This document shows, in pieces, positions 1-64,000 of a stretch of DNA of 64,000 bases. A program made the position numbers and the translations under genes. Numbering within the stretch: the first letter of the stretch is position 1; every line of letters starts with the position of its first letter. The notes beneath the pieces are model-generated. The model searched no databases and was not told the DNA's origin. It worked only from the letters and a program-made list of their open reading frames with translations. The stretch covers positions 544,001 through 608,000 of the forward strand of contig OZ241986.1 of assembly GCA_965204375.1 (NCBI GenBank). Reading direction: 5' to 3'. The DNA comes from Candidatus Latescibacterota bacterium. GTDB taxonomy: Bacteria; Latescibacterota; UBA2968.

Positions 1-2262
1 CACTGTGAGGACCTGATTTACCTGGAGATTCTCAAATCGTTGAACCATACCGCTCGGCCATCGAATCTCCAGAAGGTCCACGCGCTTGTTGGACCCCAAA
101 CCGAACTCCAGCGGAAGGCTATTCGTGGATCCGAAGCCGCATCCTCCGCTGACTTCTGCGTACAATAATAGCGATCCCGCACGCACGGTCACCGCCGCCC
201 CGATTCCATCCCGGTTGCTCTGAGTTCCAACCGTTTTAACCACCAGCCAGGTGTTGGAATTCCCTTCGTTGCGATATAAGCGATTCACCCATTGATCCCC
301 TATGAACGCCCCTCCAACAGGGACGTAAATATCCAAATCCCCGTCACCATCGTAATCTGCAAAGGTCACTCCATGCCCCTTTCCGACCTGTTCGACGACA
401 GGGGTAGATGCGGTCACATCGGTGAAGGTCCCATCTCCGTTGTTGCGGTAAAGAGCATCGGGTTCTAACCGTCCCATCTCCGGGCCTCCGTTGGCCAGGT
501 AGAGGTCCTGATATCCATCCTGGTCAATATCGCCGAAGTTGGCCCCCATAGATCCGAAGGCCTTGTTCAGCCCCGCCTGGATGGTCACATCGGTGAAGGT
601 CCCATCCCCGTTGTTCCGATAGAGCACAGGCGTGCTGTAATAAGCGTCCGGACCTGTTTCTCCGTCAACCTGACTCTGGATATAATCGTTGAAATCCGCC
701 ATAGATGAAAAGAAAAGGTCGAGATCCGCATCATTGTCATAGTCCAAAAAGAACGTCACAAATCCCTTCCGTCTTGAGGCGACTCCGGCTCGCTCGCTCA
801 CATCGGTGAAGGTCCCATCCCCATTGTTGTGATAAAGGACATTGGGCTCTGTATGATTGACGACATACAGGTCCAGGTAGCCATCTTTATCGTAATCTCC
901 AAAGGTTGTCCCGATAGCCGATCTGGTGTCTGCAACACCTGCTTGAGCGGCAACATTGGTGAAACTGCCGTCGCCATTGTTGCGATAGAGCACGTTGGGT
1001 GACGCATCCCCGACCACACCGTTGGCGACGTAAAGGTCGAGAGCCCCATCATTGTCGTAATCTCCCCAGGCAGCGCCAAAGCCCGATCCGGAATCTCCTG
1101 CGCCTGCGCTCGCCGTTACATCGGTGAAGGTGCCGTCGCCGTTGTTTCGGTAGAGCGAATTCGGCTTCTTGCCAAACCAGCCGTCCCGGGTTACGTAGAG
1201 ATCCAGATCTCCGTCGTTGTCGTAGTCGGCAAACAGAGACGCGAAACCTCCCGGCATATCGGCCAATCCCGCCTGGACAGCCACATCAGTGAAGGTGCCA
1301 TTTTCGTTGTTTCGATAGAGAGCCTGAGGCGTATAATGTCCCAGGGCGAAAATATCCTGGTCTCCATCATTGTCGTAATCCCCCCAGGCGCTGCCCCGTC
1401 CGCCATCCACCTTTGCGACCCCCACCCGGGAAGCGATATCGGTAAACAGGGTGGGAGAAACTCCGAAATCCTCGTGGAAAAGCCTGAGTCTGTATCTCTC
1501 CTCCAAATCCTCTGGATATCCACCTTCCCGATCGTAGGCGAGTTTAAGAGCCCATTTGGCCTTCAGGCTGCCCGGTCTGATTTTCAGGGCTTCTTTCAAA
1601 GCGGGAATGGCCTTGCGGTAATCCCGGCTTCGGAGATAGGCAACCCCGAGTTGATATTGGGCTTCAAAATGCTGGGGATAATGCGGGATAATCGATGCGA
1701 AGCGCTCTGCGGCTTCAGAAAATTGACCGAGTCTGAGTTCGACGATACCCAGTTGAAAGGAAGCGCCTGCATGATCGGGATTCACCTTCAGTACCTTCTC
1801 AAACTGCCTCTTGGCCTCCTCCAGGTTGGGAAGCATCCCCCCCGCGATCCCCAGAAGGTAGCCGACCTTCATCCGTGCATCCGCAGGGATACCGTCTGGA
1901 TCGGTCAGAAGCACCTGCTGGATCTCCTGTCGGGAGTCGAAGAACCGCCCCTCAGTCGCCAGAACCTCTGCAAGCACCAGGCGGGCTTCGATCCGGTCCG
2001 GCTCGATCTCGATCGCCTGGTGGAGCACATCGGCCGCTTGCCCCAACATCTGCTGCCTCAGATAGATCTCTGCCAGCCGTACGCGGGCATCGTAATGGGA
2101 GGCGTCGAGCTCCAGACAGCGACGGAATGCCTGGATCGCCTGCTTGTGCCGGCTCTGATCCATAGATTCGACCCCGCGTCGATAATGCGCTTCGACCTCC
2201 TCCTGGTCCGAAGATAGGGCCCAGACGGGAACCGCGATCAGCAACAACAAAAAAACCCGCAT
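1..2262 (-). CDS. TPR + FG-GAP repeat / ASPIC-UnbV (CRTAC1-like) secreted protein, 3' end runs off the window
   Basis: Not in the ORF track; both ends translated by hand and in the same frame. It starts MRVFLLLLIAVPVWA (signal peptide, GGAGG upstream), continues with TPR-like helices and repeated GDYDNDG/NNGDGTFTDVT motifs, and reads EIRWPSGMVQRFENLQVNQVLTV at position 1 (ASPIC/UnbV-like). Confidence 0.85.
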   Translation of the reverse strand, partial: MRVFLLLLIAVPVWALSSDQEEVEAHYRRGVESMDQSRHKQAIQAFRRCLELDASHYDARVRLAEIYLRQQMLGQAADVLHQAIEIEPDRIEARLVLAEVLATEGRFFDSRQEIQQVLLTDPDGIPADARMKVGYLLGIAGGMLPNLEEAKRQFEKVLKVNPDHAGASFQLGIVELRLGQFSEAAERFASIIPHYPQHFEAQYQLGVAYLRSRDYRKAIPALKEALKIRPGSLKAKWALKLAYDREGGYPEDLEERYRLRLFHEDFGVSPTLFTDIASRVGVAKVDGGRGSAWGDYDNDGDQDIFALGHYTPQALYRNNENGTFTDVAVQAGLADMPGGFASLFADYDNDGDLDLYVTRDGWFGKKPNSLYRNNGDGTFTDVTASAGAGDSGSGFGAAWGDYDNDGALDLYVANGVVGDASPNVLYRNNGDGSFTNVAAQAGVADTRSAIGTTFGDYDKDGYLDLYVVNHTEPNVLYHNNGDGTFTDVSERAGVASRRKGFVTFFLDYDNDADLDLFFSSMADFNDYIQSQVDGETGPDAYYSTPVLYRNNGDGTFTDVTIQAGLNKAFGSMGANFGDIDQDGYQDLYLANGGPEMGRLEPDALYRNNGDGTFTDVTASTPVVEQVGKGHGVTFADYDGDGDLDIYVPVGGAFIGDQWVNRLYRNEGNSNTWLVVKTVGTQSNRDGIGAAVTVRAGSLLLYAEVSGGCGFGSTNSLPLEFGLGSNKRVDLLEIRWPSGMVQRFENLQVNQVLTV

Positions 2263-2298
2263 TTCCATCCTCCATCTCTATTCAGGTTGAAACAGGAT

Positions 2299-3426
2299 TC
2301 AGGTATCCCATCCATTCGAAATCAGGGCCGCTCCCGTCTCCTTGTCGAAAAAGTGCATCTCGGCCAGATCGAACGCCAGGTGAACCGTTTCACCGACTGC
2401 CGGAATCCAATTCGTATAGATGCGGGCGACAAACCGCGTATCTTTCGCCCTCAGGTAGAGATAGGTCTCGTTTCCCATCGGTTCTACCACCTCAACGCTG
2501 GCGCGGACCTCCCCTCGTTCCCGGAATCCGTAGGGTGCAGACGCCTCGACAATATGTTCCGGCCGGATGCCCAGTACCAGATCCCGGCCGATATAGGCTT
2601 GCAGGCAACCGACACATTGCTCTGGAATGGGGAAGCAGATGGCACCGCTGGAAAAGGCCACCCCTTTGTTTCGGATCAGCCTGCCTTCCAGAAAATTCAT
2701 CGACGGACTGCCGATAAAACCGGCCACAAACCGGTTGACCGGATGCCGGTAGAGATCGATCGGAGAACCAATCTGCTGGATCCGTCCCCCTCGCATCGCT
2801 ACAATCCGATCCCCCATCGTCATCGCTTCGACCTGATCGTGGGTGACATAGATCATCGTCGCATCCAGATGCATATGCAGTTTGCTGATCTCTGTGCGCA
2901 TCTGGACGCGCAGCCCGGCATCCAGGTTCGACAACGGCTCGTCGAACAGAAAGACCTTCGGTTTCCGAACGATAGCTCGCCCCACCGCCACGCGCTGTCG
3001 TTGTCCACCCGACAGCGCCTTCGGCTTCCGGCCAAGCAGGTCGCCGATCCCCAGAATATCTGCCGCCTCCCGTACCCGGGCGTCGATCTCCTCCTTCCGG
3101 TATTTCCGCAGCTTCAACCCGAAGGCCATATTCTGGTAAACGCTCATGTGGGGATAGAGGGCGTAATTCTGGAAGACCATGGCAATATCCCGATCTTTGG
3201 GCAGGAGGTCGTTTGCCAGGCCCCCCCCGATATAGATCTCTCCTCTGGTCACCTCTTCCAGACCGGCGATCATCCGGAGGATCGTCGATTTCCCGCACCC
3301 GGACGGACCCACCAGGACCACAAGCTCTCCATCTTCCACCTGGAGATCGACATCCTCCACCGCCACCACCGCTTTGTCGAACACCTTTCGCACACGCTTC
3401 AGAGTCACGCTCGCCATCGCTACCAC
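2299..3426 (-). CDS. Carbohydrate ABC transporter ATP-binding protein (MalK/UgpC family)
   Basis: GPSGCGKS Walker A, VFQNYALYPHM, LSGGQRQR signature, FDEPLSNLD, C-terminal TOBE region. Confidence 0.95.
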   Translation of the reverse strand: MVAMASVTLKRVRKVFDKAVVAVEDVDLQVEDGELVVLVGPSGCGKSTILRMIAGLEEVTRGEIYIGGGLANDLLPKDRDIAMVFQNYALYPHMSVYQNMAFGLKLRKYRKEEIDARVREAADILGIGDLLGRKPKALSGGQRQRVAVGRAIVRKPKVFLFDEPLSNLDAGLRVQMRTEISKLHMHLDATMIYVTHDQVEAMTMGDRIVAMRGGRIQQIGSPIDLYRHPVNRFVAGFIGSPSMNFLEGRLIRNKGVAFSSGAICFPIPEQCVGCLQAYIGRDLVLGIRPEHIVEASAPYGFRERGEVRASVEVVEPMGNETYLYLRAKDTRFVARIYTNWIPAVGETVHLAFDLAEMHFFDKETGAALISNGWDT

Positions 3427-3490
3427 TCATTCCTCTCTTTTCGGTGACACGCACCTCTCTCCTGAGTTCTCGTCCGCCATCCGCTGGCTA

Positions 3491-4330
3491 TCATTCACCT
3501 TTGAGCGAACCGACCATCAGGCCGGAAACAAAATAGCGCAGACCACTGAAATACAAAAGAAGCATCGGAAAAACGGCCACGAGCAATCCCGCCATCGTCA
3601 CCGGCACATTGACGCCGAATCGATCCCGAAAAACGGTGATCCCCACCATAAGCGTGCGCATATCGTCGGCCTGCAGGAGCACCAGGGAGATGAGTAACTC
3701 ATTCCAGACCCACAGCGCGTTGACGACGGCCAGGGTGGCGATCGCCGGAAGGGACAGCGGCAGCACGAATTTGCGCAACAGCAACCCGTGCGAACACCCA
3801 TCGATCAGGGCTGCGTCGAAGATCCCTTGGGGCAGCCGGCTGAAGAAGCCAGTCAAAAAAAATGTGGTATAGGGCAACATAAACCCGCAATACACCGCAA
3901 TGGCCGCCGGATAGGTGTTCACCAGGCCGACCTTCACCATAAAGACAAACAGCGGCACGATCATGGCGATGACCGGAACGGCCATCAACGCCGAGGTCAG
4001 TCGGAAGAGCACATGTCGGCCCGTGAAAGGGATCCGGGCGAAGGCGTAAGCTGCAAAGCACGAGATACCGAGCGTCAAACCGACCGACGCGATTGTGAGA
4101 ACGGCACTGTTCAAAATCCACCGCGCAAACTTCGACTGGCCAAAGACAGCGGCAAAATTGTTCAGCACAGGCGAAGAGGGCAATCCCACCGGATCCTGGA
4201 AAAAAGCCATCTGCTCTTTAAGAGCAGAAACCACCATAAAGTAGAGGGGTACGAGGGCCACGATGCACAGCCCGAGCAGAACAAAGTGGCACACGGCCGA
4301 CCGAACAAGTTTTTGGGCCATCGCGGGCAT
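3491..4330 (-). CDS. Carbohydrate ABC transporter permease (MalG-type)
   Basis: Six hydrophobic segments, EAA-like loop DAALIDGCS, ends GSLKGE. Confidence 0.92.
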   Translation of the reverse strand: MPAMAQKLVRSAVCHFVLLGLCIVALVPLYFMVVSALKEQMAFFQDPVGLPSSPVLNNFAAVFGQSKFARWILNSAVLTIASVGLTLGISCFAAYAFARIPFTGRHVLFRLTSALMAVPVIAMIVPLFVFMVKVGLVNTYPAAIAVYCGFMLPYTTFFLTGFFSRLPQGIFDAALIDGCSHGLLLRKFVLPLSLPAIATLAVVNALWVWNELLISLVLLQADDMRTLMVGITVFRDRFGVNVPVTMAGLLVAVFPMLLLYFSGLRYFVSGLMVGSLKGE

Positions 4331-4333
4331 CCT

Positions 4334-5221
4334 CTACTCAAAAATTTCCACCCGGCGCAGCAGGCTGAAAAGGCCGAACAGGCCCACAACGACGAGCAAC
4401 ACCACGACAAACGAACAGGCGGAGGCAACGCCGATCTCGTCGTAGCTGAAAGCCCGCTGGTAGATATAAAATTCACTCACGTAGGTGGTGAAGCCGGGCC
4501 CGCCCCGGGTCAATACAAAGATATAATTGAATACCCAGCTGAATAGCTGAATCATCATAACGCTCGTGTAAAACAGAATCACCGTACTCAACTGCGGAAC
4601 CGTAACGTAATAAAGTGTCTGCCACCAGCCCGCCCCATCGATACGCGCACTTTCGTAGAGTTCGCCCGGAACCTGCATCAGGCGGGCCAGGAAAAGGACG
4701 ATGCCCAAACCCAATTCCCGCCAGACGATCACACCCCCTACGGTAAAAAAAGCAAGCTGAGGGTCTCCCAGCCAATCCTGGCGCAGTCCGCCCAGTCCGA
4801 TGAAAGCAAGAACGCTGTTAACCAGACCGCGGTACTGAAGGATGTAACCAAACGCGATGCCGGCAACCACAACTGGTATCATGTACGGGAGAAAGATGAA
4901 AAACCTGTACACCTGCCAGCCTCTGATCCGCTCGTACAGAAGGGACGAAAAAACCAGAGACAGAACAACGAGAATCGGTATCAGACAGAACAATCCAACA
5001 TTGTTCCACAACGCCTGCCAGAAGATTGGATCATCCAGCAAGCGTCGGTAGTTGTCCAGCGCGGTCCACACACCGGTCCCTCTATGCCGCAGGCTGAATT
5101 CGATAACCTTCGCCATAGGGTATGCATACACGAAGGCGAGAACGACAAGGGCGGGAACGAGAAAGGTGTACCCCGCACGATTTGCCCACTGTATCATCAC
5201 ACACTGTCTCCCGGCCTGCAT
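4334..5221 (-). CDS. Carbohydrate ABC transporter permease (MalF-type)
   Basis: ELYESARIDGAGWW EAA loop, LTRGGPG motif, multiple TM segments. Confidence 0.92.
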   Translation of the reverse strand: MQAGRQCVMIQWANRAGYTFLVPALVVLAFVYAYPMAKVIEFSLRHRGTGVWTALDNYRRLLDDPIFWQALWNNVGLFCLIPILVVLSLVFSSLLYERIRGWQVYRFFIFLPYMIPVVVAGIAFGYILQYRGLVNSVLAFIGLGGLRQDWLGDPQLAFFTVGGVIVWRELGLGIVLFLARLMQVPGELYESARIDGAGWWQTLYYVTVPQLSTVILFYTSVMMIQLFSWVFNYIFVLTRGGPGFTTYVSEFYIYQRAFSYDEIGVASACSFVVVLLVVVGLFGLFSLLRRVEIFE

Positions 5222-5224
5222 ACG

Positions 5225-6571
5225 CTACCTGGCTTCAGAAGCCCAGGTCGCGAGTTTTTCAATCGTATCCACATTCGAATCTCGCCACCGATTGAGGAAC
5301 TCGTCCACCTGCTCTGCCGCTTGATCTGCAGACAGCGCTCCGGCGAACAGGGACTGCACCGCCAGGAAAAGATTTTCCCGATCCATCTGAGGCGGCCAGT
5401 AGTTCTGGTAATTTGTCATGCTCTCGCTCTCCATCCACGCGGCAATTGTGCGATCCTGTGACCACACAAGCCTGCTGCGGTCGAAGCGCTCGTCGGGCGG
5501 AATCGCTCCCGACAGGGCATGCATCCGATCCAGTCGTTCCGGAGTATGAAAGTAACAAAGCAGATCTGCCGCTTCTTCCTTGTGGTCCGACCAAGAAGTC
5601 ACAAGCAACTGCTGTGCCGTATTCGGCATCCTACCCGCCAGCCTGCCACTCCCGAACCGGGGAGGTAGCATGACACCCACGTTCTCCTCTCCCAGCATCT
5701 TGATGAAGTAGCTCACTTTGGTCTGGCCAGCAACGGCCATCGCCGCCTCTCCAGCCAGAAACAGGTTTTGAGCCTGATAGTATTCCAGCGAAGAGACATC
5801 CCGGTTGAAAACGCCCTTTCGAACCATCTCCTCCACGCGGTGCAGCCAGCCTGAATACAGAGGATGGATAAACGGAACCTCGCCGGTAGCGGCTTTGAGG
5901 ATATCGATAGAATCGTCCAATTCCTGCAAAATGAAGAGGCTGCTAAAATTTCCAATACCGCTCAGACCTTTCACACCATATCCCCACGGGACAAAACCGG
6001 CAGCCCGCAGGCGATCTGCTGCCGATAGGAACGCATCCCAGGTGCGAGGCGGATGATCGGGATCCAGGCCCGCCTGAGCAAAAGCCGGCTTGCTGTAAAC
6101 GAGCAGGAAGGGAAGCGCATACCAGGGAAGCCCATAGATCTTCCCCTGAAAGGCGGTCTCCCGCAGACTGCCGGGAAAAACAGGCTCCAGGTCGTCCTTG
6201 CTCAGCAGGTCGCTGATCGGATGCACATACCCCCGCCAGACGAACTGCATCGTGGATACCCCACCCCACATATACTGAATATCGGGGCCCTGTTGGGCCT
6301 GTCCGGCGGAGGCGAATGACGGGTAGAGCGATTCTGTAGCCTGCAGCACGGTTGCAATCTCAACGCCCGGATGCGCTGCCCTGTACCGGTGAACGGTCTC
6401 CCGCACCCACTGCTGCAGGCCCGGCGACTCCTGTTCGCCCCACCACCAGATGGTGAGATGAACCTTCGGTGCTGCCCGGACGCTGCCGGGCGCCAACCGG
6501 GCACCCAGAGACAGACCTGCCAGACCGGCGGTTGCTCGGCCGCCCCTTGCAAGGAACTCTCGCCGTGTCAT
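5225..6571 (-). CDS. ABC transporter extracellular solute-binding protein (family 1), Tat-exported
   Basis: TRREFL twin-arginine signal, GKIYGLP and PPRTWD motifs, adjacent permeases. Confidence 0.9.
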   Translation of the reverse strand: MTRREFLARGGRATAGLAGLSLGARLAPGSVRAAPKVHLTIWWWGEQESPGLQQWVRETVHRYRAAHPGVEIATVLQATESLYPSFASAGQAQQGPDIQYMWGGVSTMQFVWRGYVHPISDLLSKDDLEPVFPGSLRETAFQGKIYGLPWYALPFLLVYSKPAFAQAGLDPDHPPRTWDAFLSAADRLRAAGFVPWGYGVKGLSGIGNFSSLFILQELDDSIDILKAATGEVPFIHPLYSGWLHRVEEMVRKGVFNRDVSSLEYYQAQNLFLAGEAAMAVAGQTKVSYFIKMLGEENVGVMLPPRFGSGRLAGRMPNTAQQLLVTSWSDHKEEAADLLCYFHTPERLDRMHALSGAIPPDERFDRSRLVWSQDRTIAAWMESESMTNYQNYWPPQMDRENLFLAVQSLFAGALSADQAAEQVDEFLNRWRDSNVDTIEKLATWASEAR

Positions 6572-7809
6572 TATAGCTCGCCCGAGTTCTGGTGTGCAGT
6601 TGGTAGCGGTCCGAACCGCTTGACGGCGTCGCTTCTGTCCACGATATCCGGCACCTGGACCGGCCTGCCCTCGTAGATCGACTGCACCGCACAGATCGCC
6701 CCGGCGCAGGACCGGGCGCTCTCATAGACGTTGCACGGCGGCTGATAGTCCTCCAGGATGGCATTCACCAGGTCCAGGTCGGCCAGGTACTCGGTGCCGC
6801 CGTGGCCCACCCTCCTGGAGATATCCTCATCCACAATCAACGGCGGCACTTCGATCTTCACCATCCCGTGTTCCGGTTGCTCCTTTGCAGCCTCATCCTC
6901 CTGTTTGACGGACATTGTGTACATCCACCCATAGACGCCTCTGCTATAATTCGGATCTTCGTCGGCAAAGCAGCCATAGACACCCGGCCCATCGGGAGGA
7001 TGGGGCAGACGGCCGGAGGTCTCCAGCGTGCCCTTCGTCCCGTACACAGCGGCATACTCTATCGTGGGCCGCTTCGGCCCCTTTGAACAGACGCATCGAG
7101 CAATTGCACCGCTCGCCGTTTTGAACAGCGCGACTTCGTGATCGTACACCTGTCGATAGGGCATATTCTTCTTGTTCCCGTACCCGAACACCTCGACGAA
7201 TTGCTCTCCCATCAACCAGTACGCATTATCCACGGCATACAGACCGCCGCCGGCGTTGATCGATCCCTGGGCCAGTTCTCCCAGCCCCCATCGGAAGGTC
7301 GGAGAACCATCCTGCCGGATGGTAATTCCCTCAATGTCGTGGACATATTCCGTCTCCACATAGTAGATCTCCCCAAGCCTCCCTTGTTCGATCAACCGCT
7401 TCATATGCACCGTCGGAGCCATCCATCGGAGCTGATTGTCCATCTGGACCTTCAGATTGCGCCTTTCAGACATATACACAATCTTCCAGAGCGTCTCCAG
7501 GGACTGGTTCTCCATTGGCACCTCAACCAGGACGTGCTTCCAGTGGTCCAGTGCAGCCAGAGTGTGCTGTCCGTGCAGGTGACAGGGCGTGCAGAGGACC
7601 ACCAGGTCCACATCCTTTTCGGCGAGCACGTCGGCGTATCGGGTGGTCCACTTGTCAATGCCGTGTTCCTCTGCCGCGGACCTGGCCCGCTCCTCAACGA
7701 CATCGCAGACCATCACCACTTCCGTCTGGTCGATGTACTCGTTGAACACCCGAACGTGCGCCCTCCCATGGCCCATCCCGACCACAGCAACCTTCAATGT
7801 CTTTGCCAT
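6571..7809 (-). CDS. Gfo/Idh/MocA family oxidoreductase
   Basis: VAVVGMGHG Rossmann start, CTPCHLH, KHVLVEVP. Confidence 0.9.
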   Translation of the reverse strand: MAKTLKVAVVGMGHGRAHVRVFNEYIDQTEVVMVCDVVEERARSAAEEHGIDKWTTRYADVLAEKDVDLVVLCTPCHLHGQHTLAALDHWKHVLVEVPMENQSLETLWKIVYMSERRNLKVQMDNQLRWMAPTVHMKRLIEQGRLGEIYYVETEYVHDIEGITIRQDGSPTFRWGLGELAQGSINAGGGLYAVDNAYWLMGEQFVEVFGYGNKKNMPYRQVYDHEVALFKTASGAIARCVCSKGPKRPTIEYAAVYGTKGTLETSGRLPHPPDGPGVYGCFADEDPNYSRGVYGWMYTMSVKQEDEAAKEQPEHGMVKIEVPPLIVDEDISRRVGHGGTEYLADLDLVNAILEDYQPPCNVYESARSCAGAICAVQSIYEGRPVQVPDIVDRSDAVKRFGPLPTAHQNSGEL

Positions 7810-7830
7810 CGCCTGTTTCTCCTTATGGCT

Positions 7831-9846
7831 TTAGTCTGCGTGGATATGGTGACCGCTACCGGGGAACCAGATCGCATCCACGAGAATTGTCAGGGCGACT
7901 CCCAGTGCCCAGCCGACCAGGATGCCGATAAAAAACGGCCTGGACCGCCTGTAGAGTGCCGCGTCTCCGATCTTCATAAAGATCCATTTAAACGCCCAGG
8001 CCAGAAAGATGGAAAAGGTCATTCGGTAACTGAAATAAGTGGATGAAATCGCAAATCCAATCGGATGGATCGGCCAGCCGGGAAACCGGTACCGCAAGAA
8101 CGTCATCACCGCCATAACCCCGGCACCTATCCAGAAGAACTGTAGCTTCTCCCAATCGGTTGGAAATGGCGATTGCATATACACGACCACGTCGTTGAGG
8201 ACCTTCGGCGCAGCGGAATTGATCTTCCAGGAGTTAAAGTTGTAGGCTCCGTGGTCATACCCCAGGTAAAGGGTCCCCCACACCGAGCAGAGCAGAGAAA
8301 CAAATAGCGCCAGACCAGTGCAGACCAGAATTCCCTTCCGGGAACGTGCGGCCACATCCGCCACCTTCCCGACCTGTGTCAGCACCGGCATGAACAGCCC
8401 CGTCCCACGAGCCACTAAGGAGTATGTGAAGGCCAGGGCGGTCAGGCTGGCCCCCGAGGTCGCTTCGGTCCCCAGCACATACAGCGTGGAATACTGCGCC
8501 GTCATCGGCGCCCGCACATAAGCCAGGCCGGTCTCGACCACGATCCTCGACACCCCGATGTATATGACGAGAGTGGAAACCGTCAATACCAGGGCCATCG
8601 TGTAGCTCATCCCTGCGCTGTGCAGCCAGAAGAGAATGAACGCGATACCCAGGATAAATCCAAACACAACGGTCCGATAGGACATCATCTCGTCGTTGCC
8701 CCCGGCGAGACGGGCATCTCCGAAGGCACTGCGCACCATATCCTTCAGGTGATGCCGCGCTGTCCACAGCACCCAGAACACCATACACCAGAATGCCCCC
8801 CAGCACTGCCAGCCGGTGGCCGCGCTGTAGGACGACCAGTACGCTCCTTCCCCAGCGCTGTAGCCGATGCGGTTGAAGATAGAGGCCTCGACAATAAAGA
8901 TCAGAAAGAAGAACCAGATACTGAACAGCACTTCTAAGTTCGCAAAAAAACCGAACGCCATCGCAAAGAAGTGGATGTTCAGGTTTATACCCGGCGCACC
9001 CTGGTAAAGAACTACGTTTCCCCCACCCAGGGGAATGGCCGGGAGGCCCGGGACAAGATAGGTCAGAATGTTCCAGCAGACGATCCCGAACGGAATCACC
9101 ACCCCGGCCCAGAACAGCTTTCCACGCATAAACTCCGGTTTGAAGCCGGCTGCTCCGGATTTTGTCGCCATCTCGATTCCGACACTCACCAGAGGGTAGC
9201 CCAGCTTCTCGTGATGGATCCACTGTCTTCTCAATGCCACCACAATGCACGCCGAAACCAGCGTCACCGCTGCGATGAAACAGACCCACCAGAACAGGGG
9301 GATCACCCACACTTCCCAGGGAATACGTTCCCCTTTTGGCAAACCCTCGAAAAACCACGTCATCGCGCCGGTCTGGTCGGATGGGGCCAGCCAGTCAGAG
9401 ATATAGTTGTGAAAATATGGCTCCCATCGGTTCTCTGGCGAGGCAAAGTAGTAAGGAGAGGAAATGATCGCCAGCCAAAAGCCCGTCAGTTGCCATGTCG
9501 GCAACACGCTCCCGGCCATCACCATCGCCAGGATGATCAGCAGTTCGAAGGGCGAAAGCGGGCGCACAAGATCCAGACGCCCCAGAACGACGTTCAATAC
9601 AACCAGGACCAGGAAGCACAGAAAGGCAATCAAAGGGAAATGACTCAGGTTGAGATACGAAGAGCGGATCACGTACTCGTCGTAGGTCAAAAACAGGCTG
9701 GCGAAGGCCGCGAAGAGAACGCCCAGAATCACCGATCTGGTTGTAATTCCTTCCTTCTTCGCGGATGAGGACAGGTGCGCCTCATCTGCGGCTGTCGATT
9801 CAATCGTCGCCCCAGAAGGAACGAAAACAGGTTCTCGGCTATTCAT
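7831..9846 (-). CDS. Multi-pass membrane protein, DUF6785/DUF6784-like putative transporter
   Basis: Many TM helices; motifs LRRQWIHHEKLGYP, WPIHPIGF and PFFIGILVG recalled from this family. Confidence 0.7.
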   Translation of the reverse strand: MNSREPVFVPSGATIESTAADEAHLSSSAKKEGITTRSVILGVLFAAFASLFLTYDEYVIRSSYLNLSHFPLIAFLCFLVLVVLNVVLGRLDLVRPLSPFELLIILAMVMAGSVLPTWQLTGFWLAIISSPYYFASPENRWEPYFHNYISDWLAPSDQTGAMTWFFEGLPKGERIPWEVWVIPLFWWVCFIAAVTLVSACIVVALRRQWIHHEKLGYPLVSVGIEMATKSGAAGFKPEFMRGKLFWAGVVIPFGIVCWNILTYLVPGLPAIPLGGGNVVLYQGAPGINLNIHFFAMAFGFFANLEVLFSIWFFFLIFIVEASIFNRIGYSAGEGAYWSSYSAATGWQCWGAFWCMVFWVLWTARHHLKDMVRSAFGDARLAGGNDEMMSYRTVVFGFILGIAFILFWLHSAGMSYTMALVLTVSTLVIYIGVSRIVVETGLAYVRAPMTAQYSTLYVLGTEATSGASLTALAFTYSLVARGTGLFMPVLTQVGKVADVAARSRKGILVCTGLALFVSLLCSVWGTLYLGYDHGAYNFNSWKINSAAPKVLNDVVVYMQSPFPTDWEKLQFFWIGAGVMAVMTFLRYRFPGWPIHPIGFAISSTYFSYRMTFSIFLAWAFKWIFMKIGDAALYRRSRPFFIGILVGWALGVALTILVDAIWFPGSGHHIHAD

Positions 9847-9903
9847 AACCCATTTGCCCTAATGTCCATTTTTTTCTCATGCCTTCAATTGTCTTCCCAT
9901 AGA

Positions 9904-11295
9904 TCAAGGCCTAATAGTGTTCGTCCCATCTGCAAATTCATACAGAAGCGCAACCGCCGACTTCTCGCATGCCCTCAGGCCCTCCACTTCGAAATACTCG
10001 TTAGGAGCGTGCAATAACCAGCCGTGACCGAGTCCCGACATCACAAAGGGCAGGTTCAATGGGGGCTCGCTGAACAACACCTGCGGAGCCGTTCCAGGTA
10101 ATATAGGCACAACGCCAGGCTCGGCGTCTAACCTTCTGAGGGCTCTAACGGCGGCTTGCGCGATATGCTCTTTCGGCGATGTTCTGGCCGGATCGTATCC
10201 GGTCACAAATCTCAGTTCAATATCATCATACCCATGCCGGTCCAGATGGGCGCGTACCTTGTCCAAAATCTCCTGGACAGTCATATCCGGCACCAGCCGG
10301 ATGTCTATTTTGCACATCGCTGAAGCCGGTACAATCGCCTTGGGTCCAGGCCCAGTGTAGCCGGACAGAAAGCCGTCGATATTCAGGCCAGGCGTAAAAA
10401 TCGCTTCCCTGACAAGGCCCAGGCCATCAAGCCCTTCACGGAATTCCGTAATACCGTACATCTCTTTGAAGGCGCTGGGGCCCCAGATATCGAGCAGGTC
10501 GGTGAGCATGCGCTCATCCTCCTCAGTGGGAGGCCGTACATTCTCATAAAAGCCATCAATCGCAATTCGGTCGTCGGCCCCGCGCATAGAATGAAGCGCC
10601 CAGATCAGCCGCCACACCGGGCTGTTGACCACAGGTCCGACCATGGAATGCGCATCGGTGGGAAGTGTTTTGACCGCCAGTTCAAAGTAAGCAATGCCTT
10701 TGAAACCCAGACTTACCTGCGGATGGCCTTTAACGGTCTCCAATGGGAGGTGGTAGTACATCGCATCGGCTGTCTTCAATTCATCTGTGTACTGCTCAAT
10801 AAACTGAGGCAGGTGCCGACTGCCCAATTCTTCCTCACCGTCTATGAGGAAAATGAGGTTGACGGGCACATCACCCGTGACGGCCTGAATGGAATGGACG
10901 GCGTGAATAAAAGCCATCAGAGGTCCCTTGGTGTTTATAGCACCCCGGGCAATGATACGGCCATCCACGATTCTTGCCTCGAAAGGAGGAGAATCCCATG
11001 CCTCCAGCGGATCTACCGGTTGGACGTCATACATGCCATATACCAGAAGGGTACGATCGCTGTTCCTTGACGTCAAGTGGCCGTACACGACGGGATGACC
11101 GCCTTTCAGAGGAACCAGCCTCGCGTCTGCACCCAGATCCCGCAGCATCTCTGCGGTCATTTCTGCACATTCCTGTATCCCCAAATTCTCCGTTGAGATG
11201 CTGGGTTGGCGAAGATAGCGTTGCGTAGCTGCCAGGTGATCGTCGAAATGTCGATCGACATATTCGAAAATCTGTTGAAGTGTATCCTCTGCCAT
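9904..11295 (-). CDS. M20/M25/M40 family metallo-hydrolase
   Basis: YDVQP, RGAINTKG, GEEE, HAPNE; start moved to MAEDT, which follows GGAGG. Confidence 0.9.
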   Translation of the reverse strand: MAEDTLQQIFEYVDRHFDDHLAATQRYLRQPSISTENLGIQECAEMTAEMLRDLGADARLVPLKGGHPVVYGHLTSRNSDRTLLVYGMYDVQPVDPLEAWDSPPFEARIVDGRIIARGAINTKGPLMAFIHAVHSIQAVTGDVPVNLIFLIDGEEELGSRHLPQFIEQYTDELKTADAMYYHLPLETVKGHPQVSLGFKGIAYFELAVKTLPTDAHSMVGPVVNSPVWRLIWALHSMRGADDRIAIDGFYENVRPPTEEDERMLTDLLDIWGPSAFKEMYGITEFREGLDGLGLVREAIFTPGLNIDGFLSGYTGPGPKAIVPASAMCKIDIRLVPDMTVQEILDKVRAHLDRHGYDDIELRFVTGYDPARTSPKEHIAQAAVRALRRLDAEPGVVPILPGTAPQVLFSEPPLNLPFVMSGLGHGWLLHAPNEYFEVEGLRACEKSAVALLYEFADGTNTIRP

Positions 11296-11312
11296 CTTTA
11301 ACGCCCTCCTGA

Positions 11313-12143
11313 TCAAATCTGCGGAGACATCTGGTCCTCCGACGCATGCTCTGTCGGCAGGTAATCGCATGTCCCCCGGCCACCATCCACCAGGATAACC
11401 TCGCCGGTGATAAATCGCGCGGCTGAGGACGCCAGAAATACAACGATCCCGGCGATATCCTCTGGTTCCCCGATATGCCCGAGGGCAACGCGCTCGGCCT
11501 GTGCCTTTTCAGCATCGGACGTGAGCGTATCACCCCAAATGTCGGTCCGAATCGCACCGGGTGCCACGGCATTGACCGTAATTCCATACTGCCCCAGATC
11601 TCGGGCGCAGCACCGGGTAAAGGCCTCCATCGCTCCCTTGGAGGCGCTGTAGGCGGCTCTTGCAATCCAGCCCAGGCGGGCGTTGAGCGAACTGATGTTG
11701 ATGATCCGTCCACCGCCCCCGGCATCGATCATAACCCGAGCCGCGATTTGCGTGCAGAGAAAGCACCCCCGGGCGTTCACCGCAAATGTTCGCTCCCAAT
11801 CGGCATCGGTCGTATCGAGTACAGAACCGGCGACATCGATACCGGCGTTGTTGACCAGGATATCGACACCGCCAAAACGTTGAACTACTGCCTGGATCAT
11901 GGCCTCCACCGCTGTGCGATCCGATACATCGGCCTGGATCGCCATAGCCTGTCCTCCATCCCGTTCAATCTCGATCACAGCACTTTTGGCCGCCTGAGCA
12001 TGGGCGGCGTAGTTGACCACCACCGCCGCATCCTGACGCGCCAGTTCGCGGGAGATCGCCCGGCCGATTCCTCGTCCTCCGCCGGTCACCACGGCAATGC
12101 GATCTTTTAGGCTATAAATAGGGGCAGCGTGGTCGTTCTCCAT
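11313..12143 (-). CDS. SDR family NAD(P)-dependent oxidoreductase
   Basis: TGGGRGIG, NNAG, YSASK catalytic motif. Confidence 0.95.
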   Translation of the reverse strand: MENDHAAPIYSLKDRIAVVTGGGRGIGRAISRELARQDAAVVVNYAAHAQAAKSAVIEIERDGGQAMAIQADVSDRTAVEAMIQAVVQRFGGVDILVNNAGIDVAGSVLDTTDADWERTFAVNARGCFLCTQIAARVMIDAGGGGRIINISSLNARLGWIARAAYSASKGAMEAFTRCCARDLGQYGITVNAVAPGAIRTDIWGDTLTSDAEKAQAERVALGHIGEPEDIAGIVVFLASSAARFITGEVILVDGGRGTCDYLPTEHASEDQMSPQI

Positions 12144-12268
12144 AATGAATCCTTCAAAAAAAACTGGCGTCCCTTGGATATCCGTTTAATTCAAGAATAC
12201 GGTCAAGGACCACCAGAAAAAAATGAGGACAAAAGATAGAATGAAACACGAGACCGGTCCGCAAAATC

Positions 12269-12306
12269 AACGCCGGGGGTTTGGACCTCCTCATGCCCCC
12301 GGCGTT
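12269..12306. terminator. GC-rich hairpin downstream of the PorV-like gene
   Basis: AACGCCGGGGG...CCCCCGGCGTT 11-bp inverted repeat; U-tract is weak. Confidence 0.5.
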
Positions 12307-12327
12307 AGGCATACCATTACAGATGCC

Positions 12328-13272
12328 TCAGAACGTTCCGTTCACCGTGAATCTCAAAGGTGCGTTGAAGAATTTGCTATGAGTATAAGCAATATCTACA
12401 CTTAGCGATGCGGCACCGAAAGCCCGCTTGAGTCCGGCACCGACGCTGAAATCCTCGGCGTCGTAATTCCACTTGTATCCCCCTCTCAGTGCCAGTGTAT
12501 TGGCCAACCACAACTCAGCACCCATGTGAACGCGTCCTTCGTAATCAATCGCAAACACGTTCTCGGCTGAAAGTGTCAGGTAAGTGGGATCTCCCACCTT
12601 CCCGATCACCTCCATGGCCCCGGCGATTGTGTAAACCACCGGCATAAAAGCGCTCTCTGCGATAACGGTGTTGTCCTGCCCGAAGTTCTTCAGGGTCATC
12701 GCCAACCGGAAAGACTGGAAACCAGTGTAGAAAAGCGTACCGACGCTGGCGTCAAAAGTACTGTTCGAATCGTCGAACAGGGACTCTTGAAGGTACCTGA
12801 AGTTTGCGCCGAAAGAGAGTCTATCGGTGAACTGGTAGGCATAGGCAACGCCAAGCGCGATGTCGTCCCCCTCCACCATTTTGCCGGTGCCTGTGGGTTC
12901 GAAAATGGTCGTTTCCTCAAATGGCTTCGTCCGGAACGATACCATGCTGACCCCGAAGACTGAAGCACCGATACGATAGGCCACAGCGCCCGAGTAGAGT
13001 TTTGAATCGGCAAACCAGCGATTATAAGAAAAGGTATATGCAGCTCTCTCGATGTGGGTCAGACCGGCCGGATTCCAGAAGATGCTATTGATATCGTTAG
13101 AAATGGCCATATACGCAGACCCCATCGCCACAGGGCGAGCCGATTGGCCGATCTTCACAAAGTTGAATCCGGTCGTACCCAGTTTCTTGAAGATGGCCTC
13201 TGCATCCACGGCCAGAAGCGGCCCCATCAGTGCGGCCAAAGTGGCTATCCACAGAATTCGTCTCATTCTCAT
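12328..13272 (-). CDS. PorV/PorQ family outer-membrane beta-barrel
   Basis: Signal peptide, KIGQSARPVAMG, SIFWNPAGL, C-terminal Phe. Confidence 0.85.
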   Translation of the reverse strand: MRMRRILWIATLAALMGPLLAVDAEAIFKKLGTTGFNFVKIGQSARPVAMGSAYMAISNDINSIFWNPAGLTHIERAAYTFSYNRWFADSKLYSGAVAYRIGASVFGVSMVSFRTKPFEETTIFEPTGTGKMVEGDDIALGVAYAYQFTDRLSFGANFRYLQESLFDDSNSTFDASVGTLFYTGFQSFRLAMTLKNFGQDNTVIAESAFMPVVYTIAGAMEVIGKVGDPTYLTLSAENVFAIDYEGRVHMGAELWLANTLALRGGYKWNYDAEDFSVGAGLKRAFGAASLSVDIAYTHSKFFNAPLRFTVNGTF

Positions 13273-13294
13273 GCCTCCTTTCATGGTCGCACGG

Positions 13295-15511
13295 TTATTT
13301 GACAATCATAAAAGTCCCTGTCTTCTTCTCGCCCTCGCTTCCCGGCATCAGCGACTCCACCACGAAGAAATACTTCCCCGTCGAGACCTTCGACGCGAAA
13401 TTTAGCACCACCTGATTCCAACTCGTCTCTCCCCGAATCGGGGACCTTGTCCGCACCGGGTTGTCCACCACCGCGACCAGATCTCCGGAGACGGTAAAGA
13501 TCGAGATCTTGCACCTTCGGGGCACATTCACAAACCGGATCTCTTCGCTACCACCCGGGTAGCGGTGGATGTCGTCGAGTCTGAACGGGTTGGGTACCAC
13601 AATCACCGGATCCTCGAATCGATCTTTCTTATCGGAGGCCACCACAAATGGTACGCTTTGCAGGTGCGTCCTCGTCTCAGGCGCGCCGTGTCCGCTCTCC
13701 AGGGAAGGGATTGCCATCCCTGTGCCGTTCCAGTCGGCGTGCCCAGTGTCGTAGCTTCGGACGGAGTACCAGTAGCTGAACCCCGCGAGCGAGGAGGCAT
13801 CCTTGTAGCTGTGCGTGCCAGTCGAGAGTTCCACCAGAAGCTCCCAGGGCCCCATGGACGTGTGCTCAGACCTGTAGATTCGGTAGCCGGCTACATCCCG
13901 CGCCTCAGGGGCTCCCGCATAGTCGGGGTCTTCGGCGGTCTCTGCGTCAGCAGACCAGGATAGCAGGTTGTTCCCGTCCTCGTCGCTTTCCACCGTGAAT
14001 CTGATGTCGGGCGGCGCGTCCGGGATATCGTAGTTGTTGGCGTAGGCAAACCGGGCCCGATCCAGGTGCTGAGCCAGTGCCCGTTCGCCGTCGGGCAACT
14101 GAGCCTGGGCGCCTGGTTGTCTGCTCCATCCAAAAATGTCCACTGTTCCCCCCGAGCTTGCAAATTCGGCTCCGGTGCCGGCCACCCAGGCCACCACGAC
14201 CTTGGCCTTGTCGCCGGGCCCCAGATCGTAGGGCCCATAGGTCTGGGCGAAGCCCATGGTCATAAGCTCTGTAGGGTTATCCTGGGGGTGCTTTGGCGAG
14301 ACGGGGCGCGTCCCCTGCCCGGTCATCTCCAGGTAGATCTCCTCGTCGGACATAGGATGCTCCGGCGTATCGATGTCGTCCAGGCTGCGGATTTGCCACC
14401 AGAAGGGATAGGACGGCTGGTCGGGATTCTTCGGTGCTACATAGACCTCGTCGTCCTGGGCGAATCCGTCGGTCGGATCGGCGTCTAACAGGGCCAGCCC
14501 GATATACTGAAATGCCCGGAGTTGCCCTTCTTTGAGGAGGCCGGAGTTTCGGACATTGCCCGGGGCCTCGGCCAGCCGGGCAGGCTCTCCCGTGTCATCG
14601 GCCTGGTCAAAGGGGTAGTCACCGTCATAGACGTACTGGATCTTTTTTCCCCTCAGATCCGCGTGGCCATCAAAATTGGGCGCTTCGCTGTATTTGAACC
14701 AGTCGTCCTGCACCCGGGTGCTCACATCCTCCCAGCCACTGGTCCAGCCCTCCCACATGTGCCCTGCCCGGGAGACTCTGGGCAGATTGAAAAATGAAAG
14801 GTAGGTATCGTTCAACTGTTTTGTTCCGGTATTCTCCAGAATGACCTCTTGAATGATGAAGTCGTCGTAGTCCGGGTAGCCCCACGCCTTGGCTTTTCTG
14901 GTCACGACAATCCCGGTTTCGGTGCCCCACTGCGTAATCAGGATTTCCTCGGGTTGGGTATCGTTGGGAATGTACCGGTTGTAATCGTAGTTGTGGATCT
15001 CCGTTACATCGTTGACCACTGGCGGTGCTCCTGGCCAGTAATTGGCCGTCACCGCGCCAGTGAATGGGGAGACGGTCCGCACCCCCAGGTCTTTCTCCGG
15101 ACCGGTGGAGGCATCGTAGGTCATCGGCACGATATCCTCTGTGACGATCCGGGGGTTGGACATCGACACATTGTAGAAGCCGTTCTCGTCCTTTGTCAGC
15201 ACATAGATCCCCTCTCCTTGGCTGGTGTGGGTCGAACGGTCCGCAAAGTCGATGCTCTCTTTAACTGCCCAATGATCTTCAAAGTCCCCTTCCAAAATGG
15301 GAGCACCGGGATACATCAGGCCCGCGTCCCACAGCCTCGTCCAGCTCCTGGTCATGCCCTCGGTCTTACCCTGGATGCCGTTGCTGCGATAGCCCGACCA
15401 GAGCAGCCCCCGGGTCAGGTTCCGCATCGGCGCAGCCTGTGCCCAAAGGTTACACGGCAGGAACAACAGCGAAAGCACCACAGGCCAGAAGCCTATTCTC
15501 ACTATTCGCAT
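13295..15511 (-). CDS. Secreted protein with fibronectin-III-like segment and T9SS/FlgD-like C-terminal domain
   Basis: Signal peptide; GYRIYRS...YWYSVRSYD (FN3-like); C-terminus VVPNPF...IRFVNVP...IFTVSGDLV...STGKYFFVV...FMIVK. Confidence 0.7.
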   Translation of the reverse strand: MRIVRIGFWPVVLSLLFLPCNLWAQAAPMRNLTRGLLWSGYRSNGIQGKTEGMTRSWTRLWDAGLMYPGAPILEGDFEDHWAVKESIDFADRSTHTSQGEGIYVLTKDENGFYNVSMSNPRIVTEDIVPMTYDASTGPEKDLGVRTVSPFTGAVTANYWPGAPPVVNDVTEIHNYDYNRYIPNDTQPEEILITQWGTETGIVVTRKAKAWGYPDYDDFIIQEVILENTGTKQLNDTYLSFFNLPRVSRAGHMWEGWTSGWEDVSTRVQDDWFKYSEAPNFDGHADLRGKKIQYVYDGDYPFDQADDTGEPARLAEAPGNVRNSGLLKEGQLRAFQYIGLALLDADPTDGFAQDDEVYVAPKNPDQPSYPFWWQIRSLDDIDTPEHPMSDEEIYLEMTGQGTRPVSPKHPQDNPTELMTMGFAQTYGPYDLGPGDKAKVVVAWVAGTGAEFASSGGTVDIFGWSRQPGAQAQLPDGERALAQHLDRARFAYANNYDIPDAPPDIRFTVESDEDGNNLLSWSADAETAEDPDYAGAPEARDVAGYRIYRSEHTSMGPWELLVELSTGTHSYKDASSLAGFSYWYSVRSYDTGHADWNGTGMAIPSLESGHGAPETRTHLQSVPFVVASDKKDRFEDPVIVVPNPFRLDDIHRYPGGSEEIRFVNVPRRCKISIFTVSGDLVAVVDNPVRTRSPIRGETSWNQVVLNFASKVSTGKYFFVVESLMPGSEGEKKTGTFMIVK

Positions 15512-15540
15512 CTTGAAACCTCCTTGTGATAATAAGGAGC

Positions 15541-15583
15541 GTCTGGGATTGGGCCACAGCCTGTGTCCACCTCAATCCCAGAC
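15541..15583. other. Intergenic inverted repeat (possible mRNA-stabilising hairpin)
   Basis: GTCTGGGATTG...CAATCCCAGAC between the TonB receptor and the cargo gene. Confidence 0.5.
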
Positions 15584-15611
15584 CCTGAGATATAAAAACA
15601 GGGTTGACCCG

Positions 15612-18600
15612 TCAGAAGGACACCATCACCCCCAGCTCGATCTCCCTTGGGAACCCGGCATACCGGCTCAGTTCTCCAGTGTCGCCGAACTGTTTGTACT
15701 TGCCGCTATCGGGCCTGGGCCGATCCAGACCGTTTTTCCACCAGTCCACAGCCGGCCTGGGCTGTAGATCGCGCTGGTTAAACAGGTTCCTGACGTTGAA
15801 ATAGAGTGTAGGACGCACCTGGTTGCGGATCTGGAACCGCTTCACAAAGGCCAGGTCGGTCCGGGTATGCATAGGTCCGAACCACCACTTCGGTGGCTCG
15901 CCAGGCAGTGCGAATCGCCTGGCCCTCCCTTCCTGCATCCGATAGACCATCGTGACGCTGATGTCGCCCCACACTGGTCCATAGTCCGTCGGCGAGTGAT
16001 ACATAAACACCACCGATCCGAAACCCGGCCGTTCGGTCCCAAAGGTCCCCTGGGCTGTGTTCCGTCCCCTGGGATTCACATTAAACTGTTTGTAGGACCA
16101 CATGCCTGGCCAATCCTCCATTTCTTTGATCTCGGATTCCTTCAGCGGGTCGTAGTCCGCCGCCGTGCCATTCTGGATGGCCCGGAGCCGTTCGTTGGCT
16201 CGATGGCCGAATTCCTGGATCTCATCGGCGGTCAGCAGCACCGGCACTTCCGCTCCGGAATCGCTGCTGTTCACCTGCCCGTCTCCATTGGTGTCCCGGG
16301 AGTGGGTCACATAGTAGTTGGATCCGCTGGCGACCCAGTTCGAGTCGGGCACAAAGTAGGTCCGCCACCACCCGGACTGGCGTGCGGCCGACACCCACTG
16401 CTTATTGTACGAAACCAGAAATGCGAACCCGTGGCTGAGATTCTTTCTCAGTGACAGCTCGATGCCCCGGACGTCCTCATAGGAGTTGTTCCTCCAGTCG
16501 GCTCCACCGCGCTGGGGAGCCTGCTTCTGCGGGTCCCACCAGTAGCTGTTGCCGTAGAAGAACTGATCCGTCCCGCTCTTGTAGAAGACCGTCAGAGAAC
16601 TGATGTAGTCCCCGACAAAGTTCCAGTCGGTCCCGACCTCAAAGCTGGTGGTCGTTTCATACTTAATGTGGTTCCAGAATCCGGACCAGTCCCTCGAGTC
16701 CGACTGGTTCCCGATCTCTGTCGGGTCGATCTGCCCGTTGTTGTTGAAATCCGCTGCCCGGGCCCGACTGACCCACCCATACTGAGCGATGTACCATGTG
16801 GAGGGCAACTGGCGGAACACCCCGAAGGAGTAGCGGATTGTAGCTCTGTCGGTGATCGGGTGTGAGACCCCGACACGGGGACTCCAGGCCTGCAAGGCCT
16901 CGGCATCCACCAGGGGGATGAGCTGTTGGCGCGTCCACGATTTGGTCATCGGGGCCATCGACCAGAGTCCGTGTTCGCCCTGAGGCACCTGGGTGCCCCA
17001 ATCCAGCCGGTCATAGCGAGCACCCACGTTCAGGACCAGCCCGTGAAACTCCATCTTGTCCTGGATGTACCAGGATGACTGGATGGGTTCCCACGGCGTA
17101 TCCCTGGTATATGGCTTCCCTGCCACGCGCAGGGCAAAACTCGTCATACTCCGCCAGCGTTCCCATACGGTCAGCACCTTGTCGAACGCGACTTCGAAGC
17201 CGCTCTTGACGAAGTGCCCCTTTGTGATCTGGCTGGAGAAATCGAGTTTAAAGTTGACCCGTTCTCGCTTCGTAAGCTGATACTCGGTTCTCGTCGAGGG
17301 AGCGGCCGTGAAGTAGCCGTCCGCGTCCCGGCGAATGTCCTCGGTAACGCCTTCTCCGTATTGATCTACCGGTACGTTGGTGGTGTCCTGGTTATCCCGG
17401 AAAAAGGAAAGTTTCGCCTCGTAAAATGTCTTGGGCGTCAGGATGTGGGTCAGGGACACATAGGTCAGATCGTTTTTATACTTGACCTGCCCGGAGCCAC
17501 TTCCCTCCGGGAGAAAGACGTCGCGGCCCAACTGCCTTCTGGCACCTGACCCTCCCCAGTAGCTTCCGGAACGGCCATAGATGCCCCCCACGCCCATCTT
17601 GAACTTTGAACGCACGTTTCCGGTCAGTTTGTAGGAGGCCTCGATGTTGCCAGGAGAGGCAACCCAACCCGATTTACGGTCTGGGTAGAGGTAGAAGCCG
17701 CGCTGTTTGCCCTCTGGAAATACCGCCGCCAACCCCCGATACCTGGCAGAAGTAAAAAAGGAGGCATTTTCGACCACCGGTCCGGATAGAGTTCCCTCTA
17801 TGCGGTGGCCGATCACGCCGGTGTAGTCGATCCGCTCGTGCACCCTCCGTCCGGTCACCGGGTCGGTCTCTCCCGTCCAGTTCGAATCGTTCCACTTCAT
17901 CTTATCTTCATAATAGGGGCTGTCATAGACATTGCTGCCCCAGTGCTTCTTTCCAGCCGGATTTAACAGGTAATCCAGGCTGCCGTTAAAGTCCTTGCTC
18001 CCCTCCTTTGTCACAATGTTGACAACACCCGCCTGGGCGTTGCCGAACTCGGCCTCCATCCCGCCTGTAACCACGGCGAGTTCCTGAACAGCACTGGCAT
18101 TGACGCCCTGAAAATTTCGGCTGGCGTGCGACCGCCGCTCCACATTGACTGCAGACATCGGTACGCCATCGACGTAATAAACCACGTCACTGCTCCCGGA
18201 GCCAGATGACGACGTGTCTCCACCCCGGATAGAGGTGTCTCCGTCCAGACCGACTCCGGCCAGGAGTTCAAGCACCTGTTCAGTGTCCTTGACGAGGGGA
18301 GCGACTTCCTCGACGTTGGAGTTATCCAGGATGTATTTTGTGGTTGTCCTGTCCGGCTCCACTGGGGGCCGCTCAGCAACGACCACGATTGCGGCCATCT
18401 CCAGGGCAGTCTCCTTCAGGGTAAAATCTACAGTCGTCGTAAAATCAGCGGTGGCCTGGACGTCCGTCTTGGAAATCTGGTCGTAGCCGATCATGGATGC
18501 CGTCAGCGTGTAGGTCCCCGGATTCACCAGCAAGATCAAGTAGTCCCCATCTGGTCCTGTTGTGGTACCCTGTGAGGTGCCTTCGATGATTACATTTGCC

Positions 18601-18743
18601 CCGGGCAACGCCTGACCGTTGCTATCTACGATCTGCCCCTTGATCTTCCCCGTAGTCCCGGCAACCGCCTGCTGGGAGGTCGCCGAGAACAGCAGCAGAA
18701 AGGCGAGCAGCCCTACAATCCAGAAAACACGATCACTCTTCAT
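15612..18743 (-). CDS. TonB-dependent receptor with N-terminal carboxypeptidase-regulatory-like domain
   Basis: GTTGKIKG...LPGANV, plug motif TGGMEAEFGNAQAGVVNIVTK, YIQDKMEF, VRNLFN, terminal F. Confidence 0.92.
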   Translation of the reverse strand: MKSDRVFWIVGLLAFLLLFSATSQQAVAGTTGKIKGQIVDSNGQALPGANVIIEGTSQGTTTGPDGDYLILLVNPGTYTLTASMIGYDQISKTDVQATADFTTTVDFTLKETALEMAAIVVVAERPPVEPDRTTTKYILDNSNVEEVAPLVKDTEQVLELLAGVGLDGDTSIRGGDTSSSGSGSSDVVYYVDGVPMSAVNVERRSHASRNFQGVNASAVQELAVVTGGMEAEFGNAQAGVVNIVTKEGSKDFNGSLDYLLNPAGKKHWGSNVYDSPYYEDKMKWNDSNWTGETDPVTGRRVHERIDYTGVIGHRIEGTLSGPVVENASFFTSARYRGLAAVFPEGKQRGFYLYPDRKSGWVASPGNIEASYKLTGNVRSKFKMGVGGIYGRSGSYWGGSGARRQLGRDVFLPEGSGSGQVKYKNDLTYVSLTHILTPKTFYEAKLSFFRDNQDTTNVPVDQYGEGVTEDIRRDADGYFTAAPSTRTEYQLTKRERVNFKLDFSSQITKGHFVKSGFEVAFDKVLTVWERWRSMTSFALRVAGKPYTRDTPWEPIQSSWYIQDKMEFHGLVLNVGARYDRLDWGTQVPQGEHGLWSMAPMTKSWTRQQLIPLVDAEALQAWSPRVGVSHPITDRATIRYSFGVFRQLPSTWYIAQYGWVSRARAADFNNNGQIDPTEIGNQSDSRDWSGFWNHIKYETTTSFEVGTDWNFVGDYISSLTVFYKSGTDQFFYGNSYWWDPQKQAPQRGGADWRNNSYEDVRGIELSLRKNLSHGFAFLVSYNKQWVSAARQSGWWRTYFVPDSNWVASGSNYYVTHSRDTNGDGQVNSSDSGAEVPVLLTADEIQEFGHRANERLRAIQNGTAADYDPLKESEIKEMEDWPGMWSYKQFNVNPRGRNTAQGTFGTERPGFGSVVFMYHSPTDYGPVWGDISVTMVYRMQEGRARRFALPGEPPKWWFGPMHTRTDLAFVKRFQIRNQVRPTLYFNVRNLFNQRDLQPRPAVDWWKNGLDRPRPDSGKYKQFGDTGELSRYAGFPREIELGVMVSF

Positions 18744-18773
18744 ATTCTTCTCCTTTTATTAACAGGTTCTGGA

Positions 18774-19469
18774 TCACATATAAAACTTCACTCCAGCCCC
18801 GATGTCGAACAAGTGAAACGGATGGGTCCTTTTCACACCCCAATTCAGGAAGGGCCTGAGTTCCCCAACGATCACATTGTAACTCACACGGAGGTCCAGG
18901 GCAGCCTTCGGTCCCAAGAAGATCTGCATCCCTGCCCCTCCGCTTACACCCAGCGCTGTCCGCGTATCGTCGATCGCCTCCAGGAGCAGGGTCTGATCCA
19001 GCGTGGCCCCCCCTTGTTCGGGAAAGATGAGTCCGCTCACCTTAGAATGGTAGTTGTGAAATCCGGCCCCAACGGTAAGATAGGGAACGCTTCCTTCGCC
19101 TTCGAACTTCTTATCCTTCAAGGCGAAAAGCCAGTTGACCACCAGGCTGTTGAAGGTCATATCGGACTTGGCCTGTGGACTTGTGTAATCCCTTCCATCC
19201 TTGAAACGAAATGTCCGCTCCTCAAGACTGCCGCCCGCAAACTTCGAGTAATAATACTCCACTTCCACGATCCGTGCCGAACTGGTTATAAAGTGTGCAG
19301 CGGCCCCGAGCTTGAACCCTTCGGTGTACATATCCCTGAAGTTAAACAGCGGCGAATAAAGCTCGGCGAACACGCCGAACCCCCCTCTGTGGCCCTCTTC
19401 CTGAGCCACAGCAAAAGCCGTGGGCGACAACACCCACAAAAGAATCCATAAACCCATGATCCTTCTCAT
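18774..19469 (-). CDS. Small outer-membrane beta-barrel protein
   Basis: Signal peptide, PYLTVGAG, amphipathic strands, ends GAGVKFYM. Confidence 0.75.
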   Translation of the reverse strand: MRRIMGLWILLWVLSPTAFAVAQEEGHRGGFGVFAELYSPLFNFRDMYTEGFKLGAAAHFITSSARIVEVEYYYSKFAGGSLEERTFRFKDGRDYTSPQAKSDMTFNSLVVNWLFALKDKKFEGEGSVPYLTVGAGFHNYHSKVSGLIFPEQGGATLDQTLLLEAIDDTRTALGVSGGAGMQIFLGPKAALDLRVSYNVIVGELRPFLNWGVKRTHPFHLFDIGAGVKFYM

Positions 19470-19518
19470 AAAAACCTCCTTTGAGATACGCAGTCATTCT
19501 TCGACCAACCTGCTCGTC

Positions 19519-20640
19519 TCAGATGATCTCCCTTTCCGGACCCAGCCGATTGTAAAACTGGGGGATATAGACCTTCCGGCCCCCCTCGTTGATCGAGATT
19601 AGCGAACTGATTGCCGCAGCGCAGCTCTTTGCCGCTTCATAGACGTTGATAAATGGCAGTCTGTCGTCTAAAATCGCATCTACGAAGTCGCGGCAGTTGT
19701 GGTACGTACCGCCGCCGTGACCGGTTCTTTTGGCAACCTCGGCATCCAGTTCGAGCCCCATCAACTCCAGGGGCTCAATCTCTCCGGGGAGCCCGCCTTC
19801 TTCCTGTGCATACGCAATCCCGAGTACCCCGTTTTGCCGATCTCCTTCAACGGCTGCCCTGGTGCCGTATAGCGACTTGTAGAGGTTGCAGCCGGGCCAG
19901 GCCATTGCTTTGCAACAGGCAACCTTTACCGTCACCCCACCTGTCGTCCTGAAAATCGCCGTCTCCCAGTCGTTGACTGTCCGATATGGCGAGTAAATGC
20001 GGTTTCCCAGCCCGACCACCTCGGTGAAATCCTGCCCGATGATCCAGCGGATGTCGTCGATCGCGTGAATGCCGCCGCCGGAAGAGATGCTCTCCTGCGT
20101 CGTCGTACCGAACCCGTCCCGCCAGGTCTTCTTTCCATCTCTTACAAACAGGTACACCAGACTGTGTGTATATTCAGACTCGGCGTAGCATACCTCGCCG
20201 ATTGTGCCTTCCTTTACCAGCCGTCTCAGGGTGATCGTGCGTGGATCCCAACGGCTGTTCTGCTCCATGGCCAGCTTCAGGCCCGTTCGCTCTACCGCCT
20301 TGACGATCTCCATGCACTGGTGCAGCTTGTCGGCATTCTCCACCATCGGAATGGTCGTCAGGATGTGCTTTCCCGCCTCCAGGGCCGCCAGACACTCATC
20401 TCCGTGGCGAAAACCCGGCGTGCCCGTGCAGATGAAGTCCACGTCCTGGTCGGCCAGCAGGTCCCCGTAGTCTGTATAGACTCTGGGCACCCCGTATTCC
20501 CTGGCCAACTGGTTCGCCTTTTCCTCGTCTATATCGCACACCGCAGCGACATCCACTTCGTCGATGTAGTCGTGGAATGTCCTCAGATGCGACTCTCCGA
20601 ATCCAAGCCCCACGATCCCTGCCTTCAAGGTAGCCATCAA
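19519..20640 (-). CDS. Gfo/Idh/MocA family oxidoreductase
   Basis: AGIVGLGFG, GTPGFRH, AGKHIL; paralogous to 6571-7809. Confidence 0.9.
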   Translation of the reverse strand: MMATLKAGIVGLGFGESHLRTFHDYIDEVDVAAVCDIDEEKANQLAREYGVPRVYTDYGDLLADQDVDFICTGTPGFRHGDECLAALEAGKHILTTIPMVENADKLHQCMEIVKAVERTGLKLAMEQNSRWDPRTITLRRLVKEGTIGEVCYAESEYTHSLVYLFVRDGKKTWRDGFGTTTQESISSGGGIHAIDDIRWIIGQDFTEVVGLGNRIYSPYRTVNDWETAIFRTTGGVTVKVACCKAMAWPGCNLYKSLYGTRAAVEGDRQNGVLGIAYAQEEGGLPGEIEPLELMGLELDAEVAKRTGHGGGTYHNCRDFVDAILDDRLPFINVYEAAKSCAAAISSLISINEGGRKVYIPQFYNRLGPEREII

Positions 20641-20771
20641 TTCCCTCCGACAGATAACAATCTCAAGTCACGCAAATAAGCCCAGACAACACGATTTCTC
20701 GCCAAAGCGGACCAATCTTTCTTTCAAGTTTAACTAATTTTTATAGTTAGTTAAGTTTAATTAACTTTTAC

Positions 20772-20892
20772 TTGACATCAAAATCTGTCTTTCTGATATT
20801 GAAAGGCGCAATGCAGAGAAATTATAATATTTCTCTCATTGCTCTGGCCATTAGCTCCTCCGCGCAAGGTTTGGTAGCTAATGGCTTTTTTT
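20772..20892 (+). ncRNA. Candidate sRNA; the span includes its promoter and intrinsic terminator
   Basis: TTGACA-17bp-GATATT, hairpin at 20808-20842, hairpin at 20847-20885 followed by T7; no plus-strand gene to explain the terminator. Confidence 0.45.
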
Positions 20893-20969
20893 ATGCGCCT
20901 TGTCGATAAATACGCTCCAAATTTTTCTATTATATCCGGGATTGCAGTGTTGCCTTAGTTCGGCTGAAC

Positions 20970-21662
20970 TTACTGCGTTCGCTTTACCCATTGCCTCAAG
21001 CCGGTGTCGAAGTGATCCCACACGGCCTGCCGCATCCCGTCCGGATCACGCGCCTTCAGGGCGAGGAAGATCCGTTCGTGGTTCTGGAAGTGTTCCAGGT
21101 CAATGCTCTCCCAGTCCCACCACTCACGGTGTGCCGTAACGAAAAATTCACTCAGCACCCGTCCAAGAGCCTGAGTCGCCAGATTTCCTGTTGCTTCGTA
21201 GGTCGCAAAGTGAAACGCCCAGTCGTGCGTGTAAAACTCGACAGGACGTTCTAACGCCTCCCGCATCGATTCCAGGTGTTGTCCCATCGCTTCCAGCTGA
21301 TCTTCAGTTACGCGCTCTATTACCATCTCCACAATTCCAATATCCACCGCCCGTCGCAATTCGTACATTTCTATAATCGTCTTTTTATTTATAGATGGAA
21401 CAAAGCTCAGATACTTAAACAAAGCCTGGGGGTCGAACTCTCTGACACTAATCCCATGCTTGGGACGAGCTTCCAGAATGCCTATTGCCTCTAAAATTTT
21501 GACCGCTTCTCGAACGGAGGCACGACTCACGCCAAACGCTTCTGCCATCTCCCGCTCTGTGGCCAACCTGTCTCCGGGCATCAATCCATTCTGCAAAATA
21601 TGGTTCTTGATCGCACCGATGATCCTCTTACTCAGGTTTTCTTTTTCAATGCTATTAAACAA
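20970..21662 (-). CDS. GntR family, FadR-subfamily transcriptional regulator
   Basis: wHTH PGDRLATEREMAEAFGVSRASVREA; FCD domain with DWAFH, TGN, HERI. Confidence 0.95.
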   Translation of the reverse strand: MFNSIEKENLSKRIIGAIKNHILQNGLMPGDRLATEREMAEAFGVSRASVREAVKILEAIGILEARPKHGISVREFDPQALFKYLSFVPSINKKTIIEMYELRRAVDIGIVEMVIERVTEDQLEAMGQHLESMREALERPVEFYTHDWAFHFATYEATGNLATQALGRVLSEFFVTAHREWWDWESIDLEHFQNHERIFLALKARDPDGMRQAVWDHFDTGLRQWVKRTQ

Positions 21663-21752
21663 AGCCCATTCTCCCGACCTTTCCTTGTATTTCCATTGTA
21701 CAGATATTTATGACTTTTTCACTCTGTTGATCCAATCATATTATTATATGAT

Positions 21753-21771
21753 ATAATGGTCTGACCATTAT
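21753..21771. promoter_or_regulatory. FadR-type operator
   Basis: Palindrome ATAATGGTC-T-GACCATTAT containing the FadR-subfamily TGGTCnGACCA core, just downstream of the regulator's promoter. Confidence 0.8.
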
Positions 21772-21800
21772 TGAAAATAATATTCTCAATCAATAACAAT

Positions 21801-21829
21801 AATATATTTTGTTCTCAGCCCCTAGTCAA
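21801..21829 (-). promoter_or_regulatory. Sigma70-type promoter of the FadR-like regulator
   Basis: TTGACT-17bp-TATATT on the minus strand. Confidence 0.65.
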
Positions 21830-21875
21830 GAACTTTTTGGTTCATGCAGGCGTCGGGATGAAAAATGTTTGAGCA

Positions 21876-23552
21876 TCAGGTTGCCGAGATAACGGGAAAT
21901 ACGATGTGAGACGGATACCGTCTCGAGTGATGTACGGTCTGCTGGGCCGGACGCATCTCCGTATCGGTGCCGAATTCGTGGCCGGTATTTGGGTTGCGGT
22001 CGAAGCGAGGGAAGTTGGACGAGGAAATTTCGACACGGATGCAGTGGCCTTTCCGGAACACGTTGCCGGTGACACTGAGGTCGATTTCGTATTCGTAGAT
22101 CCGGTTGGGTTCGAGCAGGGTCGGGTTGGTAAGGCTTTCGCGGTAGCGAGCACGCAAGATGCCGTCGCAGAGGTTTTTGGCGTAACCAGTAGGGGAGACA
22201 TCTACCAGCTTGGCTGTCCAGTCGGTGTCCGGGCCGTCGGTAGCGGCGTAGAGCACGGCTTTGATTGGTCCGGTGACTTCCATGTCGGCCTCCAGGGGAG
22301 CCGAGGTGTAACAGAGCACATCGCCGCGCATCTCGACCGGGCGCTGATCGTAGGGACCCCAGGGCACGATGTGGGGCGAGCAGCAGTTGTTACCACCCAG
22401 GGTTTGGACGGGGTACCGAGGGTCGTAAACAAAGTGGTCCGGGGTGTCTCCTTCTGGGAGAGTGGGAGACAGGCTCCCGTCGCCGAGCAGGCTGTTGGCA
22501 CTGCCGCAGGAGTGGAGGTACCATTTCTGCCACCGGGTGCGCGCCAGGGGCCATTCGTTTTCATCGCGCCATTCGTTGGTGCCCATGATGAAGAGGCGCA
22601 GGGGCGGCTCATCTACGATGCCGTTGTCGATGCCTTTGAGCCAGTAGTCAAACCAGCGCAGTTCCAGGGCTTCTAAGTCCACCATGGAGTGAGCGCCGAA
22701 GTCGATGTCGCCTGTTCGGGAAGAGGCGCTCAAGATGTGGGGCCACGGCCCGACGATGAGCTTGCTCTGCCGGGCTTCGGGGGTGCGGCCGTGCTGCCGC
22801 AGGCCATTGAAGTTGGTGAAGGTGTTTGCGGCGTAGAGGTCATACCAGCCGCCCATGTTGAATGCGGGAACGGCGATGTCGCCCCACCGATTTTCGTCAT
22901 TGATTTCGTCCCAGTAATCGTCGTAGGCGGCGTGTTGAACCCAGTCTTTCCAGAAGCCGAGGTCGCGCCCAGCCTGTTCGTCCATTTCTATGAGGGGGAG
23001 GTAACGAAAGGCTTCAGTCCAGTTGTGGTATTCGATGCTCTGGGCAGTGCGGGCGGTGGTGCGCATGCCCCAGGTCATGAGGACATTGAGTTGAAAGGCA
23101 CCACCGGGATAGACCAGCCCGCTGAAGTAGTCGCAGCAGATGACGCGAGGGGCAAGGCAGGTGAGATACTGGCTTCTGTGCGGGGCGCTTTGCCATTGGA
23201 CCAGGCCCAGGTACGAAGCACCGGCCATACCAATTTTACCGTTGCTCCATTCCTGACGGCCGATCCATTCCTGGGTGTCGTAGCCGTCTTTGCCTTCCCG
23301 GAAAGGGTAGTCGTTGCCCTCCGAGTCCCAGCGACCGCGACAGTCCTGCATCACACAGGCGTAGCCGCAGTTGGCCAGCTGCCGGGCTTTTTCGATCATG
23401 ACATCGGTGTTATTGCTGTAGGGGGTACGCATCAAGACAGTGGGAAATTTTCCCGCGGCTCTGGGGAGGTAGATGTCAGCGGACAGATTAACTCTGTCCC
23501 GCATCGGGACTTTTTCGTCCAGCCGCATATCTACGTCGTAATTGGGTTCCAT
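21876..23552 (-). CDS. CocE/NonD family hydrolase (peptidase S15)
   Basis: RTPY, QDCRGRWDSEG, nucleophile motif GASYLG, GGWYD, GPWPH, SSSNFPRFDRN. Confidence 0.95.
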   Translation of the reverse strand: MEPNYDVDMRLDEKVPMRDRVNLSADIYLPRAAGKFPTVLMRTPYSNNTDVMIEKARQLANCGYACVMQDCRGRWDSEGNDYPFREGKDGYDTQEWIGRQEWSNGKIGMAGASYLGLVQWQSAPHRSQYLTCLAPRVICCDYFSGLVYPGGAFQLNVLMTWGMRTTARTAQSIEYHNWTEAFRYLPLIEMDEQAGRDLGFWKDWVQHAAYDDYWDEINDENRWGDIAVPAFNMGGWYDLYAANTFTNFNGLRQHGRTPEARQSKLIVGPWPHILSASSRTGDIDFGAHSMVDLEALELRWFDYWLKGIDNGIVDEPPLRLFIMGTNEWRDENEWPLARTRWQKWYLHSCGSANSLLGDGSLSPTLPEGDTPDHFVYDPRYPVQTLGGNNCCSPHIVPWGPYDQRPVEMRGDVLCYTSAPLEADMEVTGPIKAVLYAATDGPDTDWTAKLVDVSPTGYAKNLCDGILRARYRESLTNPTLLEPNRIYEYEIDLSVTGNVFRKGHCIRVEISSSNFPRFDRNPNTGHEFGTDTEMRPAQQTVHHSRRYPSHIVFPVISAT

Positions 23553-23605
23553 GGGAACTCCTTTTGACATGTCTCCATTAGTGGTTGCTTTATGAATCAT
23601 CCCGA

Positions 23606-26197
23606 CTAATACTCCTTTGAGTCACGCCTGTTTTGTGACCGTCTTCCGTAGTGGAAGCCGACCTCGCGGGTAGCCGTCTCACCACTCACCAGATCCGTGA
23701 TTGTCACTTCCAGGACGTTGATACCGGGTTTGGTCTTGCTCAAATCCAACTCTATATACTCATTTTCACTCGATTCCGATCCGATTTGCTCGTAGGTCAC
23801 TGAGACCTGAGGCTTCTTGCTCCTGAGGAGGGATCGGAACCCGGAGGCAACCATTCCGACGATCCCCACCGAACCTTCGGGGCTGAACCGGACCAGATAT
23901 TGCACCTTGTAGCGGGTCTGACCGAAAGCGTCTTTATTCAGGTTGTAGATCTCGAAATAGGCATAGACCTTCTGGTCCAGTTTGTAGGCACGAGAGGGCA
24001 TCGGCACCACCCAGATATTGCCCTTCCGAAATCTGATGTTCGATCCTTTATCGCCAATGGTAGAAGCGAGCTCGATGTCGCTCATCTGGAGCGTCATCGA
24101 CCGATAGTCCTTGACCTCCAGCGACTGTTTATAGACCCCGATGTGCCCTGCGACCAGGTCTTTGAGTTGAACCTGGAGTTCGTATTTTCCAGGCGGCACC
24201 TGGACTCGGAGCATGTCGGGGACAAATGTCCCCTTCGCCCAGTTGGATTCTCCGGTGTTTCGATAGGAGAACGTATCTGTCGTTCGGTAGATGTTGGTGT
24301 GGCCTTCGTCCGCCAGAGCCAGTGATCCCTGCACATGGACCATAGAATCCGTGTCCCTTTCGACAAATTCTAACTGTTTGGGTGAAATGCCGTAATAGAC
24401 TTCGAGCGTGGTTTGCCCATCGGGGCCTCGGAAGTCGGCCAGGTCATAGTAGAAGTGGAGGGCAGGGCCTCGGAGGCTGGGACGGTAATAGTCCGGGGTT
24501 GTGACAACAGTCCTTTCAAAGACGAGTTTGGGCGCATATTCGGGCATTCGCGCCGTGTATTTCAATTGTCTTTGTCCGGCGGGAATCGGGGGGAGCGGGG
24601 CAAAGTCATAGGCGCGATTGCCCAGTTCGTCGGTAAAGGTAAACTCGATGCCGTTCCGGATTTGTGTATAAGTCCAGGTCTCCCAGGGCACCGTATTGAC
24701 CTCGTTGTCGATTGTGAGGGGCGCATAGCCCTGGAAATTGAGCCGAGTCTTCAGATCCAGGATATCGTCGGAGAGGCTCCCGAGTTCGTCTTCTTCTTGA
24801 GGAGTGGGAATATTCTGCAACATAAGGCGATCCAGATCCGAATCCGTCGATCCCGAAAGTGCTTCAACATTCTCATCATCCAGGGTGGGATCTCCAGCGG
24901 CTGTCCCTTCAGCCATCTGACGGGGGTCAACGGCGATGTCATCGGACAGAGCGTCACGGCGCGTCCGGACCGGGAAGACTGGTCCGGTAAAGGTCAAATA
25001 GTTGGCCTCGGGGCCATACATATCCACAGCCATCCGGGTGCGCACGGCCTCAACTTCGGCACTCACACTGAGTTGCCTGAGGTCGGACCGAGATCGGTAG
25101 TCGGGTTCCCCATAACGGATATAGACCTCTCCCCGCCGGTCCCAGGGGTGGGTCCCCTCCGCGAAGAAGGTGCGGGCATGCCACACCCGGCGGTAGTGCT
25201 CGATGATACGCTCGTTGACCGGGGTCAGGATATCGGAATCCCGACGCACCCAGAACTGATCCAGATAGGCCTGGCGCTCTGCAGCTTCAGCGATAGCCCG
25301 ATAATTGTCGAGTTCCTTCTTGGAAGCTACGAGTGAGATATCCGTATAGAGCTGGCGCTCTCTATCGTCCAGGTTCTGTAGATAGCGTTCGAAGTGTTCC
25401 AGGGCGGATTCGAAGCGCTCATGGAAGAAATAGCCCTGGGCCACCAGAGGCAAGAGCCGGAACTCCTGGGGATTGGCCTCCAGATAAGGGGTGAGGTGGG
25501 TATTAATTTTGTCATATTGCCTGGCCTGTACGCAGGAAAGCCCGAAAGCGTAGAGGCCATCCGGGTCATCGGATTCCAGTTCAACGTATTTTGAATAGTA
25601 TCCAATCGCCTTTTGGTGGTCCTCCCGAAAGTGTTCGTAGGCCTCTCCGAGAAGCCAGTAGGCCGGGGCGTAGGTCGAATCGATCTTGGCCGCCCGCTTC
25701 CCCTCGCCCACAGCACGTCGGAAATTGTAGAAGGCCGCCAGTCCCTTGCCAGGCATTTTGACGTGGACCAGCCCCAAACCCACGCGGGCATCGGGAAGGT
25801 TGGGATCGAGTTCCCTGGCCGTCGCGAAGGCATCTTTGGCTACCTCAAAGTCTTCCTTCTTGAGGGCAGCGTAGCCGAGCCGGATCTGGAGAGTAGCGTC
25901 TTTCGGGTATGCTTCGGCCAGGTGGGCAAAGGTATCAACGGCCCTGCTAAACTCGCTCGCTCGCACCTGCTGCTCCCCCAGGGCGACCATAGAGTCCCGC
26001 GCGGATTTGGAGATGACTTGTGGTGCCGCCTCGGACGGTAGATCCTGGGCAGAGACGGCAAGTGTGAGGATCCAGATTGACGTCCAAAAGGAGACCAAAG
26101 AGAAAGTAAAACGCCGAAATTCGACAGAAACGCTCATCGTACACCTCCAGTCTATACACCACCGGGATCTTGACTGTAAAGGTGGATCCTTCTTCAA
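23606..26197 (-). CDS. TPR + GWxTD domain-containing protein
   Basis: N-terminal TPRs, then FWVRRD...EHYRRV...WDRRGEVYIRYGEPD and ETWTY; exact start uncertain. Confidence 0.8.
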   Translation of the reverse strand: MKKDPPLQSRSRWCIDWRCTMSVSVEFRRFTFSLVSFWTSIWILTLAVSAQDLPSEAAPQVISKSARDSMVALGEQQVRASEFSRAVDTFAHLAEAYPKDATLQIRLGYAALKKEDFEVAKDAFATARELDPNLPDARVGLGLVHVKMPGKGLAAFYNFRRAVGEGKRAAKIDSTYAPAYWLLGEAYEHFREDHQKAIGYYSKYVELESDDPDGLYAFGLSCVQARQYDKINTHLTPYLEANPQEFRLLPLVAQGYFFHERFESALEHFERYLQNLDDRERQLYTDISLVASKKELDNYRAIAEAAERQAYLDQFWVRRDSDILTPVNERIIEHYRRVWHARTFFAEGTHPWDRRGEVYIRYGEPDYRSRSDLRQLSVSAEVEAVRTRMAVDMYGPEANYLTFTGPVFPVRTRRDALSDDIAVDPRQMAEGTAAGDPTLDDENVEALSGSTDSDLDRLMLQNIPTPQEEDELGSLSDDILDLKTRLNFQGYAPLTIDNEVNTVPWETWTYTQIRNGIEFTFTDELGNRAYDFAPLPPIPAGQRQLKYTARMPEYAPKLVFERTVVTTPDYYRPSLRGPALHFYYDLADFRGPDGQTTLEVYYGISPKQLEFVERDTDSMVHVQGSLALADEGHTNIYRTTDTFSYRNTGESNWAKGTFVPDMLRVQVPPGKYELQVQLKDLVAGHIGVYKQSLEVKDYRSMTLQMSDIELASTIGDKGSNIRFRKGNIWVVPMPSRAYKLDQKVYAYFEIYNLNKDAFGQTRYKVQYLVRFSPEGSVGIVGMVASGFRSLLRSKKPQVSVTYEQIGSESSENEYIELDLSKTKPGINVLEVTITDLVSGETATREVGFHYGRRSQNRRDSKEY

Positions 26198-26393
26198 CTA
26201 CCATTACATCTACGGAACTTTAGAACAATATAAGGTTTGCTAACAGGAGAAGTCAAGCGGCAGGTACGATCCGATCTCGTTATATTGCTGTGTCCTCACG
26301 AAGTTAAAAAAACTCCTTTTGAAATTTTTTAAAAAAAGCTAACTTAAACCAAAGACTGTCAGGTCGGGTTTTTTATAAGTAGAGGAGGAGGGG

Positions 26394-27584
26394 ATGCAGA
26401 AGCTCATTGTTTCACGAGATGACGAAATCTATGAGGCTTTCGCCGACATTGCCCGGACGCCGGACGGTATCCTCGTCTGCACTTACCGCGAGAGCATGGC
26501 TCATGGTCCCTGGCCCTTTTCGCGGATCGTAGTGCGCCGCAGCGAGGACGGTGGCTACACCTGGCAGCCCAAGCAGGTAGTCATTGAGAAGGATGGTGAG
26601 AAAGGGGAAGGGCGGCTGAACTGTTCCCGCATCACAGTCTGCCGGAATGGAACCCTGTTGCTGATCGTAGATTTCTACGTGCCTGGTCGGGACTGGTTGG
26701 TGAATCCGGTCGAGAACCTGCTGTTCTGGAGCAGTGATTCTGGCCGGACATGGGAGGGGCCTATGGAGACGGGCATCACCGATGGGATCGTGCCTTCCAC
26801 AAAGGAGTTGTCCAACGGCGACCTGCTCGTCGGTGTGACTCGCCAGCGTTCTACGGATGGAAGACGCTCCGGCCTGACCGAAGAGCAGACAATCTATCGT
26901 TCCGACGACGGTGGTCGAACCTGGGAGGGACCCTCAGTGGTTCCAGCTCCGCCTTACCTGCGGCTGAATGAGGGTGACTTCGCTGAATTGGACGACGGCA
27001 CGGTGGTCTGCTACATGCGTGAAGATGGGGAGCGGTTCACGGGTTGGAAGAGTATTTCGAACGACAGTGGTCGCACATGGTCTGAAGCCTTTCGCAGCCA
27101 GATGCATTCCTGCCTGGGCCGTCCATCGGTCGGCCGGGTTCGGTCTGGCGAGATCGTTGTCACCTACCGCTTCTATTCTGCGGTATCCACCAGCCTGGCT
27201 CTGTATGTAGAGACTACCGCCGAGGCGGTTCGCCGAGACGATCCGAACCCGAATGATTACGTGACCGACTATCGCCAGGCCAGGTTTGCCTTTCTGGACA
27301 ATGACCGCAGCCTTCACCCCGATAGCGGTTATTCCGGGTGGGTGCAACTCCCCAGTGGCGATCTGTACGTGGTCAACTACATTACCGATGACGCTCCCCG
27401 GGCTTTTATTCGGGGCTACATTGTCTCTCGCCATGATTGGTTCCTGTTCCCGGAAGGCGCTGTGCCGTGGCTGCCCCCATCCTCCTCCCAGCCCTATGTG
27501 GAGTTGTCCGCCGAGTGGGCCCGGAAGCAGCATGAGCGCAACCGAACGCAGGACTGGTCGCGCTATGTGCCAACACAGAAGTAA
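26394..27584 (+). CDS. BNR/Asp-box sialidase-like protein
   Basis: Asp boxes SEDGGYTW, SSDSGRTW, SDDGGRTW, SNDSGRTW; DSGYS motif. Confidence 0.85.
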   Translation: MQKLIVSRDDEIYEAFADIARTPDGILVCTYRESMAHGPWPFSRIVVRRSEDGGYTWQPKQVVIEKDGEKGEGRLNCSRITVCRNGTLLLIVDFYVPGRDWLVNPVENLLFWSSDSGRTWEGPMETGITDGIVPSTKELSNGDLLVGVTRQRSTDGRRSGLTEEQTIYRSDDGGRTWEGPSVVPAPPYLRLNEGDFAELDDGTVVCYMREDGERFTGWKSISNDSGRTWSEAFRSQMHSCLGRPSVGRVRSGEIVVTYRFYSAVSTSLALYVETTAEAVRRDDPNPNDYVTDYRQARFAFLDNDRSLHPDSGYSGWVQLPSGDLYVVNYITDDAPRAFIRGYIVSRHDWFLFPEGAVPWLPPSSSQPYVELSAEWARKQHERNRTQDWSRYVPTQK

Positions 27585-27762
27585 GGATCGGAATTCCGAG
27601 TGTCCAGCGGTTGGCGAGAAATACAGAGAATAATGTCAAAAAAGTTCTCCGAGCGAATGCGCCGCTCAAGAATAACACAGTAATTGATTTGCCATTATTT
27701 GCAATGCAGGTCCTCGTCAGGTGCGCTATCTGGCGGGGATTTTCTATACAGGGGTGGGAATA

Positions 27763-29829
27763 ATGATCCGGAAGATTCTGCACATAGGAATGGCCGTGGG
27801 AGTGATCTTTTTGGGACTGATCGCCCTGGTGGAGTTACTGGGATATGTGACCTGGTATCTGATGCCCAGAGACACGGAGTCCATGCAACAGGCGTCCGAG
27901 TTTGAGGCAATCATGGGCAGGTTGGTGCAAAGTCCCACAGAGGGGGCTATCCAGGTTGTGGTGCCGGACCGACGTCCGAAGACCGCAAAAGCCGTGCATC
28001 GGGTGATGGAATGGCCGGAAAGAAGGGGACGGCAGTTTTGGGAAGCCCCAATGCTAAAAGAGAGGGTGGCGGTGGGTGAGTTGCCTCCGGTTGGAGAACG
28101 GCTGCCGGAGAATCCTCTGGTGATTGTGCCGCCCCATCAGAATGGGCCTTATGGAGGCACCTGGACGCGGTTTGCAACGGGACCGAGAGATATAGGCATT
28201 GTGGAGGCTCGGTTTGCCTATGAGGGATTGGTGAGATGGGATCCGATGGGTCAAAAAATTCTTCCCAATCTGGCAACGCACTGGGAGATAGCCGATGGGG
28301 GACGGACGTACACGTTCTGGTTGCGAAAGGGGGTGCGCTGGTCAGATGGACATCCTTTTACAGTAGAGGATATTTTCTTCTGGCATGAAAATGTGTTGCG
28401 TAACGAGGAGTTGACACCGGTGGTCGCGCGGGATTTTCAGCGGGGAGGCGAAGTGATGGCGATGGAAAAGGTCGATGCGTACACCGTGCGTTTTCGCTTT
28501 AAACGACCCAATGGTCTTTTCCTGAAATTGCTGGCGTGGGGGCGCGGATACGAAATGTTGCGGTATCCGGCGCATTATATGGCGCAGTTTCATCCGCGGT
28601 ATGTGCAGTTGGAGAAATTAGAAGCGATGGCCGGGGAGCACGGTTTTGATTTCTGGCACCAGCTTTTTCAAGACAAGCGGGACTGGCGGAATCCGGATAT
28701 TCCCAGACTGTGGCCGTGGGTTGTCGTGGCACCGCCACCGGCCCGCCCTTCCGTGTTCGAGCGCAATCCCTATTATTGGAAGGTGGATCCAGAGGGGAAT
28801 CAGCTTCCTTATATTGATCGTATGACTTTTGAGATTTACGACCGCGAGACGATCAATCTCAAAGCGATTAACGGGGAGATTGGGATGCAGGGGCGGCACA
28901 TTTTGATCGAAAACTATTCCTTATTTATGGAGAATCAATCGCGCGGAGGGTATCGGGTGCTGCACTGGATTACCGGAGGAACCGGGGGAGAGTGCGTTGC
29001 GCTGAATTTGAATCACAAGGATCCGGTGATGCGCGAAATTATATGGGATCGTCGGTTCCGCATTGCGCTGTCACACGCGATTGATCGGGAGGCGATTAAC
29101 GAGGTCGGCGGGTTTGGTATCGGTCAGCCCAGGCAACCGGCACCTTTGCGGACGTCGGTGCATTATTCAGAGGCATTTGAAAAAGCATATATCGACTACG
29201 AGCCGGATAAGGCCAACTCGCTTTTGGACGAGATGGGGCTGGTGGAGAGAGATCGGTCTGGTATGCGATTGCGTCCGGATGGGAAGCCGATCAGGGTAGC
29301 AATTGAAACGATGTCGATCAACAACAGGGTGCTGGAATTGGTGGCGAATGATTGGACGGCGGTGGGGGTGAAGACGGAGATCAAAGAAGAAGCCCGACAG
29401 CTTTATTACGAGCGAAGAAAGGCGTTGATACACGATGCGGCAACTGCGGGCGGTGAGGTTCAGAACCCACTTTTGGAGCCGCGCTTGTTTGTCCCCTATA
29501 ATGTGGGATCGAGCCATGCGATTGGGTTCACGCATTGGCTTTTGACCAATGGAAAACGCGGGGAGACGCCCACGGGAGATATACGGCGCTGCATTGAACT
29601 GTTCTGGCAGATTGAGGAGACGCCGGACGAGGCCGAACAAATTCGGCTGTTTGGAGAGATTATAGATCTGAACCGGAAAAATCTCTGGGTGATTGGAACA
29701 ATCGGGAGTATGCCTTCGATTATGTTGGTACACAATACATTTCGGAATGTGCCGGAGGTCGCCATGGCATCGTGGTCGGTTCGCACACCTGCGAATACGG
29801 CGGTTGAGTGTTATGCGATTGAGCCATAG
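27763..29829 (+). CDS. ABC transporter substrate-binding protein, family 5
   Basis: GELPPVGERLPENP, LRKGVRWSDGHPFT, RNPYYWKVDPEGNQLPYID. Confidence 0.9.
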   Translation: MIRKILHIGMAVGVIFLGLIALVELLGYVTWYLMPRDTESMQQASEFEAIMGRLVQSPTEGAIQVVVPDRRPKTAKAVHRVMEWPERRGRQFWEAPMLKERVAVGELPPVGERLPENPLVIVPPHQNGPYGGTWTRFATGPRDIGIVEARFAYEGLVRWDPMGQKILPNLATHWEIADGGRTYTFWLRKGVRWSDGHPFTVEDIFFWHENVLRNEELTPVVARDFQRGGEVMAMEKVDAYTVRFRFKRPNGLFLKLLAWGRGYEMLRYPAHYMAQFHPRYVQLEKLEAMAGEHGFDFWHQLFQDKRDWRNPDIPRLWPWVVVAPPPARPSVFERNPYYWKVDPEGNQLPYIDRMTFEIYDRETINLKAINGEIGMQGRHILIENYSLFMENQSRGGYRVLHWITGGTGGECVALNLNHKDPVMREIIWDRRFRIALSHAIDREAINEVGGFGIGQPRQPAPLRTSVHYSEAFEKAYIDYEPDKANSLLDEMGLVERDRSGMRLRPDGKPIRVAIETMSINNRVLELVANDWTAVGVKTEIKEEARQLYYERRKALIHDAATAGGEVQNPLLEPRLFVPYNVGSSHAIGFTHWLLTNGKRGETPTGDIRRCIELFWQIEETPDEAEQIRLFGEIIDLNRKNLWVIGTIGSMPSIMLVHNTFRNVPEVAMASWSVRTPANTAVECYAIEP

Positions 29830-29842
29830 CCCGTATAGGGGA

Positions 29843-31615
29843 TTACTCGTTCAGTGCCGAAAATTGGGCGATTTGTTCAATCTTGCCATCGACAATGCCC
29901 ATGTACCCAATTAGCATTTCGTCAAAACTTTGCTCACCCCAGCGAACCGTTGCGGATGGGTCGGGGTTGAGTTTGTTTTTTGCCGAGTTGTCAAAGACGG
30001 CATGGCTGACTATGCGCGTTCCAGCGGGCAGATGTTTAGGGGTTGAGAGGGCGTAGAACCGCTGCCAGTTGAACGTGTAATTTGGCACGGAGAGCAGGGT
30101 TTCGCGGGTTCCATCGGGATAATGTGCCACATAGCGGAAGCCCGCGCCCCGGAAGTGCATGTGGGGGAAGAGGGTGTAGAGGGTGACGTCCTGTTCAAAG
30201 ATTTTTACGGATGAGTCGCGATAGGCACTCGCATGCGGTGGGATTTTAATTTTCGGATTGGCGGGACCGACCACGCGGTGTTCGCGCAGGTTTTGGGCGT
30301 CGGTGAAATACAACCCCAGCCGGCTTTCATCCACTTCGGGACGTCCAGTGGTTGTATAGTGGATTTGAAATTGGATTTTGCTCCCTTTGGGGAGTAGTTT
30401 TGTCGTGCCTTTGGGCAGCATGACACCGTCCATGCCCGGTACATAAGAGGCAAAGATGCCGTCTAACCAGCGGTTCTTTTTGACGGTTTTCATTTTGTGC
30501 CTTTTGGGATAGATCAGGTGTGCCAGTGCGTGGTGCATGGCCGCGCGATTTCCCGGTAAAAATTCAGTCCCGCGCAATTGCACATCGTGGTCTATGGGTA
30601 CGGTAATTTTGAGATAGCGATAATCGACAATGCCGGTCGCTGGGATTTCCTGCCGTTCCAATGCGATGACCAGGTCGGGTTCGCCATAAGCCCAGGTTGT
30701 GGCTTGTGTCGGGTTTTCGGATAGGGGATCCGGGCCATCACCGCGGGGCGATCCAGCTTCGATCCAGTGAACGAGGATTTGTTCTTCTTCTGATGTGAGA
30801 GACATGTCGTTGCTAAATGTGCCGATGTGTGGGTCTGCATGCCAGGGGGGCATGCGTCGGGTGCGTACTACTTCGCGCATCATTGGAGACCAACCCGCGA
30901 CTTCTTTGTAATCGGTCATGTCAAAGGGTGCTATGCCGCCGGTTTGGTGACAGGTGACGCATTTGTTTCGCAGAATGGGTGCTACCTGTTTTGCATAAGA
31001 GATCTGTTTGTGTTGTGCGCGGTCTTTGCCCGGCAGGGCAATCAGGCAGCCGGGGGATGCAACGGCTTTGACGGCGATTTCTTCACCTTTGAGATGGGCG
31101 ATGAGTGCATCGGCGAGATAATGGTTGGATGCACTGGGTTTTTGCGCTTCGTAATTCAGACGATCGTCGATGGGGCCGCGGTAGAGGATGCGCCATGTTT
31201 TGGGATCGATGACAAGTGCTTCAGCCGTGCGGTGCAGGTCGAGCGATTCGGCGACGAGTTGCGTTTCATCAATGAGGATGGGATAGTCGATGGAGAAGGC
31301 GTCGGCTTCTTCGCGTACGCTTTCGCGGTCGTCTTGCAAGTTGGCATTGAGCATTAAAAATTGCACGCCTTTGGGCGCGTATTCTTCGCGTATCGCGTTG
31401 AGGTCATGCACTGCATTGCGCACAATAGGGCAACCATTGCCCTGGATGAATAAGACGATGGCAGATGCGTCTGAGTGCTCGTGGAGTGTGTGGAATTCGC
31501 CGTTCTGATCATAAAGGCCAAAATCATCTACGACAATATCCACGGATTGTGGTGTTTCTTGAATAGCAGAACAGCCGATGAAGAGGCAGGATAGGATATA
31601 CAATAGGTGTTTCAT
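29843..31615 (-). CDS. Lipoprotein: redoxin domain + CxxCH heme motif + copper type II (PHM/DBM-like) monooxygenase domains
   Basis: Lipobox FIGC, GCPIV redoxin with YRGPIDD, CVTCH, MHH, QIHY, PHMH, DEM. Confidence 0.8.
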   Translation of the reverse strand: MKHLLYILSCLFIGCSAIQETPQSVDIVVDDFGLYDQNGEFHTLHEHSDASAIVLFIQGNGCPIVRNAVHDLNAIREEYAPKGVQFLMLNANLQDDRESVREEADAFSIDYPILIDETQLVAESLDLHRTAEALVIDPKTWRILYRGPIDDRLNYEAQKPSASNHYLADALIAHLKGEEIAVKAVASPGCLIALPGKDRAQHKQISYAKQVAPILRNKCVTCHQTGGIAPFDMTDYKEVAGWSPMMREVVRTRRMPPWHADPHIGTFSNDMSLTSEEEQILVHWIEAGSPRGDGPDPLSENPTQATTWAYGEPDLVIALERQEIPATGIVDYRYLKITVPIDHDVQLRGTEFLPGNRAAMHHALAHLIYPKRHKMKTVKKNRWLDGIFASYVPGMDGVMLPKGTTKLLPKGSKIQFQIHYTTTGRPEVDESRLGLYFTDAQNLREHRVVGPANPKIKIPPHASAYRDSSVKIFEQDVTLYTLFPHMHFRGAGFRYVAHYPDGTRETLLSVPNYTFNWQRFYALSTPKHLPAGTRIVSHAVFDNSAKNKLNPDPSATVRWGEQSFDEMLIGYMGIVDGKIEQIAQFSALNE

Positions 31616-31624
31616 AATATCTCC

Positions 31625-32527
31625 TTAAAATTCTCTACTCCGCAATAATTCCAGTACGCGTTCGAGGTCGTCATTGCTGTAAAATTCGATTTCGATTTTG
31701 CCCCGAGAGCCTCTGCGGTTGATGTTGACCGCCGTGCCAAAATAACGCTGGAGGTCTTCTTCGAGAAATAGCAGGTTGGGGTCTTTGGGGGGCGTGGATT
31801 TTTTTTCTGTGGAGCCTTCTTTGAGTGCTTTGACGAGGGCCTCTGTGCGGCGAACCGATAATTCCTGTGCGATAATCCGCTGGCATAAGGCAATTTGTTG
31901 ATCCGCGTTGTCAAGACCAAGCAGTGCGCGGGCGTGACCTGCAGATATCTGCCCGGCTTGGAGTGCGTCGAGGACTTCGGGTGTCAATGCGAGGAGACGC
32001 AAGGTGTTGGCAATGGTCGAGCGGTCTTTGCCCACATGCTCGGCAACTTCTTCCTGTGTGAGAAAACATTCCTCTATGAGCATGCGATAGGCTTTGGCTT
32101 CTTCAATGGGGTTGAGATTTTCCCGCTGGATGTTTTCAATCAGCGAGAGTTCCATCATTTCCTGGTCTGTTCCCACATCCATAACAATCGCAGGTACGAC
32201 CGCGAGTTCGGCCTGACGCGCGGCGCGGAAACGACGTTCGCCTGCGATCAGTTGGTAGCCCGATCCAAATCGGCGCACGGAAATAGGCTGTATGATGCCT
32301 TTTTCGCGGATTGATTGCGCCAATTCGCCCACGGCTTTGGGATCGAATTCCGTGCGTGGCTGGTGGGGATTGGGTTCAATATCATCAATGGGTATTTCGA
32401 TGATTTGCCGTTGGGTCTGTCCCGCAGGCGAAGGAGCAATTTCCGATGTGATTTTTTCGGCAGGGGTTGCATCGGCACCGGGAATCAGGGCGCCCAACCC
32501 CTTGCCGAGGGCATTGCGTTTAGCCAT
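31625..32527 (-). CDS. parB: Chromosome partitioning protein ParB
   Basis: LGKGLGAL N-terminus, [23 protein letters not shown]. Confidence 0.97.
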
Positions 32528-33281
32528 TGATGACCTCCCCGGCTAAGTTCATGTAATTTTGTGCACCAGAAGATATAATATCGTAGAGGATGATGGGTTT
32601 GCCAAAACTGGGTGCTTCGCCGAGTTTGACGTTGCGCGTGATAATTGTATTATAGACGCGGTCGCCAAAATGCGATTTGGTTTCTTCGGCAACCTGGCGC
32701 GCCAGATTGAGACGTCCGTCGTACATTGTGAGCAGTACGCCTTCAATGGCGAGGTGGGGGTTGAGGTGTTGCTGCACGAGGCGGAGGGTGTTGAGCAATT
32801 TGCTCAGGCCCTCGAGCGCGTAGTATTCGCATTGTATGGGGATGAGCACGGAGTCGGCTGCCGTCAGCGCGTTGAGCGTGAGCAATCCCAATGAGGGGGG
32901 ACAGTCGATGATGATAAAGTCGTAGGTTTCGCGCGCTTGCAAGAGGGCATTTTTGAGGCGTTGTTCGCGCGAAATGATGGAGACCATTTCCACTTCGGCA
33001 CCGGTGAGGCGAATGTGAGAGGGCGCAATGCTGAGAAAGGGCAGATCGCTCTGGTAGATGACTTCCATTAGCGGTACGTCTTCGAGGAGTACTTCGTACA
33101 CACAGGGCGTTTGTTCATCTATCTCAATACCACATCCGCTGGACGCGTTGGCCTGTGGGTCTATGTCGAGCAGCAGGGTTTTCTTTTCTGCAGTGGCCAG
33201 ACACGCAGATAGGTTGACTGCGGTGGTGGTTTTGCCCACGCCGCCTTTTTGATTGGCTATGGCAATGACCCGTGCAGACAT
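32520..33281 (-). CDS. parA: Chromosome partitioning ATPase ParA/Soj
   Basis: [37 protein letters not shown]. Confidence 0.97.
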
Positions 33282-33329
33282 CTCAAATCCCGAAAATTCA
33301 AGTATAAATAGCGATATTCAAGTCCGTAG

Positions 33330-33358
33330 AATATAGTGTACGCACAGGGGAAAATCAA
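33330..33358 (-). promoter_or_regulatory. parAB promoter
   Basis: TTGATT-17bp-TATATT on the minus strand. Confidence 0.55.
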
Positions 33359-33406
33359 GCACGGGCATTTATCAATAAGTTGTGCTGTGGGGTGGAAAGG
33401 CGAGGG

Positions 33407-34975
33407 TTATGGTGCTTTTTGTAATGGCTTAGAGTACTGCATAAAATCGTTAAAGAGCACAAATTGAGATTCATCGGTATCAGATTGCGGCCTGTATTTC
33501 GCGAGATGCTGGTCTTTGTGAAGTATTTCTGCCAGTACGATCAAATCTAACCGCTTGAGTATATCGGCTGTAATTGGTCGTTTTGCATCCCAAAAAATGA
33601 AAGCATGCAAAAATTCTCGCGCGGCTTTTGAGTTGAGAAGGTCAGCAAATAAAATCGCTTCATCTCGATTTGTGCATGGGAGAAAATAACAGGTATCGTC
33701 AACCATTGCGGGTTTTCCATCCAGAGGAGGTATGATTGAGAATTGAATTTTTTTGTATAACCCGGAAATCGCTACCTTCCACTGGGCAAAGGAATAATCG
33801 CCGACGCCGAAGATAGAAAAACGCGGTTTGTTTTTATAAATAGAGCTTTTTCGCCGATCCAATTTGTCCGCATGGTTTGTGAGATAAGCCCATGTCCTGG
33901 GTGCCTTCTCTCGAATGATACGGGTTTCATCTCCGACTTTTCGCTGTGGTATGAGAACCCATCGCTCGGGCGTTTCAGTTTTGCATTTGACGACATGCGA
34001 ACTTTTGTAAAGAGGGAACACAAACGTATCTTCTATATCGACAGCTTCGCCCAGGCCATTCACAAAAGTGCCATTTTCGCGTGTAAATTCCATTATTCTG
34101 GCGCAGTCGTGCTTTACGCCCGACCGCCATTTGAAAGGAACATGACCATCGAGTTGAGACCATTTTTCATACTTTTTCAAATCGGCTAAAATTTCAGTAT
34201 TGTGCATTCCTATCTCAGAGATTTTACATTTATCTGAAATGCCCTGAAAAACACCGCAGGATTTTATTTCAGAGGGCGCGCCCGTCTTACATACCAATAA
34301 GCAGGCGGAGACAGAGACATTGAAATGCGTCTTAGAATCTATGATATACAAATGGGATTCTGAGACGTGAAAATCGCGGTTCCATACGTATTTTAGAACT
34401 TTTCTCGCTACTGTGGTTTTGCAAAGCATTGCCAATACTGCGTTTTTGTTCTGCAATTTATCCAGTAGATGGATGAGCATCCACTCGGATATATCGAAGT
34501 TGGATTTTCCCGTTATTGCGTCGAATCCTTTGTGACCTTGAAAATTGCTCTTAGCAGGTAAATTCGATCCGCGAATGCGCCCCAAGCTCGAATTGGTTAC
34601 CCAGGGTGGGTTGCCAAGCAATAGAATGGGTTGTGGTAGGCGAGACAAAATATCTTCCCAATCGAGCTGAAAAAAATCTTCATTTTTGAGTTCGATCCGA
34701 GTATGGTCTATTTTCCTCAGTTTTCGTTCAAGTTCCAGTAAATATTCTCTGTTGATTTCGTTGCCCAAAAATTTTCGCGCTTGCTGAAAAGTGTCCATAG
34801 CACTCACTATAAACCCACCTGTACCGCACGTTGGTTCGACGATGCTCTCTGGTCGTACGCCTGTAGAATGCAGGAAATGACATATTTCATCTGTGAGTTC
34901 AGACGGCGTTTGAAAGTCACCAAATTCCACTGTCCGTCTGTGAGTGTGGTTTTTTACTTTCAATTGCTTTTCCAT
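33407..34975 (-). CDS. N6-adenine DNA methyltransferase (M.NspV-like, gamma-type motif order)
   Basis: EFGDFQTP, EPTCGTG (motif I), GNPPW (motif IV), GKSNFDISE; start uncertain (34975 or 34963). Confidence 0.88.
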   Translation of the reverse strand: MEKQLKVKNHTHRRTVEFGDFQTPSELTDEICHFLHSTGVRPESIVEPTCGTGGFIVSAMDTFQQARKFLGNEINREYLLELERKLRKIDHTRIELKNEDFFQLDWEDILSRLPQPILLLGNPPWVTNSSLGRIRGSNLPAKSNFQGHKGFDAITGKSNFDISEWMLIHLLDKLQNKNAVLAMLCKTTVARKVLKYVWNRDFHVSESHLYIIDSKTHFNVSVSACLLVCKTGAPSEIKSCGVFQGISDKCKISEIGMHNTEILADLKKYEKWSQLDGHVPFKWRSGVKHDCARIMEFTRENGTFVNGLGEAVDIEDTFVFPLYKSSHVVKCKTETPERWVLIPQRKVGDETRIIREKAPRTWAYLTNHADKLDRRKSSIYKNKPRFSIFGVGDYSFAQWKVAISGLYKKIQFSIIPPLDGKPAMVDDTCYFLPCTNRDEAILFADLLNSKAAREFLHAFIFWDAKRPITADILKRLDLIVLAEILHKDQHLAKYRPQSDTDESQFVLFNDFMQYSKPLQKAP

Positions 34976-35075
34976 CTGTGACGCCAAACAAACTGGCATG
35001 CTCGCGAGAAGACTCGATACGTGCAAATTGGTGCGCCTCTTCACAAGGCAAACTGATTGTCAATTCGGGTTTCAT
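34917..35075 (-). pseudogene. Truncated N-terminal remnant of an NspV-like restriction endonuclease
   Basis: Manual translation MKPELTISLPCEEAHQFARIESSREHASLFGVTDGKAI... matches the recalled N-terminal motif (L[YF]G[VI]TDGKA) of this REase family; it then runs out of frame into the MTase. Confidence 0.7.
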
Positions 35076-35249
35076 TTTGGCTTTCCTACGTGAAATATAT
35101 GGATTACTTGAAGATAGTCATTTTTCGGCGTTTTTCAAGTCTCATCAACTATCTTGGGCAATCTCGGACATATTTCATTTAAGATGCTGGGGTTTTGGGC
35201 AAATTTTGAGCGGCTGGTTTTCAAGTGAGGACCAATTTGTGGGATAAAA

Positions 35250-35379
35250 CAAGTGCCTGCCTCCTCAATGGAACAGGCACTTTTGTTTTTTTCCTATCCA
35301 AAAAAATAGGAGGTTACTCTGCCAGCGCAGCGTGGGCGGTTGCGAGGCGGCGATGGGTACGCGGCAGGGTGAGCAAGAC
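35250..35379 (-). repeat. Degenerate copy of the ppdK 3' end plus terminator (direct repeat of 37124-37251)
   Basis: Encodes SCSPCRVPIA (ppdK has SCSPFRVPIA) followed by a 1-nt frameshift; shares the AAGTGCC...GGCACTTTTG hairpin. Confidence 0.85.
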
Positions 35380-35522
35380 CGGCATAAGCCTATTTGGTCA
35401 TGAAATGGGTTGAGGAACGAGTGGTAGTCGGTTATATTTGTCGTAGCGATAAGCGGTGGACCTATATTACGCGCTGCAATTGAAACCTGTACACAAAGAT
35501 TTATAGAGAGGATCATTGATTC

Positions 35523-37097
35523 ATGCGCTTTTTCAATACGAGCGGTCCGGTGGTGGCAGCAGACCATTACTGCATTCCTCCTCTGGAAAGGCTGAACCTC
35601 GCCGATGTGCGCAGGCTCATCCGCGACAAACGCTACTTCGTGCTGCACGCGCCACGGCAGACGGGCAAGACTTCGGCATTGTTGGCTCTGCGCGACTTGC
35701 TCAATGCCGAAGACGCCTATCGCTGTGTGTACGTCAACATCGAAGGCGGGCAGGCCGCGCGCGAAGATGTGGAACAGGTGATACGTACCATTTTGGGCGA
35801 GTTGGCATCTCGGGCGCGTTCAGTGGGCGACGCATTTCTGGACGAGGTCTGGTTTGACATCCTGGCGAAATACGGGCCCCATGTTGCTTTGCGCGAGGCG
35901 TTGACGCGCTGGGCCGAGTCGGCCCCGAAGCCGTTGGTGCTGCTCATTGATGAGATCGATGCTCTGATTGGCGATTCTCTGCTGTCCGTGTTGCGGCAGT
36001 TGCGGGCAGGCTACGATTTGCGCCCAGCGGGGTTTCCGCAGAGTGTGGTACTGTGTGGCGTGCGCGATGTGCGCGATTATCGCATCCAATCAACCGCAGA
36101 GAACGCGCTTATCGCCGGAGGCAGTGCGTTCAATATCAAAGCGCGATCCCTGCGCCTGGGTGACTTTTCGCGGGACGAGGTGATCGCCCTGATCAATCAG
36201 CATGCCGAGGAGACGGAGCAGGCGTTCACCCCTGACGCGCTGGACACGATCTGGACGCAGACCCAAGGGCAGCCCTGGCTGGTGAACGCGCTGGCGGATG
36301 AGACCTGTTTCCACGACGGGGATACAGCAGACCGACTTCGTCCGATCACCGAAGATGACATCCGCAACGCGCAAGAGCAACTCATTCTGCGCCGAGAGAC
36401 ACATTTGGATCAGTTGGCGGACAAACTCAAGGAGAAGCGCGTGCAGCGTGTGATTGAACCGCTCTTGAGTGGTGGCGAGGAACGCCGTTTCATTGACCGC
36501 GACCTGGAGTACATCCGCGATCTCGGCCTCCTGGCTCAAGATCGGCCCTTGCGTATTGCCAATCCCATCTACGCCGAGGTCGTCCCGCGTGAGTTGACGT
36601 GGGTGATCCAAGAGGAGTTTGAGCAGGAAACCGCATGGTACGTCAATGTCGATGGCAGCCTGGACGTAGTCAAGCTAATGACCGAGTTTCAGACATTTTT
36701 TCGCGAGCACTCAGAACATTGGGTGACGCGGTTTCAATATCAGGAGGCCGGTCCGCAGTTACTGTTGCAGGCGTTTTTGCAACGCATTGTGAACAGTGGC
36801 GGGCGCATTGAACGGGAATATGGCCTGGGCAGAATGCGTACAGATCTGCTGATTGTCTGGCCGCAGGGCGATCAGACGCGCAAGGTTGTGATTGAGTGCA
36901 AATTGCTCCACAAGAGTCTGGAGCAGACCATTGCCGAGGGTCTGGAACAGACGGCGGAGTACATGGATCGTTGCGACGCAGAGGTGGGTCATCTGGTGAT
37001 TTTTGACCGTCGTGCAGGCAGGCGTTGGGAGGACAAGGTGTTCCACTTCCGCCGGGCATCGGAAAGCGGGGTAGAGATTGACGTATGGGGCATGTGA
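35523..37097 (+). CDS. AAA-like ATPase with C-terminal PD-(D/E)XK-like domain
   Basis: FNTSGP N-terminus, APRQTGKTS Walker A, LIDEID Walker B, EREYGLGRMRTDL...IECK. Confidence 0.85.
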   Translation: MRFFNTSGPVVAADHYCIPPLERLNLADVRRLIRDKRYFVLHAPRQTGKTSALLALRDLLNAEDAYRCVYVNIEGGQAAREDVEQVIRTILGELASRARSVGDAFLDEVWFDILAKYGPHVALREALTRWAESAPKPLVLLIDEIDALIGDSLLSVLRQLRAGYDLRPAGFPQSVVLCGVRDVRDYRIQSTAENALIAGGSAFNIKARSLRLGDFSRDEVIALINQHAEETEQAFTPDALDTIWTQTQGQPWLVNALADETCFHDGDTADRLRPITEDDIRNAQEQLILRRETHLDQLADKLKEKRVQRVIEPLLSGGEERRFIDRDLEYIRDLGLLAQDRPLRIANPIYAEVVPRELTWVIQEEFEQETAWYVNVDGSLDVVKLMTEFQTFFREHSEHWVTRFQYQEAGPQLLLQAFLQRIVNSGGRIEREYGLGRMRTDLLIVWPQGDQTRKVVIECKLLHKSLEQTIAEGLEQTAEYMDRCDAEVGHLVIFDRRAGRRWEDKVFHFRRASESGVEIDVWGM

Positions 37098-37123
37098 TAG
37101 CGTCTCGGGAGACATACAAAAAG

Positions 37124-37160
37124 CAAGTGCCCGCCTTCTCAATGGAAGCGGGCACTTTTG
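37124..37160. terminator. Bidirectional intrinsic terminator between the AAA gene and ppdK
   Basis: AAGTGCCCGC...GCGGGCACTT hairpin with T/A tracts on both sides. Confidence 0.75.
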
Positions 37161-37182
37161 TGTTTATTCCAGAAATAGAAGA

Positions 37183-39828
37183 TTACTCTTCCAGTGCAGC
37201 GTGGGCGGCTGCGAGGCGGGCGATGGGTACGCGGAAGGGTGAGCAGGAGACGTAGTCCATGCCGATGTTGTGGCAGAAGTGTACAGAGGATGGATCGCCT
37301 CCGTGTTCGCCGCAGATGCCCACTTTGAGGTCGCCTCGGGCGCCGCGTCCGTTTCTGGTGCCGAGTTCGACGAGTTGCCCCACGCCGGTCTGGTCGAGGG
37401 TCTGGAAGGGATCGTTTTCGAGGATGCCCTTTTCGACGTATTCGCCCAGGAATTTGCCGGCGTCGTCGCGGGAGTAACCATAGGTCATTTGCGTGAGGTC
37501 GTTGGTGCCAAACGAGAAAAATTCAGCGTGTTCGGCAATTTCGGCGGCGGTAAGAGCAGCGCGGGGAATTTCGATCATGGTGCCGACGAGATACGCGACG
37601 CGCTTGCCGGTTTCGCTTTCGACTTCGCGAGCCACGCGGTCTGTCATGATTTTGAGTTCGGTAAATTCTTTGACTGCGCCGACGAGTGGAATCATGATTT
37701 CGGGAACCGCTTTGGATCCCACATTGGCGGCGGCTTCGAGGATGGCGCGCACCTGCATTTCGTAAATTTCTGGATAGGTGATGCCCAGCCGACAGCCGCG
37801 ATGCCCGAGCATGGGATTAAATTCGTTGAGGGATTCGACCTTGTCCTGAATCACGCGCAACGAGGTATTGAGCCGCCTTGCCATTTCCTCTTGCTGGTCG
37901 CTCTCGTGTGGGAGAAACTCGTGCAGAGGGGGGTCGAGCAGGCGAATGGTCACGGGCAGTCCGGCCATGGCATTGAATATGCCTTCAAAGTCGCCGCGCT
38001 GGATGGGCAATAGCTTTTCGAGGGCACCACGACGGCCTTCTTCATCATCGGCGAGAATCATTTCGCGCACGATATTGATGCGGTCGCCTTCAAAGAACAT
38101 GTGTTCTGTGCGGCACAGGCCAATGCCTTCGGCGCCAAAGTCGCGCGCGACAGCCGAATCGTGTGGCGTATCCGCATTGGTGCGTACATTGAGTGTGCGA
38201 ATCCCATCTGCCCAACTCATCAAGGTGGCAAAATCGCCCGAGAATTCAGGCTCCTGTGTGGGAACCTGGCCGAGCATGACTTCACCTGTAGAGCCGTCAA
38301 TGGAGACCCAGTCGCCGCCTTTGACAACCGTATCGCCAACAGAGAATTGATTCGCTGTGTAGTCGATGACCAGATCGCCACAACCGGCCACACAGCATTT
38401 GCCCATACCGCGAGCAACCACAGCAGCGTGTGAGGTCATGCCCCCGCGTGCGGTGAGAATGCCCTGTGCGGCGTCCATACCACCGATGTCTTCGGGCGAG
38501 GTTTCAAGGCGCACCAGCAGAACCTGCTCGCCCTGCTCGGCGGCTTCTTCGGCTTCTTCGGCGAGAAAGACGACTTTTCCCGACGCAGCGCCCGGTGAAG
38601 CGGGCAATCCCGTAGCCAGTACATTGCGTTCAATTGTGGGATCGAAGGTGGGGTGCAGGAGTTGGTCGAGTTGTTCGGGTTCCACGCTCTGCACGGCTTC
38701 GGTCTTGGTGATCAGGCCTTCGTTGACCATGTCAACGGCAATTTTGACAGCGGCAGCGGCTGTGCGTTTGCCACTGCGGGTTTGCAGCATCCAGAGTTTG
38801 CCCTGTTGCACGGTAAATTCGATGTCCTGCATGTCCCGATAGTGATTTTCGAGTGTTTGATAGATGCCTTCGAGTGTTTGGTAGGCTTCGGGCTGTCTGC
38901 TCTTCAGGCGTTCTACAGGCTCGGGCGTGCGCACGCCTGCGACCACGTCTTCGCCCTGTGCATTGGTGAGAAATTCGCCGTAAAATGTGTTTTCACCCGT
39001 TGAAGGATCGCGCGTAAATGCAACGCCTGTGGCGCAGTCATCGCCCATGTTGCCATAGACCATGGATTGTACGTTGACCGCTGTTCCCCAGTCTCCGGGG
39101 ATATTTTCCAGACGCCGATAGGTGATGGCGCGATCCGCCTGCCATGAGCCAAATACCGCGCCAATACCACCCCAGAGTTGCTCGATGGGGTCGGTGGGGA
39201 AATTTTGTCCCGTGCGTTTTTTGACGATGTCTTTGAACATATCGACGAGGGTTTTGAGGTCCTCTACGGTCATGTCGAGGTCGTCCTCGATGCCGCGCTT
39301 TTCTTTTACTTCGTCGATGGCGGCTTCAAAGGGATCTATTTCGAGGCCCTCGGGTGTCACGCCCATTACCACATCGCCATAGGTCTGGATGAAGCGGCGA
39401 TAAGAGTCCCATCCAAAACGCGGGTTGTTGCTTCTGGCAATAAGACCTTCTGTGATTTCATCGTTGAGGCCGAGGTTGAGTACGGTTTCCATCATGCCGG
39501 GCATAGAGACGCGCGCACCCGAGCGCACGGAGAGAAGCAATGGGTTTGTCGCATCGCCGAATTTGCCACCCATAACATTTTCGAGTTTGGCAACGTTGTC
39601 CATCACCTGTTTTTCAAGGGCTTCGGGATATTGTTTGTCGTTATCGTAATAATACGTGCAAACCTCGGTGGTGATGGTAAATCCAGCGGGCACGGGTATG
39701 CCAAGGCCCGACATTTCTGCGAGATTCGCACCTTTACCACCGAGCAAGTTGCGCATTTCTGCAGAGCCTTCGGCTTTGCCATCGCCAAAGAAATAGACAT
39801 ATTTTTCTTCTTGTTTTGCTGTTGCCAT
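37183..39828 (-). CDS. ppdK: Pyruvate, phosphate dikinase
   Basis: LLGGKGANLAEM, SMPGMMET, GGMTSHAAVVARG (phospho-His), GLCRTEHMF, ICGEHGG. Confidence 0.98.
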   Translation of the reverse strand: MATAKQEEKYVYFFGDGKAEGSAEMRNLLGGKGANLAEMSGLGIPVPAGFTITTEVCTYYYDNDKQYPEALEKQVMDNVAKLENVMGGKFGDATNPLLLSVRSGARVSMPGMMETVLNLGLNDEITEGLIARSNNPRFGWDSYRRFIQTYGDVVMGVTPEGLEIDPFEAAIDEVKEKRGIEDDLDMTVEDLKTLVDMFKDIVKKRTGQNFPTDPIEQLWGGIGAVFGSWQADRAITYRRLENIPGDWGTAVNVQSMVYGNMGDDCATGVAFTRDPSTGENTFYGEFLTNAQGEDVVAGVRTPEPVERLKSRQPEAYQTLEGIYQTLENHYRDMQDIEFTVQQGKLWMLQTRSGKRTAAAAVKIAVDMVNEGLITKTEAVQSVEPEQLDQLLHPTFDPTIERNVLATGLPASPGAASGKVVFLAEEAEEAAEQGEQVLLVRLETSPEDIGGMDAAQGILTARGGMTSHAAVVARGMGKCCVAGCGDLVIDYTANQFSVGDTVVKGGDWVSIDGSTGEVMLGQVPTQEPEFSGDFATLMSWADGIRTLNVRTNADTPHDSAVARDFGAEGIGLCRTEHMFFEGDRINIVREMILADDEEGRRGALEKLLPIQRGDFEGIFNAMAGLPVTIRLLDPPLHEFLPHESDQQEEMARRLNTSLRVIQDKVESLNEFNPMLGHRGCRLGITYPEIYEMQVRAILEAAANVGSKAVPEIMIPLVGAVKEFTELKIMTDRVAREVESETGKRVAYLVGTMIEIPRAALTAAEIAEHAEFFSFGTNDLTQMTYGYSRDDAGKFLGEYVEKGILENDPFQTLDQTGVGQLVELGTRNGRGARGDLKVGICGEHGGDPSSVHFCHNIGMDYVSCSPFRVPIARLAAAHAALEE

Positions 39829-39974
39829 TGCGTCCTCCAAAGGGATTCAAATCAGGGCATAAAAATGTGCCCGGGTTATATTTTAGCAAGGAAAAATATA
39901 ATAGGGCAAAAAAACGAGCAAGGATTTTGTTGGAATTGAAAAAAAAAGCAGGGCTGGGGATCGAGGTGGGCTGA

Positions 39975-41237
39975 CTACTCATTACTGGTGGTATCGGGCT
40001 GTGAGGTATTGATGGTATCGGGCCGTGGCGTATTGATAGTGTCAGATTGCGAGATATTGATAGTATCGGGTTGTGGCGTATTAATGGTATCAGGCTGTGG
40101 CGTATTGATAGTGTCGGGCTGTAGGGTTTGAAGTAAATCAGTCAATGATTTTATCTGATTGAACTGGACATTGCTTTCCCAACCGAGGATGGTTTGCAAA
40201 ATGCTTCGCCGCCCCACATAGATACGCAAATCAGCGGTAGATCCAAAGCTCAGGGCAATGGGGGTTTGTTTGACGGCGACTTCCAGGCCAAAGGTGCGAA
40301 CATTGCCTTCAATGACGGCATATCCGTGGACTTCTGATACTTCTCCATGACCGATAAACCCCTCGCGGTCGGTAAAGAGATTGCTCAATATTTCAACGGG
40401 CTGACCGGGGCGTACCTTCCACGCACTGGTTTCGGCCATCCAGGCACCGATGACTGTACCTTCGCCTTCTCCTGCGATGATCATGACAACGGCACCCTGA
40501 CTGGCCTGCATGCCCGGATAGAGATCCTGGCGGGCCACCACACCATTGACTGGCGCGCGCAGGGTTGCGCGTTCGAGGGCTTCGTGCGCGGCTTCGAGAT
40601 TGTGTTTTGCCTTGTCCAGAGATGCCTGGGTTTGGCGCATTGCCGCTTCGGCCTGTTGGATTTCAGCGGGCAGGGGACCGCGTCTTACCAGGTTGAGATT
40701 TTCGAGTTCGACTTTTAAGCTGGCCTCAGCGAGGTCGTAATTGGTTTTGGCGCGTTCGTAGTCTTCCTGACTGAAGAGCCGCTGGCCTTCATAGAGAGCC
40801 TGGGCGCGTTTGAGGTCCTGTTGCCGAGCTGTGAGGTTGATGCGTGCTTGCTCAACGCGCGATTCGGCTATTTTGATTTCTTCGGGGGTTGGCTGTGCGC
40901 GCAGCAGGGCAAGTCGCGCCTGTGCAGCTTCGAGGTTGGCCATTTCCCGTTTGATCTCTTGTTCGGCGGTTGCTGCAGCTGCTCTCAAATCGCCGTCGTA
41001 GAGCCGCGCGACGGGTTGACCGGCTATGACGGAGTCGCCGGGTTCTGCGAGGATTTCGTGGATGTCCTGGCTCATGGGCGAATTGATATATATTTTGTCT
41101 CCTGGTTCTACAATGCCTTGAGCCATCACGATATCGTCAATCTGGATCAGTGCAAGGGCGAGTGCAATGGCCCCAATTACACCGAAGACCCAGAGTAGCC
41201 ATTTGACTATTCTGCCTTTTCGGCGACGACGCATCAT
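39975..41237 (-). CDS. HlyD family secretion/efflux membrane fusion protein
   Basis: N-terminal TM anchor, PGDSVIAGQPV lipoyl half-motif, long coiled coil, LRAPVNGVV. Confidence 0.85.
   Translation of the reverse strand: MMRRRRKGRIVKWLLWVFGVIGAIALALALIQIDDIVMAQGIVEPGDKIYINSPMSQDIHEILAEPGDSVIAGQPVARLYDGDLRAAAATAEQEIKREMANLEAAQARLALLRAQPTPEEIKIAESRVEQARINLTARQQDLKRAQALYEGQRLFSQEDYERAKTNYDLAEASLKVELENLNLVRRGPLPAEIQQAEAAMRQTQASLDKAKHNLEAAHEALERATLRAPVNGVVARQDLYPGMQASQGAVVMIIAGEGEGTVIGAWMAETSAWKVRPGQPVEILSNLFTDREGFIGHGEVSEVHGYAVIEGNVRTFGLEVAVKQTPIALSFGSTADLRIYVGRRSILQTILGWESNVQFNQIKSLTDLLQTLQPDTINTPQPDTINTPQPDTINISQSDTINTPRPDTINTSQPDTTSNE
39984..40121 (-). repeat. 24-bp tandem repeat encoding (Q/R)PDTINTP-like octapeptide, about 6 copies
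   Basis: QPDTINTP QPDTINTP QPDTINIS QSDTINTP RPDTINTS QPDT at the HlyD C-terminus. Confidence 0.9.
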
Positions 41238-41259
41238 GGGATTATTTTTTTCCTTTTGC

Positions 41260-41287
41260 TTGACAGATTTTGGCAGAATGGTATATT
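41260..41287 (+). promoter_or_regulatory. tRNA-Lys promoter
   Basis: TTGACA-16bp-TATATT with extended -10 TG. Confidence 0.7.
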
Positions 41288-41314
41288 TTACAATTCTATA
41301 CCAAAATCCTGGAT

Positions 41315-41387
41315 GGGCGCGTAGCTCAGGCGGTAGAGCAACGGCCTTTTAAGCCGTGGGTCGCAGGTTCGAATCCTGCCGCGCTCA
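41315..41387 (+). tRNA. tRNA-Lys(TTT)
   Basis: Full cloverleaf: GGGCGCG acceptor stem, ACGGC-CTTTTAA-GCCGT anticodon arm, GCAGG-TTCGAAT-CCTGC T arm; CCA not encoded (followed by CTA). Confidence 0.97.
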
Positions 41388-41400
41388 CTATTACAAAACG

Positions 41401-41432
41401 GCCCTGAATCACAATGATTTCAGGGCTTTTTT
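41401..41432 (+). terminator. Intrinsic terminator after tRNA-Lys
   Basis: GCCCTGAA...TTCAGGGC followed by T6. Confidence 0.8.
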
Positions 41433-41542
41433 CGCGCCCCTTGCGAGTAAATATAGTAAATAAATCTATTATATTGTTTTGCAAAGGTCAAGAAAGTTAT
41501 AAATAAAAATTATGATTTGGGACCGCTATATGGCGAGGTAAC

Positions 41543-41571
41543 TTGACATCACAACGGGTATTAAATATATT
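41543..41571 (+). promoter_or_regulatory. cysH promoter
   Basis: TTGACA-17bp-TATATT. Confidence 0.7.
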
Positions 41572-41598
41572 GTGGATCAACGAACTCAAGAATAGGAG

Positions 41599-42345
41599 AT
41601 GTTTGTGCTTACCCGAGAAAAATTAAACGCGCAGTCCCTGGCTTTTGAAACGGCAGCTCTGGAAGATATTTTGATCTGGGCATGGGAGACGTTGGGGTCT
41701 CGCGTGGCGTTTGGTACTGCTTTTGGTGCCAGCGGCATGGTTTTGCTCGACGTGATGCAAAAGGTTGCGCCGCAAATTCCCGTATTTACAATTGACACGG
41801 GTTTTCTGTTTCCCGAAACTCTGAGTTTGATCGACCGCGTGGAGGCACGATATGGGATTGAGACTGAGCGGGTGCATTCCCGTTTGAGTGTTGAAGAGCA
41901 AGCGCGTGATTACGGTGATGAACTCTACAAGCGGGATGCCGACCGCTGTTGCTGGTTGCGAAAAGTCGAGCCTTTGCAACGCAAGTTGTCCCGGTTGAAT
42001 GGCTGGATTAATAGCCGCCGGCGAGATCAGGGCGATACCCGCAGCCAAATTTCCATTCTGGAATATTATGAGACAGATGGTCGCGCGTTGCTCAAATTGA
42101 ATCCCATGGCACCGTGGACGCGCAAACAGGTCTGGGATTATATTACTGAACACGATGTGCCCTATAATCCCTTGATGGATCAGGGCTTTGCCACGATAGG
42201 GTGCTGGCCCTGCACCAAAGCTGTGGATGCAGATGTAGATGAACGCGCCGGTCGCTGGGCGGGTTCAGATAAGACAGAGTGCGGTATTCACACTTTTTTG
42301 CAGCCGATTGATGCGGCGGTTAATCCCGTGCCTGTTGAATCTTGA
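41599..42345 (+). CDS. cysH: (Phospho)adenylyl-sulfate reductase, [4Fe-4S] type (likely APS reductase)
   Basis: IDTGFLFPET, RCCWLRKVEPL, IGCWPCT, RAGRW, ECGIH. Confidence 0.95.
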   Translation: MFVLTREKLNAQSLAFETAALEDILIWAWETLGSRVAFGTAFGASGMVLLDVMQKVAPQIPVFTIDTGFLFPETLSLIDRVEARYGIETERVHSRLSVEEQARDYGDELYKRDADRCCWLRKVEPLQRKLSRLNGWINSRRRDQGDTRSQISILEYYETDGRALLKLNPMAPWTRKQVWDYITEHDVPYNPLMDQGFATIGCWPCTKAVDADVDERAGRWAGSDKTECGIHTFLQPIDAAVNPVPVES

Positions 42346-42379
42346 CTTAGAAGGTCAAGAATAGTATTATTTTTTAATC

Positions 42380-42404
42380 GCGGCCCTCTCGTGGGGTCGT
42401 TTTT
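42380..42404 (+). terminator. Probable terminator after cysH
   Basis: GCGGCCC...GGGGTCGT followed by a T run. Confidence 0.55.
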
Positions 42405-42490
42405 CGTATATGGAAGTACGTGGGGGAATACTCTGAGAGAAAGAATTACTATGTCCAGCATCATGTCCGAAATCGTACAGGAGGCACGTC

Positions 42491-42976
42491 ATGGTGTCTA
42501 ATAGCGAGCGCAAGTATTATGACCGTTTTCTTCAAAACAATTTGCTGAGTCAGCGTTACCGCATCAAATTAAGCGATGGAGAAACGCTGGTAGGTGTTCC
42601 AAAAGCATATAGTGTCGTTAACCTTGAAAATCCAACGTTTTTTATTAACGGTTCAGAGTTTTCTTTACGCGACGTTGTAGAGGCGAAAGAGATATCTGAT
42701 ATTACAATTTACGCGACCAAACAACTGGATGGCTATACTTGTGGACTTGACCCCAGGAGCAAAGCAGCCATAAGAGCTCAAATTCCCCAAGAGTCGGTCC
42801 CGGTTACAAGCGTGTTTATTTCTTGTGATACCAAATCGGATTTTGAGAGTCTTCATGGTTCAGTTTGGAAACATATTGCAGAGCTTTTAACGAGCCTTTC
42901 AGAAGAAAAATTGCAAGAACTTGGCAAGGTCGTATTTGTAGATTCAAAGACGATGAAAGTATTATTTGAGCTTTGA
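42491..42976 (+). CDS. Hypothetical protein
   Basis: 161-aa ORF with AGGAGG RBS; no motif recognised. Confidence 0.7.
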   Translation: MVSNSERKYYDRFLQNNLLSQRYRIKLSDGETLVGVPKAYSVVNLENPTFFINGSEFSLRDVVEAKEISDITIYATKQLDGYTCGLDPRSKAAIRAQIPQESVPVTSVFISCDTKSDFESLHGSVWKHIAELLTSLSEEKLQELGKVVFVDSKTMKVLFEL

Positions 42977-42983
42977 GAGCGAC

Positions 42984-43475
42984 ATGTCTAAAAGAGCCAA
43001 TCTTTATACGGGTAGAGCAGGTCATCTTGCGGTTATGGCCGAACTTCTTCTTCGCGGGTGGAACACAGCCATTCCAGAAGTAGATGTGGGTGACGACATT
43101 TTTGTAGTACGCGATAGCGATGGGAACCTGCAACGCGTACAGGTAAAGACTGCTGTAGCAAAACCGTTGAAGTCTGGAGCACATAATGCACTATTCAATC
43201 TTTCGCTCTCGCAACTTAGTACGCCAGTAAATCCAGAAGTAATTTACGTTTTTGCAGTTCGACTTCACAGTCATTGGGATGCTTTTGTGGTGATTGACAG
43301 GGAAACTTTAAGAGAAACTTTAGCTGAGGAACTCAGTGGGTCTCACATTCAGATCAGAAGCGCCGACAGGCTCTTATTGCGGTTGCGTTTCACGGGCACA
43401 GGTGTCACTTGTGGGCAAAGCGACTTATCGCAATACAGAAATAACTGGACGCGCTTTCCCATCGTTGAGCACTGA
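42984..43475 (+). CDS. PD-(D/E)XK-superfamily nuclease-like protein
   Basis: GRAGHLAVMAELLLRGWN...VDVGDD...RVQVKT restriction-like motif. Confidence 0.7.
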   Translation: MSKRANLYTGRAGHLAVMAELLLRGWNTAIPEVDVGDDIFVVRDSDGNLQRVQVKTAVAKPLKSGAHNALFNLSLSQLSTPVNPEVIYVFAVRLHSHWDAFVVIDRETLRETLAEELSGSHIQIRSADRLLLRLRFTGTGVTCGQSDLSQYRNNWTRFPIVEH

Positions 43476-43492
43476 GGCTACAAAAAAATACC

Positions 43493-43717
43493 ATGTCCAC
43501 GATTATGTCTGAAATCATCTTTGAAGTCAGCGAGGATGAAGTTGATGGCGGATACTCCGCCAATGCACTGGGATATGGCATCCACACTGAGGGCGAAACG
43601 CTTGAGGAACTCCGGCAGAATGTCAAAGAAGCTGTCGAATGCTACTTTGATGAAACGATGAAACGCCCTGGATTGATTCGTCTGCACTTCGTTCATGATG
43701 AAGTCCTTGCGCTATGA
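43493..43717 (+). CDS. HicB-like antitoxin
   Basis: EIIFEV...GGYSANALG...TEGETLEELRQNVKEAVECYF...IRLHFV. Confidence 0.8.
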   Translation: MSTIMSEIIFEVSEDEVDGGYSANALGYGIHTEGETLEELRQNVKEAVECYFDETMKRPGLIRLHFVHDEVLAL

Positions 43718-43806
43718 AATTATCTCCAAGAAGCTTTCCCATAGAGGGAGGGCTGCGAGTAATGTTCAACTGCGATAGCAGTTCAACCTTCCCCAGAGAA
43801 AATTGA
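43714..43806 (+). pseudogene. Probable disrupted hicA toxin start
   Basis: ATGA overlap with the hicB stop, reads MKLSPR (HicA partners typically start MKLPRD), then unrelated sequence and a stop after 30 codons. Confidence 0.45.
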
Positions 43807-43809
43807 ACC

Positions 43810-44208
43810 ATGATACAGTATTACTATAAGCAGTACGGCGCGAACAGGGTTAAGCTCATGTCGGAATCACTTGACGATGCAATGGAGAGATCACCAAGCC
43901 ACTTGATCCTGTGCATACATGCGAAGAACCAGTTGGGTCGGGCAAACACTATTACCAATGCCTTGCCGAATAACTTAGTAAAGGCCCTATAGAAAAATAA
44001 TAGGGGTATCTATCGGCAGCGGAATATGCATCTCTTGACAAATAGAATAACTCCATCTGTGCAGGGAGGCGTAGCAATTGCGCCATTTATCAATCTCGAT
44101 TTCCTTCCTCGTATAGAATACTGTGCCCCTGGTGCAATTATCTATATTCCTTGGGGGAAAAATGATCTTTCTGCATACCAGGCTCAGACAAATGCCGAAG
44201 AAATATAA
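43810..44208 (+). pseudogene. Hypothetical gene split by one in-frame TAG
   Basis: ORFs 43810-43992 and 44026-44208 share a frame and are separated only by TAG (43990-43992) and 11 sense codons. Confidence 0.6.
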
Positions 44209-44295
44209 AAAGAGAAACGTCCCTCTCAATTGATTACAAAAATAGCGCGTCATTTGCGCTATCTCATTTTTACATATCAGGACATGAGGTACAAG

Positions 44296-46374
44296 ATGGA
44301 TTACAAAGAACTCAAAATGCATCAGACGGTTTTGTTGGATCTCTATAAATCCTTAGATAATGCCCTTGAGAAAGAGAGCGATGAAATTCCGGAAGACGTA
44401 AAGCAGAGTCAAGAGAATATCGCGGCGGAAAAATTTCTACTTGCCATCGTTGGGGAAGTAAAGGCGGGTAAATCAACCTTTATCAATGCAATTCTTGGAG
44501 AGGCAATATTACCTTATGACACCTTACAAGCTACCTCTGAAATAGTTGAAATATACCACTCTGAAAAAAAGGAAGTTCAAGTAACCTTTGCCAATGGTAA
44601 AACGCAAGCTGTTGAGGATGACCCACAAACACCCGAAAATGAAGCGGTACCATTTCTTAAAAAGATTGCTTCTGTCAATGAGGAATACCGTGGCATTCCA
44701 ATCGTTCAGGTCAATAGATTCTTGATTGATCATTATAGCGAATCAGAGGGAAAAGCTGTATTTGAAAAGTCGGAATTAGAGGATTTCATTTTTGACCCTG
44801 GGCTTGAAAATATATACAAATTGGAGACAGAGGTATTTGGAGACAAAATTCGCAAATATATTGCGAAGCATATTTCCTGTGATGAGATTTCCGAAAGGGT
44901 TACTCTCGGTTATCCACATGACTTTTCTGAGTTCAAGCATTTCAGGATTGTAGATACGCCGGGGATCAATGCAATTGGCGGTATAGAGAATCAAACGAAG
45001 GAGTTCATCAAACAAGCCGATGCGGTTATATATCTCCATAATGCAAATCAATTAGAAAGTAAAGCACTTCGCAATGCTTTGGAGAATGAACTTCCTAACA
45101 GGGTTAAAGATCGTCTGATACTCGTCCTGACCCATAGAAGCGAAAAATATTATCCTGGTGAAGATGAACATGAGAGAATATTGGAGGAGATCAAAAGGCT
45201 TTATCCTGAAATCGGATCAGGTGACATCTTTTTTGTGGATAGCTTGACTGAACTATATTTGAAAGCGTTCTATGGGAAATCAATGGATGAAATCAATGCT
45301 ATGCGGAGACAAGACGCGCAACTAAGAAGGCTAACTTCTGATTGTGTTGAGGTGGCTGATGGTAATGCCTATGGTCTTCTTGAGCTATTAGAAGAGCAGT
45401 CCAATTTCAAGGAGATTCGCAAAAGAATCGAAAGAGATGCACAAAATTCCGCTTCTATACAAATGAAGGATTTTGCCAGTGACATACAAGAGCAATATGA
45501 AGTTCTTGACAATAAAATTAGCGGACGGATAGAACCTCTCAAAGTGAAATATCAAGCCCCTCAGTCTTTTGCATCGGAGATACAGAAGCAGAAACATGAA
45601 ATGGATACAATGAGAAGTGATTACAATAATTTTACATCTGAGCTGATTGCAGAATTCTCTTCTCGCGATATGAACAGCAGGTATTATCAAAAAATAGAGC
45701 AAATAGTAAATAAATATCGCAATGAGATTAACCAAAAAAAATTCAATCCAGACCATCACAAACAAAAAACCGTTGAGGCTTATGTGGAGACATTGAGAGA
45801 TAATTATGGTGATGAAATGACTAAGTTCGTTGATTCACTAAAGGCAGACTTCAAAAAAAGAATAGCGGATAGAGATTTTGAAGTACAAAGTGATTACTCA
45901 ATAACCGTGCCAAAGATATCAGTAGGTAGTGTATGGGAGAAAGCATTAAATACAGCTAACAAAAAAATAAAAAAGCAAGTAGATAAAGTGGACAGCGATC
46001 AAGGTCTTTTAAGTACCCTTTTCCACTTTTTGACGCTGTTTATATTTGATGAGAGTGATGAAAAAAAAGAAAAAATAAGGAAAAAATTTCCACAGCAGCT
46101 TTGGAAAGAGATGCAATCGCCGTTTGTAAAACAATTAGACACACATCTGACACGAATGCAGGAAAATATTGATCAGTTAATAAATGATTTTTGTAAACAT
46201 TATCAGTCTAAATTCAATGGAGAACTTCTGGAACGAAAACGGTATGTGGAAAAACTTGAGAACGAGAAAAAAACAAGTGAGGAATTAGAAAAAGAGATTT
46301 CAACCTTAGAGACGCAAAAAAAAACGATCGAGGACAATATCGAGATGTGTATAAAAATCAGAGGGGAGTTGTGA
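44296..46374 (+). CDS. Dynamin-like GTPase
   Basis: G1 GEVKAGKST, G3 DTPG, G4-like LTHRSE, helical coiled-coil C-terminus with hydrophobic paddle LLSTLFHFLTLFIF. Confidence 0.88.
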   Translation: MDYKELKMHQTVLLDLYKSLDNALEKESDEIPEDVKQSQENIAAEKFLLAIVGEVKAGKSTFINAILGEAILPYDTLQATSEIVEIYHSEKKEVQVTFANGKTQAVEDDPQTPENEAVPFLKKIASVNEEYRGIPIVQVNRFLIDHYSESEGKAVFEKSELEDFIFDPGLENIYKLETEVFGDKIRKYIAKHISCDEISERVTLGYPHDFSEFKHFRIVDTPGINAIGGIENQTKEFIKQADAVIYLHNANQLESKALRNALENELPNRVKDRLILVLTHRSEKYYPGEDEHERILEEIKRLYPEIGSGDIFFVDSLTELYLKAFYGKSMDEINAMRRQDAQLRRLTSDCVEVADGNAYGLLELLEEQSNFKEIRKRIERDAQNSASIQMKDFASDIQEQYEVLDNKISGRIEPLKVKYQAPQSFASEIQKQKHEMDTMRSDYNNFTSELIAEFSSRDMNSRYYQKIEQIVNKYRNEINQKKFNPDHHKQKTVEAYVETLRDNYGDEMTKFVDSLKADFKKRIADRDFEVQSDYSITVPKISVGSVWEKALNTANKKIKKQVDKVDSDQGLLSTLFHFLTLFIFDESDEKKEKIRKKFPQQLWKEMQSPFVKQLDTHLTRMQENIDQLINDFCKHYQSKFNGELLERKRYVEKLENEKKTSEELEKEISTLETQKKTIEDNIEMCIKIRGEL

Positions 46375-46994
46375 TGGAACTCATCTACACTGAGCACATA
46401 TTCGCTGATATAGAATCTCTGGTACAAAAAATTGAAACGTATTTCAATGATCTTGACTCAGAGAAGATCGAAAGCGAAGTATTTGCATCGAGAATCGCTA
46501 ATGAGTTGGCTACCCGTCTCGAAAATATCAATGGCGTAATCCAGACAACACTGCTGACATATCTGGACAAAGATGCGCGAAAAGAGATTTCAGACTGGGG
46601 GCCAGCGGATCAGAATCGGTACTATGATAAGGGAATCCGCGAAAAGGTCTCATCACAAATTTGTGAGACAGATTCCTTTTCTCCTAAAGTTTGGCCCAAG
46701 AAATACATCAAAATTGCTTCTGGTGTTGTTGCTGCCGGAGGACTCTATCGCGCCTTTTCATCTCCTGTTTCCTTATCTTCTGGGATGTTTATTTCTGGGA
46801 TGTTTATTGTCGTTGTGGCAGCAGGTATGTTTTTTTTAATTCCTCGTGTCGTGGATAAGCACAATAAGAGTAAGACTTTAGAGGAATTGGGTGCTTATCT
46901 TGATGCTGTCGAAAAAAGATACAAAGACCAGGCCCAAGAAGTTATTGATGAGTATGTCTCTCTATTCAACGAAATAATACCTAAAAAGGAATAA
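46374..46994 (+). CDS. Small membrane protein with two hydrophobic segments, coupled to the dynamin gene
   Basis: TGATG overlap with the dynamin stop; helical N-terminus, IASGVVAAGGLY and MFIVVVAAGMFFLI segments, coiled C-terminus. Confidence 0.8.
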   Translation: MELIYTEHIFADIESLVQKIETYFNDLDSEKIESEVFASRIANELATRLENINGVIQTTLLTYLDKDARKEISDWGPADQNRYYDKGIREKVSSQICETDSFSPKVWPKKYIKIASGVVAAGGLYRAFSSPVSLSSGMFISGMFIVVVAAGMFFLIPRVVDKHNKSKTLEELGAYLDAVEKRYKDQAQEVIDEYVSLFNEIIPKKE

Positions 46995-46999
46995 GGACA

Positions 47000-49900
47000 G
47001 TGGCAAATCTGAACGATAAATCATTAGCCCTTGAAAGACCAAAGGTTCTATCCCAAGAAGATGGTGCCAAAGAACTTGAAGAAATTTTCTCAGAACTTCT
47101 TCCTTGGGCTATCGAAGCAAAAGATGATGCTGCACTTTTAAGAGAGAATACCATACAAAGTCGAGATGACATTGAAACATTTCTCGGTTCCATTTATTTG
47201 TTCCATGTTGGAGAAATTTCTATTTCCACAGAAACCCAGGATGCAGCTGACTTGATCTATAAAAGACACCAGGCCGCAATTATTGCCGCCTATCAGTCAG
47301 GCTATACACTTACGACGATCATTGCGGGAAATGGTGGTACTGTTGATATTTTTCTCGGAGTATGTAGTGAAGAGGATCGGGATGTGAAAGATGTGTTCAG
47401 TGAGCAATTGCAGGGAATTTATCCCGGAAAAGGCATTAAATTTGTGGATGAATCTATAAAGGATAGGCTGGAAAAAAAGAAATATGAACATGGCGGAGTT
47501 CTTACAGGTATCCCGACACAGAAAATAGACGAAGAAAAGCAGACATTCGATCTATCTTCGGTGATAAGAAGCATGAATGGTCAGGAATTTCTTCTTGCGA
47601 TTGTTTTCCGCCCCATTGAAAAAAAGCATGAAGCTACAGAACAACTTCTCAAATTAATGGAGTTAAAAGATCTGTGCCATGCATTGGCAAACAGGAGAAT
47701 CAGTGTCGATGAGAATGTAAGTGAAAGTGGGAGTCAATCTGACAGTAAAGGTAAAAGTGGGGGGCAGTCGAAATCACCAAACATTTTCAAATCATTTGTA
47801 CAAAGTCTTTGGTCTGGGCTGCAAACAGATACCGAAGGCTGGTCTAAAACGACAATAAATACTGAAGGCTGGTCAAAAAGTAGCGGGCGAAGTTTTTCTC
47901 TTGAACAGCCAGACACTTTTGCGATGGAGTTGGAAAATATCGCGGATAAGTTGATCACCCGATTGCGCAATGGTCTAAACATCGGACTTTGGGAAAGTTT
48001 TATCACCTACGCGACCACATCCTCCACGGCTGCGCAGATTTTATCTGGCACTTTGGCAGGAGAACTGATCAAGGCTGATCCTGAAGCACTGCCTATGCGA
48101 AATGTTGCCGGTCAACTATCTCCTGCCGTTCCGCTCTATATTCCCAGAAAGCGGGATGGAAAATCTCTTATCGAAGGTAATAAATTGTTGTCGTTCGTGT
48201 CGAGCGATGAAGCAGCACTGCTCATGGCTCCTCCGCTTTCTTCTGTCCCTGGCTATGATATCCGCGTCAAGCCCGCATTGAGTCTGACAGACACTACAGA
48301 CCATAGGGGGCATCCAATTGGGCGTATTTCTGAACATGGAAGGGAAGTGCAAGACTCTGAGTTTAAAATATCAAAAGAGGATGTCCGAAAGCATATCTTT
48401 GTTTCTGGTCTTACTGGCTCGGGTAAGACGACGACGGTTAAGCACATTCTAAATTGTATTGATGATACGTCCTTTCTGGTGATTGAATCCGCCAAGAGAG
48501 AATACCGCAGATTATTGAGAGAGGAGAAATACGATGAAAGACTCGACGTCTATACCGTTGGAGATGCAAATATTTCACCGATACGCCACAATCCTTTTAT
48601 GGTGCTTCCTGGGGTGTCACTCATCATCCATATTGACAATCTCAAATCCATTTTTTACGCGAGTTTTTCACTCTATGGGCCTATGCCCTATATCCTCGAA
48701 AAATGTATTTACAACATCTACGAGGACCGTGGATGGAATCTGACTACGGGCAAACACCAGCGCGTCACAATAGAAACTTTTGAGGATTGCAATAATCACC
48801 GCTTTATCTATCCTACGATTAGAGACTTGATTGATGAAGTGAACCGATATGTGGAGGATGAATTGGAATATGACGGGGAACTTAAGGACAATATCCGCAG
48901 TGCGATTGTCGCCCGTCTTGAATCCCTGGCCGTTGGCGCAAAAGGGTTTCTCTTTAACACACATGAGGCGATTGACATAAAGGATTTTCTAAATAGAAAC
49001 GTTGTGCTTGAACTCGAGTCTCTTTCCGATGATGACGATAAAGCATTCTTTGTCGGTTTGATACTTGCTTTGGTAAGCGAATATCGACAATCTAATGCCC
49101 GTCAAAGCGAGAGCGTTCAGGATACCAGGGATGCCAGGGATGATCTACGGCATGTGTTGGTTATTGAAGAAGCGCACAGGTTGCTTAAAAACGTACAGAC
49201 TGAGCGCACCCATGAAATGCTGGGCAATCCCAAAGGGAAGGCCGTGGAGTCTTTCTGCAATCTCATTGCCGAGATGCGGTCTTATGGTCAGGGTGTGATT
49301 GTTGCAGAGCAAATCCCCACCAAAATAGCCCCTGATGTGATCAAGAATACCAATACCAAAATTATTCACAGGCTCGTTTCTCTGGATGACCAGATTGCCG
49401 TAGGTACGGGATTGGGGTTGGATGAACACGAATGTCGATATCTAAACCAGCTTTCTGCGGGCACGGCACTCGCGCATAAAGAAGGGATGTCAAAACCTGT
49501 TGAAATCTCCGTCTTCAACGAACTGCGGAATGATCCGATGGGAGACATACGAATCAAACGTTTTGGTAGTGAACGCACCCCAAATTTGCCATCGGAATTG
49601 GCACTACACGAAAGCGGACTGCTGGAGAGCCAGCATCTGAGAGCGATTGCTCTCAGATTGGTCAATTCGTTTTTTATGTCAGATATTGAACTCAACAACC
49701 TATTGTCTGATGCAATAACGACAGTCAAAAAAGGAGAGCAACTTACGTATGTAAAGGATGAAACTATAGAACATGCTTTGAAGGAACGGTTTTATCGAAT
49801 TTTATTTTCAGCAACTTTGGGTTTTGTAAATGAAAAAGCGATTGATGAAGAGATTTTAAAGATTTTTAATCGGCTTTGGCAGGATCGTGATCGTTTTGAT

Positions 49901-50104
49901 CGCGGGCGATTCATAGACTCATTTGACGAGTGGTTGGGTGATTGCAGCCGCAATCGCATCAAGGAGAATATGGCGAATGATGCCATTCTCGAGAGCCGAG
50001 CAAAAAAAATGGAAATTGAAAAAATCGTTGATAAGATGCAGCTCGCCGAGGACTTAGCAGCCAAACGCGAGGTCATGGACGCGATAAGCAAGAGGGTAAT
50101 GTAA
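47000..50104 (+). CDS. HerA/FtsK/VirB4-superfamily (DUF87-like) ATPase with long N-terminal extension
   Basis: GLTGSGKTTT Walker A, LVIEEAHRL Walker B, EMRSYG arginine finger, AEQIPTK, NTNTKIIHRL. Confidence 0.9.
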   Translation: MANLNDKSLALERPKVLSQEDGAKELEEIFSELLPWAIEAKDDAALLRENTIQSRDDIETFLGSIYLFHVGEISISTETQDAADLIYKRHQAAIIAAYQSGYTLTTIIAGNGGTVDIFLGVCSEEDRDVKDVFSEQLQGIYPGKGIKFVDESIKDRLEKKKYEHGGVLTGIPTQKIDEEKQTFDLSSVIRSMNGQEFLLAIVFRPIEKKHEATEQLLKLMELKDLCHALANRRISVDENVSESGSQSDSKGKSGGQSKSPNIFKSFVQSLWSGLQTDTEGWSKTTINTEGWSKSSGRSFSLEQPDTFAMELENIADKLITRLRNGLNIGLWESFITYATTSSTAAQILSGTLAGELIKADPEALPMRNVAGQLSPAVPLYIPRKRDGKSLIEGNKLLSFVSSDEAALLMAPPLSSVPGYDIRVKPALSLTDTTDHRGHPIGRISEHGREVQDSEFKISKEDVRKHIFVSGLTGSGKTTTVKHILNCIDDTSFLVIESAKREYRRLLREEKYDERLDVYTVGDANISPIRHNPFMVLPGVSLIIHIDNLKSIFYASFSLYGPMPYILEKCIYNIYEDRGWNLTTGKHQRVTIETFEDCNNHRFIYPTIRDLIDEVNRYVEDELEYDGELKDNIRSAIVARLESLAVGAKGFLFNTHEAIDIKDFLNRNVVLELESLSDDDDKAFFVGLILALVSEYRQSNARQSESVQDTRDARDDLRHVLVIEEAHRLLKNVQTERTHEMLGNPKGKAVESFCNLIAEMRSYGQGVIVAEQIPTKIAPDVIKNTNTKIIHRLVSLDDQIAVGTGLGLDEHECRYLNQLSAGTALAHKEGMSKPVEISVFNELRNDPMGDIRIKRFGSERTPNLPSELALHESGLLESQHLRAIALRLVNSFFMSDIELNNLLSDAITTVKKGEQLTYVKDETIEHALKERFYRILFSATLGFVNEKAIDEEILKIFNRLWQDRDRFDRGRFIDSFDEWLGDCSRNRIKENMANDAILESRAKKMEIEKIVDKMQLAEDLAAKREVMDAISKRVM

Positions 50105-50739
50105 TGGCAGTTGAAACCGCAGTTGCGGCTATAGCAGCAGAAGGCGTGGCGGAAGTGGCGGTTGCCGAAATGGCGTCTGAGGTCATTGCCGAATCTTCAA
50201 TCAGCGGGGCAGCCGAATTGGACGGAATCCTTTCTGCCATTGAGAAAGAGGTCCCGCGAGAAATCGTCAACAAACAGGTTGACGCGGTACTTCAAGATAC
50301 GGCATTACGCAGTGAACTCGTCCCGCAAATCGAAACCAAGAACCAGCATTTGGAAGGGACGCTACACCCTGAAACGGATGTTCCCTTTGAATCCAAATGG
50401 GTCGAAACTCGTGAAGGCTACAAAGAAGGCGTGTTTCCTGATTTTTCTGCATCTTATGAGACTCAGCTTCCCGAGAATTTACATGAAGCAAGTGATTATG
50501 AGCAGGCCACGTATTGTAACGAACAATTGGGTCAAGCTTCTGAGAATGGCAATCTCAATACAGAGCAATTCACAGACAGGCAATTGGAACAGATTCGCAA
50601 TGGAGATAAGCCCGAGGGATATACTTGGCACCACCATGAGGACCTGGGACGCATGCAGTTAGTGCCTTCAGATATTCACGAAAAAACAGGGCATACAGGT
50701 GGTCGCAGCTTATGGGGTGGTGGGAGTGAAGCTCGATAA
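50104..50739 (+). CDS. HNH-fold nuclease toxin, WHH / colicin-DNase-like
   Basis: HPETDVPF, FPDF, GYTWHHHEDLGRMQLVPSDIHEKTGHTGG; TAATG coupling to the ATPase. Confidence 0.9.
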   Translation: MAVETAVAAIAAEGVAEVAVAEMASEVIAESSISGAAELDGILSAIEKEVPREIVNKQVDAVLQDTALRSELVPQIETKNQHLEGTLHPETDVPFESKWVETREGYKEGVFPDFSASYETQLPENLHEASDYEQATYCNEQLGQASENGNLNTEQFTDRQLEQIRNGDKPEGYTWHHHEDLGRMQLVPSDIHEKTGHTGGRSLWGGGSEAR

Positions 50740-50754
50740 AAAAGAGAGCATACT

Positions 50755-51153
50755 ATGAATTTGAAATGGAAATACGTTGAGCCATTGGATGAGAGCCAAT
50801 TGTCTAAAATTGAGGATCATTTTGGCCTGAGCTTGCCGGATGATTACAAGAAATCACTCTCGGAATGCAATCAGGGAAAACCCACCTTAGAACGTTTTGA
50901 TACAGAATTTAAAAAGGAGTGTGTTCTCGATTATATGATTGATCTCTCGGATATGGTTTCCCTCGCCAAAACTATGTCTGCCGATTACGACATTGAGAAT
51001 TTGATACCCATATCACGCGACCCATTTGGAAATCTGATTGCCTTTCGGATAGCAGGACGGCAGGTGGATGGAGTGGTGTTTTGGGATCATGAAACAAATA
51101 AAATTTCCAAAATTTCAGGTAGTTTTACAGAATTTATCGAAAAGCTATACTGA
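50755..51153 (+). CDS. SMI1/KNR4 (SUKH) family immunity protein
   Basis: IEDHFGLSLPDDYK, IPISRDPFGNLIAF, VVFWDHE, ISGSFTEFIEKL. Confidence 0.92.
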   Translation: MNLKWKYVEPLDESQLSKIEDHFGLSLPDDYKKSLSECNQGKPTLERFDTEFKKECVLDYMIDLSDMVSLAKTMSADYDIENLIPISRDPFGNLIAFRIAGRQVDGVVFWDHETNKISKISGSFTEFIEKLY

Positions 51154-51197
51154 CCGATTTATCGGAGGGGTGTGCACAAATCAAAAATTACACTTCA

Positions 51198-51935
51198 ATG
51201 AGTGAATTGAGAACGATTATGAACACCATCCATACCATAGAAGACCTGATACAACTCCTGGACGAAAATCCCCAGTGGACCGAAGCCATGCGTGCCCGGC
51301 TATTGACGCGCGAACTGATTGAACTGCCCGAAAAGTTCACACAGTTTGCCGTCGAGATGAATAGCTTTGTTGCAGAGGTAAAGAGCTTCATCGAGGCCAC
51401 GAACCGGCGTTTTGAAAGCCTTGAACAGTACCTTGACCAGTCCATTGAGGCCACGAATCGGCGTTTTGATACACTCGAAAATAGAGTGAAGTCCATCCAG
51501 GATGATGTAGGGATACTCAAAGGTGCCCACGCCCGCAGTGCCGCGCTTAGAGAGGCCACCTCCATTGCCAGGGACATCGGCCTTCAGCGGACGAAAAACC
51601 TCACTCAGGACGATCTGTGGGCACTGACCGACCTCGCCGATACATCGGGTATTCCCGTAAACGAACTGAGGAGTTTCCGCCGCGCCGATCTGATCATGGA
51701 GGCCACCGATCTGAATGGCGAAACTTGCTACATCGCCGTGGAAATTTCCTTTACCGCCAATGGCCGGGACACCACTCGCGCCCTCCGAAACGCCGATTTT
51801 TTGACGAGGTTCACGAGTAAGCAATCCTATGCCGCTGTGGCTGGTCTGTACCGAGATGACCGCATACAGGACGAAATCGAATCTGGAGAAGTATTCTGGT
51901 ATCAACTGGATCCGGAAGTCTTGGAAGCAGAGTAA
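51198..51935 (+). CDS. Coiled-coil protein with C-terminal PD-(D/E)XK-like region
   Basis: LLDENPQW...RARLLTREL N-terminus, duplicated IEATNRRF, ADLIME...YIAVEIS. Confidence 0.65.
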   Translation: MSELRTIMNTIHTIEDLIQLLDENPQWTEAMRARLLTRELIELPEKFTQFAVEMNSFVAEVKSFIEATNRRFESLEQYLDQSIEATNRRFDTLENRVKSIQDDVGILKGAHARSAALREATSIARDIGLQRTKNLTQDDLWALTDLADTSGIPVNELRSFRRADLIMEATDLNGETCYIAVEISFTANGRDTTRALRNADFLTRFTSKQSYAAVAGLYRDDRIQDEIESGEVFWYQLDPEVLEAE

Positions 51936-51985
51936 CAACCCATGCCCTTTCTTCCCTACACAATAACAACGGCTAAAGGCCATTT

Positions 51986-52930
51986 ATGCGTCACAAAAAG
52001 CTATCAAAGCGTTCTCGCATCCGACACTCGATTCTCGGTGCAATAGGCAATACGCCGCTGTTGCGTATCCGGGACCTGGGAGACAAGATCAATCCCGAGG
52101 TTGAAATCTGGGCGAAGTTGGAGATGTTTAACCCGGGCGGATCGGTCAAGGATCGCCCCGCTTTGCAGATGATTGAAGATGCCGAAAAAGCAGGGGTGCT
52201 CACGCCGGAGAAAGTGATTTTGGATTCGACTTCGGGCAATACGGGTATTGCGTATGCCATGATCGGCGCAGCAAAGGGATACCGCGTCGAGTTGGTTATG
52301 CCCGAGAGCGTGAGTATTGAGCGGCGATACGTCATTCAGTCTTATGGATCTGATCTGGTGTTGAGCGACCCTCTTGAAGGTTCAGATGGTGCGATTTTGA
52401 AATGTCGAGAAATGCTGGCTGCAAATCCCGATTTGTATTACAAACCCGATCAGTACAATAATCCATCCAATTCCAGGGCACATTATTTGCATACGGCACC
52501 GGAAATCTGGTCGCAGACACAGGGGAGGGTGACGCATTTTGTGGCGACGTTGGGCACGAGCGGTACTGTAATGGGGACTGGCAGAGGTCTGAGGGCATTT
52601 AATCCCGATGTGCAGATTATTGCCGTTGAACCACCCGAATTTCACGGGATTGAGGGCCTGAAAAATATGGATGTGTCTATTGTGCCAGGTATTTACGATC
52701 CATCGGTGTGGGACCAGAAGATTCGGATTGAAACAGAAGATGCGTATGACATTGCGCGATGGTTGACGCGAGATATGGGTTTGCTGGTGGGGCAGTCTTG
52801 CGGTGCGGCGATGGCCGCTGCTCTAAAAGTTGCCGAGACTCTGGATGAAGGGGTCATCGTCACTTTGTTTCCCGATAGTGGTGAAAAGTATATGAGTACG
52901 CCTCTGTGGCGGCTCGATCCCGAGAGGTAG
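51986..52930 (+). CDS. cysM: PLP-dependent cysteine synthase (CysM-like)
   Basis: IGNTPL, NPGGSVKDR, STSGNTG, GTSGT; directly upstream of mec and cysO. Confidence 0.85.
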   Translation: MRHKKLSKRSRIRHSILGAIGNTPLLRIRDLGDKINPEVEIWAKLEMFNPGGSVKDRPALQMIEDAEKAGVLTPEKVILDSTSGNTGIAYAMIGAAKGYRVELVMPESVSIERRYVIQSYGSDLVLSDPLEGSDGAILKCREMLAANPDLYYKPDQYNNPSNSRAHYLHTAPEIWSQTQGRVTHFVATLGTSGTVMGTGRGLRAFNPDVQIIAVEPPEFHGIEGLKNMDVSIVPGIYDPSVWDQKIRIETEDAYDIARWLTRDMGLLVGQSCGAAMAAALKVAETLDEGVIVTLFPDSGEKYMSTPLWRLDPER

Positions 52931-52932
52931 AG

Positions 52933-53388
52933 ATGTTTGACAAAGCGATTTGGGACGCCATGTTTGTCCATGCACAGCGGGAATACCCGGCTGAGTGTTG
53001 CGGTATTGTGACCGAAGATGCTTCGGGGGGGCAGGTGATTCATCCGTGTGAGAATATCCAGGATAAATTGCACGCTGCCGATCCCGAAACCCATCCGCGC
53101 ACTTCCCGGACAGCCTATCGCATGAACGATATGCAGGTGATGAAAATTCAATCGGAGACGGAGCAAGCGGGTGGGCGGATTGTCGCGATCTATCATTCGC
53201 ATATCGATGTAGATGCTTATTTTTCTCAAGAGGATCAAGATGCGGCGACATTTTTTGGTGAGCCAACCTATCCGGGCGTGGTTTATCCCATCATTCCAGT
53301 AAAAAATGCCCGGGTGGATATCGGCGGGGAAAAAGTTTTTCAATGGCGTGATTCGTCGTCAAAATTTGAGGAAGTGGAAATTCGGTGA
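52933..53388 (+). CDS. mec: JAB/MPN+ (M67) metallopeptidase, Mec-like
   Basis: YPAECCG, YHSH...YFSQED JAMM motif. Confidence 0.85.
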   Translation: MFDKAIWDAMFVHAQREYPAECCGIVTEDASGGQVIHPCENIQDKLHAADPETHPRTSRTAYRMNDMQVMKIQSETEQAGGRIVAIYHSHIDVDAYFSQEDQDAATFFGEPTYPGVVYPIIPVKNARVDIGGEKVFQWRDSSSKFEEVEIR

Positions 53389-53410
53389 AATGTAAAAAAG
53401 GAGGTAACAA

Positions 53411-53686
53411 ATGGCTGTCACAGTTCGGATTCCAACGCCGTTGCGCAAATTTACAGGTGATCAATCCGATGTAGAAGTGCAGGGCGCGACGGTTGGGGAA
53501 GCTATCGACAATCTCGAAGCACAGCATGCGGGCATTAAGGAACACATGGTCGATGAGTCGGGTGCTATTCGACGCTTTGTCAATGTGTATGTCAACGAAG
53601 AGGATATTCGCTTTCTGGATGGACCCGATACGGATCTCAAAGACGGCGACCAGGTGACTATTGTGCCTGCGATTGCCGGTGGGTAA
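53411..53686 (+). CDS. cysO: MoaD/ThiS-family sulfur carrier protein (CysO-like)
   Basis: VRIPTPLR, FVNVYVNEEDIRF, C-terminal AIAGG. Confidence 0.85.
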   Translation: MAVTVRIPTPLRKFTGDQSDVEVQGATVGEAIDNLEAQHAGIKEHMVDESGAIRRFVNVYVNEEDIRFLDGPDTDLKDGDQVTIVPAIAGG

Positions 53687-53752
53687 AAAACGGTCAGATA
53701 TCAATCCTCGCCGTTTTTATGTGCTGTGCGGGGAATAACCACTAACCACTTC

Positions 53753-53780
53753 GTAAGGGCGGGTTTCAAACCCGTCCCTA
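53753..53780. repeat. REP-like palindrome (GTAG/RAYT type)
   Basis: GTAAGGGCGGGTTTCAAACCCGTCCCTA imperfect hairpin. Confidence 0.7.
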
Positions 53781-53789
53781 ACTAATCTT

Positions 53790-54221
53790 ATGATGCACAT
53801 TTCCGCTAAAGGTGACTATGGTTTGCGCGCGGTCTTAGACCTGTGTCTGCACGATGGGAAAGGGCCAATTTTGCGTACCGATATCGCTGCGCGGCAACAC
53901 ATCCCCGAAGCGTATCTGGTGCAACTGCTCAATCTTTTGCGAAAAGCCGGTTTGGTACACAGCATTCGCGGTCCCAAAGGCGGACATGTGTTGTTGAAAC
54001 GTCCAGATGAACTGACCGTGGAAGAGGTGTTGGCTGCTCTGGAGGGGCCTGTCAATTTGGTGGATAAGCGCGAAAAGGCTGAGGATGCGGGAACAGATGT
54101 GCTCAATGACGTGTGGGAAGCTGTGGGGACCGCTGTACACGATGTCCTGTCATCGGTGACATTTGCCGATTTGTGCCGAAAGTACCGGGCGCGTCAGATG
54201 CCTGTCACATTCCGGATTTGA
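53790..54221 (+). CDS. Rrf2 family transcriptional regulator (CymR-like)
   Basis: YGLRAVLDL, YLVQLLNLLRKAGLVHSIRGPKGG; lacks the IscR cysteine triad. Confidence 0.92.
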   Translation: MMHISAKGDYGLRAVLDLCLHDGKGPILRTDIAARQHIPEAYLVQLLNLLRKAGLVHSIRGPKGGHVLLKRPDELTVEEVLAALEGPVNLVDKREKAEDAGTDVLNDVWEAVGTAVHDVLSSVTFADLCRKYRARQMPVTFRI

Positions 54222-54223
54222 TT

Positions 54224-55144
54224 ATGGATGGCGCGAAAACTGGACATACGGTGTTGGACCTCGTGGGCAACACGCCCATGGTACAACTGAACTCGGTGGG
54301 ACCTGAAAATGGTGCTCAGCTTTGGGCGAAATTGGAATTTTTTAACCCGGCGGGCAGCGTAAAAGATCGCACGGCTCTCGCTATGGTTGAGGCCGCAGAA
54401 GAAAATGGGCAACTCAAACCCGGTATGACCATTGTGGAACCGACCAGTGGCAATACGGGTATTGGCCTTGCCATGGTGGCTGCGATTAAAAATTATCGGC
54501 TGATCATTACCATGCCCGAAGGCGTCAGCGACGAGCGCACCCGATTGCTCAAAGCTTATGGTGCCGAGGTTGTGCTAACACCCGTCCGCGAGGGGATGCG
54601 GGGGGCAATTGAAAAAGCGTGGACGCTTAAGGACAAAAATTGTTTTATTCCGATGCAGTTTGAAAATCCCGCCAATCCCGAGATTCATCGGCAGACCACT
54701 GCCAGCGAGATGATTTCACAACTCGAGGGCGTTCCCGATGCTTTTGTCGCAGGTGTGGGAACGGGGGGGACCGTGACCGGTGTGGGCGAGGTTTTTAAGC
54801 AGGTGCGATCAGATGTCGTGGTCGTCGGCGTAGAGCCAAGGGATTCTGCGGTGTTATCGGGTGGAGAACCCGGTCCCACTGAGATCGATGGTCTGGGCGC
54901 AGGCATGATTCCAGATGTGCTGAATACGGAAATACTGGATCGCGTGATTGCCGTATCCAATTCGGATGCGCGCAAGATGTCAAAGCGATTGGCGCGCGAA
55001 GAGGGCTTGCTGGTGGGGATTTCGTCGGGTGCAGCAGCACACGCCGCCGCTGTTGTCGCTTCTGGTATGAGACCTCAACAGACGGTCGCAACGGTATTGT
55101 GCGATACCGGTGAACGGTATTTGGGCACGTTTTTATTTGGGTGA
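54224..55144 (+). CDS. cysK: Cysteine synthase A
   Basis: VGNTPMV, NPAGSVKDR, EPTSGNTG, QFENPAN, GTGGT, DTGERYL. Confidence 0.92.
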   Translation: MDGAKTGHTVLDLVGNTPMVQLNSVGPENGAQLWAKLEFFNPAGSVKDRTALAMVEAAEENGQLKPGMTIVEPTSGNTGIGLAMVAAIKNYRLIITMPEGVSDERTRLLKAYGAEVVLTPVREGMRGAIEKAWTLKDKNCFIPMQFENPANPEIHRQTTASEMISQLEGVPDAFVAGVGTGGTVTGVGEVFKQVRSDVVVVGVEPRDSAVLSGGEPGPTEIDGLGAGMIPDVLNTEILDRVIAVSNSDARKMSKRLAREEGLLVGISSGAAAHAAAVVASGMRPQQTVATVLCDTGERYLGTFLFG

Positions 55145-55160
55145 TGCACGCGATTGTGAC

Positions 55161-55200
55161 AAAAAAACCCGGCATCTTTTTGAGATTGCCGGGGTTTTTT
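55161..55200. terminator. Bidirectional terminator between cysK and rpsT
   Basis: A7-CCCGGCA...TGCCGGG-T-rich tract. Confidence 0.85.
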
Positions 55201-55215
55201 GTTTTTGCAGATATT

Positions 55216-55473
55216 TTACGATTCAAGGTCAGCGACGTGGCGCCGTACTCTCGATTTGTAGCGGGCGGCCGCATTGCGGTGGATAACGCCTTTTTGGGCT
55301 GTTTTATCAATTATGGACTGCGTGCGATTGATCAGTGCTTCTGCTTCTTCTTTGCTATTTGTCGCCAGTATTTTTTTAAGAGAAGTACGCAAGGCCGAAC
55401 GCGTACCCCTGTTGCGGAGCCTGGCTTTTTCAGCCTGGCGCATGCGTTTTTTTGAAGATGCCAATGTGGGCAA
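55216..55473 (-). CDS. rpsT: 30S ribosomal protein S20
   Basis: SSKKRMRQAEKARLRNR...IDKTAQKGVIHRNAAARYKS; TTG start after GGAGGT. Confidence 0.95.
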   Translation of the reverse strand: MPTLASSKKRMRQAEKARLRNRGTRSALRTSLKKILATNSKEEAEALINRTQSIIDKTAQKGVIHRNAAARYKSRVRRHVADLES

Positions 55474-55631
55474 GGGATTCACCTCCTTAGAGAGTTTTCC
55501 AAAATTCAGAATACAAAATCTAACCATTTAGAGGTATTTGCACAACCCATTTTTCATTTTCTTGTTTTTTTCTGTTTCTGTCTTATTTTACCGCGCAGGT
55601 ATTTAATCAAAACTATTCAGGAGGAATTACA

Positions 55632-56582
55632 ATGGCATCAACTATTTATGTTGGCACAATCGGTCAGGGCGTCTGGCGAAGTGAAGATGGTGGCGACTCC
55701 TGGCGGCGCACGAGCAGCGGTATGTTCTCGGAATCGGATATTCGCGCCATTGCCGTGCATCCGGATGATGCGTCAATTCTCTTTGCGGGAACAGAGGCCG
55801 GTATTTATCGCTCGCAAAACGGGGGGGACAACTGGGAAAAATTGGATTCTCCAATGAACGGTATGCAAATCTGGTCCATTGCGATTCACCCCAGAAGTCC
55901 AAATACGGTTTATGCTGGCACATGTCCTTCTGCACTATTTCGGTCGGATGATGGCGGTGAGACGTGGAAGCAACTTTCCGTGGAACTCGTCGAGGATTGC
56001 GGTGCTATTATTCCGCGCGTCACGACTATTATCACAGATCCGACAGATGATCAGACCGTCTATGCGGGTATTGAAATCGACGGCATGCGGATTAGCAGAG
56101 ACGGCGGCGAGACATGGACATCTGGTAATGAGGGGCTTTCGAGTCTCGACATTCACGGCCTCGCGCTTGTTCCCGGAAGTCCAAAAACACTTGTGGCTGG
56201 CACAAATAATGATGTGTGCATCACAACCGATATGATGAATTGGACACGGCTCAATGTGAAAGCAGAGTTTCCCTGGCCCTATTGCAGGGGGGTGCTCTAT
56301 ATGTCAAATGGTCGGGTGTATGTCGGCGCGGGAAATGGTCCACCAGGCAATGAGGGGGGGCTGTTCTACACTTCTGATCTGGGACATTCGTGGGAGCGTG
56401 CCGATCTGAATGGCAATACCAACAGCACGGTCTGGGCGATTGCCCACAATCCCGCTGTGCCGAATTTGATGATAGCGTATAGTATTGCCGGACAAATTTT
56501 TAGCAGTACCGACAATGGCGATTCCTGGACGAAGATCACCCGCGAGTTCGGCGAAGTTCGCGCGGTAGCTATTGCGCCGTGA
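55632..56582 (+). CDS. BNR-repeat beta-propeller protein (WD40/YVTN-like)
   Basis: Repeated S.DGG.(S/T)W Asp boxes. Confidence 0.85.
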   Translation: MASTIYVGTIGQGVWRSEDGGDSWRRTSSGMFSESDIRAIAVHPDDASILFAGTEAGIYRSQNGGDNWEKLDSPMNGMQIWSIAIHPRSPNTVYAGTCPSALFRSDDGGETWKQLSVELVEDCGAIIPRVTTIITDPTDDQTVYAGIEIDGMRISRDGGETWTSGNEGLSSLDIHGLALVPGSPKTLVAGTNNDVCITTDMMNWTRLNVKAEFPWPYCRGVLYMSNGRVYVGAGNGPPGNEGGLFYTSDLGHSWERADLNGNTNSTVWAIAHNPAVPNLMIAYSIAGQIFSSTDNGDSWTKITREFGEVRAVAIAP

Positions 56583-56601
56583 TACAGGTGATGGATAGTG
56601 G

Positions 56602-58254
56602 CTAAACGAGTTTTTCCTCTGCAGCTGACCACGTTCCGCATCTGATTTCCAGCATGTGATCCACGGGCGTCGTAAATGTCATCAATACGCGGAAGGCTGT
56701 GGGGGCGGACTCGCTGCCCCGCAACGCCCAGAAGCGGTGGGCATACGCGCCCGGTCCGACGGAAATGGCGTCGTTGCCCGTGTGGTAGGTCGCATATCCA
56801 GATTTGAGAAATGCTACTTCTGCGGCCTGACCACGCACGATGCCGCTGTCAAAATCCAGTTCGCCACCGGGTACAAAATCGCACGCGATTTGAAATGGTA
56901 CGCGGTCATAGCCCTCTGATTTTACGCGCAGATTAAATCCGCTATCTACTTCTTCAATTTCCAATACTGTCGTTAGTGGCGGCAGAGCGTACACATCTCT
57001 TTCTTTTCGCAAATTGTAAAATTCCTCAAAGGCGACTTCGCGTCCCAATGGCAGGTCATAACCGGGTCTGCCGCCATCTGAACTGCGGCTTATGTGCGCC
57101 ATTCTGATTTTGCCATCTACTTCTTCAAAGGTCTCACCTGAAAATTGCGCGATAGAAAAATAACTCGCGCACAGGTTCACCGAGGCCAATTCTACGTCTC
57201 CATGCTTGACGCCAAATGGCGATGTTATACCTGTACCTGCTGTGGCACTCGTTTTTTTGCGCCGCACGCGCCACAATTGAGCGGTTGGATAAACCTTTGC
57301 GTACGATTCGGGCAAAGGCTCGCGTTTGAGGTTATCCACTCGCCATTCGGGATGGGTTAAAAACGGTTCCAGTGCCCACGGCAAACCGCCCGGGGATATG
57401 GAGTATAACCAATCTGCGATTGCTGCATAAAATCCATTGCCATCTCGTCGCGCCATGTTGTAATAACTATCGACCATATTGACCAGTACCACGCGCGTGC
57501 CGTGGTCCTGTCTGCGGGAAAAACTCGTTACAACGGTTCCGTCTGCATGTAACATGTGATAGGACAAATCCAGATTTCGGCGCACGGGTTCCAGAAGTTG
57601 GGGGCGATTGAGGGCGTCGGCAGCCAGTCTCAGCGCGCGATTGCAGACAACATTATACGTGCCTGCGCTGCGCTCGATGTATTCGCCATCGGCATTGTTG
57701 TCTATTGTTTCGGCGAGATAGCTTTCAATGGTGTCCCTTCCGTCCAGATTGGGGAATAATTCCAGCGCCTGGGAAAGCGCGGCGACCAATACCCAGCGGT
57801 GATTCGGCGTGTGGAATCCGCCCGCGATCATGCCCGGTACAGCCGTTTGAATGATTTCACCGAGTACTTCGGCAATCTGTTCTGCGCCGTCATCTCTTGC
57901 TTTGCGAGCCGCGCGAACTACCGGCGCGAGTCCCTCGACCAGAAATCCCGTGTCTGGCGATGAGTCAAAATTAGTTGTAATAAGATCAAAGCATCCACTC
58001 TCCCGGCGAATCTTTCGCGCGAAGGCCGCGCCAGCGAGAATGCGTGCCAGAATTTCTTCGCTTTGATAATATCGACTTCCCTCCAGAAGATAGGCATAGC
58101 CCAGGGTGGATACCGCGCTCACATTTGTGGCACCCGCGATCCCGTCGCTAATAAACCCACCGTAATCTTCCCGTTCCACATCCATCACCTGACGAGGTAA
58201 AATGGCTTCTATCTGTTCATTCAGTTTTTCCAACAGTGCTTCGTATTTTAGCAT
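56602..58254 (-). CDS. Hypothetical protein, possibly a helical-toroid (heparinase-like) enzyme
   Basis: 550-aa ORF with GGFHTPNHRW and EYIERSAGTYN; fold is a guess. Confidence 0.6.
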   Translation of the reverse strand: MLKYEALLEKLNEQIEAILPRQVMDVEREDYGGFISDGIAGATNVSAVSTLGYAYLLEGSRYYQSEEILARILAGAAFARKIRRESGCFDLITTNFDSSPDTGFLVEGLAPVVRAARKARDDGAEQIAEVLGEIIQTAVPGMIAGGFHTPNHRWVLVAALSQALELFPNLDGRDTIESYLAETIDNNADGEYIERSAGTYNVVCNRALRLAADALNRPQLLEPVRRNLDLSYHMLHADGTVVTSFSRRQDHGTRVVLVNMVDSYYNMARRDGNGFYAAIADWLYSISPGGLPWALEPFLTHPEWRVDNLKREPLPESYAKVYPTAQLWRVRRKKTSATAGTGITSPFGVKHGDVELASVNLCASYFSIAQFSGETFEEVDGKIRMAHISRSSDGGRPGYDLPLGREVAFEEFYNLRKERDVYALPPLTTVLEIEEVDSGFNLRVKSEGYDRVPFQIACDFVPGGELDFDSGIVRGQAAEVAFLKSGYATYHTGNDAISVGPGAYAHRFWALRGSESAPTAFRVLMTFTTPVDHMLEIRCGTWSAAEEKLV

Positions 58255-58359
58255 GCATAACCCCTATGAGTAAACGACTACCGGCAAACCGAAGACCTGC
58301 CCAATATATCCCCAATTTGCCCGTATTTCAAGAGAAGTCGTTTCCCACAGGGGCCTTGT

Positions 58360-59004
58360 TCAATGCAAACTGAAACGGATGGGAATGGTCATACGTACCG
58401 CAATTGCTCTGTCATTTTGCATGGCTGGCTCGAACAGAAATTGCCTGACCGCCTCTATGGCTGCAGCGCGGAAAATCTCGGGGCCTTTTAAGACTCGCGG
58501 TTCGGTCACACGCCCTTCACGAGTCACTATAAACGCCACAATCACCTGGCCCTGCAGACCCGCTCTGCGAGCCATCTCTGGATAAACTGGATTTACGAAC
58601 TTGATCAACTCGGGTTTTTGTTCCACGACCCAAAATTCCAGAATTTCTTCCTCTACTTCCACATCGTTTTTCCGCAGCGGGGGTGGGATATCGACGACAG
58701 GTGCATCAAGATCCAGTTCTGTATCGGCAATGGTCACATCATCGGGCACGTCTTCGTCTTCTGTTTCAATGGGTACGGAGGGTCTTGGCAGAGGCGGCAA
58801 TCGCTTCTTCTGATGTGTCTCGGGAATATCTTCAACCTTAAGGACCTCAATAACTTTTTTGGTCGATTTAGAATCGATCTTCATATCTGGAAACAAAATG
58901 GCCAATCCGACCATCAGAAACAGCGTCAATGAAGTAGAATGTCTCATGACCTTTGGATAAATTGCTTTCAAATCGGCATCTGCATGTTTTTTGCGAATCA
59001 TCAT
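58360..59004 (-). CDS. tonB: Energy transducer TonB
   Basis: N-terminal TM, Pro-rich linker, PVYPEMARRAGLQG...FEPAMQN...IPIRF. Confidence 0.92.
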   Translation of the reverse strand: MMIRKKHADADLKAIYPKVMRHSTSLTLFLMVGLAILFPDMKIDSKSTKKVIEVLKVEDIPETHQKKRLPPLPRPSVPIETEDEDVPDDVTIADTELDLDAPVVDIPPPLRKNDVEVEEEILEFWVVEQKPELIKFVNPVYPEMARRAGLQGQVIVAFIVTREGRVTEPRVLKGPEIFRAAAIEAVRQFLFEPAMQNDRAIAVRMTIPIRFSLH

Positions 59005-59020
59005 TTCCTCCTTCTTAAAG

Positions 59021-59036
59021 TATTAAAATTTTAATA
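59021..59036. promoter_or_regulatory. Putative BlaI operator upstream of tonB
   Basis: Perfect palindrome TATTAAAATTTTAATA; near-copies at 61496-61511 and 61550-61565. Confidence 0.65.
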
Positions 59037-59070
59037 GTTCATTTCAAAAAAATATCTGACTCAGCCTGAT

Positions 59071-61098
59071 CTATCCCCCCTTTCGCAGGCCTTCAAGACT
59101 AAAGGTGTGAGCCAGCACATCGAGCTGTCGCATCTGAAGTGCCTTTGTGCGGTTAGGTGCATAAATCCCCATATTGATTAAAAAGAAACGATTCTGAGCG
59201 ACATCAAAGAGTGCATAACTCTTAAACGGTCCACCTTGCCACGCGCGTGTATTTTCCCACAGTCCTTCCAGGCAGACGGCCAATTTACCCAGAAATTCCG
59301 TCTGGTAAATATTTACCTCCCCAGATGATGTTTGATCGCCGCCATAAAAACGGCTCGATACTTCGTCCCACTTTTGCAAACACCAATCCGGTGTCAATTG
59401 ATCGGGATGTACACCGTCTTCCCAATATACCCACAACCACAATTGTCGCCGATCTACCTGACGCGCCAGTGCCACAAAGTTCTCACTTGCATACTCATCC
59501 ATCACTTCATATCCTACCGGCACCCGCATGCGCCAGCCAAATTGCCGTGATAGGGCTTCAGAATGCTCAATGTTTTCTCCAGCGTGATACAGAATGGTTT
59601 CGAGCCATTTTGCCATAGATGCCTCAATCGCCGATACAATGCGGTCGCCGTTGAGCGCGACTTGTTCAGCCACACTTTGATCATCTGCGGCGTGGACGGC
59701 TACAACTATCTGATCTGATGCCCACACATTGCGGTGAATCACTGTCTCATTTTTGGATCGTCCGGTAAACAGCGGCTGCAAGTCCGTCGCCAGAATACCA
59801 TTTGCAGATGAAACAAGGATCAAATTGCGGTAAGCCCGAAAATCCCGAAACGCTTCAGGAGAAACATATACGAGATCAAACACATACTCGGGTTGCGGCG
59901 TCAACACCGGATCTAATAGTAAATCTTCCAATACTGGTTTTAACTCTTCTCGGGTGGCTCCATCGGCCACAACCACAATTTTACTGGTTAGCCCAATGCC
60001 CCGGGGTAGTGGATTGCCGATAAGCACATCTGCCAGAGGTTTGCTCCACCGGGCAATTTTCAAATGGGCTTCGGCTCGACCGGGCACATCAATGAGAGGA
60101 CCGATTTTTATAGCAATGACACAGGCAAATAGGAATATCGCGAGCCAGATGGCACTGTGCGACAGCGATGGGCGGCGCTGACTGAGCAGATATTCAAAGC
60201 GCTTTACCAGATTCGGATGGCGATTTATAATGCCCAATCCTATTGGGCGCACCCTGCCAATCATCTCTGTCAGGCGCGTCAGACAGATCGCATAATCACG
60301 TGCATTGTGACTGTAATGCACGGCGTAATCATCGCAGGCCATTTCTCGCGTTAGTGACAGTTGCCGACTCAGCCACCAGATGCCCGGATTGCACCATAAA
60401 AAAACTTCTGCGAGGCGCTGCACCAGAATGCCGAGAGCATCTCGGCGTTGAACATGCGCAATTTCATGCTTGAGAATTTGCTCCAGTTCGGGTGCTGACA
60501 GTTGCGGTATGAGATATTGCGGTATGAGTACGACCTGGCGAAAAATACCCAGTACTGCGGGGCTGGCAACAGCATCTGAAATTCGCAAACCAACATCCAC
60601 TGAGCCAATCCATCTGCGTTTGTACCGCTCAAACAGAGCCTGAAGATCTTTTCCCGCCCACTTTCCAGATCGCTTCAACCGCAGCATCTGGCAATATCCC
60701 CGTGCTATGCGCCCGAGCATTGCACTGGCAACGGCCAGCCATAAAATCCAGACGACAATCGGCCAGGAAGATGTGCCGTGGCTCGACCGGGGTTTCACAG
60801 GCGTTGCAATTTGTGGTTGTGATGCCTCACTGGCGAGATTGGTATCCGGGACTCTATTTGGGGGAATCATTGCATTCGGTTTATCTGCGGCCTCGTATGG
60901 TGCAGGTGTGACGAGAAACAGAGGCATAACCACCACACCAATCACGGCGACCCATAACAGGCGGTGCAACAAAGACGCAGGCACGCGCAAACGCGAGAGC
61001 ACTGCCACGATCATTGCAGCCAAAAATCCCATCCAGATCCCATTCAGCAGGTAAAACACGCTGAGCCGGGCAATGGTATCAATCCATTCGCCCATCAT
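59071..61098 (-). CDS. BlaR1-type M56 metallopeptidase fused to a DUF4837-like periplasmic domain
   Basis: HEIAHVQRRD, WCNP, REMACD; C-terminal LTPQPE...NVWASDQ...EGLWE...GGPF...YAP. Confidence 0.85.
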   Translation of the reverse strand: MMGEWIDTIARLSVFYLLNGIWMGFLAAMIVAVLSRLRVPASLLHRLLWVAVIGVVVMPLFLVTPAPYEAADKPNAMIPPNRVPDTNLASEASQPQIATPVKPRSSHGTSSWPIVVWILWLAVASAMLGRIARGYCQMLRLKRSGKWAGKDLQALFERYKRRWIGSVDVGLRISDAVASPAVLGIFRQVVLIPQYLIPQLSAPELEQILKHEIAHVQRRDALGILVQRLAEVFLWCNPGIWWLSRQLSLTREMACDDYAVHYSHNARDYAICLTRLTEMIGRVRPIGLGIINRHPNLVKRFEYLLSQRRPSLSHSAIWLAIFLFACVIAIKIGPLIDVPGRAEAHLKIARWSKPLADVLIGNPLPRGIGLTSKIVVVADGATREELKPVLEDLLLDPVLTPQPEYVFDLVYVSPEAFRDFRAYRNLILVSSANGILATDLQPLFTGRSKNETVIHRNVWASDQIVVAVHAADDQSVAEQVALNGDRIVSAIEASMAKWLETILYHAGENIEHSEALSRQFGWRMRVPVGYEVMDEYASENFVALARQVDRRQLWLWVYWEDGVHPDQLTPDWCLQKWDEVSSRFYGGDQTSSGEVNIYQTEFLGKLAVCLEGLWENTRAWQGGPFKSYALFDVAQNRFFLINMGIYAPNRTKALQMRQLDVLAHTFSLEGLRKGG

Positions 61099-61484
61099 GT
61101 TTCATCCTCCTCTGCCTTCTGAATCATTTTGTGAATGCGGGCGAGGTCTTGTGCATCGAGTTCTTCATTTTCCACCAGATTGAGTACCAGCGTTTCTGGC
61201 GAATTGTCGAAAAAACGACTCATCATATACTGAATGGCGCTTCGTTGTGCATCCTCTCGCCCCACGATTGGATAATACACAAATGCCCTGCCTTCTTTTT
61301 CATGTCGCAAATACCCTTTCTGTTCCAGAATGCGCAATATTGTCAATACCGTGCTATACGCCGGAGCTTCACGTCCAGCGAGTGTATTGACAACCTCGCT
61401 CACTGTAGCCGAGCCGCGATCCCAAATCACCTGCATCAATCTCAGTTCGGCATCTGTCAGAGTAGGGGATCTTCGTCTGCCCAT
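61095..61484 (-). CDS. BlaI/MecI/CopY family repressor
   Basis: LTDAELRLMQVIW, YSTVLTILRILEQKG, GRAFVY. Confidence 0.95.
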   Translation of the reverse strand: MGRRRSPTLTDAELRLMQVIWDRGSATVSEVVNTLAGREAPAYSTVLTILRILEQKGYLRHEKEGRAFVYYPIVGREDAQRSAIQYMMSRFFDNSPETLVLNLVENEELDAQDLARIHKMIQKAEEDET

Positions 61485-61495
61485 ATAGCCCTCAC

Positions 61496-61565
61496 TATTA
61501 AAAATTTAATACTTCGAAAATAAATATGGACAAAAAGAAAGAGAGTGTCAATTAAAAAATTAATA
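61496..61565 (-). promoter_or_regulatory. Promoter of the BlaI-like gene flanked by two palindromic operators
   Basis: TTGACA(61546-51)-17bp-CATATT(61523-28); TATTAAAAATTTAATA and AATTAAAAAATTAATA on either side. Confidence 0.65.
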
Positions 61566-61665
61566 GTTCAACGTAAAAAGAGATAGACTGGAAGTAGCAA
61601 GCCTTGAGATCGATCAAAATGCCCGTGCGTTGCACACAAACAGAGACGCCCCCAGTCTCCGCCTT

Positions 61666-61727
61666 TAATCCGTGTCATCCTTTAATCCGTATCATCCGCG
61701 ATCCGCCTTTCATCTGGTTCATCTGCG
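61666..61727. repeat. Short-period (~9-nt) degenerate tandem repeat
   Basis: TAATCCGTG TCATCCTT TAATCCGTA TCATCCGCG ... TCATCTGGT TCATCTGCG. Confidence 0.65.
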
Positions 61728-61776
61728 AAAAACGCTCAAATTACTCGCGTTTTTTTCTGCGGATGCTTTTTGCCTC

Positions 61777-62757
61777 TCACTTGAACTTCAAGGGCTTGCC
61801 TTCGCGGGCGGATTGATAGACCGCTTCGAGGAGTGCTACTGTGCGGCGGCCTTCGCGTCCATCTACGGATAGGGGCGTTCCTCTGGTTACGGCATTTACC
61901 ACATCTTCGACAATGCTGTGGACGTTATTTTCGACGCTGTCGAGTTTTTCCTGAAGCCCTGTGCCGTAAACCGTCATTTCGCCATTTAAAACATCGTGTA
62001 GCAATATGCCGCCTTCTGTTCCGTGTACCTCGGCACTGAAATACACACTCTGGGGAAAGGTCGTGGTGCCCAGAATTGTGCCTTTTGCCCCGTTCTCAAA
62101 ATTCAGGATTGCCAGCCCGATGTCTTCGGTTTCAATCTCGTGATTTACTATGTCGATTTCACCGTACACGGAAACCGGGTCGCCCATAAACCAGCTCAAT
62201 ACGTCGAGCAGATGCGCGCCCTGGTTGGCCAATGAGCCACCGCCATCCATAGCCCACGTTCCGCGCCAACCATCGTCGTGCAAAAAATAGTCGTCAGATC
62301 GATACCACTTAAAACGCACTTCACCCAATATCATCTCGCCAAGCCAGCCTTCCCGAATCGCGGTTGCCACCTTGACATTGCCATCCACGTATCGGCTTTG
62401 ATAATCCACACCGCACAACACGCCGGCATCTTCACAAGCTGCAATGAGCCGATCACACGCTTCGGTGCTCACATCCATGGGCTTGGTGGTAATCACATGC
62501 TTGCCCGCTTTTGCCGCTTCAATTCCAACCTGGGCATGTTTGCCGCTTGGCGTCATCACCATCACGACATCCACATCATCTCGCGCAAACACATGTTCCA
62601 TATTTACAACACAATCTGTCTCCAATTCCTGTGCCACTTCCTCGGCCAGATCGCCGTGCAGATCGCACACGACCTTTAAATCTGCACCAGTAGTATCTTT
62701 AATCAGCCGCGCTCTGTTGCGCCCCATGCCCAGGCCAATAACGCCAAAACCAACCAT
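61777..62757 (-). CDS. Gfo/Idh/MocA family oxidoreductase
   Basis: FGVIGLGMG, TPSGKH, AGKHV, WRGTWAMDGGGSLANQGAH. Confidence 0.92.
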   Translation of the reverse strand: MVGFGVIGLGMGRNRARLIKDTTGADLKVVCDLHGDLAEEVAQELETDCVVNMEHVFARDDVDVVMVMTPSGKHAQVGIEAAKAGKHVITTKPMDVSTEACDRLIAACEDAGVLCGVDYQSRYVDGNVKVATAIREGWLGEMILGEVRFKWYRSDDYFLHDDGWRGTWAMDGGGSLANQGAHLLDVLSWFMGDPVSVYGEIDIVNHEIETEDIGLAILNFENGAKGTILGTTTFPQSVYFSAEVHGTEGGILLHDVLNGEMTVYGTGLQEKLDSVENNVHSIVEDVVNAVTRGTPLSVDGREGRRTVALLEAVYQSAREGKPLKFK

Positions 62758-62775
62758 ATTATCCTCCTATACTCT

Positions 62776-63783
62776 TTATGCACAATCGGGATGGCCTTCC
62801 GTCCACCGCCCGAAGGGAACATCGGTCTGTCCGGCCTGATTGATTTTCGACATTGCCTTTCGAGTGTCTAACCACATTTGGGTCCACACTTTTGCATCTC
62901 TCAATTCGCGCTCTGGATGTTTGCGGCTGCGCGCGACAAAGCCCGGAAATGCCTCGCGGCCAGTCGTCTGACCGATGGGGTTATAACGCAGATCAAAGCT
63001 CCAGCGGATGTTATCGCTCACATTGGGTAGCGATCCGTGTACTGTGCATTTGGGAAGAAAAATGACATCTCCCCGTTTGACCGGTAGCGGTATCATGCGT
63101 TCGGATTCAAATAGCGTTTCGGGTATTTGCCGTCCGCCCGCTGTTTTGGGTCCATTCCCAAAATACGATGGGCAATGTGTCAAAAGCCCGTTTTTGTGGC
63201 TGCCGGGCACGACTTTTAGAGGACCTTGTTCAATATCGACGTCTTCGAGTGCAAACCACACGGTCAACATATTTGTCTCATCTGCTTCTGGTACAACCAC
63301 GCCCTGATCCTGGTGCCAGATCGTTTCTCCCAAAATCGGATTTCCAAACTGGTTTTTGGGCAAAATATGCTCGGGCGGTTTAATCCGCACATGTTGAACG
63401 GGATTCGAGTATATTTCTGGACCGATGAGCGATTCCACACAATCGAGTAGGGATTCAGCCGTGAAGGCATTGAGAACAGCTTGTCCCGCCCAGAAAGGTG
63501 TGTCGGGCTTTACATTTTGAAATGGCAGCGAAAAATCGAAATACTGTTTGTGTACATCGCCTGTTTCAATACAGACTGCGATGAACCGCTCGGCAAAATC
63601 GAGGTCTTCGAACAAGGAAGAAATTTCTTCTCGTTCGTAAAGATCGCGCACTAAGGTGTCGAGTACATCTGTGTACTCTTCAATCACGGGATCCAACACG
63701 GTTTTTGGATCCAACACGCCCTCCACCACCAGATAGCCTTCTTCTTCAAACTGGGCGGTCTGCTCGGCAGTTAGGCAACCCAT
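62776..63783 (-). CDS. Phytanoyl-CoA dioxygenase (PhyH) family 2OG-Fe(II) oxygenase
   Basis: FEEEGYL, WHQD, VVPGSH, HGSLPN...RWS. Confidence 0.92.
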   Translation of the reverse strand: MGCLTAEQTAQFEEEGYLVVEGVLDPKTVLDPVIEEYTDVLDTLVRDLYEREEISSLFEDLDFAERFIAVCIETGDVHKQYFDFSLPFQNVKPDTPFWAGQAVLNAFTAESLLDCVESLIGPEIYSNPVQHVRIKPPEHILPKNQFGNPILGETIWHQDQGVVVPEADETNMLTVWFALEDVDIEQGPLKVVPGSHKNGLLTHCPSYFGNGPKTAGGRQIPETLFESERMIPLPVKRGDVIFLPKCTVHGSLPNVSDNIRWSFDLRYNPIGQTTGREAFPGFVARSRKHPERELRDAKVWTQMWLDTRKAMSKINQAGQTDVPFGRWTEGHPDCA

Positions 63784-63823
63784 GGTATTTCCTCCTTTTT
63801 GTGGGATGTTTAGCGATCAGTTT

Positions 63824-64000
63824 TTACTGTAAATCTATTTCGGAGCCCCAGGCGCTATTGTTCTGCTGTGAATTTTTCGGCAAAATCAGCGTTAGCGCAC
63901 TGGGCATAATTTCAAATACCAGTTCTTTTGGCCCTTTTTCAACTTCGCCATCAAATTGAAACCAATCGCTTTTCTCGCGCGTGATATGGACTTTTTGGGC
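63824..64000 (-). CDS. C-terminal fragment of a diacylglycerol-kinase (YegS) family lipid kinase; 5' part outside the window
   Basis: Manual translation ...VHITREKSDWFQFDGEVEKGPKELVFEIMPSALTLILP...; DGE motif and typical terminal strand. Confidence 0.65.
   Translation of the reverse strand, partial: AQKVHITREKSDWFQFDGEVEKGPKELVFEIMPSALTLILPKNSQQNNSAWGSEIDLQ

What the first reader, a model, noticed from the sequence alone, without database searches (positions are those of the whole stretch)
44296..51153. Candidate undescribed conflict system: dynamin + membrane protein + HerA-type ATPase + WHH nuclease + SUKH immunity
Seen in sequence: five co-oriented genes with very tight junctions (TGATG overlap, 5-bp gap, TAATG overlap, 15-bp gap) in a visibly AT-rich island. 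Established knowledge: WHH/HNH nuclease plus SMI1/KNR4 is a polymorphic toxin-immunity pair. Bacterial dynamins (DynA, LeoABC/Eleos) remodel membranes and can restrict phage. HerA-family ATPases act in Sir2-HerA and DUF4297-HerA defence and are related to the VirB4/FtsK/EssC secretion motors. I know of no named system that combines all five parts. Inference, with two models: (a) a minimal toxin-delivery pathway in which the ATPase loads the nuclease and the dynamin/TM pair provides membrane fusion or vesicle release; (b) an abortive-infection system in which membrane damage sensed by dynamin triggers ATPase-driven release of the nuclease from its immunity protein.
Basis: partly seen in the sequence, partly recalled or inferred. 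Interest (0 to 1): 0.9.

Follow-up and report, generated by a model that had tools for sequence, protein, structure and literature searches.

The report
Dynamin, VirB4-like ATPase, swappable nuclease toxin
Five tightly packed genes form a mobile module, found in many bacterial phyla and apparently not described before, in which a dynamin and a secretion-type ATPase are always paired with an exchangeable DNA-cutting toxin and its antidote, probably as a defence or competition weapon.

Summary
Five co-oriented, abutting genes lie in a low-GC island: a dynamin-like GTPase, a small membrane-hairpin protein, a 1034-aa ATPase, a WHH/colicin-DNase toxin and a SUKH immunity protein.

The order is conserved. 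In 133 loci from many phyla, the dynamin lies upstream in 89 of 95 assessable loci. A toxin carrying a shared N-terminal adaptor lies downstream in at least 99 of 114.

The toxin is modular. A conserved adaptor of about 65-80 residues is followed by an exchangeable nuclease domain (WHH, LHH, an unnamed REase-like domain, others). Each class pairs with its own immunity family, with no cross-pairs among 91. Two loci are 91.5% identical in DNA from the dynamin to about codon 65 of the toxin, then unrelated.

The ATPase is VirB4-like in both halves, not classic HerA. It has an extra C-terminal helical domain predicted to bind the adaptor (ipSAE 0.83, best control 0.00).

No sixth gene is conserved. 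WYL regulators and restriction or other defence genes are frequent neighbours.

My reading is an undescribed conflict module. An ATPase-gated intracellular nuclease defence is most likely (about 0.5). Toxin export is the main rival (about 0.3). No named system or paper I could search matches it.

The parts
44296..46374 (+). Dynamin-like GTPase, 692 aa, with a GEVKAGKST P-loop and no hydrophobic segment
   Evidence: Pfam Dynamin_N 9.2e-20. PADLOC LeoBC 3.9e-21 over model positions 47-597 of 601. No TM segment. A homolog lies upstream of the ATPase in 89 of 95 assessable loci.
46374..46994 (+). Small membrane partner, 206 aa: helical N-terminal part, hydrophobic hairpin, short C-terminal helix. 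It is the only membrane anchor in the module.
   Evidence: No Pfam, NCBIfam or PADLOC family. Hydrophobic stretch at 139-171 of the 215-aa reading. Present together with the dynamin in 81 of 95 assessable loci. Absent in Latescibacterota loci L003, L004, L007 and L011. Atlas leads only: Fzo_mitofusin 0.80, LeoA DLP_helical 0.78.
47000..50104 (+). VirB4-like ATPase, 1034 aa. N-terminal domain aa 54-422, carrying a disordered Ser/Gly/Thr-rich insert at aa 237-302 (nt 47708-47905). P-loop ATPase domain aa 429-846 (nt 48284-49537). All-helical C-terminal domain aa 850-1034 (nt 49547-50101).
   Evidence: AF2 model pLDDT 82.3. ATPase domain against VirB4 4ag5_A: Z 31.8, rmsd 3.2, 351 aligned; DndH-C 7es4: Z 30.7; HerA 4d2i: Z 26.7. 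N-terminal domain modelled alone (pLDDT 76.9) against TrwK/VirB4 7o42_A: Z 15.8, rmsd 3.6, 251 aligned; next best Z 8.0. Walker A G470-T479 and the E723-E724 block are invariant in 40 sequences. Single copy in its own genome.
50104..50343 (+). N-terminal adaptor of the toxin, about aa 1-80. It is the constant part shared by toxins of different classes.
   Evidence: Alignments. Predicted to dock through aa 31-79 on ATPase aa 878-1034: ipSAE 0.83 in three runs, best of three controls 0.00. The recombination breakpoint in L029 versus L064 falls right after it. No Pfam, PDB-sequence or ATPase-internal relative.
50419..50736 (+). WHH / colicin-DNase-type HNH nuclease domain of the toxin (aa 106-211)
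   Evidence: Pfam Colicin-DNase 1.8e-31 (aa 106-199) and WHH 1e-18 (aa 167-206). W175, H176, H177, H192 and H197 are invariant in 16 sequences.
50755..51153 (+). SUKH (SMI1/KNR4) immunity protein, 132 aa
   Evidence: SUKH_6 1.5e-18, SMI1_KNR4 3.9e-18. WHH toxins pair only with this SUKH cluster, 23 of 23 paired loci.
42424..51967 (.). The low-GC island that carries the module. It lies between a PAPS-reductase gene and a PALP (cysteine-synthase-type) gene.
   Evidence: One metagenome contig (run X7, depth 3.27) joins 42423 to 51968 with 21 other letters between, which is an empty site. GC profile. Flank families. The ATPase was found in 6 of 20 other genomes of the genus and in 0 of 20 genomes of other genera in the family or order.

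Best explanation
The five genes are one horizontally mobile module. Shown: their order is conserved across many phyla, and nothing else is conserved with them. Shown: the toxin is built from a constant N-terminal adaptor and an exchangeable nuclease domain that always travels with its own immunity gene. Predicted: the adaptor docks on the extra C-terminal helical domain of a VirB4-like ATPase. Inferred: the ATPase holds the immunity-bound nuclease as its client at the inner face of the membrane, where a split dynamin (GTPase protein plus hairpin anchor) sits. On a signal linked to membrane or DNA disturbance by a phage or other invading element, ATP hydrolysis frees or aims the nuclease. The nuclease then either kills the infected cell or cuts DNA reeled in by the ATPase. 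On this reading the module is an intracellular defence system that borrows polymorphic toxin-immunity cassettes as its effector.
For: The module is conserved. Dynamin is upstream in 89 of 95 loci, dynamin plus TM partner in 81 of 95, an adaptor-bearing toxin downstream in 99 of 114, and toxin plus immunity in 91 of 114. These are lower bounds. There is no sixth conserved cluster. The client relation is supported by the predicted adaptor to ATPase-CTD complex: ipSAE 0.83, best control 0.00. That mark was reached by 58 of 80 solved complexes and 2 of 110 mismatched pairs; the runs share at least 84% of contacts; partner pLDDT is at least 56. Several points favour an intracellular role. (1) HTH-WYL-WCX regulators lie directly upstream and co-oriented in 10 of 71 assessable loci, and occur in 22 of 133 loci; this regulator family is reported to co-localise with defence systems (PMC9122601, PMC9122588, PMC11662680: search listing, titles and starts of abstracts; PMC9122601 was also searched for six terms, which found none of them). 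(2) In Tenacibaculum L024 the module sits between type III mod (4.6e-227) and res (7e-292), with an HKD+Snf2 gene next; L025 and L028 share these flanks. (3) Among 124 flank ORFs from 25 loci there are matches to Zorya II, AbiE, type I MTase, mad2 and PDC candidates. (4) Only the 206-aa partner has a membrane segment, and it is missing in 4 Latescibacterota loci. (5) No channel, outer-membrane or cell-wall component is conserved. (6) Near-identical machines occur in bins labelled Clostridia and Deltaproteobacteria (ATPase 79%, TM partner 78% identity) and in two archaeal bins. (7) The toxins are 160-290 aa, consisting of adaptor plus nuclease with no room for receptor or import domains. (8) Nearly all effectors are DNases. 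(9) There is one adaptor-bearing toxin per genome in 6 of 6 genomes checked.
Against: The toxin and immunity families (WHH, LHH, Endonuclea_NS_2, CDI EC869-like; SUKH) are those of secreted polymorphic toxins (PMC3482391 and PMC3113570, passages read). Cassette swaps between 91.5%-identical loci, and 19 class changes on a 98-tip ATPase tree, look like strain competition. Both halves of the ATPase are VirB4-like, a lineage known from secretion machines. L081 carries a second, HExxH peptidase-like toxin without its own immunity gene. The defence-neighbour evidence has no matched control. Of 11 loci whose nearest neighbours were scanned one by one, only 3 gave strong defence-type hits (L024, L020, L016), 3 gave weak or generic hits, and 5 gave none. 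No relative was found in viral contigs. No trigger or phenotype is known, and the complex is a prediction.
Confidence: 0.5

Rival explanations
1. Inter-bacterial toxin delivery. The VirB4-like ATPase recognises the adaptor, strips the immunity protein and drives the nuclease out of the cell. The hairpin protein and dynamin would supply a pore, vesicle scission or membrane remodelling. This would be a new minimal export route for polymorphic toxins.
For: It has the architecture of a polymorphic toxin: a constant N-terminus, a variable C-terminal toxin and a co-varying immunity gene, with 0 cross-pairs among 91. The recombination breakpoint is sharp and lies after the adaptor. There are 19 class changes on the ATPase tree against a mean of 40.6 in shuffles. 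L081 has tandem toxins that share the adaptor, one of them peptidase-like and without immunity. Both ATPase domains have the VirB4 fold. The adaptor is predicted to sit on the cytoplasm-distal helical domain, like a substrate receptor. Leo dynamins were first linked to enterotoxin output in E. coli (recalled; cites only their pathogenicity-island location).
Against: No conserved channel, outer-membrane or wall-spanning part exists. The ATPase and dynamin have no TM segment, and the only anchor is lost in 4 loci. The same machine occurs in bins of monoderm, diderm and archaeal taxa. The toxins have no signal peptide-like or import domain by Pfam and are too short for one. A cytoplasmic dynamin acts on the wrong face of the membrane for outward budding (established knowledge, inference). 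There are no extra adaptor-bearing toxins or orphan cassettes in 6 of 6 genomes. WYL and restriction-modification neighbours are present.
Confidence: 0.3
2. The toxin-immunity pair is mainly an addiction (stabilising) cassette for a mobile island. The dynamin, TM partner and ATPase do something else, such as membrane repair or DNA handling, and merely carry the cassette along.
For: The island is an insertion/deletion polymorphism: there is an empty-site contig and a patchy spread within the genus. L051/G001 holds a decayed remnant at the same site that still has the toxin and immunity genes.
Against: The adaptor is conserved with the ATPase across phyla and is predicted to bind it. The toxin gene overlaps or abuts the ATPase stop in most loci. 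The breakpoint keeps the adaptor with the ATPase. A plain addiction pair needs no such adaptor.
Confidence: 0.1
3. Chance adjacency of a dynamin defence gene pair, an ATPase and an unrelated toxin-immunity pair in a junk-rich island.
For: The island also holds unrelated small ORFs and a separate insertion at 51198-51935.
Against: The same order and tight junctions occur in 133 loci from many phyla.
Confidence: 0.02

Closest known systems
Polymorphic toxin systems exported by FtsK/HerA-class ATPases (T7SS: EssC/YueA with LXG/WXG toxins)
   Same: A small helical N-terminal domain marks the toxin for an ATPase of the FtsK-HerA-VirB4 superfamily. The C-terminal nuclease (WHH, LHH) is exchangeable, and a SUKH immunity gene follows (PMC3113570 and PMC3482391, passages read).
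   Different: There is no LXG, WXG or LDXD match. The ATPase has one VirB4-like module and no TM segments, rather than the multi-domain membrane-bound EssC. A dynamin is part of the module. The module occurs in diderms and in archaeal bins. There is one toxin per genome.
HerA-effector defence systems (Sir2-HerA/Nezha, DUF4297-HerA) and DndH
   Same: The ATPase domain belongs to the same structural class: HerA-DUF4297 assembly 9c1m Z 23.8, HerA-Sir2 8j4u Z 20.5, DndH-C Z 30.7. An effector nuclease is encoded next to it and is predicted to dock on it. The context is defence-island-like.
   Different: The N-terminal domain is VirB4-like rather than a clear HerA type. NCBIfam HerA_antiphage scores 36 bits against a cut-off of 800. 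The effector carries its own immunity protein. A dynamin and a membrane anchor are added.
Eleos / LeoABC dynamin defence system
   Same: The dynamin matches the PADLOC LeoBC model over nearly its full length. The membrane part is a separate small protein, as in split Leo genes (passage).
   Different: Eleos is defined as two consecutive dynamin-like genes. The window has one dynamin, plus an ATPase, a toxin and an immunity gene. Only L074 has two dynamins.
Type IV secretion VirB3/VirB4 core
   Same: Both ATPase domains have the VirB4 fold. A small hairpin membrane protein is encoded directly upstream, which is the position of VirB3 (the position is from established knowledge; homology was not tested).
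   Different: No other T4SS component is conserved nearby. There is an extra C-terminal helical domain and a Ser/Gly/Thr-rich insert. The NCBIfam VirB4 and VirB11 matches are far below cut-off.

Membership tests
Polymorphic toxin system (sensu Zhang et al. 2012) | Constant N-terminal region with a variable C-terminal toxin domain exchanged by recombination | tested here: met
   The adaptor is shared by WHH, LHH, REase-like, c92 and NS_2 toxins. Pairs with 70-75% identical ATPases have 50-62% identical adaptors and unrelated C-termini. The breakpoint falls at about codon 65.
Polymorphic toxin system (sensu Zhang et al. 2012) | Cognate immunity gene directly downstream, co-varying with the toxin | tested here: met
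   LHH-SUKH_5 57, WHH-SUKH_6 23, REase-like-DUF7832 11, and no cross-pairs.
Polymorphic toxin system (sensu Zhang et al. 2012) | Toxin is secreted through a recognised export route (signal peptide or T2/T5/T6/T7/PVC marker domain) | tested here: not met
   No trafficking-domain match in Pfam at E<=0.1 for 11 toxins. Actual export cannot be tested with these tools.
Polymorphic toxin system (sensu Zhang et al. 2012) | Orphan toxin tips or immunity cassettes nearby or elsewhere in the genome | tested here: not met
   Exactly one toxin or adaptor match in the window's own genome and in 5 isolate genomes. The only tandem case seen is L081.
Eleos (LeoA + LeoBC) | Two consecutive dynamin-like genes | tested here: not met
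   The window has one Dynamin_N gene. LeoBC matches at 3.9e-21, and the LeoC model matches only weakly (2.3e-3) on the same protein.
Type IV secretion system | VirB4 ATPase with both the N-terminal and the C-terminal domain | tested here: met
   Z 15.8 (N-terminal domain, 7o42_A) and Z 31.8 (C-terminal domain, 4ag5_A). This is fold likeness only; sequence models score far below their cut-offs.
Type IV secretion system | Conserved companions (VirB6/8/9/10, coupling protein, pilus or relaxase genes) | tested here: not met
   All-against-all clustering of ORFs in 133 loci gives no conserved gene beyond the five and WYL. T4SS-specific profiles were not run.
HerA-effector defence (Sir2-HerA, DUF4297-HerA) | HerA-family ATPase that reaches the family score | tested here: not met
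   NCBIfam HerA_antiphage 36.2 bits against 800, and helicase_HerA 27.5 against 970. PADLOC HerA models match only the C-terminal part of the ATPase domain.
HerA-effector defence (Sir2-HerA, DUF4297-HerA) | Effector assembles on the ATPase ring | tested here: inconclusive
   A monomer-level complex of the adaptor with the ATPase C-terminal domain is predicted. Ring assembly was not modelled.
T7SS-type toxin export | WXG/LXG-type N-terminal domain and a membrane-bound multi-domain EssC/EccC | tested here: not met
   No LXG or WXG match. The ATPase has one P-loop domain and no TM segment. EccC and EssC domains score only Z 13-17.
MADS (mad1-8) | mad8 together with the other mad genes | tested here: not met
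   mad8 matches at 1.1e-18 on the ATPase domain only. No other mad model hit any of the 8 window proteins scanned.

The most novel reading that the evidence does not exclude
A dynamin plus a VirB4-lineage ATPase form a new, envelope-independent route that hands polymorphic nuclease toxins out of the cell, by vesicle or a minimal pore, in bacteria and possibly archaea. That would be a new class of protein secretion or delivery system. The more probable defence reading is also new in kind: an immune system whose effector is a toxin-immunity cassette gated by a VirB4-like motor.
Probability: 0.25. Interest if true: 0.95.

Novelty: new variant of a known kind. Interest (0 to 1): 0.82.

Why it matters
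The module links three well-studied machines that are not known to work together: bacterial dynamins, VirB4-type motors and polymorphic toxin-immunity cassettes.

It gives bacterial dynamins a concrete partner set. It shows a VirB4-like ATPase outside any type IV secretion system. It also defines a new toxin adaptor domain with a predicted receptor.

If it is a defence system, it shows how immunity-bound toxins can be used as gated effectors. If it is an export route, it is a new secretion principle.

The module has five genes and about 7 kb. It occurs in cultivable Pseudomonas, Halopseudomonas, Advenella and Tenacibaculum strains, so the question can be tested directly.

Tried and rejected
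- Earlier findings of this scan: three look-ups, by place, sequence and words, returned nothing.
- Viral contigs: 54 pattern matches, none a relative. Only two peptide patterns were used, so this is a weak negative.
- RNA evidence: no RNA holder is listed for the stretch, so nothing can be said on expression.
- Promoter and terminator scan: 8 promoter-like sites against 16.2 expected and 8 terminator-like sites against 7.8 expected, which is uninformative.
- Direct repeats flanking the island: none found.
- Idea that the adaptor pairs with a homologous domain inside the ATPase (effector-associated-domain style): hhalign probability 0.17%, rejected.
- Adaptor profile against PDB sequences: best E 0.86.
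- Fold of the unnamed REase-like toxin: only weak leads. These are an Hjc-like 2eo0 at E 0.34 with the D...E-V-(K/T)-S motif aligned and Atlas Tox-REase-7 at 0.88 and Tox-REase-2 at 0.87. There was no consistent Pfam hit in 12 members. The label 'nuclease' for this class is therefore an inference.
- TM partner: no family. The Atlas leads (Fzo_mitofusin 0.80, DLP_helical 0.78) are below the level to trust.
- Foldseek on the whole ATPase model could not separate VirB4 from HerA. Folding the N-terminal domain alone settled it.
- My ORF filter, which keeps the longest of overlapping ORFs, hid real genes in some loci. Toxins of L002, L005 and L013 and the DUF7832 genes of L031, L036 and L039 were seen but missed. 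The counts are therefore lower bounds.
- In the 133-locus clustering, the dynamin and TM partner fell into one cluster for reasons I did not resolve.
- Distant ATPase paralogs on plasmids (26-33% identity) lie in other contexts, DUF2357 near Csm6 and WYL. They are suggestive only.
- Only one protein pair could be modelled. Dynamin with TM partner and ATPase with dynamin were not tried.

Full report
**1. The observation**

I read the TGATG overlap and the 5-nt gap in the sequence. The 1-nt overlap at 50104 and the 15-nt gap follow from the ORF coordinates. GC falls to 0.35-0.46 inside the stretch, against 0.51-0.58 in the flanks.

Family scans give the following:
- A dynamin-like GTPase: Dynamin_N 9e-20, and PADLOC LeoBC 4e-21 over almost the whole model.
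- A 206-aa protein with no family and one long hydrophobic hairpin.
- A 1034-aa P-loop ATPase with weak DUF87/HerA, mad8, CedD and 'serine-rich protein' matches, all far below family cut-offs.
- A toxin with Colicin-DNase (2e-31) and WHH (1e-18) domains.
- A SUKH immunity protein (1.5e-18).

The catalytic WHH residues, both P-loops and the Walker B block are intact.

**2. Conservation**

The ATPase has at least 1336 relatives at 90% clustering. It has 2365 cluster representatives at E<=1e-30. A pattern scan of one genome per species returned 52 loci. Their record titles name Latescibacterota (the closest, 68-77% identity), several proteobacterial orders, Bacteroidota, Planctomycetota, Binatia, Cloacimonadota, Ignavibacteria, Calditrichota, WOR-3, Clostridia and two archaeal bins. 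A metagenome scan added 80 loci.

All-against-all clustering of the ORFs in these loci plus the window gives only the five gene families as widely conserved. A WYL regulator is the next most frequent, in 23 loci.

Counted on 133 loci:
- Dynamin lies upstream in 89 of 95 loci that have at least 2.9 kb of upstream sequence.
- Dynamin plus TM partner are present in 81 of 95.
- A toxin of the adaptor-linked cluster lies downstream in 99 of 114 loci that have at least 1.1 kb of downstream sequence.
- Toxin plus a clustered immunity gene are present in 91 of 114.

These are lower bounds, because my ORF filter hid some genes that searches had shown. Junctions are mostly between -8 and +40 nt.

**3. 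The toxin is modular**

Toxins that follow related ATPases share the first 60-90 residues, roughly 'M-x-E-P/Q-hydrophobic-S/T-A ... K-E ... P-L ... I-E-N-x-S-L-E-x-L-x-A-x-N-E'. The window's clade has a variant, '...E-L-x-x-x-L-S-A-I-E-K-E-I-P-R-E...'. Their C-terminal domains differ.

The C-terminal classes seen are:
- LHH, Pfam 1e-16 to 1e-25.
- WHH/Colicin-DNase.
- An unnamed domain with a D...E-V-T-S motif that is only weakly REase-like.
- A second unnamed type, in L026 and L071.
- Endonuclea_NS_2, in L034.
- CDI EC869-like REase, in L135.
- Two HExxH peptidase-like cases, in L081 and L134.

Immunity families track the toxin class without exception: LHH with SUKH_5 (57 loci), WHH with SUKH_6 (23), the REase-like class with DUF7832 (11), and no cross-pairs.

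Pairs with 70-75% identical ATPases have 50-62% identical adaptors and unalignable C-termini. Examples are L024/L025, which share the same chromosomal flanks, and L015/L020 and L016/L017.

On a FastTree of 98 full-length ATPases the toxin class changes at least 19 times. Five hundred label shuffles give a mean of 40.6 and a minimum of 34. I left out 11 ATPases with no classified toxin and all ATPase ORFs under 900 aa.

The clearest case is L029 (LHH) against L064 (WHH). They are 91.5% identical in DNA over 6082 nt, from upstream of the dynamin to 194 nt into the toxin gene. After that they are unrelated through the toxin tip and immunity gene. A 68-nt match resumes downstream.

**4. The ATPase**

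The AF2 model has pLDDT 82.3. It shows four parts: an alpha/beta N-terminal domain, a disordered Ser/Gly/Thr-rich insert (aa 237-302), a P-loop domain (aa 429-846) and an all-helical C-terminal domain (aa 850-1034).

Against 48,161 representative chains, the P-loop domain is closest to VirB4 (4ag5_A: Z 31.8, rmsd 3.2, 351 residues). Next come DndH-C (Z 30.7), HerA (Z 26.7) and TrwB (Z 22.1).

Folded alone (pLDDT 76.9), the N-terminal domain has one clear match, TrwK/VirB4 (7o42_A: Z 15.8, rmsd 3.6, 251 residues). The next chain scores Z 8.0. So the protein has a full VirB4-type architecture with two additions.

The C-terminal domain is the least conserved part. A complex prediction of ATPase aa 429-1034 with toxin aa 1-110 supports binding. 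The score was 0.83 in three runs and 0.00 in the best of three controls. That mark was reached by 58 of 80 solved complexes and 2 of 110 mismatched pairs. The runs share at least 84% of contacts, and the partner's pLDDT is at least 56. My own alignments were used, so these calibration counts hold only roughly. [quoted passage not shown] The prediction supports binding but does not show it.

**5. Dynamin and anchor**

Neither the dynamin nor the ATPase has a hydrophobic segment. The 206-aa partner is the only anchor. It is absent from four Latescibacterota loci, where the dynamin abuts the ATPase. Its nearest named Atlas clusters, mitofusin Fzo region and LeoA helical domain, score too low to count as more than a lead. 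L074 has two dynamins and L042 has a second one downstream.

**6. Context**

The window's module sits in an island bounded by a PAPS-reductase gene and a PALP enzyme gene. One metagenome contig joins 42423 to 51968, which is an empty site. Contigs of three runs lack the ORF at 51198-51935, so that ORF is a separate insertion.

The ATPase is single-copy in its 6.34-Mb genome. It was found in 6 of 20 other genomes of the genus, one of them a remnant, and in none of 20 genomes of other genera in the family or order. L004 has the module at the same site, and L051 holds a decayed copy there.

HTH-WYL-WCX regulators lie directly upstream and co-oriented in 10 of 71 assessable loci.

In Tenacibaculum L024 the module lies between type III mod and res genes, with an HKD+Snf2 gene next. 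L025 and L028 share these flanks.

A batch PADLOC scan covered 124 non-redundant flank ORFs. They came from 25 loci, lay within 5 kb, and were 124 of the 199 selected, the rest being cut by the size limit. The scan also hit Zorya II, AbiE, type I MTase, mad2 and PDC candidates. It has no matched control and gives no per-locus count.

Nearest neighbours of 11 loci were scanned singly. Three gave strong defence-type hits, three gave weak or generic hits, and five gave none.

No relative was found on viral contigs. In 6 of 6 genomes there is only one adaptor-bearing toxin.

**7. Mechanism**

Shown: a conserved five-gene module, and a toxin made of a constant adaptor plus an exchangeable nuclease with its matched immunity gene.

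Predicted: the adaptor binds the ATPase C-terminal domain.

Inferred: the ATPase treats the immunity-bound nuclease as a client and uses ATP to free or direct it, at a membrane site set by the split dynamin.

I favour an intracellular defence role (0.5), for these reasons:
- The machine has no conserved channel or envelope parts.
- Its only anchor is dispensable in some loci.
- It is nearly the same in bins of monoderm, diderm and archaeal taxa. Binning errors are possible.
- The toxins are too small to carry import domains.
- Nearly all effectors are DNases.
- Neighbours include WYL regulators and restriction or other defence genes.

Within this reading, I cannot tell whether the nuclease kills the cell or cuts DNA pumped by the ATPase.

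The main rival (0.3) is export for strain competition. It is backed by the toxin and immunity families, the very recent cassette swaps, the VirB4 lineage, and a peptidase-like second toxin that has no immunity gene.

**8. Comparison and novelty**

The module shares its toxin logic with polymorphic toxin systems, its ATPase fold with T4SS VirB4 and defence HerA/DndH, and its dynamin with Eleos. It fails defining features of each (see the membership rows).

PADLOC (2023) has no system model for it.

Seven full-text searches found no paper that combines a dynamin with a HerA, FtsK or VirB4 ATPase and toxin-immunity genes. The main texts of Zhang et al. 2012 and 2011 mention HerA/FtsK ATPases only for T7SS and T4SS, and never mention a dynamin. 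Millman et al. 2022 define the dynamin system as two dynamin genes. Picton et al. 2022 do not mention dynamin, DUF87, VirB4 or HerA.

The library covers open-access papers and bioRxiv only, and supplements were closed. An unnamed listing elsewhere cannot be excluded.

I rate this a new variant of a known kind, a conflict system with a polymorphic toxin-immunity effector, with a real chance of being more than that.

Noticed in passing
window 51198-51935 (+): A 245-aa ORF with a coiled-coil N-terminus and no family. It holds a 37-nt near-repeat at 51389 and 51443. Contigs of three related metagenome runs lack it (joints at about 51154-51160 to 51970), and a homolog of its C-terminal part lies between the TM and ATPase genes in L001. 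It looks like a small separate insertion and not part of the module.
   Followed up: partly
window 47708-47905 (ATPase aa 237-302): A disordered Ser/Gly/Thr-rich insert in the VirB4-like N-terminal domain. It is kept as low-complexity sequence across the family and includes a 30-nt tandem repeat at 47824 and 47854 that encodes TEGWSK twice. NCBIfam's 'serine-rich protein' model matches the ATPase at 3e-27. Its role is unknown.
   Followed up: partly
L024 728-15914 (also L025, L028): In Tenacibaculum the five-gene module is inserted between the mod and res genes of a type III restriction-modification system, followed by an HKD+Snf2 gene.
   Followed up: yes
L081 6979-9181: Two toxins in tandem share the adaptor. 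The first is 328 aa with an HExxH motif (Peptidase_M91 only at 0.046) and has no immunity gene of its own. The second is an LHH toxin followed by SUKH_5.
   Followed up: partly
L054 and L055 (plasmids): Distant paralogs of the ATPase (28-31% identity) lie in other conflict-like contexts: next to a DUF2357 protein and near Csm6 on a Photobacterium damselae plasmid, and behind a WYL regulator on an Acinetobacter piscicola plasmid. The wider ATPase family may serve several systems.
   Followed up: no
window 42491-44322: The upstream part of the island holds small ORFs without families. One has a sub-threshold PD-(D/E)xK match (42966-43475, PDDEXK_5 1e-4). The 74-aa ORF at 43493-43717 had no Pfam hit.
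   Followed up: partly
window 41315-41388 and 41599-55144: A tRNA-Lys(ttt) gene lies 1 kb before the island. The island interrupts a sulphur-metabolism cluster of PAPS reductase, two PALP enzymes, Prok-JAB and Rrf2.
   Followed up: partly
L074 1-4927; L042 14502-16592: Some loci carry a second dynamin gene. It is upstream in L074, giving an Eleos-like pair in front of the TM partner and ATPase, and downstream in L042.
   Followed up: no
L051 9926-12157 / G001: A decayed copy of the module sits at the same chromosomal site as in the window. It has ATPase fragments (a 173-aa ORF in L051; a 179-aa open frame with one TGA stop inside the match in G001) but still has the WHH toxin tip and the SUKH gene.
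   Followed up: partly
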